Positions 1-64,000 of a DNA stretch of 64,000 nt are shown in pieces. Under the pieces are notes generated by a model. It did not search any database. It had not been told where the DNA came from and saw only the letters and a program-made list of their open reading frames with translations. Each line of letters begins with the position of its first letter. Position 1 is the stretch's first letter. The position numbers were made by a program, and so were the translations under genes. The stretch is from an uncultured Gemmatimonadales bacterium. GTDB taxonomy: Bacteria > Gemmatimonadota > Gemmatimonadetes > Longimicrobiales > RSA9. The stretch covers positions 339,402-403,401 of the forward strand of contig CAWCUS010000005.1 of assembly GCA_963798845.1 (NCBI GenBank), in the 5' to 3' direction.

Positions 1-188
1 GGCTGGAGCCCGGTGGTCGCCGCGAGCCAGGCCCGGCCCGCGTCGCCCGGCAGGTCGGCCAGGACGTGCACCTTGGTGTCTCCCGCGCCGATCGACGGCG
101 CCAGCTCCAGGGTCAACGGTGTGCTGTCCTCGGCCAGGATCCACCAGGTGAGGCCATCCGATGCCGCTCTTCCCGGGACGATGAGCAT
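1..188 (-). CDS. Partial CDS running off the window start (MLIVPGRAASDGLTWWILAED...), function unknown
   Basis: ATG at 188 preceded by an AGGAG RBS; frame open to the window edge with GC3-biased codons; not in the ORF track. Confidence 0.55.
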   Translation of the reverse strand, partial: MLIVPGRAASDGLTWWILAEDSTPLTLELAPSIGAGDTKVHVLADLPGDAGRAWLAATTGLQ

Positions 189-438
189 GAGAGATCTCCT
201 GTCGGCGGAGGTCCGGCTCCGGTGCGCGAAGGGGTGCGGGCTGCGCAGCGCGGGATACCGAAAGCACGGCTGAAGGCTGGAACGTCCGGAGCCAGTGATA
301 GGGGCGCGGCGACCGCCGTGCAAGGGGGACGTTCCGGACGCCTCCGCCTCGGCGCGCCGGCCCGCCCGGTTGACACGCGGACCCCGGCCGGAGAACAATG
401 AGAAATTCCGCCTGTCTCACAGAAGCCCAGGAACTCCC

Positions 439-1299
439 ATGATCGCTCGCCGCACCCTGTCCGTACCCGCGCTCGTCGTTCTGCTCGCCACGCTGGCGCC
501 GCCAGCGGCGCGCGCCCAGACGGCGGCCCAGGTCTTCCAGACGGCCATGGACCGCTACGCCAGCCGCATGAAGGGGATCGAAAGCTATACCGTCGTGCAG
601 GACATGATGGGATTCGAGACCACCACGTACCATTCGCGCGTCGAGGGGAGCGATCCGCCCATCTACGACACCAAAGTGGTCATCGCGGGGCAGGACCTCT
701 CCAGCCTGAGCCCCGCGCAGAAGGAGCAGGCCCGGAGCCCGGACATGAGCGAGCTCTATCCCGAGCTGGCGAAGCGCGCCAGCCTGAAGGGGAGCGAGTC
801 TGTGGACGGCCACGAAACGTACGTGATCGAGATCGACGACCTCTCCGGGATCTCCGTGTGGCAGCAGTCCGGTGAGGCGGGCCAGAGCTTCGAGCCGAAG
901 ACCATGACCATGTACCTGGACAAGGACCAGTACGTCCCTCGCCGGGTCAGGATCGAGGGCAGCACGGACATGAACGGCAAGAAGAGCGACATCACCATGG
1001 TCATGAACGCGGGCGACTACCGGGAGGTCGAGGGGCTGCTCTATCCGTTCCACACGACCATGCACATGGAAGGGATGGAGAACGCCATGAGCCCCGAGGA
1101 CCGGGCGCAGGCGCAGGAGTCGCTGGACCAGATGGAGGAGCAGATGAAGAACATGCCCGAAGCCCAGCGGAAGATGATGGAGAAGATGATGGGCGGGCAG
1201 ATGGAGAAGCTGAAGCAGATGGTCGGCGGCGGCGGGATGGACATGGAAGTGAGCGTGAAGGATGTGAAGGTGAACACGCCGCCTCCCGCGGAGGGGTGA
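439..1299 (+). CDS. Secreted hypothetical protein (possibly DUF4412/LolA-like fold) with Met-rich C-terminus
   Basis: Signal peptide MIARRTLSVPALVVLLATLAPPAARA|Q; strong coding bias; family call tentative. Confidence 0.7.
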   Translation: MIARRTLSVPALVVLLATLAPPAARAQTAAQVFQTAMDRYASRMKGIESYTVVQDMMGFETTTYHSRVEGSDPPIYDTKVVIAGQDLSSLSPAQKEQARSPDMSELYPELAKRASLKGSESVDGHETYVIEIDDLSGISVWQQSGEAGQSFEPKTMTMYLDKDQYVPRRVRIEGSTDMNGKKSDITMVMNAGDYREVEGLLYPFHTTMHMEGMENAMSPEDRAQAQESLDQMEEQMKNMPEAQRKMMEKMMGGQMEKLKQMVGGGGMDMEVSVKDVKVNTPPPAEG

Positions 1300-1374
1300 C
1301 GCGGCGCGCAGCGACACGGATCGGGGAGTGAGGCCGCCCGGGACCTGGCGGAGTCGGGCTGCACTGCCCGCGCC

Positions 1375-2592
1375 TCACTCGTCGCCGGGAACCGGGAAGC
1401 GCTGGGCGGCCCAGGTCGCGGTGACGCCGTGGACCGTGACGGACGCGGCGATGACCAGGCTGGTGATGTTCCACAGCCCGTGAACGCCGAGGCGGCGCGT
1501 CGCCAGGAACGTGTAGTAGATCGACGCCACGCCGATCGGGCCGAACCACCCCACGAAGAGGATCTGCGGGAGCGTCCTGATCCGCGGCATGGCGGGGGCC
1601 AGGGCGAAGGTCGCCGGGAGGCGGCGGAGGAAGAGGACGGAGGCCGCGAACGCGAAACCCTTCCACCCCAGGGCGGCCCACGCGCCGAACGGCAGCGTGG
1701 CCCCGAGCACGATGAACACCGGCGTCGTGAAGAAGCGGGTCACGGCTTCCTGGACCCGCTTTTTCGATTCGTCCGCTTCGGTGACCTGGCGATCGAACGC
1801 GAGGCCGCCGGCGAACACGGCCAGGATGTCGTCGCTCCCGATGAGCTTCGCGGCGCCGAGGATGATGAGGGCGAGGGCAAGGCTGTACATGAGGATGGTG
1901 GGCGGATCCATGTGCTCGCTGCTGTCCGCCCACTCCCACGCCCGACCGGCGACGTAGCCGAGACCGGCCCCCACGGCCACCGCCGCGCCCACCTCCCAGA
2001 GCACCACCCGCACGAACCACTCGTACGGCACCGCGGCGACGCCGTCGCGGAGGACCACGATCGAGAGCAGGACGAGCGGGAGCGCAAGGCCGTCGTTGAG
2101 CCCTGACTCGGCCGAAAGGCTGTGGCGCACGTCTTCGGGCACCCGCTCCTCGGCCACGTGCCCGGTGACGATTGCCGACGCGATCACCGGGTCCGTGGGG
2201 GCCAGGATCGCCCCGACCAGCGCCGCGACCCAGAACGGGAGGCCGAGAATCCACCAGGCGAGGAGGGCCGTGACGGCCCACGCCACCGGCATGACCCCCG
2301 CGAGCAGGAGCGCCAGCGGCCGCTTCAACGCAGCCATGGCGCCGCGGGGGAGACGCATGGCGATCTCCACCAGGCCGAACGCGAGGGTGAAGCGCGCCAC
2401 CTGCTCGAGGAGAACGTCGTGATTCGCCCAGTTCTCGGGCGTGACGGCGCCCGTCACCGGGCCGAGCAGGATCCCGGCGATCATCGCCGTGAGCGGGCCC
2501 GCCACGAACGTGCGGGAGAAGACGGAAGCGAACAGCCCGATGAGCAGGACGGCAAGGCCGGCGAACGCCAGGATCTGGTTCAGCTCGTTCAA
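1375..2592 (-). CDS. CPA1/NhaP-type cation:proton antiporter
   Basis: About 12 TM segments; LAPTDPV, AESGLNDG and GWFGPIG motifs; start taken at TTG 2592 (ORF extends to 2643). Confidence 0.9.
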   Translation of the reverse strand: MNELNQILAFAGLAVLLIGLFASVFSRTFVAGPLTAMIAGILLGPVTGAVTPENWANHDVLLEQVARFTLAFGLVEIAMRLPRGAMAALKRPLALLLAGVMPVAWAVTALLAWWILGLPFWVAALVGAILAPTDPVIASAIVTGHVAEERVPEDVRHSLSAESGLNDGLALPLVLLSIVVLRDGVAAVPYEWFVRVVLWEVGAAVAVGAGLGYVAGRAWEWADSSEHMDPPTILMYSLALALIILGAAKLIGSDDILAVFAGGLAFDRQVTEADESKKRVQEAVTRFFTTPVFIVLGATLPFGAWAALGWKGFAFAASVLFLRRLPATFALAPAMPRIRTLPQILFVGWFGPIGVASIYYTFLATRRLGVHGLWNITSLVIAASVTVHGVTATWAAQRFPVPGDE

Positions 2593-2724
2593 CGCCCCGA
2601 AGCTCCAGTGCGGTCGGTCTCCATGAGCGCGCGTCCGCTGCAAGGACCGGACGACGGGAGCGTGATGAGGCCGTAGCGGTGAAAGGCTGTGGCGCCGGGG
2701 TCCCCGGCAGGCGAGGCGGTTGGG

Positions 2725-3105
2725 CTAGCGGGTCGCCACGACCCTCCGGCCACAGCCGGCGAGGCGGGTGACGGTGGCCACCAGGTCGGAAAACACCGGC
2801 GGTTTCACGAAGACGGCGGCGTGGTTGGGCTCGGCCGCACCCAGCTCCTCGGCGAGCGCGCGGGCGGTCACCACCACGAAGGGGATGGCGGCCGTGCGAG
2901 GGTCTGCCTGGAGCGCCGCGTGGAGCGTCGTGCCATCCGCCAGCTGGAGGGGGTGCTCGCCCACGATCACCGCCGGCCCGTCGCGCAACGCCGCGGCGAG
3001 GGCGGCGTCCGCATCGGCGGCGGTGACCACGTCATGGCCGGCCGCTCCGAGGAAGAGGGAGAGGATCGTCCGCATGTCGCGATCTGGGTCGACGACGAGA
3101 ATCAC
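2725..3105 (-). CDS. Single-domain response-regulator receiver (atypical)
   Basis: VILVVDPD...VVTA...FVKP receiver pattern at the 3' end of the 2725..4479 shadow ORF; the phosphoacceptor position reads Glu (PAVIVGEH). Confidence 0.7.
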   Translation of the reverse strand: MILVVDPDRDMRTILSLFLGAAGHDVVTAADADAALAAALRDGPAVIVGEHPLQLADGTTLHAALQADPRTAAIPFVVVTARALAEELGAAEPNHAAVFVKPPVFSDLVATVTRLAGCGRRVVATR

Positions 3106-3348
3106 CGGAGTCCCCGGCTGTGAAGGAAGCCGCCGCGGCGAGGGCCGCCGGCGGCCAGGGTGGCCACTCGACAAAAATAGAATCGTGCGTCGGCCGGCGC
3201 CATGACGACGTTGCCCCGGCCGGACCCGGAGTCGACTCGCCTGCGACCGTTGGGACGCCGCCGATGTCCCCGCCCCGGCTTGCCCCGGCGCCGCGGCCGC
3301 CGGACATTGTCGCGGACACCAGCCCGCGAACTGCCCGGAGGACCGATC

Positions 3349-5343
3349 ATGACGATGAAGGAGTCGCCCCGCATCCCGCTGCTCCCGACCTCCCTCGCCC
3401 TCGTCGCCGCGCTCCTGGCGCCCTGCGCCGCGGCGGCGCAGCAGCCCTCCGGACTGCCCAGCGAGACGCCGGAACGCTTCACCCCCGTCACCTCCAGCTT
3501 CGACTACGAGCGCCGCGACGTCATGGTCCCGATGCGCGACGGGGAGAAGCTCCACACCGTGATCCTCGTGCCGAAGGGGGCGACGCGCGCGCCCATCCTG
3601 CTGACGCGCACGCCGTACAACGCCACCGCGCTGACGAGCCACGCGGCGAGCCCGAACCTGGGGCCGATCCTCCAGGGCTACGACAACGCCACCGACGTGA
3701 TCGTGGACGGCGGCTACGTCCGCGTGGTTCAGGACATCCGGGGAAAGTGGGGGTCCGAGGGCGACTACGTCATGAACCGCCCGCTGGTGGGCCCGCTCAA
3801 TCCCACCGAAGTGGACGAGTCGACCGACACCTACGACACCATCGACTGGCTGATCAGGAACATCCCCGAGAGCAACGGCCGCGTCGGCATCCTGGGCATC
3901 TCCTACGACGGCTTTCTCCCGCTGATGGCGCTGGTGAACCCGCACCCGGCGCTGAAGGTGGCCGTGCCGATGAACCCGATGGTGGACGGCTGGCGCGGCG
4001 ATGACTGGTTCCACAACGGCGCCTTCCGGCAGCAGATGATGCCCTACGTGTACGAGCAGGAAGCGTCGCGTACGAACGACTACGCCTGGTGGAGCGGCCA
4101 CTACGACGACTACGACCTCTACATGGAGGCCGGGTCGGCGGGCGCGCTGGCGAAGAGCCACGGGCTGGATCAGGTGGGTTTCTGGAGGAAGATCGTCGCC
4201 CACCCGACCTACGACGCGTGGTGGCAGCAGCAGGCCATGGACAGCATCCTCGGCGCGCAGCCGCTGACGGTGCCGGTGATGCTGGTGCACAGCCTGTGGG
4301 ACCAGGAGGACATCTACGGCGCCCCCGCGGTCTACGACGCGATCGAGGCGAAGGACGCCCACAACGACATGGTCTACCTGGTCATGGGACCGTGGCACCA
4401 CGGCGGCGAGATCGGCGACGGCAGCACCCTCGGCGCGCTCCGCTTCGGCAGCGATACCGGCCTCTTCTTCCGCCAGCACGTCCTCGCCCCGTTCCTCGCC
4501 CGCTACCTGAAGGACGATGGAACGACCGCGACCGATGGCGACATGGGCGGCCTGGCCGACCAGGACGTCGCGCCCGTGACCGCCTTCGTGACCGGGGAGA
4601 ACCGCTGGGAGCGGCTCCCCGCGTGGCCGGCCGGGTGCGCCTCCGGGTGCGCCGTGACGCCCACCCCGCTTTACCTGGAGCCGGAGCTGAAGCTGGGCTT
4701 CGACGCGCCGCGGAAAGGCGCCGCCGCCTACGACGAGTACGTCAGCGACCCGTCCAGGCCGGTGCCCTACCAGCCGCGGCCCAGCAGGCCCGCCAGCGGG
4801 CCCGTGTGGCAGGACTGGCTGGTGACCGACCAGCGCCCCGCGTCCGGGAGGCCGGATGTGCTCACGTACGTTTCCGACGTGCTGACGGACCCGGTGCGGA
4901 TCGCGGGCCGGCCCGCGGCCAACCTGGTGGCGTCCACCAGCGGGACCGACTCCGACTGGGTGGTCAAGCTGATCGACGTGTACCCGGACGAAGTGGCGGA
5001 GCAGCCGGAGATGGGCGGGTTCCAGCTCATGGTCTCGGGCGACATCTTCCGCGGCCGCTACCGCGAGAGCCTCTCACGGCCGGAGCCGATCGCGGCGGGC
5101 AAGCCGCTGACGTACAGGTTCGCGCTGCCCACGGCGAACCACGTCTTCCGGCCGGGGCACCGGATCATGGTGCAGGTGCAGTCGAGCTGGTTCCCGCTCT
5201 ACGACCGCAACCCGCAGACGTTCGTGGAGAGCATCTTCGACGCTCAGCCGGACGATTTCGTGAAGGCGACCCAGCGCGTCTGGCACGCGCCGGGCAGCGC
5301 CAGCTTCATCGCGCTCCCGCTGGTGGTGCCGCCGGGGCGGTAA
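3349..5343 (+). CDS. CocE/NonD family hydrolase (alpha-amino acid ester hydrolase / glutaryl-7-ACA acylase-like), secreted
   Basis: Signal peptide; LTRTPY, QDIRGK, nucleophile GISYDG, GDDWFHNGAFR and GPWHHG motifs. Confidence 0.92.
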   Translation: MTMKESPRIPLLPTSLALVAALLAPCAAAAQQPSGLPSETPERFTPVTSSFDYERRDVMVPMRDGEKLHTVILVPKGATRAPILLTRTPYNATALTSHAASPNLGPILQGYDNATDVIVDGGYVRVVQDIRGKWGSEGDYVMNRPLVGPLNPTEVDESTDTYDTIDWLIRNIPESNGRVGILGISYDGFLPLMALVNPHPALKVAVPMNPMVDGWRGDDWFHNGAFRQQMMPYVYEQEASRTNDYAWWSGHYDDYDLYMEAGSAGALAKSHGLDQVGFWRKIVAHPTYDAWWQQQAMDSILGAQPLTVPVMLVHSLWDQEDIYGAPAVYDAIEAKDAHNDMVYLVMGPWHHGGEIGDGSTLGALRFGSDTGLFFRQHVLAPFLARYLKDDGTTATDGDMGGLADQDVAPVTAFVTGENRWERLPAWPAGCASGCAVTPTPLYLEPELKLGFDAPRKGAAAYDEYVSDPSRPVPYQPRPSRPASGPVWQDWLVTDQRPASGRPDVLTYVSDVLTDPVRIAGRPAANLVASTSGTDSDWVVKLIDVYPDEVAEQPEMGGFQLMVSGDIFRGRYRESLSRPEPIAAGKPLTYRFALPTANHVFRPGHRIMVQVQSSWFPLYDRNPQTFVESIFDAQPDDFVKATQRVWHAPGSASFIALPLVVPPGR

Positions 5344-5391
5344 GGCGCGCCAGGCGGAGCCGTGCTCTGACGCGCCGGCCCCCGGCTCACA

Positions 5392-6342
5392 TCAGCGGGA
5401 CCGGAGCCACTCCAGGACGGTGCGGTCGAACGCTTCCGGCTGCTCGATCATGGAGAGGTGCCCGGCGTCGTCGATCGCTCTGAGCGTGGCGTTCGGGATC
5501 CGCTTCGCCCCTTCCTCGAACACCGCCCGCGCGAAGCCAGGGTGGAGATAGGGGTTGGGGATGAGCTGGTCGTGCTCCCCGTAGACGATCAGCGTGGGCT
5601 GCCGGATGCGGTCCAGGTAGCCGGTGGTCGGCTCGTCGATCATGGCGGCCACGCTCTTCCGCACCGCGTCGGCGAAGCGGTCGAACTCGTCCGACTTCGC
5701 GAGCCTCGCCCGCTCTTCGACCATCCATTCCAGGCGGTCGTCCCAGGCGTTGAAGTTGAGGGAGAGGTTCCGGCGGATCGCATCCTCCGGCGTCTTCCGG
5801 ATCGCTTCGATGGTGTACACGTTCCGAAGCCACCTGGCCTCGCCCGGCCCGAAGGTCTCGATCCCGGCGGGGTCCACGAGCACGAGCCGGTCCACCGCTT
5901 CGGGAAACTCGAGCGCGGCGATCATGGCGATCTGGCCGCCCATCGACTGCCCGACCAGCGTCACGTTCTCGAGATGGAGATCGTCGATGAGCCGGCGGAG
6001 GGTCGCCGCCTGGAAGCTGAGCGAGTAGGAGTAGTCGCCGCTCTTCTGGGAGCGGCCGTAGCCCGGCAGGTCCACCGCGACGACGCGGTAATGCTCCGCC
6101 AGCGCCGCAATGTTGTAGCGCCAGAAGCCCAGGTTCGAGGCGAGCCCGTGGACGAGGATGAGCGTCTCGGGTCCCGAGCCTTCATCCACGTAGGCCACCC
6201 GCGGGTTCTCCAGCGCGTAGCGCACGGGGAAGCCGTAGTCGAGCTCCGAGAACGGGAGCGGCTCGGCGTCCCGATACCGGAAGCCACCCACGCAGCCGGC
6301 CAGGCCAAGGGCGGCGGTCAGCACAAGCAGGGTGTGTCGCAT
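5392..6342 (-). CDS. Lipoprotein alpha/beta-fold hydrolase (esterase/lipase-like)
   Basis: Lipobox LAGC; HGL oxyanion motif, DLPGYGRS, nucleophile GQSMGG, catalytic AGH. Confidence 0.9.
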   Translation of the reverse strand: MRHTLLVLTAALGLAGCVGGFRYRDAEPLPFSELDYGFPVRYALENPRVAYVDEGSGPETLILVHGLASNLGFWRYNIAALAEHYRVVAVDLPGYGRSQKSGDYSYSLSFQAATLRRLIDDLHLENVTLVGQSMGGQIAMIAALEFPEAVDRLVLVDPAGIETFGPGEARWLRNVYTIEAIRKTPEDAIRRNLSLNFNAWDDRLEWMVEERARLAKSDEFDRFADAVRKSVAAMIDEPTTGYLDRIRQPTLIVYGEHDQLIPNPYLHPGFARAVFEEGAKRIPNATLRAIDDAGHLSMIEQPEAFDRTVLEWLRSR

Positions 6343-6353
6343 GGTCCGCCTCA

Positions 6354-7928
6354 TCAGAACATGAGCCAGCTGAGGGTGAAGAACACCGTCCACGGATCGT
6401 CCGGACGGCCGGGCTGGTCGGAGAGCGTGACGCCGGGTGCGTCGTAGAAGTCACCCAGCTTCAGGTACGCGGCGCTCAGACCGGCGGTCAGGAAGACCTT
6501 CAGGTTGTACTTCGCCTCGAAGTTCACCTCGGTCCCTATGTAGCTGCCGCCGCCGGACGGGGTGATGTTGGACACCGCCGAGGCGAGGCCGACCTTCGTG
6601 TTGAAGCGGTTGGGTATCCAGTCGCGGGCCAGGTTCATCGACCCGCCCGTGACGCCGAGCCCCATGTTCGAGATGTCGTGGACGGCCGAGTAGTACCGGT
6701 TCACGACCTGAGGGTCCGGGAACAGGAGGAAGGCCCGGTGGGCGCTGTAGATGCCCACGGGCGAGCCCCACACGTTTCCGGTGATCACGCTGTTGACCTT
6801 GCCATCCGTCACCCCGTTGCCGTCGCCGGTGGTGAAGATGAGCTCGGCCCAGGCCTTGTCCCCGGAGGTCATGCCCCAGCGGTAGGCGAGGGACGCGTTG
6901 GCGGCCAGACCGAGGATGTCGGCGGCGTGCCCGAAGTCGCCTGCGGCCAGCGTGTCCACCACGCCCACGTTGGCGATGGCGAACGCGTCGGCCCACCAGC
7001 GGCCCTCGAGGAACTCGCGGTTGTACGCCACCCGGCCGCCGAGCCACCCGATGTCGGCGTGGTAGTGCGTGGGGATGTCGAGCTGTACCGCGCCGTTGTA
7101 CTCGGCGAGCTGGCTGGAGAGGCCCTGGCTCAGGATGGAGATCCCGCCCGCGCCCTCGCCGCGATCGCGCAGGTACCAGGCGTCGAGCCCCACTTCCAGC
7201 CTGGGCGCCAGGTGGGTGTCGACGTCGCCCATGAGGAGGATGACGTCGTCGTCCTTCCCCACCAGGTTCTCCCACAGCTGGTAGAAGCCCAATCGGCCGC
7301 GCACGCCGGGTCGGATGACGCCGAACAGGTTCGCCCCGACGGCGTTGGTGCCCCAGAACGCGAGCTTGTAGCCGCTGAGCTGCGCGGTCTGGAGGGAGAT
7401 GTTGTTGGGGTCGTAAGCGTTGTCGTACAGGCGCTGGAGCCCCACCACGACGTTCCAGGGCGCGTCCTTCGGGTGCAGGTCCACGTTGGCCATGAGCGTC
7501 TGCAGGTTGATCTGCGCGCCGTTGATCCCGCCGCCGCGGTTCCCGCCCACTCCGTACGCCTGGTCGCCCCAGGTGTAGTCGATCTTGAACATGGTCCGGA
7601 AGGTGGCGAATCCGTCGAGTATCGCCGGCCGGTAGACCAGGTAGGGGACGTAGCGCTGCTCCACGTAGCTGGCCACGCGCGGGATCGTCTCCGTGGAGTT
7701 GCGGCCGAACAGACGGCCGATCACCTGGCCCTGGAGGATCTCGTTGGTGGGGGCGACGTTGGAGCCGGTCGCCCGGGTGAAGCTGTAGCCGATGAACGTC
7801 CACTCCTTCGGCACCGAGTCCTTCACCGCCGCGAGGCTGTCGAGCCGGGCGTGGAGGCCGCCCAGCTGCGCGCTGGCGGGGGAGGCCGCGACGACCAGCA
7901 TCAGCGCCGTCGCCTTCAGAATCCGCAT
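6354..7928 (-). CDS. Putative outer-membrane beta-barrel protein, uncharacterised
   Basis: Signal peptide (ASPASA|Q); alternating aromatic/Gly beta-strand pattern; C-terminal FTLSWLMF BAM-type motif. Confidence 0.75.
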   Translation of the reverse strand: MRILKATALMLVVAASPASAQLGGLHARLDSLAAVKDSVPKEWTFIGYSFTRATGSNVAPTNEILQGQVIGRLFGRNSTETIPRVASYVEQRYVPYLVYRPAILDGFATFRTMFKIDYTWGDQAYGVGGNRGGGINGAQINLQTLMANVDLHPKDAPWNVVVGLQRLYDNAYDPNNISLQTAQLSGYKLAFWGTNAVGANLFGVIRPGVRGRLGFYQLWENLVGKDDDVILLMGDVDTHLAPRLEVGLDAWYLRDRGEGAGGISILSQGLSSQLAEYNGAVQLDIPTHYHADIGWLGGRVAYNREFLEGRWWADAFAIANVGVVDTLAAGDFGHAADILGLAANASLAYRWGMTSGDKAWAELIFTTGDGNGVTDGKVNSVITGNVWGSPVGIYSAHRAFLLFPDPQVVNRYYSAVHDISNMGLGVTGGSMNLARDWIPNRFNTKVGLASAVSNITPSGGGSYIGTEVNFEAKYNLKVFLTAGLSAAYLKLGDFYDAPGVTLSDQPGRPDDPWTVFFTLSWLMF

Positions 7929-7970
7929 TTTCTCACGCTCGCCGTTGAGGGGAGTTCAGGATTCCCGCGC

Positions 7971-8009
7971 GCGGGGTGGGGTGCGCCGGACCGGCGCATC
8001 CCCACCCGC
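7971..8009. other. Strong GC-rich intergenic hairpin inside the operon
   Basis: GCGGGGTGGGGTGCGCCG-GAC-CGGCGCATCCCCACCCGC; no U-tract. Confidence 0.6.
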
Positions 8010-8036
8010 CTCCGCGCGCGACGGATTCGATCCAGG

Positions 8037-8531
8037 TCAGCGCTTCTGGTAGTGCTGCACGTACGCGTCGGTGCTCTGGCCCGCGATGGTCGTGCTGCCG
8101 AAGCCGCCGGCCACGGTGGGCGCGGTGACGCCCTGGAGCGCCGGCTCCACCTGGATCACCTCGTACGCCATGCGGCTCCCGGTCACCTGGAAGATCCCCT
8201 GCGCCGTGAGGGCGCTCGGCTGGATCTGGTTGGCGACCACGGACCGGATCTGCCCCTCCGGCTGGGTGCCGGCCTGCCACGTGCCGGTCAGCGTCGCCTG
8301 GCTGCCGCCGGCGTAGTTGATCACCGTGTAGGTCTGGTCCTCGTTGAAGGTGGCCAGGATGCTGTCCACGCCCACCGCCGCGAGACCCGGGGCGACGTCG
8401 GCGCCCTTCGACACCCACGTGCCCACCAGCTCGTCCGCCTGCTGCTCGTTGTCCGTCGAGTCCTCGCTCCCGCACGCCGCCAGGCCGAGCCCGGCCAGCA
8501 CCAGCACCGCAAGCACCACGTTCTTCCTCAT
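8037..8531 (-). CDS. Lipoprotein, lipocalin-like beta-rich protein
   Basis: Lipobox LAAC after MRKNVVLAVLVLAGLG; GTW motif; GGAG-type RBS. Confidence 0.75.
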   Translation of the reverse strand: MRKNVVLAVLVLAGLGLAACGSEDSTDNEQQADELVGTWVSKGADVAPGLAAVGVDSILATFNEDQTYTVINYAGGSQATLTGTWQAGTQPEGQIRSVVANQIQPSALTAQGIFQVTGSRMAYEVIQVEPALQGVTAPTVAGGFGSTTIAGQSTDAYVQHYQKR

Positions 8532-8566
8532 GTGACTCCCCTCCGTTGATTGAATACGACTCCGCT

Positions 8567-8995
8567 TCATGCACGCCTCGGCATGACCACCGACTCACCT
8601 TCCGCCACCACCGTGCCGTCCTGGTTCACGCACCGCGTCGCCAGCGTGACGCGGTTGCGCTCGCGCTCGAGCGCCGCCACCTCCGCGCGCGCCGTGACGG
8701 TGTCGCCGAGATGCACCGGCGCGGTGAAGCGCAGGCTCTGCGACACGTAGATCACGCCCGGCCCCGGCAGCTTCATGCCGATGACCGTGGAGATGAAGGC
8801 GGCCGTGAGGATGCCGTGAGCGATGCGCTGGCCGAAGCGCGACGAAGCGGCCGCCACGGCGTCCACGTGCACGGGGTTGAAGTCGCCGGTGATCCCGGCG
8901 AACGCGTACACGTCGCTCTCGGACACCGTCTTGGTGAACTCCGCCGCCTGCCCCACCTCCAGCCGGTCGATGGTCAGGCCGTCCATCCTGTCCAT
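8567..8995 (-). CDS. MaoC family (R)-specific enoyl-CoA hydratase (PhaJ-like)
   Basis: FAGITGDFNPVH...IAHG hydratase-2 motif; LPGPG and FTAPV. Confidence 0.92.
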   Translation of the reverse strand: MDRMDGLTIDRLEVGQAAEFTKTVSESDVYAFAGITGDFNPVHVDAVAAASSRFGQRIAHGILTAAFISTVIGMKLPGPGVIYVSQSLRFTAPVHLGDTVTARAEVAALERERNRVTLATRCVNQDGTVVAEGESVVMPRRA

Positions 8996-8996
8996 C

Positions 8997-10526
8997 TCAC
9001 ACCCCTCCCGCGCGCGCCCGCTCGCGCAAAGCCTTCTTCAGCACCTTGCCGCTGTCCCCACGCGGCAGCTCGTCCAGGAACACCACCTGCTTCGGCATCT
9101 TGTACCTCGCCAGGCGACCCACGCAGTACCCGATCAGCTCCTCGCCCGTGAGCGACGACCCGGGCTCCACCACCACGTACGCCCGCCCGACCTCGCCCCA
9201 CTTCTCGTCCGGCACCCCCACCACCGCCACCTCGCGCACCGCAGCGTGCGTGCGGAGGAATTGCTCGACCTCGGCCGGGTAGACGTTCTCCCCGCCGCTC
9301 TTGTACATGTCCTTCTTGCGGTCGACCACGTAGAAGAAGCCGTCCTCGTCGCGGCGAACCAGGTCGCCGGTGTGGAACCAGCCGTCCCGGATCGCGTCCG
9401 CTGTGGCGGCGGGGTTCCGCCAGTAGCCGGGCGTGCACACCGGTCCACGCAGCACCAGCTCGCCCACATCGTCCGGACCGAGCGGCCGGTCGGCGTCGTC
9501 CACCACACGGGCGTCGATGTAGAAGTTGGGGAAGCCGATGGAGCCGATCTTCCGCTCCGCGTGCTCCTCGTTCAGGCTGAACACGTTGGGCCCGAACTCG
9601 GTGAGGCCGTAGCCCTGTCGGATCGGCACGCCACGGGCGTGCCAGAGGCGGATCAGCTCCAGCGGCATCGACTCGCCCCCCACGATGGCGTAGCGCACAC
9701 GAGCGAAATCGGTGGCTTCGAACTCCGGCGAGCGGCGCAGCATCTCCATGATGGTGGGCAGACCGAACAGAATGGTGACGCCCTCGTCGGCCACCAGCTC
9801 CAGGATGCGGTCGGCGTCGAACCTGGGCAGCAGGATCAGCTTCGCGCCCCTGTGGAGGAAGGGGGTGGTCAGGACGTTCCAGCCGCCCGTGTGGAAGAAG
9901 GGCGTGTACGTCAGCGTGACGTCGTTCTGCACCAGGTTCAGCCGCAGCGTGGTGTTCACGCTGTTCCAGAAGAGCATGCCGTTGGTGATGAGCGCGCCCT
10001 TCGGCTTGCCCGTGGTGCCGGAGGTGTAGAGCAGCATGCACGGAGCCTCGAAGCCGCCCGGCACCGGCACGGGGTCGGATGACAGCGTCTCGTCGGCCAG
10101 CCGCGCGGCCCAGCCCTCGTCGCCGTCGAAGTGGAGGCGGCGCGCGGGCACGACGGCGTCGGAGATGGCCGCCACGACGTCGTCGTACTGGCGCTGGTGG
10201 ATCAGGACGGCGGGCTCCGCGTCCGACAGGATCCAGTCGAGCTCCCGTGGCGCCAGGCGGTAGTTCAGCGGGAGGAGGATGGCGCCCAGCTTCTGGCACG
10301 CGAACAGGAGCAGCACGTACTCCGGCTCGTTCATGGACAGCACGGCCACGCGGTCACCCGCCCGCACCCCGAGCTGGTCCGCGAGCACCCGCGCGCCCCG
10401 GTCGATCAGGCGGCGGCAGCCGGCGTACGTGAAGCGCCGGCCCGTGGCGTCGTCCTGGAGCGCCACGGCGTCCGGGCTGTACTCCGCCCACTTCTGGAAC
10501 CAGTCCACCCTCGGCTCGACGTCCAT
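8997..10526 (-). CDS. Acyl-CoA synthetase (AMP-forming, long-chain-fatty-acid CoA ligase-like)
   Basis: YTSGTTGKPKG, GYGLTE, WFHTGD, SGGENVYP and terminal GKVLK motifs. Confidence 0.93.
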   Translation of the reverse strand: MDVEPRVDWFQKWAEYSPDAVALQDDATGRRFTYAGCRRLIDRGARVLADQLGVRAGDRVAVLSMNEPEYVLLLFACQKLGAILLPLNYRLAPRELDWILSDAEPAVLIHQRQYDDVVAAISDAVVPARRLHFDGDEGWAARLADETLSSDPVPVPGGFEAPCMLLYTSGTTGKPKGALITNGMLFWNSVNTTLRLNLVQNDVTLTYTPFFHTGGWNVLTTPFLHRGAKLILLPRFDADRILELVADEGVTILFGLPTIMEMLRRSPEFEATDFARVRYAIVGGESMPLELIRLWHARGVPIRQGYGLTEFGPNVFSLNEEHAERKIGSIGFPNFYIDARVVDDADRPLGPDDVGELVLRGPVCTPGYWRNPAATADAIRDGWFHTGDLVRRDEDGFFYVVDRKKDMYKSGGENVYPAEVEQFLRTHAAVREVAVVGVPDEKWGEVGRAYVVVEPGSSLTGEELIGYCVGRLARYKMPKQVVFLDELPRGDSGKVLKKALRERARAGGV

Positions 10527-10533
10527 CGCTCCT

Positions 10534-12042
10534 CTACGCCCCGCCGGCGGTGACGGGCGCCGAATCGGACGGGGCCTCGCGGGCGCCCGGGCGTCGCCCG
10601 ACGGCGAGGCCGACGCCGCCGACCAGGAGCGACGCCGCTATGGCGAACGTCGCGGGGACAGCCGGATTGTTGTGGTACACGGTGACGTGGCCGTAGTACA
10701 TGCCGAAGTGGACGGCGATGGCCGTGGCCGATGCCGCCCAGATCCACCACTTCGCCATGCTGGTCGTGAAGACGCCCAGCAGGATCGCGACGAACGTGGC
10801 GGCGAAGAGACCGTAGACACCGTTCTGCGCGAAGATCGCGACGCTCAGCGACGGCGCCACGATCTGCTTCCACGACAGCGCCACGGTCACGGGCGCCAGG
10901 GCGACGAGGAACCAGCGCGCGTACACCAGCGAGCGCGCCTTCCACACCGGGTCGTCGCGTCGCCCGCCGCCGGTGACGTGGCGGAGGAAGTCGTTGGCGA
11001 AGATGGAGCTGAGCGCCACCAGGATGGCTTCCATGGTGGAGAAGCCCGCGGCCAGGAGCCCGAGCACCACCACCGCCCGCGTGAACGAGCTGAACCGGGT
11101 CACCATGTACGTGGCCATCACCATGTCCGGCGCCAGCGTCTCACCGGTGAGCGACAGACGCGCGAAGAGCCCGGTGACCAGCACGGCGAAGAAGAGCCCG
11201 GACACCACCACGGCGGTGCCGAGATAGCGGTTCACGTCCTTCTCGCTCCGCAGGTAGAGCGACTTCGAGATGATGTGCGGCTGGAGGATGATGGCGAGCC
11301 CCACCACGAAGTTGGCCACGAACACCTCGAACCAGTCGCGGAAGAGCAGGCTGGAAGGGTTCGTGGCCTCCGCGTAGTGAGGGCCGACGGCCGCGAGGCG
11401 GTGGAAGAAGCCGCCCATGCCGTCGCCGAAGAACTTCGCGCCGGACCCGAGAAAGAGCAGCGCCACCACGATCATGATGGCGGCCTGCATGGTATTCGTG
11501 AGCACGTGCGTGCCCGCACCACCCAGCAGGATGTACGTGAACGTGAAGGCCACGACCGCCACCAGCGCGGCCCAGGTCGGGATCGCGAGCGCCTGCCCCA
11601 GCACCAGGGTCAGTCCGACGACGATCAGCACCAGGAAGCTCACCTGGAGCAGGCTCAGCACGGCGAACCAGACGCTCAGCCGGCTGTCGCCGAAGCGATC
11701 GCCGATCCACTGGGGCACGGTGAGCACGCGCGTCTGGTCACCGATCCGGCGGAAGCTCTTCGAGAACACCACCAGCCCCAGGAACATCCCCAGCGGCGCC
11801 GCCACCGCGTAGCCGAGCACGCCCGACCAGCCGTACAGGTAGATCAGCCCGGGGTTGATGACGAACGTCGCCGCGCTGGTCAGGCTCGCCGCCAGGCTCA
11901 GTCCCACCGCCACGGGGCTCACCTGCCGGGATCCGACCGAGTAGCTCTCCATGGTCGACGCCCGCCGCGCGCGCCACGCGATCGCGGCCACGAAGACCGC
12001 GTACGCCGCCACCAGCACCCACGACCACAGCGATTCGCTCAC
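10534..12042 (-). CDS. Sodium:solute symporter (SSS family, PanF/PutP-like)
   Basis: About 13 TM segments; YSVGSR, SAATF..PG, QPH and AAGFST motifs; GTG start overlaps the upstream TGA (GTGA). Confidence 0.88.
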   Translation of the reverse strand: MSESLWSWVLVAAYAVFVAAIAWRARRASTMESYSVGSRQVSPVAVGLSLAASLTSAATFVINPGLIYLYGWSGVLGYAVAAPLGMFLGLVVFSKSFRRIGDQTRVLTVPQWIGDRFGDSRLSVWFAVLSLLQVSFLVLIVVGLTLVLGQALAIPTWAALVAVVAFTFTYILLGGAGTHVLTNTMQAAIMIVVALLFLGSGAKFFGDGMGGFFHRLAAVGPHYAEATNPSSLLFRDWFEVFVANFVVGLAIILQPHIISKSLYLRSEKDVNRYLGTAVVVSGLFFAVLVTGLFARLSLTGETLAPDMVMATYMVTRFSSFTRAVVVLGLLAAGFSTMEAILVALSSIFANDFLRHVTGGGRRDDPVWKARSLVYARWFLVALAPVTVALSWKQIVAPSLSVAIFAQNGVYGLFAATFVAILLGVFTTSMAKWWIWAASATAIAVHFGMYYGHVTVYHNNPAVPATFAIAASLLVGGVGLAVGRRPGAREAPSDSAPVTAGGA

Positions 12043-13079
12043 GTGTCGTAGCCCCATTCCATGGCCAGGGCGGCCATCGCCATGCCGCCGCCCGAGCCCA
12101 TGAGCACCACCAGGTCACCGGCCTTCAGCAGGTGACGATCGGCGGCATCCGCCATCGCCATCGGGATGCACGCGCTCCCCGTGTAGGCGAAACGGGTCAT
12201 CACGTTGTGGGAACGGTCCCGCGGCACGCCCAGTATGTCCAGCGTCTGATCGATGCTGTTGATGTTGATCTGCGTGAAGAAGTAGCGGGCCACGTCGCCC
12301 GGCTCCTTCCCGATCTTGCCCAGCACGCTGCGGATCAGACGCGGCCAGTGCGTCGGGTTCGTCTCCGGCGGGAACTTCTTCGCGAACCGCAGCAGGTGGT
12401 CCTTCCGCTCCAGCGCTTCGGGCGTCACCGGCATGAACGTGCCGCCCGCGTAGATCCCCATGTAATCGTGGAAGGAGCCCTCGGCGTACAGCTCGCTGGC
12501 CAGGATCCCGGCGCCGGACCCGGATCCGGGCTCCGGGGCAGAGGCATGGTCCGCCGCGCTCACCACCGCGGCGCCCGCGCCATCGGCGAAGAGCGTGGCC
12601 AGCTTGTAGTCGTCGAAATCGAGGTACTTGCTCATGCCGTACGCCCCGGCAATGAGCACGTGCCGGTACGACGGGTCCGCCACGATGTACTTCCACGCCA
12701 GGTCCGCGATCGTGACGAAGCCCGCGCAGGCGGTGTTCACATCGAAAGTGCCGGCGTTCACGGCGCCCAGCTTGTGCTGCACCACCGATGCCGTGGAAGG
12801 CGAGATGTAGTCGGGCGTGTCCGTCGCGACGACCACCAGGTCCAGATCCTCCGACCCGATCCCGGACTCCGCGAGCGCCTCCCGGGCCGCCGGGACCACC
12901 AGGTCCGACGTGGCCTGGTCCGCCGCCATGAAGTGACGCGTCTCGATGTTCCGGTTCGCCCGGAGGAACGCGTCCACGTCCATCCCGTAACGCTCGTTGA
13001 ACTCCGCGTTCGGGATCGCTCGCCCCGGAGCGCACAGGCCCGTGCCCGTCACCACCGCACGCCGCGTCCGCTCGCTCAT
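12039..13079 (-). CDS. FabH/KAS III-like thiolase-fold enzyme with non-canonical His/Asn positions
   Basis: FDVNTACAGF (Cys), LFADGAGA and GSGGG motifs; TQIN replaces HQAN and AYTGSAC replaces GNTSAAS. Confidence 0.88.
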   Translation of the reverse strand: MSERTRRAVVTGTGLCAPGRAIPNAEFNERYGMDVDAFLRANRNIETRHFMAADQATSDLVVPAAREALAESGIGSEDLDLVVVATDTPDYISPSTASVVQHKLGAVNAGTFDVNTACAGFVTIADLAWKYIVADPSYRHVLIAGAYGMSKYLDFDDYKLATLFADGAGAAVVSAADHASAPEPGSGSGAGILASELYAEGSFHDYMGIYAGGTFMPVTPEALERKDHLLRFAKKFPPETNPTHWPRLIRSVLGKIGKEPGDVARYFFTQININSIDQTLDILGVPRDRSHNVMTRFAYTGSACIPMAMADAADRHLLKAGDLVVLMGSGGGMAMAALAMEWGYDT

Positions 13080-13086
13080 GCCACCC

Positions 13087-13695
13087 TCACTCCGCCTCCG
13101 GACGCGGGCTCAGCCCGTCGTGGATGAACTTGCGAAGGCTCTCCAGCGCCTCCTCCGGAGGCTCCCGGTCCTCCCATACCACCCAGCGCATTCCCATGAA
13201 ATGCGCCGCCCCCATGAGCGCGTACGCCACCGTCTCCGGATCCAGCCGCCGGATCTCGCCCGCCTCCATCGCCGTCGCCAGCCCCTTCGTGTAGCCCGCC
13301 GCCAGACGCTCGTAGTACCAGCGGAAGAGCGCCGGGTCGATGAACTGGCTCTCGAACACGATCCGGTACAGGTCCCGGTGCGCCGACGCGAATCGCAGGA
13401 AGCTCCGAAGCCCGGCCTCCTCCACCGCCAGGCGACCCTCCACCCCCGCCAGCTCACGGGCTATCGTCAGCCGCAGCCGGTGGCTCAGCGAGCGCACCAG
13501 CTCGCTGAAGACTTCGTCCTTGCCGTGGAAATACAGGTAGAACGTGCCCTGCCCCACGCCGGCCTGCGTCGTGATCCCCGTGACGGAGGTGGCGTGGTAG
13601 CCGGCGCGGCCGAAGAGTGCCTCCGCGGCGTCCAGCAGCTTCTGGCGCGTGGCTTCGCCGCGCGCGGTGCGAGGTTTCCGAGAGGCCCGGATCAT
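13087..13695 (-). CDS. TetR/AcrR family transcriptional regulator
   Basis: HTH TRQKLLDAAEALF..GY..TSV..I...AGVGQGTFYLYF.GKDE. Confidence 0.93.
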   Translation of the reverse strand: MIRASRKPRTARGEATRQKLLDAAEALFGRAGYHATSVTGITTQAGVGQGTFYLYFHGKDEVFSELVRSLSHRLRLTIARELAGVEGRLAVEEAGLRSFLRFASAHRDLYRIVFESQFIDPALFRWYYERLAAGYTKGLATAMEAGEIRRLDPETVAYALMGAAHFMGMRWVVWEDREPPEEALESLRKFIHDGLSPRPEAE

Positions 13696-13738
13696 GGGAC
13701 TGTGCGCTCGATTCGTGGGACGTCCGGGGCGTACATGA

Positions 13739-13760
13739 AACCTGAATCGGGTGTCAGGTT
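13739..13760. promoter_or_regulatory. Putative TetR operator AACCTGA-N8-TCAGGTT
   Basis: Perfect 7-bp inverted repeat 44 bp upstream of tetR and downstream of a minus-strand TTGACA (13786-13791). Confidence 0.7.
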
Positions 13761-13815
13761 AATGGATGCACCCCCGCACCGCCGGTGTCAATGGGCGACA
13801 GGTCGGACCGTGGAC

Positions 13816-16798
13816 TCAGCCGCCGAGCGGGCGCGGGTCCGGCTTCACGGTGAACGTCCGCGTGTAGCGCTTGCCGTCGACCGTGAGCCTGGCCGTGAAC
13901 TCGCCGGGGAGCGTGACCACGGGCTCCTCGGGGCCGCGGCGGCCGAACCCGCCGAATCCGCGGGCGCGGCCGGTGTTCGGCTTCCACACCGCGCGGTGCA
14001 TCCCGGCCCTGGCGGAGAACCGCTCGGGCGGGCGCCGCCAGATGCTGGCGGTGTTGGGGATGCCGCCCTGACCGCCCTGACCTCCCTGCCCGCCCTGGCC
14101 GCCGGCGCCCCGCCTCGCCGCTTCCGGCGCTTCCTCGCTGGAGAAGGTGCGCAGCACCTGTCCCTGGCCATCGAGGATGTCGAGGGTGACCGGGCCCTGC
14201 GCGTCGTGGGCGAGCCAGTAGTCGATGTAGGCGCCGTCGGGCGGGTTCTCGGCCTGGGGCTCGTCCTGCTGCATGCGCATGCCGTTGTCGCCGCCCTGGT
14301 CGTAGTCGATCGGCCGTGGCGGGCTGGAACAGGTATGCGTCGGCCGTGGCGATGGCCGGGTCGGCCTGGCGCAGCGGGCCGATGTCGTCGATCACCCAGA
14401 AGCCGCGGCCGTGGGTGGCGACGATCAGGTCGCCCTGGTAGACCTGGAAGTCGCGCACGGAGTTGGGCGGCAGGTCGAGCTGGAGCGGCTGCCAGTGGTC
14501 GCCATCGTCGAAGGAGACGAACGCGCCGCGCTCGGTGCCGGCGAACAGCAGCCCCCGCCGCTCGGGGTCCTCCTTCACGACGTGCACGTACACGCCTGCG
14601 GGGAGGCCGTCGGTGATGCGCTGCCAGCTCTTCCCCAAGTCGCGCGTGCGGTAGATGTACGGGTCGAAGTCCTCGAGCTGGTGCCTGTCGACGCTGGCGT
14701 ACGCGGTGGCCTCGTCGAAGTGCGACGCTTCGATCGTGGTGACGCGGCTCCACGGCGTGAGCGCCTTCGGGGTCACGTCGCGCCAGGTGTCGCCGTCATC
14801 GGGCGTGGCCTGGATGAGGCCGTCGTCGGTGCCGATCCACACCAGCGGCGCGCGCAGCGGCGAGGGGGAGATGGTGTAGACCACGCCGCGCCGGTCGTTG
14901 CCGACGTCGTCGGCGGCGGCCCTGTCGAGGTTTCCGGGGATGCCCGGGTTCGGTCGCGTCAGGTCCGGACTGATCCGCTTCCACGACGCCGCGCCGTCGC
15001 TCGACTTGAAGACGAACTGGTTGGCGTAGTAGAGCGCGTGCGGGTCGGCGGGCGACAGCACCAGCGGCTGCGTCCAGTCGTGTCGCGCCGGCTCGGGGGA
15101 CTCGGGCGCCGTGGTGCCGGGAACGAACCGGTTCTGCGCCAGGTCGAAGCGGCTGCCCGTGCCCCCGTAGACGACGCCGGGGTGGAGCGGGTCGCCGGCC
15201 GTGCAGCCGCTCTCGCCGCCCGCCCCCACCGGCTCCCAGTCGCGCTCGGAGATCTCGCCGAACTTGCCGCGCGAGCGCACGCCCACGGCACCGCTGTCCT
15301 GCTGCGCGCCGGTGACCCAGTACGGAAAGCGGTAGTCCACGGAAAGGTGGTAGATCTGCGCGGTGGGCTGGTTGTACCACGAGCTCCAGTCCACTTCGGC
15401 GGGGTCCGCCCTCGCGTTGCGCGTGATGACGGTGCCCTGGTCGCTCGACGTGATGAGCGTGTCCGGGTCCTCGGGCGAGATCCACGCCTGGTGGTAGTCG
15501 TCGCCGCCGGGCGAGCCCTTGAGCGCCACCCACGTGTGGCCGCCGTCATCCGAGCGCGAAAGCGAGACGTTGGACACGTAGACCACGTCCGCGTCGGTGG
15601 GGTCCACCACCACGTGCTCGAAGTACCAGCCGCGGCCCCACAGCGCCATGTCGGACGACAGCCGCGTCCAAGTCTCGCCGCCGTCGTCGGAGCGGAAGAA
15701 GCCTCCCTGGAGCGGCATCCCCGGGTTCGTCCCGTACGGGTTCGCGGCGGGCTCCTCCGGCGGCTTCGCCCCCGGCTCCGGCAGCAGGCAGTCCACCATG
15801 GCGTACACGCGGCTCGGGTCGGTGGCCGCCACCGCGATGCCGGTGCGGCCGATCCCCTCCGGCGGCAGCCCGGCGGTGAGCTGCTTCCACGTGTCGCCGC
15901 CGTCCGTGGACTTCCAGATGCCGCCGCCCGGACCGTTCGTGGGCGGGTAGACGAACCACGGCGGCCGGCGCGTGTTCCACAGCCCGGCGTACACCACGTC
16001 CGGGTTCGTCGGGTCGATCACCACTTCGACCGCGCCCACGTCCGGACCCCTGTACAGCACTTTCTTCCAGCTCCGGCCGCCGTCCTTCGACCGGAACACG
16101 CCGCGCTGCTCGCTGCCGCCGTAGTAGTGCCCGATGGCCGCCACGAACACCGTGTCCGCGTCCGTCGGGTGCACCGCCACCCTGCCGATGTGGCGCGTGT
16201 CCTCCAGCCCCAGGTGCGTCCAAGTGGCGCCCGCGTCCGTCGACCTGTACACGCCGTTGCCGAACCCCGTGGAGTCCCGCAGCGTGGAGTCGCCGGTGCC
16301 CACGTACACCGTGTCCGGCGACGACGGCGCCACCGCCATCGCCCCGATGGACGCCACCGGCTGGTCGTCGAACACCGGCTTCCACACGCCGCCGCCGTTG
16401 ATGGTCTTCCACACCCCGCCGTTCACGTGCCCGAAGTAGAACTCGTTCGGCCGCCCCGGCACGCCCGTGGCGGCGTTGCAGCGCCCCCCGCGGAACGGGC
16501 CCAGCATGCGCCAGCGGAGGCCGGAGAAGAGCCCCTCCGGCACCGGCCCCGATGCGGCGGGCCACGTCCCCGTCGCCCGCCGGTCGTCGCCCAGCCCCAC
16601 CGCGCGCAGCACCGAGCCCGGCAGCCCGCGCGGCCGCAGCAGCCCGGTCAGCCCGGGCACCAGCAGCATGGCGCCGCCTGCCTGCCCGGCGCGGAGGACG
16701 AAGTCCCTGCGGGTGACCGGGCGCGCGTCCGGGACATCGCTGGAAACGGGTGAGCGGTCGCGGCCCGGCTCTTCGGCCGCGGGGAGCCTGCGTGACAA
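13816..16798 (-). CDS. Tat-exported BNR/VPS10-repeat glycosyl hydrolase-like beta-propeller protein; +1 frameshift near 14311
   Basis: TRRDFV twin-arginine signal; WRMLGPFRGGR and many SxDGGxTW Asp-boxes; the C-terminus continues in ORF 13816..14280 (ENPPDGAYIDY); TTG start with AGGAGG. Confidence 0.85.
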
Positions 16799-17070
16799 GA
16801 GCGCCTCCTGGTGCGTGGATCGGGAGACAACATGGCCGACCGGCGGCGCCGGGGCCAGCCGACGTGCGCACCAGCGCCAGCACTCCGCCGCCGGCTCCCC
16901 TCCCGGCCGGCTCACCGTCACGCCCGACGCGAGATGGTCGTTCAGGTAGGGGCGGCCGGGGCGGCCGGGGCGGCCGGGACTGCGGGGGCGGCCGGAATCG
17001 CTGCCGCGGGCGCCCTGGCCGTGGAAACCGCTCTGCCGCATTCTGCGTTCGCACCCGAGACCCGCGTTTC

Positions 17071-18603
17071 ATGCCGCAGCCACATCGATCGTTCCCGACC
17101 GTCCTCGCGCTGGCGGCGCTCCCGCTGTGGGCGTGCGACCACGAGGCCACCGCTCCGCGCGTTCCGCCCGACGTGGCCGGGGCGGTGGCCACGATCACCG
17201 CCGCCGACGTGGCCGGGCGGGTGGGGATCATCGCGGATGACAGCATGGGCGGGCGGAACACGCCGAGCCCGGGACTCGAGGCCACGGCGTCGTACATGGC
17301 GTCGGAGCTCGAGGCCATGGGGCTGGAAGCATCCGGCACCGGGTACATACAGCGCTACCCGTTCGCGTACCCGGTGCGGGACGACGCCAGCCTCCTGCTG
17401 GAGCTGGCCGTCGGGCAGACGCCGGCGCTGGAGGTCGGGCGCGACCTCGTGATGTTCGGGGCGGCGCCGGAGCGCGGCGACACGGTGGGCCGGATCGTCT
17501 GGGGCGGCCCCGCGTCGGACCCGGAGGCGCCGGGCCGGCTCGGCGTGCCTCTGGCCGGCCGGGTCGTGCTGTACGACCTGCCCGTGTCCCGGTACGACCT
17601 GGCCGCGGTCCTGGCGACGACCGGCGCGCAGCAGGCGGCGATCGAGGGCGACGCGGCGGCGATCGGCTTCGTGGTGGGTCCCGGGTTCGGCGAGCAGGAG
17701 ATGGCCGCCGCGCTCGCGCGCAGTCCCCGCCACGAGCGGTGGATCCCGGAGTTCTGGATCCGGCAGCCTGCGGCGGAGGCGCTGCTCTCGGCCGCGGGAG
17801 CCGACCTGGCGTCCCTCCGGTCGGGTGCGCCGCGGGTCCTGGACGACTCCCTGCGCGTGCGCGCGCTCCTGGCGGAGGCGACGGCGCTGGCGCCCAACGT
17901 GGTGGCCGTGCTGCCCGGCTCCGATCCGTCGCTGCGCGCCGAGTACGTGGTCGTGTCGGCCCACTACGACCACCTCGGGATCGGGTTGGCGGACGCGACC
18001 GGGGACTCGATCTACAACGGCGCCGACGACAACGGGTCCGGGACCACCGCCGTGCTCGAGGTCGCGGAAGCGATGGCGTCGCTGGAGACCCCGCCCGCCC
18101 GGTCACTCCTCTTCCTCCTGGTGAGCGGCGAGGAGCGCGGGCTCATCGGGTCCTCGTACTTCGCCCGGCACCCGACCGTGCCGCTGTCGAGCATCGTCGC
18201 CGACATCAACCTGGACATGGTCGGGCGCAACGATCCGGCCGAGGTGATCGGCGTGGGCAGCGAGTACACCAGCCTCGGCGACCTCGCCACTTCGCTCGCC
18301 CGCGACACCGACGCCCTGGGGCTCAGCGTCCTCCCCGACCTCGCGCCCGACGAGCACCTGTTCTTCCGCAGCGACCAGCTCGTGTTCGCCTGCCGCGAAA
18401 TCCCCTCCCTCTTCTTCACCGACGGGGGCCACGCCGACTACCACACCGTGAGCGACGAGGTGGACAGGCTCGACACCGACAAGATCGCCCGCGTCGCGAG
18501 GCTGGCGTTCTACCTCGCCTACGACGTGGCGGACGCGAAGGACCCGCCGACGTGGACGTCCGCCGGGCGAGCGGCGCTGAGCGAGAACGTGAGGTGCCCG
18601 TGA
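17071..18603 (+). CDS. M28 family metallopeptidase, lipoprotein
   Basis: Lipobox LWAC; SAHYDHLG, NGADDNGSG, SGEERG, NLDM, RSD and YH zinc-site motifs. Confidence 0.92.
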   Translation: MPQPHRSFPTVLALAALPLWACDHEATAPRVPPDVAGAVATITAADVAGRVGIIADDSMGGRNTPSPGLEATASYMASELEAMGLEASGTGYIQRYPFAYPVRDDASLLLELAVGQTPALEVGRDLVMFGAAPERGDTVGRIVWGGPASDPEAPGRLGVPLAGRVVLYDLPVSRYDLAAVLATTGAQQAAIEGDAAAIGFVVGPGFGEQEMAAALARSPRHERWIPEFWIRQPAAEALLSAAGADLASLRSGAPRVLDDSLRVRALLAEATALAPNVVAVLPGSDPSLRAEYVVVSAHYDHLGIGLADATGDSIYNGADDNGSGTTAVLEVAEAMASLETPPARSLLFLLVSGEERGLIGSSYFARHPTVPLSSIVADINLDMVGRNDPAEVIGVGSEYTSLGDLATSLARDTDALGLSVLPDLAPDEHLFFRSDQLVFACREIPSLFFTDGGHADYHTVSDEVDRLDTDKIARVARLAFYLAYDVADAKDPPTWTSAGRAALSENVRCP

Positions 18604-19179
18604 ACTGGAGCCGGAAGGAAGTCGAGCGAAGGTGCCTGGCGACCTCCGACGCGGCGAGGGTGCCGAGCCACGGGGTGGTGCTGGTGCGGGCGGTGGGGCA
18701 GTAAGGGCGACGCCACCAACCGTGGCACATCGACGGACTCAATGATGGGCGGCGGAGCAGGCGGAGGAATGGCGCGGCGGGACGCATCGGGAGGCGGGCG
18801 TCCAGCCACAACGCCGTGGCGGCGCACGGCAGGTCCCCCCGACGGGGGTCGATGCCGCTTCCGGCCTCGGCAACCGACCACTCGCTGCGGGCTCCGGGGT
18901 GAGTGGTCGCTCTGCGGCGGTGAGAGGCCCTGAATCGACCACTCGATCTCAGGCTGGTCGAACGAGTGGGCACTTTCAGGCCCCAGGGACCGCCAACCGA
19001 CCAATCGACCGCCGAGCTGCCGCGTGTGGTCAGGAAGCAACGCACGGCCGGCCCACGCGCCGCCGCGCCACGGGGCGGTGCGGGTGCGGGTCAGCCGTCC
19101 GCCATGGAGAGACGGACCTCGTTGACAAATGTTTCCACCTGAGGTAACGAGCGGCCGTCAGCACCGCAGTCTTGCGGCC

Positions 19180-19199
19180 TGTGTACAACCGTGCACACA
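19180..19199. promoter_or_regulatory. Palindromic operator upstream of brnTA
   Basis: TGTGTACA-ACCG-TGCACACA (one mismatch), 5 bp before the brnT start. Confidence 0.55.
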
Positions 19200-19204
19200 T
19201 TCAA

Positions 19205-19480
19205 GTGCATTAGGAGTGGGATCCGGCGAAGGCGACATCGAACCAGCAGAAGCACGGCGTTCGATTTGCGGACGCCATCGGCGTGTTCTCGGATGCCCGG
19301 GCGCTGGTGATGCGCGACTCGCGCCAGGACGACGAGCGGTACGTGGTCCTTGGCCTTCACGCGCTGGGGCGCCTCCTCGTAGTCGTCTACACGTGGCGCG
19401 GCCCGGACAGGATCCGCCTCATCTCCGCGCGCCCCGCCACGCGAACGGAAGCGCGGCAGTACGCGGGAGGAAGTCCGTGA
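19205..19480 (+). pseudogene. brnT: BrnT family toxin with an in-frame TAG at codon 3
   Basis: GTG CAT TAG GAG TGG GAT = VH*EWDPAKATSNQQKHGVRFADA...ERYVVLG...LLVVVYT.R...IRLISAR.AT. Confidence 0.8.
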
Positions 19481-19731
19481 ACAGAGAATACGACTTCAGC
19501 AGCACGCGCCGCGGCCCCATCAATGTGCCTCCGGCGGGCAAGACCCGGGTGACGATCCGGCTGGACAACGACGTCCTGGACTGGTTCCGCGACCAGGTCA
19601 ATGCGGCGGGCGGGGGCAACTACCAGACGCTGATCAACGCGGCGCTCCGCGACTACATCGGAAGGGCCGAAGAGCCGCTCGAGGAGATGCTCCGGCGCGT
19701 GGTGCGCGAGGAGTTGGGTCGCAGCGCCTGA
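19477..19731 (+). CDS. brnA: BrnA family antitoxin
   Basis: EYDFS...KTRVTIRLDNDVLDWFR...GNYQTLINAALRDY; GTGA overlap with brnT. Confidence 0.9.
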   Translation: MNREYDFSSTRRGPINVPPAGKTRVTIRLDNDVLDWFRDQVNAAGGGNYQTLINAALRDYIGRAEEPLEEMLRRVVREELGRSA

Positions 19732-19764
19732 GGCGATCCCGAATGTGCTCCCGGGCGACGGCGC

Positions 19765-20224
19765 AACGGAAGGCGCGGAAAAAGAACCGGGCCGTGGGCC
19801 GGGCTCTCGTCGCGAAGGAACTCGCTCGTATCGTCTACCATGTCCTCTCGAAGCGGGAGGACTTCAACCATCGCTTCAAAGGCATCCCGCTCCAGCGGCG
19901 GAAAAAGCAGGAGTGGCCACGTCGGTCAAGCCCGGGCAGCTAACTGGATCGGCTTTCGCCGAGTACCGCCCCGTTTGATTGGGAAGACCGACGTCGAGCC
20001 GCCGGACGTATCTGGGACCGCTCCGCAGAGCGACCGCTGAAATGAGCAGCGGTGAGCCCGAAATGGTGTTTGGACGCCACTCCACGTCCGATTCGATACC
20101 CACTCCGGCCCGGCCAGACCTGCCGTCGCTCGCGGAATCGAGAAGCGTCGCACGATCGAAAAGCGAATCAGAATCTCTGATTCCGCACAGATCATCGTGC
20201 TCCTTGACGAAGGACTTGTTAATG
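19765..20224 (+). mobile_element. IS110/IS1111-family remnant: transposase C-terminus plus about 280 bp of right non-coding end
   Basis: RKARKKNRAVGRALVAKELARIVYHVL.KREDF resembles IS110 C-termini; downstream hairpin-rich region ends in TTGACG-N-TTGTTAATG next to an attC inverse core. Confidence 0.7.
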
Positions 20225-20227
20225 GTG

Positions 20228-20758
20228 TTATCCGCTGTTGGCTCCGCTCTGCGCATCGCCTCGCCCGACGCTCCTGACCCACCGCTTCAGCACCTTGCAC
20301 GCAAAGCGGTAGTGGCTCGCCGTGTTCGCGCCAAGGTAGGTCACCAACGCGTTCGTTCCGGTCCAGCCAAACGTGCCGGGCTTCAGAAGCTCGTCCGTCG
20401 ATGCCTGCCGAGCCAAGTCCAAGACTCTTGCATGCGAAGCCTCGAGTTCTCCCCACAGTTCATCGCTCAGGCGATCCCTATGCTTCTCCTGGATGTCCCG
20501 GTTCAACCTCGGCGTTTCATTCCACCTGTAGCCAGGGGCCGGCATCGCAGGAACCCGGCCATCAAGGCCGGCGCGATGCCACCCCAGGAAGAGCGTGTGC
20601 CATTCCGTCAGGTGTGCCAGGAGGTCGTTGACGGTCCAATCCTCACCCCACACCCCTGGTTCGGAGTACCTCCGGGGGATTCTCTCCAGACACTCCCGTA
20701 GCGTAGAAAACTGGTCTTCGATATCCCGGATCAACTGCTGCTTGGACGCGTATCTCAC
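20228..20758 (-). CDS. ClbS/DfsB family (DinB-superfamily four-helix bundle) protein, cassette 3
   Basis: SKQQLI..., WTVNDLLAHLTEW...W, PAPGYRWN, NTASHY; stop TAA lies inside the GGATAAC inverse core. Confidence 0.85.
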   Translation of the reverse strand: MRYASKQQLIRDIEDQFSTLRECLERIPRRYSEPGVWGEDWTVNDLLAHLTEWHTLFLGWHRAGLDGRVPAMPAPGYRWNETPRLNRDIQEKHRDRLSDELWGELEASHARVLDLARQASTDELLKPGTFGWTGTNALVTYLGANTASHYRFACKVLKRWVRSVGRGDAQSGANSG

Positions 20759-20804
20759 TGAGATCCCCTTTGATCACCCGACTGGCGGCCAAGGAGCCAA
20801 TTGC

Positions 20805-20955
20805 GGATAACGTCTCCAGGTTGGCGACCCGCCGCGCCGATACCTCTAGCACGCGATCACCTTCGAAACAGCGGCAGCCTCACCAGCTTCAACACGGTCG
20901 CGGCGGGTTCTCCGGAGCGGCCGCAGGCCGCGCAGGCGCCAACCGTTTGTTAACC
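20805..20955 (-). mobile_element. Integron attC site (151 bp)
   Basis: Minus strand GGTTAAC-AAAC-GGTTGGCG...CGCCAACC-TGGAGAC-GTTATCC; imperfect palindrome, homologous to 21569-21719. Confidence 0.88.
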
Positions 20956-20984
20956 GCCGTGTTCTGCCCGCAGCCTGGCGGACG

Positions 20985-21281
20985 TCACCTCCGGGCCTGC
21001 CAACGCTTCGGATCGCGGCGGGAATGGAAAACGGAGAGTACCACGATCTCTTCCGCGCTCACTCTGAAGAGAATGGCATATGGGAATCGCCGAACAACGG
21101 CCCTCCGGACATCCCGATACAGAATGGGAAATCGGAGAGGATTCCGCTGGATCGCTGAGAAAGCCGCATCAATGACGCGGACGAATTCCGCTCCCAAGCC
21201 CAAGGAACGCTCCGAATACCACGCTGCGGCTTCCTCGAGTTCGGCGTCGGCCGCAGGGCGAACAACGAAGCGGCGGCTCAC
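20985..21281 (-). CDS. ParE/RelE family toxin, cassette 2
   Basis: AELEEAAAWY.ERSLGLGAEF...NPLRFP...RRAVVRRFPYAILF...VLSVFHSRRDP. Confidence 0.9.
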   Translation of the reverse strand: MSRRFVVRPAADAELEEAAAWYSERSLGLGAEFVRVIDAAFSAIQRNPLRFPILYRDVRRAVVRRFPYAILFRVSAEEIVVLSVFHSRRDPKRWQARR

Positions 21282-21502
21282 CCGTACTTCTTGTACAACC
21301 GCTCCCGGACTTCCTCCCAGGGAAGAGCAGAATCCGGGTCCGCTTCATGTTCTGCCAGCCTACGGTCCAGTTCCGCCTTCTGGGCCTCAGTTAATGGATA
21401 GGCGTCCGCGTCCGTAGCGATGCTGTCCCACAGGTCCTCCACCAACTGAATCCGCTCAGCGACCGACAGCTTGAGCAGTTCCTCGATTGGTACACTCGAC
21501 AT
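21278..21502 (-). CDS. Addiction-module antitoxin (TIGR02574-like), cassette 2
   Basis: LSVAERIQLVEDLWDSI...LTEAQKAELDRRL...P...PWEEV; GTGA overlap with the toxin; AAGGAG RBS. Confidence 0.88.
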   Translation of the reverse strand: MSSVPIEELLKLSVAERIQLVEDLWDSIATDADAYPLTEAQKAELDRRLAEHEADPDSALPWEEVRERLYKKYG

Positions 21503-21568
21503 CCGCAAGCTCCTTCCCTGAAGTCCCTTGCTCCTAATCTGCTACAGAAACGCCGAGTGGAACATGGC

Positions 21569-21719
21569 GGTTAACGTTTCCAGGTTGGCGACCCGCCCCG
21601 CCGAGGCCTCCAGCGCGAGATCACCTTCGAAACAACGCGAACCTCACCAGCACCAAGAAACTCGCGGCGGGTTCTCCGGAGCTCGCGAAGCGAGCGAAGG
21701 CGCCAACCGTTTGTTATCT
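21569..21719 (-). mobile_element. Integron attC site (151 bp)
   Basis: Minus strand AGATAAC-AAAC-GGTTGGCG...CGCCAACC-TGGAAAC-GTTAACC. Confidence 0.88.
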
Positions 21720-21748
21720 GCCGCTGGCCTCTTTCCCGATCCAGGCCT

Positions 21749-22668
21749 CTATTGCTCCGCCACCTGGAAGTAATCCGAATCAAGCCGCTTGATCTCGTAC
21801 TTCTCGACTCGGGCGACACCGACGTCGTGGTCGATCATCAAACCAGCCAGCGTTGCGCCGTCGACGAGGATGATCTTGTTGTCGATGTTCTCAGCGTACT
21901 TTGTGGCTTCAGCGGAAAAGGACGAGCTGGTGATAAAGATCCCCTTCTTCGCTCGCACCCCTTGTAGTGCACCGGCAAACTTCTGGATCTCCGGGCGCCC
22001 TACGGTCCCCTCCCACCGCTTTGCCTGGATGTCAGATGACGTCCAGGCCCAGCCGTATCCTCCTTGATGATACCGTCAATCCCTCCGTCACCTGATTTCC
22101 CGACTGCTCGTCCTGCATCGGCCCTGGATCCGCCGTACCCCATCGCTACGAGCAGTTCAACAACCAGGCGCTCGAAGAATTCAGGGGGGCACTTCGCGAC
22201 TTCGTCGAGGATATCAGAGACCAGCTTCTTCCGGATCTCTGAATAGCCGTACTCCAGGTGCTCCTCAGGCGTCAGATCATCCGCGCCCGCCGGCACCTCC
22301 TTCGAACCGGTGCCGTTCTCGGATTTGCCAGAACGGAACTCGAGGTACTCCGGGTAACCCTTCAGCTGAGCCATACCGATCGGGCCAGGATGGTTCTGGA
22401 GCAGTACCCTGCCTCGTTCGGTAATCCGATAGACGGCGCGTTGCGGTGCCTCGATCAAGCCCGCCCCCTTCAGGTGACTCTTGGCCCAAGCCACTCTGTT
22501 GACAAAGACCGGTTGCTTTCCACTCGGAAGCAGCTCCGAACGCTCTTCGTCAGTGACCTCGAAGTGCTTCGCCATGGCCTCGAGAGTATCCTGATTCGGC
22601 CTCGGCGCTCCGTCAGAAAGGTGCTCCAGAAGGGGTCTCATCAAGGACTGGAAATCAGGAATCGGCAT
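21749..22668 (-). CDS. mrr: Mrr type IV restriction endonuclease, cassette 1; two +1 indels (22056, 22033)
   Basis: MPIPDFQSLMRPLL, NRVAWAKSHL, FFERLVVELL, DGGIDG; removing the two extra bases restores KEDRLGLDVIYIQAKRW...KGIFITSS. Confidence 0.9.
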
Positions 22669-22703
22669 ATCTCATCTCATAGACTCTTATGTTGTTGGCC
22701 AGT

Positions 22704-22780
22704 GGCAGATAACTACTTGTTCCCGAACTCACGGTCGGCAATATCACACCCGCGCGTTGTATTCCCGAACCTTATGTTCG
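22704..22780 (-). mobile_element. attI-like site at the head of the cassette array
   Basis: Minus strand CGGGAAC-AAGTA-GTTATCT (L box, 5-nt spacer, core), with GTTCGGGAA direct repeats at 22720-22728 and 22762-22770. Confidence 0.6.
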
Positions 22781-25589
22781 CTAATCCCCCACCAGCCCCC
22801 CGAACACCACCCCGAACGTCCCCCAGGTCTGGCCGCGGTGCTGGGGGCGGAATCCGATGAGCACCACGCGTCCCTTGCCGTGCTCGACGCTCACCATGGC
22901 GGCTTTCTCGGAGAGGACGTCCTCGCCGATGAGCCAGCCGCTCTGGAGGATGTTCTCCTGGTCGGTGCCCTCGCCCGCTTCGGGGAAGGTGATGACGCGG
23001 TGGACGCGCTCGCTGTGGGCGCCGGGGACGGTCTCGTACGCGCGGCTGTCGCCGGTGAAGAGGACGAGGGCGCGGGCGGGCATGCCGTAGACGAGGGGGT
23101 CGGTTGTGTCCACGTCGACGCGCAGCATGGAGCCGGGGCACCAGAACTCCTTCGATGACAGGCCGTCGTTCACGACCCGGACGGGGAGGTTGAAGCCGTC
23201 AATGGCGAGGTCGCCGGCCTGGCCGAAGGTCATGAGGGTGCCGCCGTCGCGGACGAACTGCTCGAGGGCCTTCACCCCCTCGTCGCCGAAGCCGCTCCGG
23301 TACTCGGGCGGCGTGTTCTCCAGGTAGCGGGCGTAGCGGCCGGCGAGCTGGCCGGGCGCCGAGCCCGGGCCCTTCATCATCACCGGGTTGTCCGACGGCA
23401 GGACGATGACGTCGAAATCCTTGATCAGGCTGCCCTTCCTGATCCGCGCGTCGTCCAGCCCCTGGTACGGGAAGGCGAACCGCTCCAGCACCAGCCGCGT
23501 CCACCCCTCGTCCATGTTCCCGCCGTAATACCGGTGGTACAGCCCGATCCGCTGCCGCTCCACGGGCGAGGTGGAAGCGGGCTCGACGTCCAGCGCCTCG
23601 AACGAGACGTGCGTTTCCGCCGCGACCGCACGCAGCGCCGCGCCGTCGGCGTTGCCCGGAATCAGGAAGTCCCCGGTGTTGAAAAGTGTTCCTTCGTGCC
23701 CTTCGTTCCCTTCGAGCTCTTCGTGTCGACTGCTGTTCGAAGCTTCTGCGCCCGCGAACCCAGCCCGCACCCGCCGAACCTGAACGCCCCGGTCAAGGAG
23801 CCTGTTCACCGCCAGGTACGCCGCGTTCTCCCGCCCGTCGAGCCGATAGCCGTAAGAGCCCGCGGTGACCGATCCGGCTGGCTCGATCCCGGTGGTGACG
23901 TAAGGAAGCCGCTCCACGACGCGGACCTCGAAGTCGGGATGGATCACGCTGGTGCCCACGGTGACCGGGGTCCCGACGGGGACCGCTTCCACCCCCATGA
24001 ACTCCGCCATGTCGTGCGTCGCCAGGTCGTATGGCCGGATGGGGCTGCCATCGCGGTCCCGGGTGAACGCGTTGTCCGGGTAGAACGTGCGCCCCAGGAG
24101 CCAGCGGACCAGCCCGCGCTTGGGCTGCGCCATGGAGACCACCCAGGAGCCGCCGCCGTAGACGCGGCCTTCGTGGACGAAGTCGGACGTCGTCCGGCGG
24201 ACCTCGACGCCCTGCTGGAGCAGCTTGTTGACCATCTCGACGGCGGTGAGGCGGTCGTGCTGGTCGGCGGGGATGATGAAGGCGGCGACGGGCCCGGTGG
24301 GCCCGTTGTGGACGGGGGCGGCGGCGTCGCCCCGCTCGACCTGGCGGCGGGCCTTGAGGTAGTGGTTCTCGAGGACGGTGCGGCGGTTCTTCGCCGCCAT
24401 GTCGAGGAGGGCGAGCGACGCGATCTTCTGCATGTCCACGATGTCGCGCACGGTCCACCAGCCGCCCGGCCACGGGTCGGGGAACGTGTTCTGGGCGCGG
24501 TACTCCGGGATGCCGTGCTCGGGGTCGGCCTCGAGCTGGTCCGGCTGGACGAAGATCGGCCACGCCAGGTTGGCGCTGGCGGACTCGGTGAGCATGCCGG
24601 CGATGTTGTGGAAGGGCGTGATCCAGTGGAAGCCGAAGTGGCCCCAGCCGCCGTAGATGGCTGCGTTGGCGACGCCGCTCTTGCCGGCCGACTCCTCGTC
24701 GGCGGCGATGCGGGCGCCCCACCAGCTCATCTCGCGCCAGACCAGCGGGTCACCGTCGGGGCGGATCGGCTCGGCGTACGGCGGCACGTACATGCGCGGG
24801 CCGTACGCGCCCATCTGGTGGTGGTCCACGAACGCTTCGGGGACCCAGTCGCGGAACAGGATCTCGCCCGTCCACACGCTCTCGGCCGTGTTCTGCTGGA
24901 ACGCGTCCCGGTTGTTGTCGTGGCCGATGTAGGGGTGGTAGAGCCACGGCAGGCTGGCGCCCTGCCACTCCGTCCCCGCCGTCTTCCGCACCCAGTCCGC
25001 GACCATGGTGGTGCCGTCCGGGTTGAGCGACGGGAACAGGATGGCCACGTCCTGGTCCAGGATCCGGCGCATGGCGTCGTCGTCGCGGGTGGCCATGTCA
25101 TGGACCAGCTCCGCGGCGGTCTGCGTGGCCGCCACCTCCGTGGCGTGGAGGCCGTAGCTCTGGGCGACGATGGCCCGGCCGTTCTCGATGGCGTTCGCGA
25201 TCTCCGCGTCCGAGTGGCCCCGGGGGTCGGCGAGGACCAGGTTGAGCTGCCGCAGCTCCTCCAGCCGCGCCAGGTTCTCCGGCGACGAGACGAAGAGGAC
25301 GACGAACGGCTTCCCCAGCGTGCTCGGGCCCATCTCCCTCAGCATCACCCGCGGGCTGCGCTCGGCGACGAGGCGGTAGTAGGCGACGAGCTGGTCCCAG
25401 TCGGCGAGGCGGCCGTCGGCGCCCATGCGGAAGCCGAAGTGCTCCTCCGGCGACGGGATGGCGGCGGCTTGCGGGGCCTGGCGTCGCGGGGGGCGAGGGC
25501 TCCTGGGCGAGCGCGGGGGTGCCGAACGCCTGGACGAGGGTGACCACTGCGAGCACGAAAGCGGTGGACGCGAAGCGGGGGCGTCGCAT
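22781..25589 (-). CDS. Secreted M14 family zinc carboxypeptidase with C-terminal GATase1-like domain; frameshift near 25490
   Basis: LHATE, NPDG, DNNRD, DHHQMG and SDN motifs; the signal peptide MRRPRFASTAFVLAVV is in another frame, joined at a C homopolymer. Confidence 0.88.
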
Positions 25590-25976
25590 GATCGCTCCAT
25601 CAACGGTGAATGCTGTCGGGCATCGGGGATTCGGGCAGGGCCGGTCCCGGACAGGATACGGGGGCATCAATGGCGCGTCAACGAAATCCGGCGCGGAGTC
25701 ACCGGCCGCGGGAGACCGGGCGAGTGTCCGGGGCCCTCGGGCACCCCATCCGCCGCTTCAGGGGCGTGCGGCTCCTGGCTGCGGCAGGCCGCCGATCAGC
25801 CCGCCTTCACGTGCAGCGCGAACTGGCGCCCTGGGGGTCCATTCACCGGGCGACGCGGTCGCCGCCCGGGACGTCCATGGGGCCGTTGATCCACCTGGCC
25901 TCCTGCCTGACCAGGGAGCGTGGCATTGTTCCTGTATGCGCGGCCGCGCGGACCCATCCAACGGAGTGAGGCGACC

Positions 25977-27500
25977 ATGACGGCGGGCGAAGGCGAGCTG
26001 AAGGGACCGGACCTCGAGGCGGGGGTGGCGCTGAACACGCTTGCAGAGGGCGAGCCCCTGCTGGGGCATGCAGGCGGCGAAGCGGTCATGCTCGTCCGGC
26101 GAGGAGAGGAAGTGCTGGCGATCGGAGCCACGTGCACCCACTACGGCGGCCCGCTGGCCGAAGGGCGAGTCGAAGGGGAGCGGGTGTTCTGCCCCTGGCA
26201 CCACGCCTGCTTCTCGCTGCGCAGCGGAGAGCCGCTGGAGGCGCCGGCGCTCAACCCCGTATCGCGCTGGACGGTCGAGTTGGAAGACGGCCAGGCGCGG
26301 GTGAAGGGGCGGGAGGAGCCGGACCCGCTGGACAGCCGGGGGCGGAGCGCGGAAGGCCCGGATTCCGTGCTGATCATCGGCGCAGGCGCGGCCGGGAGCG
26401 CCGCGGCCGAGATGCTGCGCCGCCAGGGCTACGGTGGTCCGGTCACGCTGGTCGATCCGGAGGAGGAGGCGCCGTACGACAGGCCGAACCTGTCGAAGGA
26501 CTTCCTGGCCGGCGAGGCGCCGGAGGAATGGATCCCGCTCCGCCCCGACGGTTTCTACGACGAGCACGGGATCGAGCGCGTGCGGGCCACCGCGGAGTCG
26601 CTGGACACCGAGCGGCGGGAGGTGCGCCTCTCGGATGGCCGGACGCTCTCCTATGGCGCGCTGCTCCTGGCGACGGGCGCCCGGCCGCGACGCCTGGACA
26701 TCCCCGGCGCCGACCTTCCCCACGTCCACACGCTCCGCTCGCTGGAGGACTGCCGCCGGATCATCGAGAACGCCGACGACGCCGGCCGGGCCGTGGTCGT
26801 GGGCTCGAGCTTCATCGGGATGGAGACCGCCGCGTCGCTCCGGCACCGGGGGCTCGAGGTGGCGGTGGTGGCGCTGGAGGCGGTGCCGTTCGCCGGGTCG
26901 CTGGGCGAGGCGGTGGGGCGCTACCTCCGGGGCGTGCACGAGGAGCACGGCGTGGTCTTCCACCCGGAGCACAGCGTTCAGGCCATCGACGAGCGCGCGG
27001 TACACCTGGATGACGGGACGGAGCTCCCTGCCGACCTGGTGCTGCTGGGCGTCGGCGTGGTGCCGGACACCGCGCTGGCCGAGGCGGCAGGGCTCGAGGT
27101 GGACGACGGGGTGATCGTGGACGAGCGGATGCGGTCCAGCGCCGACGGAGTCTACGCGGCGGGAGACATCGCGCGCTTCCCCGACGCCCGGACAGGCGAG
27201 CGCATTCGCGTCGAGCACTGGGTGCACGCGCAGCGCACCGGCCAGGCCGCGGCGCGGGCCATCCTGGGCGCCGGCGAGGGGTACCACGCGCCGCCGTTCT
27301 TCTGGACGCACCAGTTCGAGGCCGGCGTGACGTACGTGGGGCACGCTTCGAGCTGGGACGATGCGGCCGAGGAGGGCGATGTCGCCGGCGGCGATGGCGT
27401 GGTGCGGCTGATGGGGGGCGGGCGGGAGCTGGCCGTCGTGGCGGTGGGGCGGGACCGGGAGAGCCTGGACGCCGACGTGGCCTTCCGGAACGAGTCGTAG
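25977..27500 (+). CDS. Rieske [2Fe-2S] plus FAD/NAD-dependent oxidoreductase (AIF-like ferredoxin reductase)
   Basis: CTHYG...CPWH Rieske ligands; GAGAAG, PYDRPNLSK, LATGA, AAGD and EHW motifs. Confidence 0.93.
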   Translation: MTAGEGELKGPDLEAGVALNTLAEGEPLLGHAGGEAVMLVRRGEEVLAIGATCTHYGGPLAEGRVEGERVFCPWHHACFSLRSGEPLEAPALNPVSRWTVELEDGQARVKGREEPDPLDSRGRSAEGPDSVLIIGAGAAGSAAAEMLRRQGYGGPVTLVDPEEEAPYDRPNLSKDFLAGEAPEEWIPLRPDGFYDEHGIERVRATAESLDTERREVRLSDGRTLSYGALLLATGARPRRLDIPGADLPHVHTLRSLEDCRRIIENADDAGRAVVVGSSFIGMETAASLRHRGLEVAVVALEAVPFAGSLGEAVGRYLRGVHEEHGVVFHPEHSVQAIDERAVHLDDGTELPADLVLLGVGVVPDTALAEAAGLEVDDGVIVDERMRSSADGVYAAGDIARFPDARTGERIRVEHWVHAQRTGQAAARAILGAGEGYHAPPFFWTHQFEAGVTYVGHASSWDDAAEEGDVAGGDGVVRLMGGGRELAVVAVGRDRESLDADVAFRNES

Positions 27501-27506
27501 CGGCCG

Positions 27507-28923
<1,417 letters not shown>

Positions 28924-28937
<14 letters not shown>

Positions 28938-30693
28938 CGGGACCTCCGGCAGGGACGCGGCGTGGCGCTCCCGCCCCGGCGAGGGGGAGTGTGAGCCTGA
29001 ACACGGCGCCGCCGCCCTCGCGGTTGGACGCGTCGAGGCGGCCATCGAAGCGCGCGATGAGGCCCTGGGCGATGAACAGCCCCAGGCCGACGCCGCTGGC
29101 GTCCGCCTTGGTGGTGAAGAACGGGTCGTAGATCCGGTCCATGAGCTCGTCGGGAATGCCGGGGCCGCGGTCGGCCACCTCGACCGCCGCCCGGACGCCC
29201 ACGCGCCGGAGCACGAGCGACACGGCGCCTCCTCCGGGCATGGCATCGCGGGCGTTCTGCGCCAGGCTGAGCAGCACCTGCTTGAGCGTGTCGGGGGGGA
29301 TGGCGAGGTCGGCGAGGGGCTCCGTCGTCACTTCCACCTGCCACCGGTCGCCGCCCGCCCGGATCAGGGCGGCCACCTGGGACACGACCTCGTGGGCGTC
29401 CGCGCGCGAGGCGCCCGGGTCCATGGGCCGATTGAGGTCGAGCATCTGCTCCGCCAGCTCGTGCATGCGGAGCAGCTCGTCGATGGCCAGGTCCGCGAAG
29501 CGCCGCCCTTCCGGGTCGTGCGTCATGCGCCGGTGGACGACTTCCAGGCAGTTCCGGATGTTGGCCACCGGGTTGCGGATCTCGTGCGCCAGCTCCGTCA
29601 CCAGCCGTCCGCTCGCCGCGAGCCGGTCCCGGCGGATCAGCTCCGACTGGAGCGCCCGCAGCCGCTCCTGCCGCTCCGCCAGCTCCTCGTTCGCGCGCGA
29701 CAGCTCGTCCAGCCGCGAGCGCAGCGACGCGCGCATGCGCGCGAACGCCCGCGCCATCCGGTCCACCTCCTCGATCGCCGAGCCGGACAGCGGTGCGTCG
29801 AAGTCGCCGCCGGAGAGGCGGTCCGCCGCCGTGGCCAGCCCGCGCACCGGTCGCGACACGGTGGTGGCCAGCACGGCGCCGAGCGCCAGCGCCACCCCGA
29901 GCGCCAGGAGGAGGGCAAGGAGCGCTCCCCTGCGCAGCTCCGGCAGCAGCGCCAGCTCGCTCGCCCTGTCCGCCGCGAACACCACGCGTCCCACGGTGCC
30001 GAGCGGGGCCGAAGCCACCCAGAAGCGGCGCCCGCCCACGTCCAGCTCCCGCACGCCGTCCACGGCCGCCAGTCGAGCCTCCCCGTCCGCCAGACCCCGG
30101 GCCACCGCCTCGTCCATGGTGCTCGCCACCACGCTGTCTCCGGCGACGATCGTCACGTCCGCCGCCGTCAGCCCCGCCAGCGTCCCCGCCGTGGTCGCAT
30201 CCACCGGCGAAGCCACGCCCGCGGCGCCCAACCATCGGCCCTCCGCTTCCACGGGCGCCACCGCCAGCGCGTACAGCGCGCCGTCCCCGGGCACGAACGC
30301 CACCGGGGCGTGGCCTTCCCGCGTCGCCCGCAGCTGCGCGGCGTCCGGCGACGGACCGGCCACCGTCTCCCCGTCCGGTGACACCAGCACCGGGACTTCG
30401 CCCGCCGGCGCCGCACCCCCGACCAGAGCCCGCGCCTCGGCCATGCGGCCGGCCCGCAGCGCGGCAGCCAGGCCGTCCGTCCCCGCCACGTCCTGCGCGT
30501 GCATCATGAGCGCGTCCGCCCGCGCTGCGTTCCGGTCCTCGAGCACCATGGGGCCCCGCCCCAGGTCCTCCTTCGCCGACGCCTCCAGGCGCCCGCGCAG
30601 CGTCCGGTCCAGCGCCAGCCCGGCCGGCAGCAGCCCCAACATCACCACGGCGGTGAGTCCCAGCAGCAGCGTCTGTCCGATCTTGAGTCGCAT
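28924..30693 (-). CDS. HAMP-domain sensor histidine kinase
   Basis: Two TM segments, HAMP; H-box LAHEIRNP, N-box QNARDA, DRGPG, PFFTTK and GVGLGL. Confidence 0.93.
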
Positions 30694-31116
30694 GCCTGCT
30701 CCGTGTGCCACATCCGCGCCGGGCGCCTCCCGCGCCTTCGCGCATCACTTCAACTGAACGCTCTAACGATATGTGGCCCTGTGTATTACTGCGTTCAATT
30801 CGCGCCAGTCACGAGCCCGCGTCGCCGGTCGCGCTCCGGGTGGAGACGAGCGAGACCGGCCGATGGAACGGCCGCCGGCGTTTCAACAGTGTTTCCTCGC
30901 GCCCTCCGGCGAAACACCCACGTGTTGCGTGAAACGAGCGTTGCGCGCCGGGGAAGCGCCGGCGAGAGCCGGCCAGCCCGTTGGTGGGAAAGGGGTTGCG
31001 GAGCTCCGAGGCGCGTGTGTGCCGGGGCGGGGGCCGGCACGGCTGCGGCAGGGCGGGTCCGGCGGCTAGATTGCCGCACCGGATTGCTCGAGTTCACGGA
31101 CCACGACCCGACCACA

Positions 31117-32205
31117 ATGGCGCGCAGCTCTGCCCGCGGAGGCCCCGCCCCTGCCCTTTCTCTCCGGGCGGGTCCCGATGCGCTACGGCTCATACGGGAG
31201 CGAGGGCTGCGCGGAGAGGACGTGGACGTGGTGCCGGGGGCGGGCGGAGGGCCGAAGTGGCTGGTGCTGGAAGCGCTGGACCGCTTCCTCTTCGGTGAGG
31301 TCCTGCAGGCGCGGCGTTCCGGGCCACTGCACCTGATCGGCTCATCCATCGGCGCGTGGCGTCTGGCGTGCGCGGCGCAGGGGGACCCCGCGGCCGCGAT
31401 CGAGCGGATGAAGGAGGCGTACCTGGCGCAGCGCTACGACCGCAAGCCGACGCCGGGGGAAGTGAGCGAGGAGAGCGGCCGGATCCTGGACCGGCTCCTG
31501 GGGGAGCGGGGGGCCGACGAGATCCTCACGCGCCGGTGGACGCGCCTGCACGTGATCACTGCCGAGTGCCGTGGCGCGGCGGCGAGCGAGTGGCTCCCGC
31601 TTCTGGGCGCGGCGATGGCGGCGGCCGCGGCGGCGAACATGGTGAGCCGGCGCGGGCTGGCGCTCCAGGTCCGTCGCGTGATCTTCCATACGGCGGGGGA
31701 CGCCAGCCCGTTCCTCTCGCTCCGCGACTTCCCGACGCGGCACCTTCCGCTCACGCGCGCCAACCTGCGACCCGCGCTGCTCGCCACCGGGTCGATCCCG
31801 CTCGTTCTCGAAGGGGTCCGCATCCCCGGCGCGCCGGGCGCGGTCTACCGCGATGGCGGGATCGTGGATTATCACCCGGACTTCGATTTCGGGGCGGGCG
31901 AGGGGCTGATCCTCTACCCCCACTACTTCGGCCACATCGTGCCCGGGTGGTTCGACAAGGCGCTCCGCTGGAGGCGCGGCACCCCTGGGAACTTCCGCAG
32001 GGCGCTCATCATCGCTCCGAGCGACGAGTTCGTCGCACGGCTCCCGGGTGGCGCGATCCCGGACCGCAGGGACTTCTACCAGCTTGGGGAGGCCGAGCGG
32101 CTGGCGCGCTGGAAGCGGGTGCTCGCGGAGGGGGAGGCGCTGGCGGATGAGCTGCGGGAGCTGGTCGAGACCGGTGCCATCGCAGAGGCAGTGCGCCCAC
32201 TCTGA
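31117..32205 (+). CDS. Patatin-like phospholipase family protein
   Basis: GAGGGPKW oxyanion loop, GSSIG nucleophile and DGG motif. Confidence 0.8.
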   Translation: MARSSARGGPAPALSLRAGPDALRLIRERGLRGEDVDVVPGAGGGPKWLVLEALDRFLFGEVLQARRSGPLHLIGSSIGAWRLACAAQGDPAAAIERMKEAYLAQRYDRKPTPGEVSEESGRILDRLLGERGADEILTRRWTRLHVITAECRGAAASEWLPLLGAAMAAAAAANMVSRRGLALQVRRVIFHTAGDASPFLSLRDFPTRHLPLTRANLRPALLATGSIPLVLEGVRIPGAPGAVYRDGGIVDYHPDFDFGAGEGLILYPHYFGHIVPGWFDKALRWRRGTPGNFRRALIIAPSDEFVARLPGGAIPDRRDFYQLGEAERLARWKRVLAEGEALADELRELVETGAIAEAVRPL

Positions 32206-32348
32206 GCACGGGAGGCGTCGGAGCGGACGCCGGCCTGACGGCCGGCCCGGGACGATCCCGCACCCCCCGACACGATCCCGCACCGCCGGACACGCCGCAC
32301 GCCGCCTTCGGCTCCGGGCGGGTCCGATTCTTGACCGATGCGTCGAGC

Positions 32349-33365
32349 ATGAAAGTCGCCGCCATCGTGAGTCTGATCGCGGGCCTGGGCGCCATCGCCG
32401 GCCTGTTCCTGCTGTCGGATCCGGCGCACATCTGGGCGCTGATCGAGCAGGTGGCGGTGTGGCTCGTGCCGCTCTCCATCGCGCATTTCGTGTTCGTCTT
32501 CCTGACCACGATGGCGTGGCGCAGCCTGCTGGTGGCCCAGGACATGGACCGCCCGCTCAGGGAGCTGTTCCGGATGCGCTGGATCGGCGACGCCCTGTCG
32601 GCGCTCACCCCTTTCGGCATCGCCGACGGCGAGGCCGCCCGGGCGTACCTGCAGGCGAAGGAGACGGAGCTGGACGGGCCGAAGGTCGCCGCGGTGGTCA
32701 TGGTCGAGCTGACCGCGCGGCTGCTGTCGCTCGTGCTGTTCATCCTGGTGGGCATCCTCCTGCTCGCCATCTACGGAGGGCGGCACGTGTGGCTCACGGC
32801 GGGCGGCGCGACGGCGCTGCTGGTGGCGGGGCTGGGCGCGTACGTCTATGCCCAGAAGCACGACTGGCTGCACAAGCTGGCGCGGAAGATCGGGAAGCGA
32901 AGCAAGAGCGAGAAGTGGCAGGAGCTGGCCGGTGACACGGACGCGGTGAACGAGCACCTGGGCCCGATCTACGGCGAGCACGGAGCTTTCCTGCGTTGCA
33001 CCGGCTGGCACTTCGCCGCCTGGGTCTTCTCCGCCGCGGAGATGATGTTCCTTCTCTGGGTCCTGGACACGCCCGCGGGACCGATGGAAGCCTGGATCTT
33101 CGAAGCCATCGGGCAGGCGGCGCGCAACGCCGGCTTCTTCCTGCCCGCCGCCCTCGGCGCCCAGGAAGGCGGCTACTACCTCGGCGCGAAGGCGATCGGG
33201 AAGAGCTCCTCCGTGGGCGTGGCCGTGGCCATCATCAAGCGCGCCCGCGACATCATCTTCGGTGTGCCCGCGCTCCTGCTGTGGCAGGGGCACGAGCTGA
33301 AGGAGAACAAGGAAGAGGAGGAGGGCGACGAAGGGCGCGAGGCGGGCGAAGCCGCCGCGGGCTGA
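32349..33365 (+). CDS. Lysylphosphatidylglycerol-synthase TM-domain (flippase-like, HpnL-like) membrane protein
   Basis: Multiple TM segments; AWR.LL, LTPFGIADGE and PAALGAQEGG motifs; alternative start TTG 32331. Confidence 0.78.
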   Translation: MKVAAIVSLIAGLGAIAGLFLLSDPAHIWALIEQVAVWLVPLSIAHFVFVFLTTMAWRSLLVAQDMDRPLRELFRMRWIGDALSALTPFGIADGEAARAYLQAKETELDGPKVAAVVMVELTARLLSLVLFILVGILLLAIYGGRHVWLTAGGATALLVAGLGAYVYAQKHDWLHKLARKIGKRSKSEKWQELAGDTDAVNEHLGPIYGEHGAFLRCTGWHFAAWVFSAAEMMFLLWVLDTPAGPMEAWIFEAIGQAARNAGFFLPAALGAQEGGYYLGAKAIGKSSSVGVAVAIIKRARDIIFGVPALLLWQGHELKENKEEEEGDEGREAGEAAAG

Positions 33366-33394
33366 ACGAGCCGGGCGCGAACCGGTTCCGCCGC

Positions 33395-34753
<1,359 letters not shown>

Positions 34754-34755
34754 GC

Positions 34756-36138
34756 TCAGCCGATTCCCGGGATCTCGATGCGGAACGTCGCGCCGCCGCC
34801 ATGGCGGTTCGAGGCGATGATGGTGCCGCCGTGCATCTCCACGATGCGCCGGGCCACCGGCAGCCCCAGCCCCGTGCCCGTGGTGCGCGTGGTGTAGAAC
34901 GGGTCGAACACGCGCGCCTCCTCGCCGGGCGCCAGCCCCTCGCCCCTGTCCTCGACGCTGATGGACAGCCGGCCCCTGTCCTCCGCCACCGTGACTTCCG
35001 CGGGGAATCCGGCTGGCGACGCCTGCACGGCGTTGCGCAGCAGGTTCACCAGCACCTGCCGCAGGCGAAGCTCGTCCAGCGGCCATGTGGGCGGAGCGGC
35101 CCCGCCGTGGACGACCACGCCGTCGCCCGGGGCGGCCTCCTCCACGGAGGCTCGCGCGAGCGCAACCGGGTCGGTGGGGCGGAGCTGGAGCGGCGCGGAG
35201 CGGGCGAAGTCCAGGAGGTCCGACGTGAGCGCTTCCAGGCGACTCGCCTCCGTCACCACGCGCTCCGCCTTCCGCCTCACCGGGCTGTCGCCCGGGAGCT
35301 GCTCGAGCAGCAGCTGGCCGTGTCCTTTCAGGGACGCCAGCGGGTTGCGGATCTCGTGGGCGAGCACGGCCGACATCTCGCCGAGCTCGCTCAGCCGCCG
35401 CTGCTCCTCGAGACGCCGCTCCGCTTCCTCGAAGCGCTGCGACAGCCTCCAGAACACCAGCGCGGCCAGCATGAGGATGGCGGCGCCCACGGCCGAGACC
35501 GCCAGCGTTCGTGACGCCCTGGCGACCATCTCCTCGGCCACCACCGGCTCGAACTCCAGCACCAGCACCGGCCGGTCCGCGCCGGGCCCGCCGGGGGACC
35601 CGACGAAGTAGGCCCGCACCCGGTCGTCCACGCGGCCGACCACCGGACCCTCCTGCGGCTCCGGCAGCGCGAAGGCGACGCCCACGGGCGTCCCGCTCGC
35701 GGCGATCATCTCCCCCGCCGGGCTCAGGATGCCGGCGAAGCGGAGACCGCTCTCCCTCCGCTCGGCCAGCGTGCTGTCGAGCACTGCCTGGATCGCGGCC
35801 GCGCTCGCGCCCTCGCCCGACGGCGACCCGGGCGGGCGGCCGAGGTCGCGGCGCGTGCTGTCCGGCTCCGCCCGCGCACCCTCCTCCCCGCCCCGCCCGC
35901 CGTGCCGCCGGCCATCGTGCTGGCGTTCCCACGCCCGGAAGGCGCCGCTCCGTACCGCCGACTCGAGGATCTGCGCCTGTCCCCGGATGAGCGAGTCGGA
36001 AGCGTTGCGAACGCTCCGGTAGTTGGCCCACGCGCTGCCCACGAGCGCCAGCCCGAGGGCGAGGGTGGTGAACAGCCAGCCCCAGCGGGCGCGGCGGCCG
36101 CGCCTCGCCGCGCCGGGGTCCCCCTTCAGCGGCTGCAT
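34756..36138 (-). CDS. Sensor histidine kinase
   Basis: Two TM segments; [26 protein letters not shown] and GTGLGL. Confidence 0.92.
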
Positions 36139-36179
36139 GGATCCATTGCTCCGTTACCCGGGGATGCCTGGCCCACGAC

Positions 36180-37651
36180 TCAGGACGGGAGCCCCGCGGC
36201 GGGGTCCAGGCCTCCCACATAGTAGTCCAGGAGCTTCTGCTGGAAGAGAAGCGAGTAGCGCGCGTTCACGCTGGCGCTGCTCGCCGACACCAGCTCGGCC
36301 CTGGACTGCGTGACCTCGAAGATGGTAGCGAGCCCGGCGTCGTAGCGCTCCTGCACCGCCCTGAGCGCCTGCGTCGCCGCCTTCACCCTCGCCTCCGCCG
36401 CATTCATCTGCTCCACCGCGGCCTCGCGGTCAAGGACCGCGCGGCGGACTTCGAGGGCGATCTGCTGCCGCAGGTCCGTCAGGGCCAGCTGCGCGTTGTC
36501 CGCCTGGATCCTCGCCCGCTCCGTCGCGCGCTGGGTTGTCAGCCTGTCGAAGAGCGGGAACGACACCGACAGACCGACCGAGCCGCTCTTCTTGTCGCTC
36601 AGCTGGTTCGCCAGCGACAGGTCGGCGGCGTTGGTGTACGAGCTGCCGTAGCCGGCCGACAGGCTCACGGTGGGCCACCACGACGCCGAGGCCGCCCTCA
36701 CGCCCGCCGACGCCGACCGGACGCCCGCCTGCGCCGCCTCCAGATCCGGGCGCGAGGCATACGCCGCGTCCAGGAGAGCGTTGACGTCCAGCGCCGTGTC
36801 CACCTTCACGCTCCCGGGCATGGCGGGCGCGGCGAACGCGTAGCTCGCGGCCGGATCGAGCTGGAGCACCTGGATCAGCGCGACCTTCTTCAGCGCCGTG
36901 TCGCGGCGCGCTTCGACCAGCGTCGACCTCGCCGCCGCCACCTGCGCTTCCTGCTGGTACAGGTCGGCGATGGGGCGAGTGCCCGCGTCCGACAGGGTCT
37001 GCACCTGCCTGAGCAGCTGCTCCTGCGCCATCAGGTTCTCCTCCGCCACCTTCACCTGTTCCTGCGCCGCGATCAGGTCCAGGTAGCCGGAGATCACCGA
37101 GAAGACCACGGTCTGCTCGGCCCGCTCCGTGTCCAGCTCCGCCGCGGCCCGGTCCAGGTTCGCCGCCTTCAGCGTGTTGACGTTCCGGAACCCGTCGAAG
37201 AGCGTCAGGCTGCTCGAAACCCGCGCCGAGCCGCTCCCCGTGTTGCCGCTCAGCAGCTGTCCCTCCGTCGTGTTGAAGGTGCGCCCGAAATCCTGGTTCC
37301 AGCCGCCGGAGAGCCGCAGGTCCGGCGCGAACGCCATGCGAGCGTCCTGGACCCCGAGCGCGGACAGGTCCTGCTGGTTCTGCGCGCGCTTCAGGGTGGT
37401 GCTCTGGCGCAGCGCCATGTCCACCGCCTCCTGGAACGTGATCACCGAGGAGTCTCCGGCCGACATGGTCTGCGCGGCGGCGGCGGCCGGCAGGGCGAGC
37501 GTCGCGGCCAGGCCCAGCGTCGCCAGGCCGAGCGCCGCCCGGCCCAGCGTCGTCGCCCGGCCGAGCGTCGCCGCCGCCAGCCCGCCCAGCTCGCCAGGGC
37601 AGTGCGGGGCGTCCCTCTCGCGCGAATCCGTCTTGCGTTGCTGTGCTGCAT
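36180..37651 (-). CDS. TolC family outer-membrane efflux protein; 1-nt deletion near 37591 in the signal region
   Basis: OEP repeats (LTLFDGF, PLFD, ERYDAG); GGAGG-ATG at 37651 joins the main frame if GCG AG CTG is read as GCG ACG CTG. Confidence 0.88.
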
Positions 37652-37689
37652 GACATCCTCCATGGGGGCCGTGCCGGCCCGTCCAGAAA

Positions 37690-38907
37690 TCACTCGTACC
37701 GGAGCGCCTCGATGGGATCGAGCGCCGCCGCCCGCCGCGCGGGATAGAAGCCGAAGAAGATCCCGACCGCGCCCGAGAAGCCGAGGGCGAGCGCGACGGT
37801 GGGAATGGAGATCAGGGTGCTCCAGCCGGTGACGTGGCCGAGGATGGTGCTCCCGGCCACGCCGAGGCCGAGGCCGATGAGGCCGCCGAGCACGCTCATG
37901 ACGACGCTCTCCACCAGGAACTGCGTCAGCACGTCGGAGCCGCGTGCGCCCATGGCGAGGCGGAGTCCCACCTCGCGCGTCCGCTCGGTGACCGAAACGA
38001 GCATGATGTTCATGATCCCGATCCCGCCCACCAGCAGCGAGATGCTGGCGATCGCGGCGAGGAGCAGGGTCATGACGTGTGTGGTCCCCTGCGCCGCTTC
38101 CGAGATCTGGTCCTGGTTGCGGATCGTGAAGTCGTCCGGCTGGTTGCCCGCCAGGCCGTGGGCGTCGCGCAGGATCTCGCGGATCTCCTGCTGCGCGGAC
38201 GGGACGTCGCCCGGCGAGAACGTGCTGGCCAGGATCTGCGGGATGAACATGCGTCCGCTGAGCCGGGTCTGGATCGTGGTGTACGGGGCCAGGATGGCGT
38301 CGTCCTGGTCGTGGCCGTCCGGGGTCTGCCCCTTGGCGGCCAGCACGCCGATGACCGTGACCGGCACGTTCCGGATCCGGATCTGACGGCCCACCGCGTC
38401 GCCGTTCGGGAACAGGTTCTTCGCCACGGTGCTGCCCAGCAGCACGTCCTTGCGCATGGCGCGCACGTCGGCCACGTCGAAGAAGCGGCCGTCGGTCACC
38501 GGCCAGTCGCGGATGGTCTGGTAATCGGCGGACACGCCCATGATGAGGGTGTGCCAGTTGCCGGCTCCGCCGACGACCTGCCCGAACGTCATCACGACCG
38601 GCGAGACGCCGGCCACCAGGAAGCCCTGGCCGCGGATCATGTCCGCGTCATCCACGGTGAGACGCGTGAACGTCTGCGCGCCCTGGCTCACGCCGCCCTG
38701 CTCGGCTGCGCCCGGGGTGATGACGAGCATGTTGGTGCCCAGGTTCTGGATCTGCTGCTCGATCTGGTGCTGCGCTCCGGCGCCCACGGCCACCATGACG
38801 ATGACCGCCGCCACGCCGATGATGATCCCCAGCATGGTGAGGAGCGTGCGCATCTTGTTCTTCAGGATGCTCTGGCCCGCCACCTTGATCAGCACTTTCG
38901 ACTTCAT
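37690..38907 (-). CDS. MacB/FtsX-type ABC transporter permease
   Basis: NKMRTLLTMLGIIIGVAAVI, LLVGGIGIMNIMLVSVTERTRE and FYPARRAAALDPIEALRYE. Confidence 0.94.
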   Translation of the reverse strand: MKSKVLIKVAGQSILKNKMRTLLTMLGIIIGVAAVIVMVAVGAGAQHQIEQQIQNLGTNMLVITPGAAEQGGVSQGAQTFTRLTVDDADMIRGQGFLVAGVSPVVMTFGQVVGGAGNWHTLIMGVSADYQTIRDWPVTDGRFFDVADVRAMRKDVLLGSTVAKNLFPNGDAVGRQIRIRNVPVTVIGVLAAKGQTPDGHDQDDAILAPYTTIQTRLSGRMFIPQILASTFSPGDVPSAQQEIREILRDAHGLAGNQPDDFTIRNQDQISEAAQGTTHVMTLLLAAIASISLLVGGIGIMNIMLVSVTERTREVGLRLAMGARGSDVLTQFLVESVVMSVLGGLIGLGLGVAGSTILGHVTGWSTLISIPTVALALGFSGAVGIFFGFYPARRAAALDPIEALRYE

Positions 38908-39674
38908 GCCGCACCTGCCGTTTTCACTTCGTCCATTCCCGCCAGGTCACTGGCCGCGACGTGGCGGTCGGGCACCGGCTCGTCCCTCACCACGCGGCCG
39001 TCCCTGAGCTCCACCACGCGGTGCGCGTAGCGGGCGATGTCCGGCTCGTGCGTCACCAGCACGATGGTCACGCCCTCCTCGTTCAGCTCCTGGAACAGCG
39101 CCATCACCTCCACGGACGTCACCGAGTCCAGGTTCCCCGTGGGCTCGTCCGCCAGCACCAGCGACGGGCGCGTCACCAGCGCCCGGGCGATGGCCACGCG
39201 CTGCTGCTGCCCGCCCGACAGCTCCGCCGGGTCGTGGTCCAGGCGGTCGCCGAGCCCCACCCGCTCGAGCGACGCCTTCGCCATCGCCCGCGTGTCCAGC
39301 TTCCGGCCCGTCCGGTCGTAGAGCAGCGGGAGCTCCACGTTCTCCAGCGCGTTCGTGCGCGCAAGCAGGTTGAAGCCCTGGAAGACGAAGCCCAGCTTCT
39401 GGTTGCGCACGTCCGCCAGCGCGTTCCTGTCCAGCCCGTCGACCCGCTCGCCATCCAGCGCGTAGCTGCCCGCGCTGGGCCGGTCCAGGCAGCCCAGGAT
39501 GTTCATGAGCGTCGACTTCCCCGACCCCGACGCGCCCATGATCGCCACCATCTCCCCGCGCTCCAGGGTGAGGTCCACGCCGTTCAGCGCGTGCACCTCG
39601 TTCTGCCCGGACCGGTAGACCTTCTCCAGCGCCCGCGCGTCGATCACGGGCGCCCCCCCCGCCGGCGCGATCAT
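38904..39674 (-). CDS. ABC transporter ATP-binding protein (MacB/LolD-like)
   Basis: GASGSGKS, LSGGQQQR, ADEPTGNLD and VTHE. Confidence 0.94.
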   Translation of the reverse strand: MIAPAGGAPVIDARALEKVYRSGQNEVHALNGVDLTLERGEMVAIMGASGSGKSTLMNILGCLDRPSAGSYALDGERVDGLDRNALADVRNQKLGFVFQGFNLLARTNALENVELPLLYDRTGRKLDTRAMAKASLERVGLGDRLDHDPAELSGGQQQRVAIARALVTRPSLVLADEPTGNLDSVTSVEVMALFQELNEEGVTIVLVTHEPDIARYAHRVVELRDGRVVRDEPVPDRHVAASDLAGMDEVKTAGAA

Positions 39675-40990
39675 CAGAACGCTCCCGGAGGCCGGCGGCC
39701 CCCGCTCGAGCCCGACTGGAACGGGTTCGCCGAAGTCTCGGGCGCCGCCGACCCGCTGGTCACGGCCGCGATCACCTGGAGCCCTTCCTTCACCGACGGC
39801 GGCGCCTTCGTGATCACCGTGTTCTGCCCGTCCGTGAGACCCGTCTGCACGGGCGCCACCGCCAGCTTTCCGTCCGCGTCCACGTACCAGAGGATGGCGT
39901 GCGACGACCCTGCTCCGCTCCCCGCCCGGGCGCTCCGGGCTCCGCCCCCGCCCGCCTGTCCGGCGCGCGCCCGCGCCGCCCACGCCGCCCGGCGTGCTTC
40001 GGCACCCGCGGCCGCGGCACTGTCGCCGTCGGCGCCCTGGCGCGCGGCAAAGCGCCCGGCGACCTGCGCCCGCATCGCCTCCGTGGGCTGGAAGCGGAGC
40101 GCCGTGTTCGGCACGGTCAGCGCGTCCTGGACGCTGTCCACCACGAACTCCACGGTCGCGGTCATCCCCGGGAGCAAGGCCCCCTCCGGGTTCGCCACCG
40201 TCACCACCGCGCTGTAGTTCACCACGTTCTCCGTGCTGGTCGACGCCAGTCGCACCTGCCGCACGCGGCCGCTGAACGTCCGCTCAGGGTACGCCTGCAC
40301 GGTGAAGCGAACGTCCTGTCCCTGGTGAATCTTCCCGATGTCGCTCTCATCCACGCTCGCCAGGATCTCCATCTGCCCCAGGTCGCGCGCCAGGACGAAC
40401 AGCGTCGGCGCCGAGAAGCTCGCCGCCACCGTCTGCCCCACGTCCACGCTTCGCGACACCACCACGCCGTCGATGGGCGCCCGGATCTCCGTGTACTCCA
40501 GGTTCCGCTTCGCCCGGTCCAGGCTGATCCTCGCCTGCTCGTACGTCGCCTTCGCCGCGTCGTACGTGTACTGCGCCTGGTCCTGCTCCGCGTCCGTCAC
40601 CACCTTCTTCGCGTGCAGCTCCGTCGACCGGTCCAGCGCCCGCTTCGCCTGCTCCAGGTCCGCCCTGTTCTTCGCCACGCTCGCGTCCGCCGACCGCACC
40701 TCCTGCTGCAGGATCGTCGGATCGATCCGCGCCAGAAGCTGACCCGCCTTCACGTGGTCGTTGTAGTCCGCGTCGATCTCCGCCAGCTGACCCGAGACCT
40801 GCGTCCCCACGTCCACGGTCTCCGTCGCCTGCAGCGTCCCCGTGGCCGTCACCGTCGACTCCACGTCCCCCCGCCCCACGCTCACGAACCTGTACTGCGG
40901 CGTCGCGCCATCGCTCCGCCGCACCAGTCCCCACGACAGCAGCGCCAGCACCGCCACCGCGGCGGGGATCAGGATCTTCTTGCGCTTCAT
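39674..40990 (-). CDS. Efflux periplasmic adaptor (MacA/HlyD-like)
   Basis: N-terminal TM; VGTQVSG, IRAPIDGVV, VGQTVAASF, VDESDIG and LLPGMTA. Confidence 0.92.
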   Translation of the reverse strand: MKRKKILIPAAVAVLALLSWGLVRRSDGATPQYRFVSVGRGDVESTVTATGTLQATETVDVGTQVSGQLAEIDADYNDHVKAGQLLARIDPTILQQEVRSADASVAKNRADLEQAKRALDRSTELHAKKVVTDAEQDQAQYTYDAAKATYEQARISLDRAKRNLEYTEIRAPIDGVVVSRSVDVGQTVAASFSAPTLFVLARDLGQMEILASVDESDIGKIHQGQDVRFTVQAYPERTFSGRVRQVRLASTSTENVVNYSAVVTVANPEGALLPGMTATVEFVVDSVQDALTVPNTALRFQPTEAMRAQVAGRFAARQGADGDSAAAAGAEARRAAWAARARAGQAGGGGARSARAGSGAGSSHAILWYVDADGKLAVAPVQTGLTDGQNTVITKAPPSVKEGLQVIAAVTSGSAAPETSANPFQSGSSGGRRPPGAF

Positions 40991-41045
40991 CTCGTCGTTC
41001 TCCCCTGTGACCGGGATCCTGCCTGCCTCCGGGCTTCCACAATGG

Positions 41046-41060
41046 GCACGGACCGGACCA
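41046..41060 (-). promoter_or_regulatory. Putative sigma-54 -24/-12 promoter of the efflux operon
   Basis: Minus strand TGGTCCGGTCCGTGC (GG-N10-GC), 56 bp before the ATG. Confidence 0.55.
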
Positions 41061-41110
41061 TGGATACGTACAGTGATTGCAACGGTTTCCGTGATTCTGG
41101 CGGTGGGCGT

Positions 41111-41148
41111 CCCTGCGACATCCGCAGGGAATGCTGCGGAATTCGCAG
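41111..41148. promoter_or_regulatory. Overlapping CTGCG/CGCAG palindromes, putative enhancer (UAS)
   Basis: CCCTGCG-N5-CGCAGGG, TCCGCAG-N6-CTGCGGA and CTGCG-N5-CGCAG. Confidence 0.5.
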
Positions 41149-41151
41149 AGG

Positions 41152-41328
41152 GGGCTGAGGGCCGAGGGCCGAGGGCCGAGGGCCGAGGGCTGAGGGCTGA
41201 GGGCTGAGGCGCTGAGGGCTGAGGGCTGAGGGCTGAGGGCTGAGGGCTGAGGGCTGAGGGCTGAGGGCTGAGGGCTGAGGGCTGAGGGCTGAGGGCTGAG
41301 GGCTGAGGGCTGAGGGCTGAGGGCTGAG
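41152..41328. repeat. Heptanucleotide tandem repeat (GGGCTGA/GGGCCGA), about 25 copies
   Basis: Read directly from the sequence. Confidence 0.97.
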
Positions 41329-41529
41329 GCGCGGCAGGAACGGCGGTCCGGACCCGAAAGTGACCTATCGGCCGCGCTGCCCGGCACGCTGGTCGATTTA
41401 CGGCTCCAGGGGCCGGAATTCGACCAAACGCCGGCCGAGCGCTCGACTGCGTGGTCACTTTCACGCTCCCAGAGCAGGATCGTGACCAAACGCCGCCATC
41501 ACAGGCCACGTCGGTCGCTATTCGGCGCC

Positions 41530-42000
41530 GGCGCCCCCCCCTACGGCCGGGCGGCCAGCCACCGCCGCGGCGCCCCCCCAGCCCACCCCCCTACGGCCGG
41601 GCGGCCAGCCCACCCCAGCCGCGGCCGCCCCCGCGCGCCCACCCCCCTACGGCCGGGCGGCCAGCCACCGCCGCGGCGCCCCCCCAGCCCACCCCTACGG
41701 CCGGGCGGCCAGCCACCGCCGCGGCGCCCCCCAGCCCCCCCTACGGCCGGGCGGCCAGCCACCGCCGCGGCGCCCCCCCAGCCCACCCCCCGGCCGGGCG
41801 GCCAGCCACCGCCGCGGCGCCCCCCAGCCCACCCCCCTACGGCCGGGCGGCCAGCCACCGCCGCGGCGCCCCCCCCAGCCCACCCCCCTACGGCCGGGCG
41901 GCCAGCCACCGCCGCGGCGCCCCCCCAGCCCACCCCCCTACGGCGGGCGGCCAGCCACCGCCGCGGCGCCCCCCCAGCCCGACACTACGGCCGGGCGGCG
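41530..42000. repeat. Minisatellite of about 50 bp, about 10 copies (CnTACGGCCGGGCGGCCAGCCACCGCCGCGGCGCnAGCCCA)
   Basis: Core recurs near 41541, 41592, 41647, 41695, 41741, 41791, 41837, 41888, 41938 and 41985; differences are mostly in C-run length. Confidence 0.93.
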
Positions 42001-42132
42001 ACCCACCGTCGGGCCACCCCCCCGCCCTCTTCGACCGGCCGGGCGTCCCCGGGCGAACGCCACTATTCAGGCTGGCGGCGCGTTGTATCTTGCCGGACCA
42101 CCGCCCACGAAACCGCAGCCGGGACACGACTG

Positions 42133-45090
42133 ATGCGCGCTGCCGCCCGATTGATCGCCGCCCCATCGGCTCCCAGCCGAAACACGAGTCCGCCGGTGGC
42201 CGGGACGCCCCGGTGGCCGGGACGCCCCCGGTGGCCGGGACGCCCCCGGGCGCCAGTACGCTCCCCTTGACCAGGACGTTCCCGGTGGCCGGGACGCCCC
42301 CGGGCGCCGGTACGCTCCCCTTGACCAGGACGTTCCCGGTGGCCGGGACGCTCCCGGGCGCCAGGACGCGCCCGGTGGCCGGTACGCTCCCCGTGGCCGG
42401 GACGCTCGCGGTGGCCGGGACACTCCGGGGAACCGGGAAGCGCCTGTTGCCCGCCCGGGTTCTGGTGCTGGCGGCGCTCGCCCCGCTGGGGGCGCCCGGC
42501 GTCGCTTCCCTCGTCGCTGGCTCCTCCGCACCCGCCGCCCGGCCGTTCACCCTGGCCGCCCAGACGGCGCGCGTGCCGGAGCACGACGCCCGGCCGGTGG
42601 CGGTGGCGGTGCGGCTGCCGGCGGGTGCCGAGATCCACATCGACGGGCGGCTGGACGAGGAGGCATGGCAGCGGGCGCCGGCGGTGGACGGGTTCACGCA
42701 GATCGACCCGGACGAGGGAGCGCCGAGTCCGGAGCGCTCGCGGGTGTGGGTGCTGTACGATGACGACGCGCTGTACGTGGGGGCGCGACTGGATGACGAC
42801 GGTGAGATCATCGGGCGCATGGGCCGGCGCGACATGGACCTGGGCGACAGCGACTGGTTCGGCGCGATGCTGGACAGCTACCACGACCACCGGACCGCGT
42901 TCGGCTTCGACGTGAACCCGGCGGGGGTGTGGCGGGACGAAGTGAAGGTGATCGAGGAGGACGACAACTCCTGGGACCCGGTGTGGGAGCGGGCCACGAC
43001 GGTGGATAGCGCCGGGTGGACGGTGGAGTACCGGATCCCGCTCGGCCAGCTGCGCTTCAGCGCGGCGTCGTCGCAGACGTGGGGCGTCCAGTTCGAGCGG
43101 GTCATCGGCAGGCGGCGCGAGTACTCCGTGTCGACGTTCATCCCGAAGAGCGCGCAGGGCGGCGTGCCCGGGTACGGCCACCTGACCGGACTGGACGGGC
43201 TCCGCCCGGGCAGGCACCTGGAGCTGCTGCCGTACGTGGTGGCGCGCACGGAGCACGTGGACCCGGGCGAGGACCCGTTCCGCACGAGCTCGGAGCAGTC
43301 GGCCACGGCGGGCGTCGACCTGAAGTACGGGCTCACTTCGGACCTCACGCTGGACGCCACCCTCAACCCGGACTTCGGGCAGGTGGAGGTGGACCCGGCC
43401 GTGATCAACCTGGGCGTGTACGAGACGCGCTACGCCGAGAAGCGGCCGTTCTTCATCGAGGGGAGCGAGATCTTCGACCTGGAGACCGGCGGAGGCGGCC
43501 AGCTCTTCTACACCCGACGCATCGGCCGCGCGCCGCAGGTCGCGCCGCCGTCGCCGATTGCCGACGTCCCGGCGGCCACGACGATCCTCGGCGCCGGCAA
43601 GCTCTCGGGCCGCACAGCGGGCGGGTGGTCGGTCGGCGTGCTGGAGGCGGTGACCGCGCGCGAGACCGCCCGCTACCGGGTCTCGGACGCTCCGGGCGGC
43701 GCCGACGCGGGGTCGGGCGGCGGGTACGCGGATCTGGCGTCGGTTGCCGAGCCGCTCACCAACTACTTCGTCGGCCGAGTCCGCCGTGACCTGCGGGGCG
43801 GCGCGAGCGCGGTGGGCGCGCTGCTCACGGCCGTGAACCGCGAGACCGGCGACGCGGCCGCGGAAGCCACGCTCCACGCCTCCGCGTACGCGGGCGCCGT
43901 CGACTTCCGGCACGAGTGGGATGGGCGACGGTGGTCGCTCGCGGGGGCGCTCACGGTCAGCCACGTGGTCGGGAGCGCCGCGGCCATCACGCGCACGCAG
44001 CGGCTGTCGAACCACTACTTCCAGCGGCCGGACGCGCCGCACCTGGACGTGGACTCGGCCGCCACGTCCCTCACGGGCGCGTCCGCGTACGTGCGCCTGA
44101 GCCGCCAGGCGGGCGAGCACTGGGTGGGGAGCACGGCCGTGGCCACCACGACCCCCGCCTACGAGATCAACGACCTGGGCTACAACTACCGCACCGACCG
44201 GCGCGACGCCGACCTCAACGTGCGCTACCAGGAGAACCGCCCGGGCGCCGTGCTGCGGAACTGGTACGTGTCCGGCTTCGCGCGCTTCGAGGGGAACTGG
44301 AACGGCGAGCTGATCGCCGACTGGCTCACGCTCCGGTCCGTGGCCAGGACGCTCGGCTACTGGTCGGTGTACGCGGAAGCCAACCACTCCCTGCGCGCCA
44401 ACGACGACCGCCTCACCCGCGGCGGACCCATGGCCATCCGGCCGGCGTCCACGGACGGCGGCATCGAGATCTCCTCCGACGGCCGCAAGCCGCTCCAGCT
44501 GCGCACGGACCTCTTCGGCGGCCGCCAGGAGTTCGGCGGCTGGAACGTGGACGCCGCCGTCACCGCCCGCTGGCGCCCGTCGTCCAGCTGGAACCTGACG
44601 CGTGGGCCCCACGTACACGCGCCAGCACGTCACCGCCCAGTACGTCACCACCGTGGACGATCCCGGCTACGTCGCCACCTTCGGCCGCCGCTACGTCTTC
44701 GCGCCGCTCGAGTACTCGGAGCTCGGCCTGGAGACGCGCCTCGACCTGGCGTTCTCCCCCACGCTCTCGCTGGCCCTGTACGCCCAGCCGCTCCTCTCCA
44801 CTGGCGACTACGGCGACGCCGCCTATCTCCGCGCCCCAGAAACCTTCGACTTCGTACCGTACGAGGGCGACGTTCCTGACCGCGACTTCAACCTCCGCAG
44901 CCTGCGCGGCAACGCCGTGCTGCGCTGGGAATGGCGACGCGGGAGCACGCTCTACCTGGCCTGGCAGCAGGCCCGCCAGGGCTACGGACAGGGCGGCGCC
45001 GCCGACCTGGGCCGCGACGCCCGCGCCCTCGCCGACACCCGCCCCGACAACATCTATGTGGTCAAGGTGAATTACTGGCTCAATCCGTAG
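42133..45090 (+). CDS. CBM9-like plus DUF5916 outer-membrane protein; frameshifts near 42210 and 44601
   Basis: IDGRLDEEAW, YDDDALYVG, WTVEYRIP, LNPDFGQVEVD, EKRPFFIEG and LFYTRRIG; C-terminal VKVNYWLNP in ORF 44602..45090; PVAGT repeats at the N-terminus. Confidence 0.85.
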
Positions 45091-45140
45091 CCGCGCGGGC
45101 GGGCTTCACCCCGGGCGCGGCCCTTGCACCCCGCGAGGGC

Positions 45141-45782
45141 ATGAGCGCTCCTCGACACCCGGGCGGCCGTGGACGCGGCTCCCGCGGCGCGGCCAGCTCC
45201 CGCGGCGCGGCCAGCTCCCGCGGCGCGGCCAGCTCCCGCGGCGCCGCCAGCTCCCGCGGCGCGGCCAGCTCCCGCGGCGCGGCAGGCTCCCGCGGGGCGG
45301 GCGCGACAGGCGCCGCGCCCGCGGCACGCGCCCGCGCCATCGCTGCGCCGATCCTCGCGTGGCTCCTGCTCCTCGCCCTCGCGCTGGTCCTCGCGGGGTC
45401 GGCATCGCTCCCGGAAGTGATCGTGGCCGCGGTGCTCGCCGCGGGCGCCACGGCCGTCTGGCTCGGTCTCCGCAGGGCGCGCGACGGCGCTGCCGTGCCC
45501 TCGGCCCGTGCGCTGAGCGGACAGCTCGGGCTGCCGTGGCGGGTTCTGCGCGAGACGGCGCTGCTCCTGGTAGCGCTGGCCGGCGCCGTTCTGGCCCTGC
45601 GGCGGCCGGCGGGGGCGTACCACCACGAAGCGTATCCGCCGCCGAAGCGGCGGACCGTCGCGGACCGCGCGGTGCTCCTGCTGGGCTCGTCAATGCCGCC
45701 CACGAGCCTGGCGCTGTCCCTCGACAGGGAGCGCGGCTCGCTGCTGGTCCACCGTTTGCCCTGGCGCCAGGCGTTCCGATGA
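45141..45782 (+). CDS. MrpE/MnhE-like subunit with N-terminal SRGAAS repeats
   Basis: TM segments plus SSMPPTSLALSLD...LLVHRL (compare SLTPGT...LLVH); first gene of the Mrp cluster. Confidence 0.6.
   Translation: MSAPRHPGGRGRGSRGAASSRGAASSRGAASSRGAASSRGAASSRGAAGSRGAGATGAAPAARARAIAAPILAWLLLLALALVLAGSASLPEVIVAAVLAAGATAVWLGLRRARDGAAVPSARALSGQLGLPWRVLRETALLLVALAGAVLALRRPAGAYHHEAYPPPKRRTVADRAVLLLGSSMPPTSLALSLDRERGSLLVHRLPWRQAFR
45178..45298 (+). repeat. 18-bp tandem repeat (CTCCCGCGGCGCGGCCAG), about 6-7 copies, in frame
   Basis: Read directly from the sequence. Confidence 0.9.
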
Positions 45783-45801
45783 TCGAACCCTGGGTCTCCC
45801 C

Positions 45802-46059
45802 ATGAGCCTGCTCGGCTGTCTCGCCCTGGTGTTCGCGGCCCTGGCGTGCGCGGCGCTGGCACCGATCGCTGGCGCGTCTCCGTCCCGCGGGCTCGTGCTG
45901 TCGCAGCTCGGGACGGGGCTCGGCGTCCTGTCCCTGCTGTGCCTCGCCGGACGTGGCGGGGAGGCGTTCTATTTCGACGTGCCGCTCCTGCTGGCCGTCC
46001 TCGCCACCCCCGCCGCCCTGGTGTACGCCCACTTCCTGCGCCGCTGGGACCGACCATGA
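45802..46059 (+). CDS. MrpF/MnhF-like subunit (true start may be 45779, with a homopolymer deletion)
   Basis: Three TM segments; YFDVPLLLAVL and LVYAHFL. Confidence 0.7.
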   Translation: MSLLGCLALVFAALACAALAPIAGASPSRGLVLSQLGTGLGVLSLLCLAGRGGEAFYFDVPLLLAVLATPAALVYAHFLRRWDRP

Positions 46060-46328
46060 GCGCCTTCCTCCTGGTGGTGTGCGCGGCCCTTGTGGCGGCC
46101 TGCACGACGGGAGCCCTGACGGCGCGCGCGCCTGCGGACCGGCTGCACTTCGTGGGGCCGGTTACGCTCGTGGGCGCCCCCCTGCTGGCCGCGGGGCTGT
46201 GGGCCGGCGGCCTGTCCCCGGTAGCCGGAGCGAAAGCGCTGCTGGCCGCGCTCTTCGCGGCCGGCGGGGGCGTGGTCTGCTCGCACGTGGTCGCGCGCGT
46301 CGTTCACGACAGGGGGGAAGAGGAATGA
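46056..46328 (+). CDS. MrpG/MnhG subunit
   Basis: DRLH motif and SHVVAR; ATGA overlaps at both ends. Confidence 0.75.
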   Translation: MSAFLLVVCAALVAACTTGALTARAPADRLHFVGPVTLVGAPLLAAGLWAGGLSPVAGAKALLAALFAAGGGVVCSHVVARVVHDRGEEE

Positions 46329-46564
46329 GCGCGCTGCTCGCCGGACTCTACCTGCTGGCGGCCATCGCCGGGACCGTGGTCGTCGTGACGCGCGACCACA
46401 CCCGGCAGGCGTTTTCGCTCGGCGTTTTCGGGACCATCCTGGCCGTTCTCTTCTTCGCTCTCCAGGCACCCGACGTGGCGCTGTCCCAGCTCGCCGTCGG
46501 AACGGTCGCCACGCCGTTCATGATCCTGGTGACGGTCACGCGCATCGGCCGGCTGCGGAAATGA
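46325..46564 (+). CDS. DUF4040 (MrpA C-terminal / MbhD-like) subunit
   Basis: LQAPDVALSQLAVG motif. Confidence 0.85.
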   Translation: MSALLAGLYLLAAIAGTVVVVTRDHTRQAFSLGVFGTILAVLFFALQAPDVALSQLAVGTVATPFMILVTVTRIGRLRK

Positions 46565-47298
46565 CGCCGCGCCTCCGGCACATCGCCTTCATCGCCGCCG
46601 CGCTCCCGCTCGGGGCCGGTCTCGTGCTGGCGCTGGCCGGGCTCCCGGCGTTCGGCGCGCTGGTGCCGACGAGCGGGGATGCGGCGTCGGCGCTATCGCC
46701 TTCCGAGCTGGGCATCTCGAACGCGACGACGGCCGTGAATTTCGGCTTCCGTGTGCTGGACACGCTGGGCGAGGAGTTCATTCTCCTGGCGGCGGCGACG
46801 GGCGTGGCGCTGCTGCTCCGGGACGCGCGCACCGACGGCCCGGCGCCCCGCCTGCGCCTCGACCGGAGCGAAGCGGTGCGCTGGGCGGCGCCAGCGGGGG
46901 TCGCCGGGACGGCGCTGGTGGGCGGCTACATGACGGTCCACGGCCACGTGACGCCCGGGGGCGGGTTCCAGGGCGGCGTGGTGCTGGCCACCGCGCTGCT
47001 GACCGTCTTCATCACGCAGGGGTGGAACGCGTTCCGCCGCGCGGCAGGCGAAGGGCTGGCCGAGGGCGTGGAGGCGATCGGGGTGGGAGGTTTCCTGGTC
47101 GCGGGCGTGGTTGCGGGGCTCGTCACCGGCTCCCTGTTCGGCGACTTCCTGCCGAGCGGCACGCCGGGCCATCTCCTCTCCGGTGGGCTTCCGGCCGTGC
47201 TGAACGTGCTCGTGGGCCTGGCCGTGGCGGGCGGCTTCGCCACGATCTTCCGCCACTACGTGACGGAGACCGTCACCGCCCCGGAGGACGAGGGGTGA
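46561..47298 (+). CDS. mrpB: MrpB/MnhB subunit
   Basis: NATTAVNFGFRVLDTLGEE and HGHVTPGGGFQGG. Confidence 0.88.
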   Translation: MTPRLRHIAFIAAALPLGAGLVLALAGLPAFGALVPTSGDAASALSPSELGISNATTAVNFGFRVLDTLGEEFILLAAATGVALLLRDARTDGPAPRLRLDRSEAVRWAAPAGVAGTALVGGYMTVHGHVTPGGGFQGGVVLATALLTVFITQGWNAFRRAAGEGLAEGVEAIGVGGFLVAGVVAGLVTGSLFGDFLPSGTPGHLLSGGLPAVLNVLVGLAVAGGFATIFRHYVTETVTAPEDEG

Positions 47299-47633
47299 GC
47301 ATGCTTCCCTGGGTCGTCGTCGCCTGGCTGGTCCTGGCCGGTCTGTACGGCATGGTGACGAGCCGCAACCTCGTGCACCTGGTGGTCTGCCTGTCCGTCA
47401 TGCAGTCCGCCACGTTCCTCCTCCTCGGCTCGCTCGCCTATCGCAGGGGTCTCGGCCCCGCCGTGTTCCTGCACGGGCAGACGGGGCCCGCCGCCGACCC
47501 CGTGCTGCACGCGCTGGCGCTGGTGGACATCGTGGTGGATGCGGCAGTCACGGCGCTTCTCCTGGCCGTGGCCGTCGAAGTGCTCCGCCACAGGGGCACG
47601 CTGGACCCGGACGAGCTCAGGGCCACGGACTGA
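47295..47633 (+). CDS. mrpC: MrpC/MnhC subunit
   Basis: GLYG...RNLVH and DPVLHALALVDIVV. Confidence 0.85.
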   Translation: MSMLPWVVVAWLVLAGLYGMVTSRNLVHLVVCLSVMQSATFLLLGSLAYRRGLGPAVFLHGQTGPAADPVLHALALVDIVVDAAVTALLLAVAVEVLRHRGTLDPDELRATD

Positions 47634-47636
47634 TCC

Positions 47637-49550
47637 GTGCCGCTCACGGTCTGGACGCTGGCCACTCCGCTGCTGGGCGCCGTCCTGCTCGCGGGCACGG
47701 GCAGGCTGCTGCCCCGTCCGGTCATCGACTGGATCGGCCTGGTGGTGGCCAGCGCCACGGCAGCGCTCGCGCTGGCCGTGGTCGCCACGGTGGGCGAGGC
47801 GCCCAGCACCACCTGGATCGCCGGCTGGGGAGCGACGGCCCCGCGCACGGTCGGCATCGTCCTGTATGCGGACACCGTCTCCGCGTCGCTGGCCGCGCTC
47901 GCCGCGTTCGCCTGCGCCGCCGCCCTCCTGTTCTCGTGGCGCTACTTCGAGGCGGTGGGGGCGTTCTTCCACGCGCTGCTCCTCGTCCTGCTCGCGGGGA
48001 TGATCGGGTTCTGTTTCAGCGGCGACCTCTTCAACCTCTTCGTCTTCCTGGAGCTCATGAGCGTTTCCGGCTTCGCGCTCACGGCGTACCGGAACGAGGT
48101 GGAGGACCTGAGCGGCGCGCTGGCGTTCGCGGTGATCAACAGCATCGGCGCGCTCTTCTTCCTGCTCGGCGTGACGCTGATCTACGGCCGCGTGGGCACG
48201 CTCAACATCGCCGAGGCGACGTCGCTCCTCGCCCACGCCCGTCCCGACCCGCTCATCCTGGCAGCCTGGGTGCTCCTCACCACGGGGCTGCTCGTGAAGG
48301 CGGCGGCCGTGCCGTTCCACTTCTGGCTGGCCGACGCCTACGCGGTCGCGCCCACGCCCGTGGCCACGCTCTTCGCGGGCGTCATGATCGAGCTGGGGCT
48401 GTACGGCATCGCCCGGCTCCAGTGGACCGTGTTCGCGGGCCCGCTCGGCGATGCCCATTCCTTCATCCGCCCGCTGCTGCTCGCCATCGGCGCACTGTCC
48501 GCGATGGTGGGCGGCGTCATGAGCGTCCTGCAGCGCCACCTGAAACGGCTCCTGGCGCACGTCACCATCGCCCACGGCGGCGTGGTCCTCATGGCTTTCG
48601 CGCTCCTGGACGCGCGCGGCACCGCGGGCGCCACGCTCTACCTGGTGGGCGATGGCGCCACGCGCGCGGCGCTCTTCCTCGCCGTGGGCGCGCTGCTCCA
48701 CCGCTACGGGACGGTGGACGAGCTGGCGCTCCTCGGCCGCGGCCGCGAGGAGCCCCTCATCACCTGGCTGTTCGTCGCGGCCGGACTGGCCCTTGCCGGC
48801 GTGCCGCCCTTCGGAACGGCGGCGGGCAAGGCGCTCATCGAAGAATCCGGGCGATCCCTCGGTTATCCCTGGATCGCCATCGTCGTCGCCGCCGCGTCGT
48901 CGCTCACCGCCGCGGCGGTCTTCCGGGCCGCCGGCCGGATCCACTTCGGCTGGGGCGGCGCGAAAGCACCGGAGGCCATCGGACCCACGCGCGCCGAAGT
49001 GTCGGAGACGCTGGCGCGCGGCGGCGCGACGCCGCGCCTGATGCTCGTTCCCGCGGGCGCTCTCCTCGCCCTCGCGCTCCTGGTGGGCTCGTTCCCGGCC
49101 GCGACAAGCCGCGCGGAGGACGGGGGGCGCGCCTTCATCGACACCCGCGCGTACGTGCGTGCGGTTCTCCCTGTCGGCGGGGCCTCCGATCGCGGCGCCT
49201 TCGACGGCGCCCGCTTCCGGACGGTGGGCCCGGTCGCGGGGTCCCGGGCCACGCCCCCCGCCAGCACTTCGTCCGCGCGCCCCGACCCCGACCACCCCCC
49301 GCTGCCGTGGCTCGAGCGGGCCGCCATGGCCTGGTGGGGCGTGTCCGGGGCGGCTGCGATCGTGCTGGCCCTGCTCCTCCTCTTCTGGGGCGCCGTGCCC
49401 GCGCCGGCCCGGCGAGCCGCGGAAGGCGCTCTCCGCGGGCCCGCGCGCCTGCTGGTGGCCGTGCACACGGCTCACGTCGGTGACTTCATCGCCTGGACCT
49501 GCATCGGCGCGGCGCTGCTCGCCATAGCGTCGGTCTTCATCCTCGTCTGA
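47637..49550 (+). CDS. mrpD: MrpD/complex I antiporter-like subunit
   Basis: [34 protein letters not shown] and LAGVPPF...GK. Confidence 0.88.
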
Positions 49551-49709
49551 ATGGGGCGGCGGCCGGCTAGCACACCGCTTGCCCCCGCCGAACGGCACCG
49601 AAGCCGCGCGGCGACGGGCGTCCCGCGGCCGGGTACGGCCGCCGGGGTTGACGGTTCGATGCGCGCCGGTACGTTTCGCCACGCGCGTGAACCGAGACGG
49701 GGCGGGAGC

Positions 49710-50696
49710 TTGATCGTATCACTCGAAAAGGAAGCGGATGCTGGGGCCGTGGAGCGCGAGCTCACGGGCCGTGGCCTCTGGGTGCGTCGCCTCCAGGCGG
49801 ACGGACGGGTGCAGTTCTACGTCGAGCCCGGCTCGGCCAGGGTGGAGCCGGCCGCGCTCAGCGGGATCCCCGGCGTGGCCTCAGTCGCCGCGGAAGCGTC
49901 GGCCCACCCGCTGGTGGACGCGCTCGGCCCCGAAGCGAACGTGGGCGGCGTTCGCCTGTCCGCACGCGCACGGCCCGTCCTCCTGGCCGGACCGTGCAGC
50001 GTGGAATCGGAGGAGCAGATCCACGGGATCGCCCGGCGGCTGGCGGGACACGCGGAGTTTCTGCGCGGCGGCGCGTTCAAGACGCGCACATCGCCGTACG
50101 CGTTCCAGGGGCGCGGGGAGCCCGCGCTCGGCTGGCTGCGCGAAGCGGCCGACGCCGCGGGGCTGAACGTGGTCACGGAGATCCTGAGCGCGGACCAGGC
50201 GCCGCTCCTGGCGCGTCACGCGGACATGATCCAGATCGGATCCCGCAACATGCAGAACTCCGTGCTGCTGAGCGCCGCCTCGGCGGAAGGCCGGCCGATC
50301 CTGCTGAAGCGGGGCATGGCCGCCACCCTCGACGAGTGGCTGCTCGCGGGCGAGTACTGCCTCCTGAACGGGGCCCCGGCCGTGGTCTTCTGCGAGCGCG
50401 GGATCCGCAGCTTCGACCCGCGCACGCGCAACCTGCTGGACCTGGGCGCGGTGGCGCTCCTCGCCGGCGTGCACCGGGTGCCGGTGGTGGTGGACCCGTC
50501 GCACGCCACGGGGCGTCGCGACCTGCTCCGCCCGCTGAGCCTCGCGGCCGTCGCGGCGGGCGCGGCGGGGGTCATGGTGGAAACGCACCCGGAGCCCGGG
50601 CGTTCGCTGAGCGATGGCTCGCAGGCGCTGCCGCTGGAAGAGTTCGCGTCGCTGGCGTCCGACGTGCGCGCGGCGAGGGTCGCGGATGCCGCCTGA
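49710..50696 (+). CDS. aroF: DAHP synthase, type I-beta, with N-terminal regulatory domain
   Basis: [51 protein letters not shown] and SDG. Confidence 0.92.
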
Positions 50697-51414
50697 GGCG
50701 GGAGATCCGCGCCCCGGCTCCGGCGAGATGTTCGACCGGATCGCCCACCGCTACGATCTCCTCAACCGCATCCTCTCGCTTGGCGTGGACCAGCGCTGGC
50801 GTCGGCGGACGGTGCGCGCCCTGGCGCTGGACCGCGCGCGGGATGGCGCGGAGGTCCTCGACCTCGCCACCGGCACGGGCGACCTGGCGATCCTGGTCGC
50901 GCGACGACATCCCGGCGTGCGGGTGGTGGGCGTGGACCCGGCCGAGCGCATGCTGGCGTGCGCGCGCCCCAAGATCGAGAAGGCGGGACTGTACGACCGC
51001 GTCCGTGTGGTCCCCGGCGACGCCCTCGACATCCCCTTCCCCGACGCCACGTTCGACGGCGTCACGATCGCGTTCGGGATCCGGAACGTGCCGGATCGGG
51101 CGGAAGGGCTGCGGGAGATGCGGCGCGTGACCCGTCCCGGCGGGCGGGTGGCGATCCTCGAGCTGTCGGAGCCGCGCGAAGGCCTCTTCGGGAGCGTGGC
51201 GCGCTTCCACGTGCACACGCTGGTGCCGCGCATCGGCGCGCTGCTCTCGGGCGAGCGCGAGTACCGCTACCTCCAGGCGTCCATCGCCGCGTTCCCGCCG
51301 GCCGCCGAGTTCGCCGCCATGATGCGCCGTGCCGGTCTCTACGTCCTGCGGGTCGAGCGCCTCACGTTCGGCGCCGCGCACCTCTACGTGGCCGAGCGGC
51401 CCCGCGACGGATGA
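50686..51414 (+). CDS. menG: Demethylmenaquinone methyltransferase (UbiE/MenG)
   Basis: [35 protein letters not shown] and YRYLQASI. Confidence 0.93.
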
Positions 51415-52913
51415 CCGCCGCCGACCTCCTGACCGACGCGCTCCGGCCGCCATTCCGACCCGGGGAGATCCGCTGGATCACGCTGCCCGTCGGCGACACG
51501 GGCGATGCCGCCGCGGCGGTCGCCGCCGAGCTCACGGGCTCCCGCGCGATCCCGGTCCGGCCGGCCGCGCCCGCGGAAGCGCTCCTCCGCCTCGATGCCG
51601 CGGAGCCCGCGGTGTTCTGGGATGGCGCGCGTCTCGGCCCGGTCGCCGGGTGGGGCGCCGCGCTCACGGTCGCCGGCCACGGAGCCGGCCGGTTCCAGCA
51701 GGTCCGGCGCGCGGCGGAGCGGCTGTGGCCTCGCCTCGAAGCGGCCACCGCGCCCGGCGTGGACCCGCTGCCGCCCCGCCTGTTCGGCGGCTTTTCCTTC
51801 CTCCCGTCGCCGCCGCCCGCCCCGTGGTCGGCGTTCGGCGCCGCCACGTTCGTGCTGCCGCGCCTGCTGTACGCGCCCGGGCCGGCCGACAGGGACGCGC
51901 GCCCCGGCGCCGACCCGGCCGAAGCGGGCTCGCGCGCCGGCGCCGACAGCTCCGACCACCCCGCCACGCCTCCACGCCTGGCCGTGGCGGCCCGTGCCGC
52001 GGACGCGCGGGAGGACGGGCCGGAGCGGCTGGCGGCGCTCGTCGCCCGTACGCTCACGCTCCTGGCCGGAGACCGGGCCAACGGCGCGCGCCCGGCCCCG
52101 GCGCTGCAGGCCGTGGACGCCCCGTCGCCCGCCGGGTGGGCGGACGCGCTGGCCTCGATCCGGGGTCGGATCGAAGCGGGAGAGGCGGACAAGATCGTGG
52201 CGGCGAGGAAGCGGGAGATCCGATTCGCCGGCGCCATCGACGCGCTGGCGGTACTGCGCGCGCTGGCGGGCGGCTCGGCGGCCGAGGCGCGCTTCGCCTT
52301 CCGGCACGGGGGCGCCACGTTCCTGGGCGCCACGCCGGAGCGGCTGATCTCGCGCCGCGGGCTCGCGGTGGCGACGGAAGCGCTGGCCGGCTCCATCGAC
52401 GCGGACCGCGCGGAGCGCGACGCGGAGCTGCTGCACAGCCTGAAGGACGCGGAGGAGCACGGCTACGTGGTGCGCGCCATCGCCGACGCGCTCGAGCCGC
52501 TGTGCGACCAGCTGGACTACCCGGAGGCGCCGGGGATCCGGCACCTCCGCCACGTCCTCCACCTCCGCACCCCGTTCAACGGCCGGCTGGCGAGGGCGGT
52601 CCACGTGCTCGAGCTGGTGGACCGGCTCCATCCCACGCCCGCCGTGGGCGGAACCCCCGCCGGGGAGGCCGTGGCGTGGATCGCGGCCCACGAGCCGTGG
52701 TCGCGCGGGTGGTACGCGTCGCCCGTCGGGTGGTTCGACGCCGCCGGCGACGGCGAGTTCGTCGTCGCCCTCCGCTCCGCCCTCGTGGACGGCGATCGCG
52801 CGCACCTGTACGCGGGCGCGGGCGTCGTGCGCGATTCCGAGACCGAAGCGGAGCTCGCCGAAACCGAAGTGAAGCTGCGCACCATGGCCGACGCGCTGGG
52901 GACCGGGGCGTGA
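51411..52913 (+). CDS. menF: Isochorismate synthase
   Basis: KIVAAR, FLGATPERL, EALAGS, EHGYVV, LHPTPAVGG, RGWY and AGAGVV. Confidence 0.92.
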   Translation: MTAADLLTDALRPPFRPGEIRWITLPVGDTGDAAAAVAAELTGSRAIPVRPAAPAEALLRLDAAEPAVFWDGARLGPVAGWGAALTVAGHGAGRFQQVRRAAERLWPRLEAATAPGVDPLPPRLFGGFSFLPSPPPAPWSAFGAATFVLPRLLYAPGPADRDARPGADPAEAGSRAGADSSDHPATPPRLAVAARAADAREDGPERLAALVARTLTLLAGDRANGARPAPALQAVDAPSPAGWADALASIRGRIEAGEADKIVAARKREIRFAGAIDALAVLRALAGGSAAEARFAFRHGGATFLGATPERLISRRGLAVATEALAGSIDADRAERDAELLHSLKDAEEHGYVVRAIADALEPLCDQLDYPEAPGIRHLRHVLHLRTPFNGRLARAVHVLELVDRLHPTPAVGGTPAGEAVAWIAAHEPWSRGWYASPVGWFDAAGDGEFVVALRSALVDGDRAHLYAGAGVVRDSETEAELAETEVKLRTMADALGTGA

Positions 52914-54913
52914 GTGGCTCCGGGAGCATCCCCCCCGACCTGCTCACCGAGTGGGCCCGGCTCCTCCTCGGCAGCCTCCGCCGCGCCGGCGTGCGCGACG
53001 TGGTGCTGAGCCCGGGATCCCGCAACACTCCGTTCACGTGGGCCGCGCTGCGCGAGGACGGGCTCCGCTGCCGCACCATCATCGACGAGCGCTCCGCCGC
53101 TTTCTTCGCCGTCGGGCACGCGAAGATGACCGGCCGCCCCGTGCTCCTGGTGTGCACGTCCGGGAGCGCCGCGGCGAACTACTTCCCCGCCGTGGTGGAA
53201 GCGCACGAGTCGGGCACGCCGCTCCTCCTGCTCACCGCCGACCGCCCGCTCGAGCTCCAGCAGGCGGCCGCGCCCCAGACCATCGACCAGGTCCGGCTCT
53301 ACGGCGGCTTCGCCCGCGGCTACTTCGAGCTGGGCACGCCCGACCCGCAGCCGGCCATGCTGCGCGCCGTCTGCCGAATCGCCGCGCAGGCCGTGGCCGC
53401 CACGCTCTCGCCCGTGCCCGGCCCCGTCCAGGTCAACGCCCGGGCGAGGAAGCCGCTCGAGCCCCTCGCCGGCCAGGGCGATGACGCCCGCAGCCTGGCC
53501 GCGGAGGTGGACCGGCTGCTCCCGTCCGGCCCGGCCATCTACGACGCCCCGCCCGCCGCCCCGCCCGCCGGCATCCTCGCCCTCGCCGCCGCCTGCCGCC
53601 GCGCGCGACGGGGGCTCGTCGTGTGCGGCCCCGACACCCCGTGGCGCGCCGCGTCCGCTTGCGACGTGGCCGCGCTCGCCCGCGCCACCGGCTTCCCCGT
53701 GGTGGCGGAGCCCGCGAGCCAGCAGCGCTTCGGCCCCCTCGCGAGCGACGACGGCGTCGCCCTCATCGACGCGTTCACCGCCCTCCTCGCCAGCCCGCGC
53801 TTCCGCGACGGCACCGGTCCCGACCTCATCATCCAGCTCGGGCGGCCGTCCACGGCGGCCGAATGGAACGGCTACCTGAAGCGGTGGGACGACGCCGAGC
53901 GCTGGGTCATCGCGCCCGACGGCTGGCCGGACCCCAGGGGCTCGGCGACGGGGTGGATCCGCAGCGGCGTGGGGGAGGCGGCGCGCGCGGTGGCGGAAGC
54001 GCTCGCGGCGGACGGGGACTCCGGCGGGGGTTCGGGCGCCCCTGCCGTCGCGGACGGCCGCCTCGAGACGGAGTCCGCGGGCTCGGATGGCGGCGCCGGC
54101 ACCGCGCCCGGCGACGCCCGCACGGCGTGGCGTGAGCGGCTGCTGCGGGCGAACGACGTCGCCCGGGCGGTGATCGCCGAATCGCTCGAGGGTGCCTTCA
54201 CGGAGGCGGCCGCGGTCCGCGCCATCGCGGACGCCGTCCCCCGGGGCGGGATCCTCGCGCTGGGCAACAGCCTGCCGATCCGGGAAGCCGGGATCTTCGC
54301 GCCGGCAGCCGACCGGGGGATCACGGTCTGGTCGCAGCGCGGGGCGAACGGGATCGACGGCGTGGTCTCGGGCGCCGCGGGCGCTGCCGCGGCCACCGGT
54401 CGCCCGACCACGCTCATCCTCGGCGACGTGAGCTTCACGCACGACGTCGGCGGCCTCGCCGCGGCCCGGGACCTGGACGCGCCGCTGACGGTGGTGGTGC
54501 TGAACAACGGCGGGGGCCGGATCTTCGAGCGCCTGCCCATCGCCGGGTTGCTGGCAGGCGACGACGACTTCCTCGCCTGGCTCACGCCCCCGGGCATCGA
54601 CGTCGCCGCGGCCGCCCGCGCCTTCGGCGCCGCATTCGTCCGGGTCAAGGACGCGGGCGGGCTGGCGCGTGCGCTCGCCGGCGGAGAGCAGCCTCCGGGC
54701 GCGGCCGTGCCTCCGGGCACCGCCGCGGGCGCCGCCGTGGCCCCGGGCGCCAACGCGGCCCCGGGCGCGACCGTGGCCCCGGGCGCGACCGCGGCCCCGG
54801 GCGCCAGCGCGGCTCCGGGCGCCACGGTGGTCGAGGTGGTGGTCCCCGGCGAAACGACGGCACCGCACCACGCCGCCATGATCGCCCGCCTGGACGAACG
54901 CCTGCCCGCGTGA
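52910..54913 (+). CDS. menD: SEPHCHC synthase
   Basis: [44 protein letters not shown] and NNGGGRIF. Confidence 0.94.
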
Positions 54914-55668
54914 CCCGGCCGCTCGTCCTCCTGCACGGCTTCACCGGCGCGCCCGCGTCGTGGGAGGCGGTGGTGGAGCGGCGTGGCACCGCCGCTGGCT
55001 CACCGGCGGCTTTCGCCCCTCCCCTGCTCGGCCACGACGGGACGCCCGGCCCCCCGGACGTCGGCGGCTGGGACGACGAGCTGGACCGCCTGGCCGGGCT
55101 GGTCCGCGCCCGCTTCGACGGGCCGGTCACGCTCTCGGGCTACTCGCTGGGCGGGCGCGTGGCGCTGGGCCTTCTGGCGCGGCACCCGGAGCTGTTCGCG
55201 GCCGCCGCGCTCATCGGCGCCAACCCCGGCCCGGCCGGACCGGCGGAGCGGGGCGCGCGCCGGGAAATGGACGAGGTCTGGGCCCGGTTGCTGGAGCGCG
55301 ACGGCCTTCCTACGTTCGTCGCCGCCTGGGAGGCGCTCCCCCTGTTCCGCACCCAGCGCCTTCTGGACCGGGATGTGCTGGAGCGCCAGCGCAGGATCCG
55401 CCTCGCCCACGATCCCGCCGGCCTGGTCAGGGCGCTCCGCGCGCTCGGGCTCGGCGCCATGCCGGACTACCGGCCGGCCCTCGAGCGCATCGCCATGCCG
55501 GTCCGGATCGTCGCCGGAGAGGCGGACCAGAAGTTCCGCGTCCTCGCCGGCGAGATGGCGGAGCGGCTGCCGCGGGCGCGGACCACCATCGTCGCCGGCG
55601 CGGGCCACAACGTGGTCCTCGAGCGCCCGGCCGAAATCGCCCGACTGCTACAGGAGCTGGATGGATGA
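54910..55668 (+). CDS. menH: SHCHC synthase
   Basis: HGFTG, GYSLGGR, LF.TQ, GEADQKF and AGHN; operon position. Confidence 0.9.
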
Positions 55669-56525
55669 GCATCACCACCGTCGACGTCGATCGCAGCGGT
55701 CCCCCCGAGTGGAAGGTCCAGGAATCGTTCGGGTTCCAGGAGATCATCTACGAGAAGGCGGACGAGGGCATCGCCAGGATCACCATCGACCGCCCGGAGA
55801 AGCGGAACGCGTTCACCCCGCTCACCGTGCAGGAGATGCGGCGGGCGTTCGACGACGCGCGCGATGACGGCTCCATCGGCGTGGTGATCCTGACCGGCCA
55901 GGGCGAGAAGGCCTTCTGCTCCGGGGGCGACCAGAGCGTGCGCGGCGAGGGGGGCTACGTGGGCGCCGACCGCGTGCCCCGCCTGAACGTGCTCGACCTC
56001 CAGCGCGAGATCCGGGCGCTGCCCAAGCCGGTGATCGCCATGGTGGCCGGCTACGCCGTCGGCGGCGGGCACGTTCTGCACATGATCTGCGACCTCACCA
56101 TCGCGGCCGACAACGCCATCTTCGGCCAGACTGGCCCGAAAGTGGGGAGCTTCGACGGCGGCTACGGCTCGTCGCACATGGCGAGGATCGTGGGCCAGAA
56201 GAAGGCGAGGGAGATCTGGTTCCTCTGTCGCCAGTACACGGCCGGGGAAGCGCTCGAGATGGGGCTCGTGAACGCCGTGGTCCCGTACGAGCGGATGGAG
56301 GAGGAGACGGTGCAGTGGTGCCGCGAGATCCTCCAGAACAGCCCCATGGCCCTCCGCCTGATCAAGGCCGGGATGAACGCCGACGAGGACGGCCAGGCCG
56401 GGCTCCAGCAGCTCGCCGGCGACGCCACGCTCCTCTTCTACCTCACGGAAGAGGGCCAGGAGGGGAAGAACGCGTTCCTGGAAAAGCGGAAGCCCCGCTT
56501 CGACAGGTTCACCCGCTACCCCTGA
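55665..56525 (+). CDS. menB: 1,4-dihydroxy-2-naphthoyl-CoA synthase
   Basis: [32 protein letters not shown] and [12 protein letters not shown]. Confidence 0.96.
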
Positions 56526-56526
56526 G

Positions 56527-57489
56527 TTGAAGACGACCCGACCCGCCCGCACCGACTCCGGCACGGGCGACGGCCCGGCTCCCGGAGCGTCCGGGTCCCC
56601 GGCGCCGCCGGGCCCCGTCGCCCGCTGGGTGCTGGCCGCCCGGCCGAAGACCCTCACCGCCGCCGCAGCGCCGGTGCTGGTGGGGACGGCGTGCGCGCAC
56701 GCCGTGGGCGCCTTCCGCCTCGGCCCCGCGCTGGCTGCCTTGGCTGGCGCGCTCCTGCTCCAGGTCGGCGCCAACTTCGCCAACGACGTGTTCGACTTCG
56801 AGAAGGGCGCGGACACGCACGAGCGGATCGGGCCGACGAGGGTGGTGCAGTCCGGGCTGCTCAGCGCAGCGGCCGTGCGCAGGGCCATGGCAGTCGTGTT
56901 CGGGCTGGCGCTGCTGATCGGGGCGTACCTGACGTGGGTGGCGGGCCCGGTCGTCGTCGTCATCGGGGTGCTGTCCATACTTGCAGCACTGGCTTATACG
57001 GGAGGGCCTTACCCACTGGGATACAACGGGTTGGGCGACATCGCCGTCCTCATCTTCTTCGGCTTCGTGGCCGTGTGCGGCACCACGTTCGTGCAGGCGG
57101 GCGCAGTCCCGCCGCTGGCGTGGTGGGCCGCGGTCCCCGTGGGCGCGCTCATCACCAACATCCTGGTGGTGAACAACGTTCGCGACATCCACACCGACGC
57201 CGCCGCGGGCAAGCACACGCTGGCCGTCCGCCTCGGCCGCGACGGCGCCCTGGCCGAGTACGCGCTCCTGTTCGCCGCCGCCTACGCCGTGCCCATCGGG
57301 CTGGTGGCCGCCGGGCGGCTGGGGCCGGCCGCGCTCCTCCCCCTGCTCAGCGCCCCCATGGCCGCGCGCCTGTTCCGCTTCGTCCGCCGCGAGACCGGCC
57401 GCGCACTCAACCCCGCGCTCGGCGGGACCGCTCGGCTGGTGTTCATCTTCGGCGCGCTCTTCGCCGCCGGCATCGTGCTGGGGGCGTAG
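56527..57489 (+). CDS. menA: DHNA polyprenyltransferase
   Basis: [14 protein letters not shown]...[13 protein letters not shown] and NNVRDI.TD...GK.TLAVRLG. Confidence 0.94.
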
Positions 57490-57537
57490 ACGCGTGGGGC
57501 CGCTACCGCCTGCTCCGGCGACCGCGTCCCGCCGACC

Positions 57538-59116
57538 ATGAGCCTCTCCATCTTCGAGGCGGGGCGGGAAGCCCCGGACCGTATCGCGCTGGTGGCCGAC
57601 GGCCGGAGCTGGACGTTCGCCGAGCTGGCCGGGGGCGCTCGACGGGCGGTGTGGTGGCTGCGCGAGCGGGGGCTGGCGAGCGGCGCAGCCGCCGCCGAGG
57701 CGTCCCGGGGATCCACATCGGCCGGTGCCGCCGCTTCGGCCGGCGAAGCACGACCGCCCCTCGTCGCCGTGCGGGCCACGGCGGACGTGCCCACGCTCGA
57801 GATGCTCCACGCCCTCGTCGCCCTGGGCATCCCCGCGCTGCTGCTCCACCCCCGGCTGACGGACGCGGAGGAGCGGCGGATCGTGCAGGAGGCGAAGCCC
57901 GCGGCGGTGGTGGACGCGGGGTGGCGCGAGGCACCCCCGGCGGCCGGCGTGCCCGGGAACGCCCCCGGCGCCCTGCCGGCCGGCGGCGCCCCGCCGCCGC
58001 CGGCGCCCCGCTCGCCACCGGCGCGCTCCCCGTCCCCCGCTCCCCCCGCTCCCCCCGCTCGCCGACCCGCCCGCCGTCCCCGACGACGACCGCCCGCTGG
58101 CCATCCTCTACACGTCCGGCACCACCGGCCGGGCGAAGGGGGTGGTGCTCTCGCGGCGCGCGTTCGTGGCGTCGGCGGCGGCGAGCGAGGCGAACCTGGG
58201 GTGGCAGCCGGACGACCGCTGGCTGCTCCGCCTCCCCGTGGCCCACGTGGGCGGCCTGTCGGTGGTGACGCGCTGCCTGCTCGCCCGCTGCGCCGTAGTG
58301 CTCTCCACGGAGTCCGACCCGGCCGCGCTCCTGGACACGATCGGCCGGCAGCGCGTCACGATCCTTTCGCTCGTGCCGACTCTCCTGGCCCGCCTCCTGG
58401 ACCTCGAGCCGCACCGCCCGGCGCCGCCGCACGTGCGCGCGGTCCTGCTGGGCGGCGCAGCGGCTTCCCCCGCCCTCCTGGCCCGTGCCGCCGACCGCGG
58501 CTGGCCCGTGCTCACCACGTACGGGCTCACCGAGACCTGCTCCCAGGCCACGACGCAGCCGCTCGGCACCGTCAACCGCGGCGAGCTCGGGGCGGGTCCG
58601 CCGCTCCGCGGCATGGAGGTCCGGATCGGCGACGACGGAGAGGTCCACGTCCGCGGACCTTCGCTCCTCACCGGCTACTTCCCGACCGGCGCGCACCCCG
58701 AGCCGTTCCTCGAGGGCGGCTGGCTCCCCACGGGCGACTTCGGTCGGCTCGACGCCGACGGCAACCTCCACGTGGTCGGTCGCCGCGCCGACAGGATCGT
58801 CACCGGCGGCGAAAACGTCGACCCGCTGGAAGTGGAGCAGGCGCTGGAAGCGGAGCCGGGCATCAGCCGCGCGTGCGTGTTCGGAACTCCGGACGAGGAG
58901 TGGGGGGAGGTGGTCTGCGCCGCAGTGGTGCTGACGGACGGAGGCCACCGCCCGGGCGTCGTCGCCCGCGAAGCCGTGGCGGCGGCCTCGGTGCGGCTGG
59001 CGGCGTTCAAGCGCCCCCGGCGTATCGTCGCGCTGGACTCCCTGCCGCTCACGCGGAGCGGAAAGGTGGACCGCGCCGCAGTGGTTCGCGTGGCCGGGCC
59101 GCGGCTGGAAGAGTAG
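57538..59116 (+). CDS. menE: o-succinylbenzoate-CoA ligase; frameshift(s) in the Pro/Ala-rich linker at about 57960-58075
   Basis: N-terminus in frame 57538; YTSGTTGRAKG, HVGGL, TYGLTETCSQ, TGD, GGENV and GKVDR in frame 58142. Confidence 0.88.
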
Positions 59117-59122
59117 TCACCA

Positions 59123-60257
59123 GCGGACGCCGTACCACTCGCCACTCGCGACGCGTTCGAGGGCCCCACGGTCGGAACTGACACGGGAGAGGTGCGGCCG
59201 CGACCGCGCCGGCCGCTCAACGGGAACGCAGCACCTTCGACACCGCGGACCCGGACAGGTTCATGAAATCGGCGATCCTCGCCTGCCGGAACCCGGCCGC
59301 GGCGAGACGCCGAACCACGACGTGACGCAGGCGAGCATACTCGCGACCGCCGCGCCTTCCCTTGATCCCCTCGAGCGGCAGGCCGGGAGCCTCGGCAGCC
59401 AGGGTGATCGCGGCCAGGCTCGCCAAGTCTGGCCGGCCGGCGTCGTCCGACGGTGAATCCGACCACGCGCCGTCGCGAAGCGGGACGTGGAAAAGCGGAC
59501 TCAGGGCGCTCGCCCAATCGAGGTTGGCCCGGGCCGATGGGGTCCGACTCCGGCCGGCGGCGCCAGCCAGGGTCGCCTCGTCGCCCGCCTGGTCGTTCTT
59601 CAGGCGCGCGGCGACGAAGCTGACGTAATCGGCCGCCAGTCGCGTGGGCGATCGATCGTCGTCCATCGCGAACAGAGGCAGCGCCGGGGCCGGGTCCAGC
59701 ACGCCGACAAGCGGCCGGAGGGGGGCCGGCATGCGGCGCGGCGAGGCGTCGCAATAGAACAGGTGTGACGTCCACGGATAGCTGGACGGGTCGGCGGCGA
59801 GGCCCGCGCGAACCGGGTTGATGTGAACGTAGACGACCGCGTTCCGGATGTGCTCGGGGTCCTGACACAGCTCCGATGCGTACGGGCGCCAGAACACCGG
59901 GCCCTCGATCCCGGATCGGCGTTGGACTCGCAGCGCCAGGCGACGGAGCAGCGGCTGCATCAGCCGATCGAGAGACCGCTCCCCCTGCTGGACCAGCAGG
60001 TGGAAGTGGTTCGACATGATGGCCAGCGCCATCAGGCGCGCGTCCGATCGCGCCAGCTCGTCGGCGACCTCGCCGATCACCGCGCTCCGCAATGCTGGCG
60101 TCAACAGGCGCTCCTTCCGGAGCGTCCGCGCGGCGATGTGAAAAACCCCGCCAGGCAGGTATATACGGCGGCGACGACCCATGCCGCACGATCGGCCGCG
60201 CCGTGGGGCACCGCCATGGCCGATCGAGTCAAAAATGGCGAGTGGTACGGCGTCCGC
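59123..60257. mobile_element. RAYT-like element bounded by perfect 22-bp inverted repeats
   Basis: GCGGACGCCGTACCACTCGCCA at 59123-59144 and its exact reverse complement at 60236-60257. Confidence 0.8.
59217..60182 (-). CDS. REP-associated tyrosine (Y1/HUH) transposase with C-terminal DnaA-C-like HTH
   Basis: MGRRRRI..PGGVFHI, MSNHFHLL (HUH), YVHINPVRAGL and YPWTS; C-terminal IA.FMNLS.SAVSK. Confidence 0.88.
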   Translation of the reverse strand: MGRRRRIYLPGGVFHIAARTLRKERLLTPALRSAVIGEVADELARSDARLMALAIMSNHFHLLVQQGERSLDRLMQPLLRRLALRVQRRSGIEGPVFWRPYASELCQDPEHIRNAVVYVHINPVRAGLAADPSSYPWTSHLFYCDASPRRMPAPLRPLVGVLDPAPALPLFAMDDDRSPTRLAADYVSFVAARLKNDQAGDEATLAGAAGRSRTPSARANLDWASALSPLFHVPLRDGAWSDSPSDDAGRPDLASLAAITLAAEAPGLPLEGIKGRRGGREYARLRHVVVRRLAAAGFRQARIADFMNLSGSAVSKVLRSR

Positions 60258-60806
60258 CTAACGCCCCTCGGAGATCTCCTCGATCACCTTCCGGCTGAAC
60301 GCCGGGATGTCGTCGGGGTTTCGGCTGGTCACCAGCCCGTGGTCGACCACCACTTCCTCGTCCACCCACTCGGCGCCCGCGTTCCGGAGGTCGGTCTGGA
60401 GCGACGGCCACGACGTCATGCGACGGCCGCGCACCACGTCCGCCTCCACCAGCGTCCACGGGCCATGGCAGATCGCGCCGATCGGCTTGCCGGCGTCGAA
60501 GAAGGAGCGCGCGAACTCGACGGCCCGTTCCTCCAGCCGCAGGTTGTCCGGGTTCATCTGACCGCCCGGCAGAACGAGGGCATCGTAGTCGTCGGCGCTG
60601 GCGTCCGACAGGGGCACGTCCACGTCCATCTCGTCGCCCCAGTGGTCGTGCTTCCAGCCTTTCACCTTCCCATCCGCGGGCGACACGATGAACGTCTTCG
60701 CGCCCGCGTCGTCCAGCGCCTTGCGCGGCCCCGTCAGCTCCACCTGCTCGAACCCGTCCGCCACCAGGATCGCCACCCTCTTCCCGCTCAGGTCATGCTC
60801 CGCCAT
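60258..60806 (-). CDS. pfpI: PfpI/DJ-1 family protein (type 1 glutamine amidotransferase domain)
   Basis: DGFEQVEL, LPGG.NPD.LR, AICHGPW and TSRNPDD. Confidence 0.92.
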   Translation of the reverse strand: MAEHDLSGKRVAILVADGFEQVELTGPRKALDDAGAKTFIVSPADGKVKGWKHDHWGDEMDVDVPLSDASADDYDALVLPGGQMNPDNLRLEERAVEFARSFFDAGKPIGAICHGPWTLVEADVVRGRRMTSWPSLQTDLRNAGAEWVDEEVVVDHGLVTSRNPDDIPAFSRKVIEEISEGR

Positions 60807-61008
60807 ATCGTTTCTCTCCTTGTGGTTACGTGAATTACAGGAGGAAATCGGTGCAAGGAGTGTGCGGGGACGAACGGACTGGTGGAGAAGAGGCATGCCG
60901 GCTACCCGACGTGGCAAACCAAATGGATGGTCCCGTTCGACTCGGCCACCGGCACCCTTCGTGCCTTCCACCCGTGCACGTCGGCCACGACTCCCCTACC
61001 CTTACCCC

Positions 61009-61992
61009 ATGAAATACACGAATCTCGGCCGCACCGGCCTCAGCGTTTCGCAGATCGCCCTCGGCTGCATGTCGTACGGGACGTCGAAGTGGCGCCCGTG
61101 GGTGCTGGACGAGGACGACGCGCGGCCCTTCTACCGCCGCGCCATCGAGGCGGGGATCAACTTCTTCGACACGGCGGACATGTACTCGCGGGGCGTGAGC
61201 GAGGAGGTGACCGGCCGCGCCCTGAAGGAGCACGGCGTGCGGGAGGAGCTGGTGATCGCCACCAAGGTGTTCTTCCCCTACGACGACCGCCCGAACCGGG
61301 GCGGGCTGTCGCGGAAGCACATCGTGGAGGGGTGCGAGGCGAGCCTCCGGCGACTCGGCATCGACGCCATCGACCTGTACCAGATCCACCGCTTCGACCC
61401 GGAAACGCCGCTGGAGGAGACGCTCGCCGCGCTCGACCACCTCGTCCGATCCGGGAAAGTGCGCTACCTGGGGGCCAGCAGCGGGTGGGCGTGGCAGCTT
61501 GCGAAGGCGCTCGGGCTGTCGGACCGCAACGGCTGGGCGCGCTTCGTTTCCATGCAGGACCACTACAACCTGATCTACCGCGAGGAGGAGCGGGAGATGA
61601 TCCCGCTCTGCCGCGACCAGGGGCTCGGCATCATCCCATGGTCACCCCTCGCCCGCGGCCACCTCACCGGGACCCGGAAGTCGTTCGAGGACCGGTCGTC
61701 GACCACGCGCGCCGAGACCGACACGTACGCCCACCGTATGTACGACGGGCCGGGCGACCCCGGGATCATCGAAGCCGTCCGCGCCGTGGCCGACGCCCGC
61801 GGCGCCAGCATGGCCGAAGTGGCGCTGGCCTGGGTCCGCTCACGACCGGGGGTGACCGCCCCCATCGTGGGCGCCACGAAGCTCGAACACCTGGACGCCG
61901 CCATCCGCTCCGTGGAGCTGGAGCTGAGCGACGAGGAGGTCCAGCGCCTCGAGGCGCCGTACCGTCCGCACCGGGTGATGGGACACACCTAG
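61009..61992 (+). CDS. Aldo/keto reductase
   Basis: LGCM, FDTADMY, IATK, DLYQIH, GKVRYLG, WSPLARG and PIVGATK. Confidence 0.94.
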   Translation: MKYTNLGRTGLSVSQIALGCMSYGTSKWRPWVLDEDDARPFYRRAIEAGINFFDTADMYSRGVSEEVTGRALKEHGVREELVIATKVFFPYDDRPNRGGLSRKHIVEGCEASLRRLGIDAIDLYQIHRFDPETPLEETLAALDHLVRSGKVRYLGASSGWAWQLAKALGLSDRNGWARFVSMQDHYNLIYREEEREMIPLCRDQGLGIIPWSPLARGHLTGTRKSFEDRSSTTRAETDTYAHRMYDGPGDPGIIEAVRAVADARGASMAEVALAWVRSRPGVTAPIVGATKLEHLDAAIRSVELELSDEEVQRLEAPYRPHRVMGHT

Positions 61993-62015
61993 AACCGGTC
62001 CGCGCGCCGCCGCGC

Positions 62016-63491
62016 CTAGCCCACCGGCGCCACCTGGTACTGCTCGATCTTCCCGTCCGGCATCTCGTACGTCCACACCCGCAGCGCGCGGTCGGGGAAG
62101 CCAGCCCTGTACACGCGCAGGGTCATCCCGCCGCGGTCGGCCTCGCCCGTCTGCACGAACTCGCGCGGCGGGCCGAGCCGGGACAGGCTGGAGCGGAAGT
62201 CGTCGAGCGCCTGCTGGCTGAAATAGGCGTTGGCGTCGTCGGTGAAGACCGAGCGGTCAATGTCGCCCTTCTGCAGGCCGGTGAAGATGGCCAGCGCGCG
62301 CGCTGTCCGGCTCGCCTCCAGCGTGTCCTGCGTGGCGAACAGCAGCCCGGTGACGGCGCGCGCGATGGCGCCGGCGGCGGGCGCGGCGTCCTGGTTGGTC
62401 AGCACCGCCACGGCCGCGCTGTCCTCGGGGAAGACGTAGTTGTAGGCGGTGAAGCCGGACATCTCGCCGCTGTGCGACACCAGGAAATGGCCGTTCTGCA
62501 TTCCCACGTCCACGCCCAGGCCGTACCCGCTCCCGGCGCCGTTCGCGAGCCGCGTCTCCTTCTCCAGCTCGTCATACGACGCCGGGCTCAGCAGGCTCTC
62601 GAGGATCAGCGACAAATCCCATTTCGCCAGGTCGCTCGCGGTCATGGCCAGCATGCCCATGCCGAAGCCCCAGCCGGTGCCCGCGTCCGGGGCCGGGCGG
62701 AGCGGGCCGAGGGCGTAGCGGAGGTAGCCGGTCGCGTCCGTCGCCCGCGACGCCAGCGTGTCGAAGTCCTTCGCGCTCTCCAGCCCGAGCGGGTCCAGGA
62801 TCCGCTCCCGCACGAACTGGAAGAACGGCATCCCCGCCGCCTTCTGGATGATGAGCGCCGCCACGTCGAAGCCCGTGTTGCTGTACTGCCAGCGCGTGCC
62901 GGGGTCGAAGTTCAGCGGCCGGCCCGCCCAGCGTCGCGCGATGTCCTCGGGCGAGATGTCGCTCCGCATCATCGGCGGCACGTAGTCCTGCGGCCAGAAG
63001 TCCTGGTACCCGGACGTGTGCGACAGCAGCTGCCGCACCGTGATCCGGTCCGCGTCCGTCAGGCTCAGCTCCGGCAGCCACTTCGACACCGGGTCGTCCA
63101 GCGACAGCTTCCCGTCCTCCACCAGCAGCAGCGCCGCCGCCGCCGTGAACTGCTTGCTGATCGACCCGATGGCGTAGCGCAGGTCCGCCGCCGCCGGCAC
63201 CTTCGGCTCCAGCTGCGCCGCCCCGTACGCCTGCGCGTACACCAGCTCGCCGCCCTTCACCACCGCCACCGACGCGCTCGGCACCCCCGTCCGCTCCAGC
63301 ACCGCCGTCGCCACCGAGTCCACCCGCGACGCCAGCCCGGGCGACGCCACCGCCGTCCCCGCCTGCGCCCCCAGCGGCCCCGAGGCCCCGGCCAGCGCCG
63401 ACCCGGCCGCGACGGCCGCGGCCAGCGCTGCCGCCCGCCGCGTGGCCCGTGTGGCTTGCGCAAGCCCGTTCCGGATCCTGCAAACGCTCAT
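62016..63491 (-). CDS. Secreted serine hydrolase (beta-lactamase/AmpC-like family)
   Basis: GSISKQF (SxxK), LLSHTSG, YSN and HSG motifs; signal peptide. Confidence 0.92.
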   Translation of the reverse strand: MSVCRIRNGLAQATRATRRAAALAAAVAAGSALAGASGPLGAQAGTAVASPGLASRVDSVATAVLERTGVPSASVAVVKGGELVYAQAYGAAQLEPKVPAAADLRYAIGSISKQFTAAAALLLVEDGKLSLDDPVSKWLPELSLTDADRITVRQLLSHTSGYQDFWPQDYVPPMMRSDISPEDIARRWAGRPLNFDPGTRWQYSNTGFDVAALIIQKAAGMPFFQFVRERILDPLGLESAKDFDTLASRATDATGYLRYALGPLRPAPDAGTGWGFGMGMLAMTASDLAKWDLSLILESLLSPASYDELEKETRLANGAGSGYGLGVDVGMQNGHFLVSHSGEMSGFTAYNYVFPEDSAAVAVLTNQDAAPAAGAIARAVTGLLFATQDTLEASRTARALAIFTGLQKGDIDRSVFTDDANAYFSQQALDDFRSSLSRLGPPREFVQTGEADRGGMTLRVYRAGFPDRALRVWTYEMPDGKIEQYQVAPVG

Positions 63492-63801
63492 GGTTCCGCT
63501 CCTGTTGTCGCCCGTGTCCGCATCGATGCGGGAGGAAAGAGAGCGGGCCGCGGCGAAAAGGGCAAAGCAACGGCGCCCACCTCCAGGCACCGCCGCAGCG
63601 ACACCGATGGCACGGGCGGCACGCCCGCGCCGCCGCTGTAACGATTCGTCACTACCGCCCGTACCGTCCGCCGGCCGCCGCGGTGCGCGAAAGCGCGCTT
63701 CAACGGGACTTTGGCGCCGCCGGCGCGCGTGCGCGCGCGGGGTACGCCTCTTGCCCCCAACGTGGGCAGCCCCACCCCACACACGCGCTCGCGAACCGCG
63801 G

Positions 63802-64000
63802 ATGACACAGCATCGCCACGAAGGAGACATCCACGCCCTGCTGGGTCCCGAGGGAGCCCGGCGCTGGCGGCTCGCCCTCGAGCTCGGCCCCACCCTCGCC
63901 CGCTCCACCACGCGACCTTCCGCTTTCGCCGAGGTGGGCCGCTGCGTGGATGGGATCTTCCCGGATCGCGGCGTGGTCGTGCTGCGGCGGGACGCCGCGT
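63802..64000 (+). CDS. Partial CDS running off the window end (MTQHRHEGDIHALL...), function unknown
   Basis: Open frame from ATG 63802 to the window edge; not in the ORF track. Confidence 0.45.
   Translation, partial: MTQHRHEGDIHALLGPEGARRWRLALELGPTLARSTTRPSAFAEVGRCVDGIFPDRGVVVLRRDAA

Follow-up and report, generated by a model that had tools for sequence, protein, structure and literature searches.

A truncated IS1111-type insertion sequence with an intact predicted guide-RNA module at the end of a Gemmatimonadota cassette array

Introduction

Some insertion sequences of the IS1111 type are directed to attC, the site that accompanies the gene cassettes of integrons. ISKpn4, ISPst6 and ISPa25 target one end of attC and derive a seekRNA from the non-coding region found downstream of their transposase gene; within these seekRNAs the match to the top strand of the target lies 5' of the match to the bottom strand, and the concept of a seekRNA in attC-targeting IS1111 elements is already published (PMC11187229, in excerpt). 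Elements of this IS1111-attC group insert near the attC 5' end, antisense to the cassettes (PMC3001079, in excerpt). The bridge RNAs of IS1111 elements are located in the right end, and that of IS621 in the left end, upstream of the gene (PMC11208160, in excerpt). The right end of ISEc11 contains a −35 box at a distance of 17 nt from the joint, and its promoter is therefore complete only in the circle (PMC11187229, in excerpt).

Here we describe the remains of a related element in the window, by which we mean the whole 64-kb (64,000-nt) stretch of DNA analysed, from an uncultured Gemmatimonadales bacterium. As far as the excerpted sources describe it, and by features rather than by tree, the element is like the IS1111-attC group (ISPa21, ISPst6, ISKpn4 and ISPa25): intact copies have a DEDD transposase, subterminal inverted repeats and a long downstream non-coding region, insertion is at the attC 5' end and antisense to the cassettes, and the predicted RNA, like the IS1111-attC seekRNAs, carries the top-strand match 5' of the bottom-strand match. 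It differs from that group in its hosts, which are Gemmatimonadota, Rhodothermales, Neomarinimicrobiota and Calditrichota and not Pseudomonas or enterobacteria, and in its terminal extensions, of which the left measures 8 nt and the right 5 nt, followed by a 2-nt core, as against 7 and 3 in the excerpts of PMC11187229. A possible further difference is that the coding sequence here includes the right-target guide and a strand of helix P1. As in the IS621 bridge RNA, there are two modules with guides around a shared core dinucleotide, one strand being read on each side, and the core is common to donor joint and target (PMC11208160, in excerpt). Unlike in IS621, the RNA is downstream of the gene, the order of the guides is reversed, long subterminal repeats are present, and a search over 270 aligned columns gave no right-donor guide. 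Location near the attC 5' end, antisense to cassettes, is also a property of group IIC-attC introns (PMC3001079, in excerpt); these, however, are retroelements with a reverse transcriptase and a ribozyme, neither of which is present here.

Results

The right-hand part of an IS1111-type element

An insertion sequence of the IS1111 type (IS110 family) is represented at window positions 19765-20227 (+ strand) by its terminal 463 bp, which comprise the final 63 transposase codons, a complete bridge/seek-RNA module and the right end (Table 1). The 66-aa ORF at 19743-19943 has no Pfam match, while its peptide is up to 94% identical to the C-terminus of 338-aa IS110-family transposases and corresponds, at 94% identity, to residues 276-338 of the full-length relative P0001. 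Full-length relatives such as P0001 contain both DEDD_Tnp_IS110 (PF01548) and Transposase_20 (PF02371), and the residues kept in the window are C-terminal to both domains. A protein search among longer proteins returned 33 matches at E ≤0.01 from 87 candidates, nearly all of them IS110-family proteins of ~338 aa. The breakpoint at 19765 is the start of DNA homology both to the closest genomic relative (locus L014, 86% protein identity) and to a copy in another genome of the same genus (G008). Between the stop codon (19943) and the end of the element (20227) lie 284 nt that are conserved in relatives and homologous throughout to the non-coding region 3' of full-length transposases in other phyla. 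The sequence-only reading had proposed that the right end of an IS110/IS1111 element, opposite in orientation to the cassettes, sits in the attC of a ClbS cassette just after the inverse core, and that the peptide is that of an IS110 transposase; the match at the transposase C-terminus and the boundary boxes described below bear it out.

Table 1. Coordinates of the features in the window (module, helix and guide assignments are predictions)
Feature	Position	Strand	Details
Transposase gene 3' end	19765..19943	+	last ~60 codons; stop TAA 19941-19943; left breakpoint 19765
Target-binding module	19919..19994	+	P1 19919-19927/19986-19994; P1b CCC 19931-19933/GGG 19981-19983; P2 hairpin ~19947-19965
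Right-target guide GCAGCTAAC	19936..19944	+	overlaps stop codon; complementary to GTTAGCTGC
Left-target guide CCGTT + core TG	19971..19977	+	covariation with left flank; identical to intact attC sites
Donor-binding module	20008..20099	+	P4 GTATC 20008-20012/GATAC 20095-20099; P3 GGG 20014-20016/CCC 20057-20059
P3-enclosed hairpins	20019-20032 and 20033-20053	+	further hairpin 20072-20089
Internal 9-mer: donor guide AATGG, core TG, TT	20062..20070	+	equals own right end
Right end	20204..20227	+	TTGACG 20204-20209; repeat GGACTTGTT 20212-20220; extension AATGG 20221-20225; core TG 20226-20227
Inverse-core (R'') box, truncated attC of DUF1706/ClbS cassette	20228..20246	-	overlaps gene's stop codon; rest of attC missing
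Intact attC, ParE/antitoxin cassette	20800..20959	-	predicted insertion point between 20949 and 20950
Intact attC, Mrr cassette	21564..21723	-	predicted insertion point between 21713 and 21714

The remnant begins 34 nt downstream of brnA, on the same strand, and its left edge adjoins unrelated sequence. No left end, which would consist of the core TG, an extension of 8 nt such as ATCTTACC and AACAAG..., adjoins 19765, and of the two subterminal repeats this copy has lost the left and kept the right. In the assembly, which consists of 6 contigs and is 96.3% complete, the remnant DNA is single-copy; neither PF02371 nor PF01548 has a match anywhere in it, and a protein search of it with P0001 returned this piece, residues 276-338, as the sole match. 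The piece is immobile, since the assembly holds neither an IS110-family transposase nor a left end. It could be argued that it is instead a non-autonomous, MITE-like mini-element moved by the transposase of another copy, and an internally deleted derivative (L123) is indeed found beside full-length L117 in another genome of the host's family (G040). The window piece, however, is single-copy, has no left end or left subterminal repeat and at its left edge meets sequence unrelated to the element, and we consider such an origin highly unlikely.

The brnT-like gene and brnA, just left of the remnant at 19217-19731, are on the opposite strand to the cassettes. brnA is intact, and the brnT-like gene has no start codon, with TAG directly before the conserved EWDP, and is therefore 5'-truncated.

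The remnant abuts the last cassette of an array

An island at 20228-22713 has a G+C content of 58-62%, against 70-78% around it, and contains three minus-strand cassettes, which carry a frameshifted Mrr gene, a ParE toxin with its antitoxin and a DUF1706/ClbS-like gene (Pfam assignments; E 4.9e-41 for DUF1706). The ClbS cassette is the last of the three. Inverted pairs of 16-19 nt bracket each cassette (21713-21729/22697-22713, 20949-20964/21560-21575 and 20227-20245/20793-20811), and the ClbS-like gene ends at 20228 within the box GTTATCCGC, the inverted partner of 20793-20811 (19 nt, 89% complementary). It is this inverse-core box that the remnant, antisense to the cassettes, abuts. The two attC sites that are intact are ~160 nt each and 82% alike.

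The Mrr gene (21749-22668, − strand) is present as two ORFs, 22000-22668 and 21749-21958, a split that was probably caused by a frameshift. On the right-hand side of the first cassette, what follows GCAGATAAC (22697-22760) is unlike the two attC sites, and may represent a degenerate attI-like junction abutting the end of a 940-aa peptidase ORF. There is no integrase near the array. The best integron-integrase-like match in the genome (G000:C2:1322-2267, L108/L109) lies at the start of another contig and is split over two frames scoring 197 and 216 bits, the family cut-off being 265.

Relatives define the limits of the element

The comparison set comprised 104 related loci, 24 from species genomes and the best 80 from a metagenome scan in which at least 575 relatives were recognized among 603 candidate stretches. 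The genomic relatives come from Gemmatimonadota, from one Rhodothermales MAG (13 copies), from Neomarinimicrobiota and from Calditrichota. Among 1429 matching plasmid records, none encodes a protein with more than 33% identity to the transposase, and it is against these plasmid-borne relatives that the difference in sequence from the IS1111-attC group is measured; on this comparison the new subgroup considered possible in the sequence-only reading is plausible. A Pseudomonas plasmid relative (H12) is not within an integron, a blastn search of the region against plasmids gave no match, and a full-text literature search found no paper on this transposase clade.

In the Rhodothermales MAG, empty sites read ...CCGCAACATGCGCTTG/TTATAC, with GCGCTTG/TTATAC around the insertion point, and filled sites read ...ATGCGCTTG/ATATTTCC-AAGAAGGCC ... 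GGCCTTCTT-AAAGG-TG/TTATAC (slashes mark the insertion point). The comparison of the two gives the limits of the element, with a shared core TG on both sides. On the left of the relatives an 8-nt extension is followed by a subterminal repeat of 9-11 bp; on the right a subterminal repeat is followed by a 5-nt extension and the core. The flanking cassette ORFs of the Rhodothermales copies are antisense to the transposase, and a fixed position near the attC 5' end, antisense to the cassettes, holds for the window and for these copies. Location of homologues in attC sites is not universal: it agrees with the empty and filled Rhodothermales sites, but a strict test found a box-to-box, attC-like hairpin in no more than 14 of the 34 empty sites that were reconstituted, and some copies (L008, L010, L011 and L014) are in sites without a recognizable attC hairpin. 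A crude test for a contiguous stem was positive at 11 of 34 sites and, as a control, at 13 of 170 pseudo-sites taken from within the transposase gene, which is weak support. Upstream of the insertion, an exact inverse box was present in 1 of 33 cases, and one with a single mismatch in 6 of 33 (0.5 and 3.4 in shuffles), a test that is ill-suited to arrays because the right-hand half-box there belongs to the next cassette.

Three Rhodothermales loci (L004, L007 and L019; 1793-2797, + strand) encode a second, only distantly related IS110-family transposase, with PF01548 and PF02371 and 30% identity to P0001 over 128 aa, which ends just before the other box of these same attC sites (...GAGTATA/TAACGGCTGG). 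Two different IS110-family elements therefore occupy opposite ends of attC in one Rhodothermales genome.

A predicted two-module RNA that would begin inside the transposase gene

Structural alignment was based on 59 distinct sequences, with L037, L067, L076 and L079 left out owing to a misplaced stop-codon anchor. RNAalifold returned a consensus of 23 pairs in which 94.0% of cells are paired, against 81.9% in shuffles. Changes on both sides were seen in 170 cells, a number reached by none of 500 shuffles (56.7 ± 7.0, in which the relatedness of the elements is ignored), and slid controls gave 23-36. P1 is the strongest helix, with changes on both sides at seven of its eight pairs and 96.4% of cells paired; its 5' strand is inside the transposase coding sequence. 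P1b is an invariant CCC/GGG. Together with P2 these helices enclose an internal loop whose two strands are the right-target and left-target guides, and both P1 and P2 recur in the single-sequence fold of the window RNA. In the second module P3 is GC in 42 sequences and AU in 14. A perfect 6-bp partner for P4 is present in 19 of 62 distinct sequences within the 81-nt stretch 3' of the donor guide, where controls have a mean of 5.7 and a maximum of 12. In the consensus structure the donor guide is unpaired between P3 and the next hairpin. The covariation thus supports helices that would leave the guides unpaired.

The suggestion that the non-coding region holds a guide RNA stands in so far as the region is structured and its guides covary with DNA; its boundary moves, however, for the RNA would start at ~19919 within the coding sequence and not at 19944. 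Because the right-target guide overlaps the stop codon, the 5' part of the predicted RNA would be coding sequence. With a family-derived covariance model the window RNA obtains a score like that of full members (143.6 bits, E 3.2e-36), and the model matches nowhere else in the genome. No Rfam model matched positions 18500-23000 of the window at E up to 1.

Both hairpins named in the sequence-only reading are present. CCGCTG-N7-CAGCGG, at 20034-20052, is one of the two enclosed by P3, and GAATCAGA-ATC-TCTGATTC is at 20165-20183. As attC sites are rich in hairpins and the region abuts one, these repeats and hairpins could be put down to chance or to the attC itself and not to an RNA. In contrast with this view, the two copies of the 9-mer discussed below recur as a pair in none of 100 shuffles, the helices covary and, as noted above, the whole region is homologous to the non-coding region 3' of full-length transposases in other phyla. 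The cross-phylum homology and the helix covariation refute the attribution to chance or to attC, to which we assign next to no probability.

Two further structures were considered. The single-sequence fold of the window RNA (-80.9 kcal/mol, z -2.2) pairs UGGUGU of the 9-mer with ACGCCA, but the hairpin that would bury the 9-mer in this way does not covary: changes on both sides occur in 1 cell (0.4 expected; reached by 206 of 500 shuffles), and a T-to-A change in the guide is uncompensated in 21 sequences. An outer helix in the RNAalifold consensus (columns 5-9/230-234) varies mostly on one side and competes with a local hairpin after the donor guide, in which changes from CCAC/GUGG to CCGC/GCGG are seen by eye; in this model the outer helix may be spurious.

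On the minus strand, the GAATCAGA/TCTGATTC hairpin at 20165-20183 is followed by GCTTTTCGAT and scores as terminator-like. Two terminator-like sites were found where 1.0 ± 1.0 were expected, which is not significant.

Three guides covary with their DNA partners

Guide analysis was possible for 68 of 105 sources (67 loci and the window) that retain both RNA anchors and the right end; 37 were dropped, and the 68 collapse to 53 distinct guide sets. It should be emphasized that the shuffles used here ignore the relatedness of the elements and the following counts consequently overstate independence: the right-target guide (commonly GCCTAAC, compared as its reverse complement) agrees with the right flank (commonly GTTAGGC) at 296 of 432 positions in 48 pairs (shuffles 268.2 ± 6.0), the left-target guide, the 8 nt before a conserved TG-ATTGGG, agrees with the left flank at 215 of 328 positions in 41 pairs (144.6 ± 7.5), and the donor guide AAWGGTG, 20062-20068 in the window, agrees with the element's own last 7 nt at 358 of 364 positions in 52 pairs (331.2 ± 3.6), the observed value being reached in each case by 0 of 10000 shuffles. 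Single cases are free of this weakness. In L059, AG replaces TG in the left-target guide, the donor guide and the right end together; L041, at a GTTCAC site, has GUGAAC over the stop codon, and L037, at a GTCAC site, has GUGAC. Judged by these sequences, the three loci appear to be instances of natural reprogramming or retargeting.

In the window, the right-target guide matches the real flank (20227-20235) at 7 of 9 positions, and the intact attC sites at 8 of 9 (21713-21721) and 7 of 9 (20949-20957). As had been noticed from the letters, the CCGTTTG at 19971-19977 recurs exactly within both intact attC sites, at 20943-20949 and 21707-21713, where it is followed by TTA (20943-20952 and 21707-21716). 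The target guides are this CCGTTTG and the stop-codon stretch, the latter having been absent from the earlier reading.

The 9-mer AATGGTGTT, correctly reported to be identical to the junction, has exactly two occurrences in the 64 kb of the window (20062-20070 and 20221-20229). Its first 7 nt are donor end plus core, and its last two are the TT with which the attC core begins. Its proposed role as the guide that seeks the target is not upheld: AATGGTG tracks the element's own right end and is therefore the donor-side guide plus core. The prediction that the 9-mer would lie in a loop and covary with insertion sites survives in its first half, as the stem that would bury it lacks covariation and the guide is unpaired in the consensus, but its partner is the donor end and not the insertion site. 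In every row the third base of the donor guide is T in both places or A in both. Six elements with the right end GGCG keep GGUG in the RNA, which is compatible with a G-U pair to the bottom strand. For a left-end guide, all 270 alignment columns were compared with 14 left-end positions for complementarity and for identity; the signals were scattered and included no contiguous antiparallel run. The donor side is thus only half explained, because no guide to the left end was found.

The right end carries half of a predicted junction promoter

The layout of the right end is the same in the 67 related loci that have one. TTGACG lies 17 nt before the last base of the element. In L028, a metagenome contig of 1515 nt, a right end is joined to a left end through the core TG, and TTGACA-N17-GATACT spans the joint; such a contig could come from a circular intermediate, from tandem copies or from circular assembly. 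This joint suggests that the outward-facing TTGACG in the window, already remarked upon at the element's end, is the conserved −35 half of a predicted junction promoter. The arrangement of this predicted promoter is like that of ISEc11 in its 17-nt distance from the end. Unlike in the ISEc11 circle, the box in the window faces the 3' end of the ClbS gene across a poor −10. No promoter-like site was found in 19000-20400.

Decayed copies in the family of the host

The RNA model gives 8 matches in 7 of the 73 genomes of the host's family, and at least 5 of those 8 are truncated or decayed copies. L117 and L120 have a full-length transposase; the window copy, L119 and L121 are truncated, L118 is decayed and L123 is internally deleted, and L122 completes the set. 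L121 breaks off immediately upstream of the stop-codon guide, and the P1 5' strand has no clear partner; in L119 the donor guide is mutated. With truncated or decayed copies in the majority, reduction to a right-end stub is the usual fate in the host's family. This agrees with Tetu and Holmes (2008), who reportedly describe such leftovers where cassette arrays end. In L123, residues 39-75 are fused to residues 327-338 and most of the 3' non-coding region is lost.

The same-genus copy (positions 660-1821 of L118, G008:C1:847491-850683) is 99.1% identical to the window over 19765-20228. Its transposase gene is longer but broken, with internal deletions, a frameshift and loss of the left end, and on the right it adjoins a different, ParE-like cassette. 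The peptidase gene that flanks the array in the window is only 82% identical in G008 and is on another contig. An identity of 99.1% for the element against 82% for the peptidase places the arrival of the element, or of the array, at a recent date compared with the divergence of the two species. The identity also spans the dead coding part, which argues for recency and not for selection on the RNA.

These data bear on whether the orphan RNA has been kept for work in trans, being read through from brnTA and either loading an incoming related transposase, which it would bring to attC, or acting as a decoy. In favour of this, the RNA module is preserved in full with a score equal to that of full-length members, both intact attC sites are matched by its target guides, brnA is on the same strand and ends only 34 nt before the remnant, and seekRNAs are not rigorously confined to closely related transposases (PMC11187229, in excerpt). 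However, the assembly is without an IS110-family transposase, the search of 19000-20400 for promoter-like sites came back empty, and the near-identity of the G008 copy extends to dead coding sequence. Other remnants in the family, moreover, are cut at differing points, inside the RNA in L121, or have the donor guide mutated, as in L119, which fits neutral decay. The sequence-only suggestion that the RNA is usable in trans thus finds no support in the assembly. We regard retention for such work as very unlikely, and consider it equally improbable that the orphan module, through brnTA read-through, is a trans guide or decoy influencing re-invasion of attC by incoming elements. In this genome, where it is accompanied by neither a transposase nor a left end nor a further copy, the module is inert.

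Discussion

The stub in the window is an inert scar of an insertion sequence of a known, RNA-guided type, in which the predicted guide module is intact. The account that we consider very probable as a whole combines insertion of an IS1111-type element into the ClbS attC, a later deletion and an RNA-guided mode of action in the intact relatives. The element would have inserted antisense at the TG/TT step beside the inverse-core box of the DUF1706/ClbS attC; a deletion, an event that we infer, would later have removed the left end, ~275 transposase codons and the rest of the ClbS attC.

The mode of action proposed for the intact relatives builds on the observed anatomy, on the observed covariation of the three guides with their DNA partners and on that of the helices. 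Intact relatives would produce an RNA of ~180 nt that starts ~25 nt before the transposase stop codon and folds into two modules. In the first, the 5' strand of the loop, over the stop codon, would pair to the right of the core with the target's top strand, and the 3' strand of the loop would pair to the left of it with the bottom strand; the second would display a copy of the element's right-terminal sequence together with the core. The DEDD transposase and the RNA would bring the circular element, its ends joined through the core TG, to attC, and recombination would take place at the shared TG. By analogy with ISKpn4, ISPst6, ISEc11 and IS621, the RNA would be made, would bind the transposase and would guide recombination.

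With this family, the range of IS1111 elements that seek out attC comes to include environmental phyla in addition to Pseudomonas and clinical integrons. The relatives also form a comparative set from nature in which covariation reveals the three guides and the core dinucleotide; it includes predicted cases of retargeting and a change of the core from TG to AG, and would be useful for the reprogramming of IS1111-type recombinases. For the biology of integrons, the stub shows that such elements cap and truncate chromosomal cassette arrays in Gemmatimonadota.
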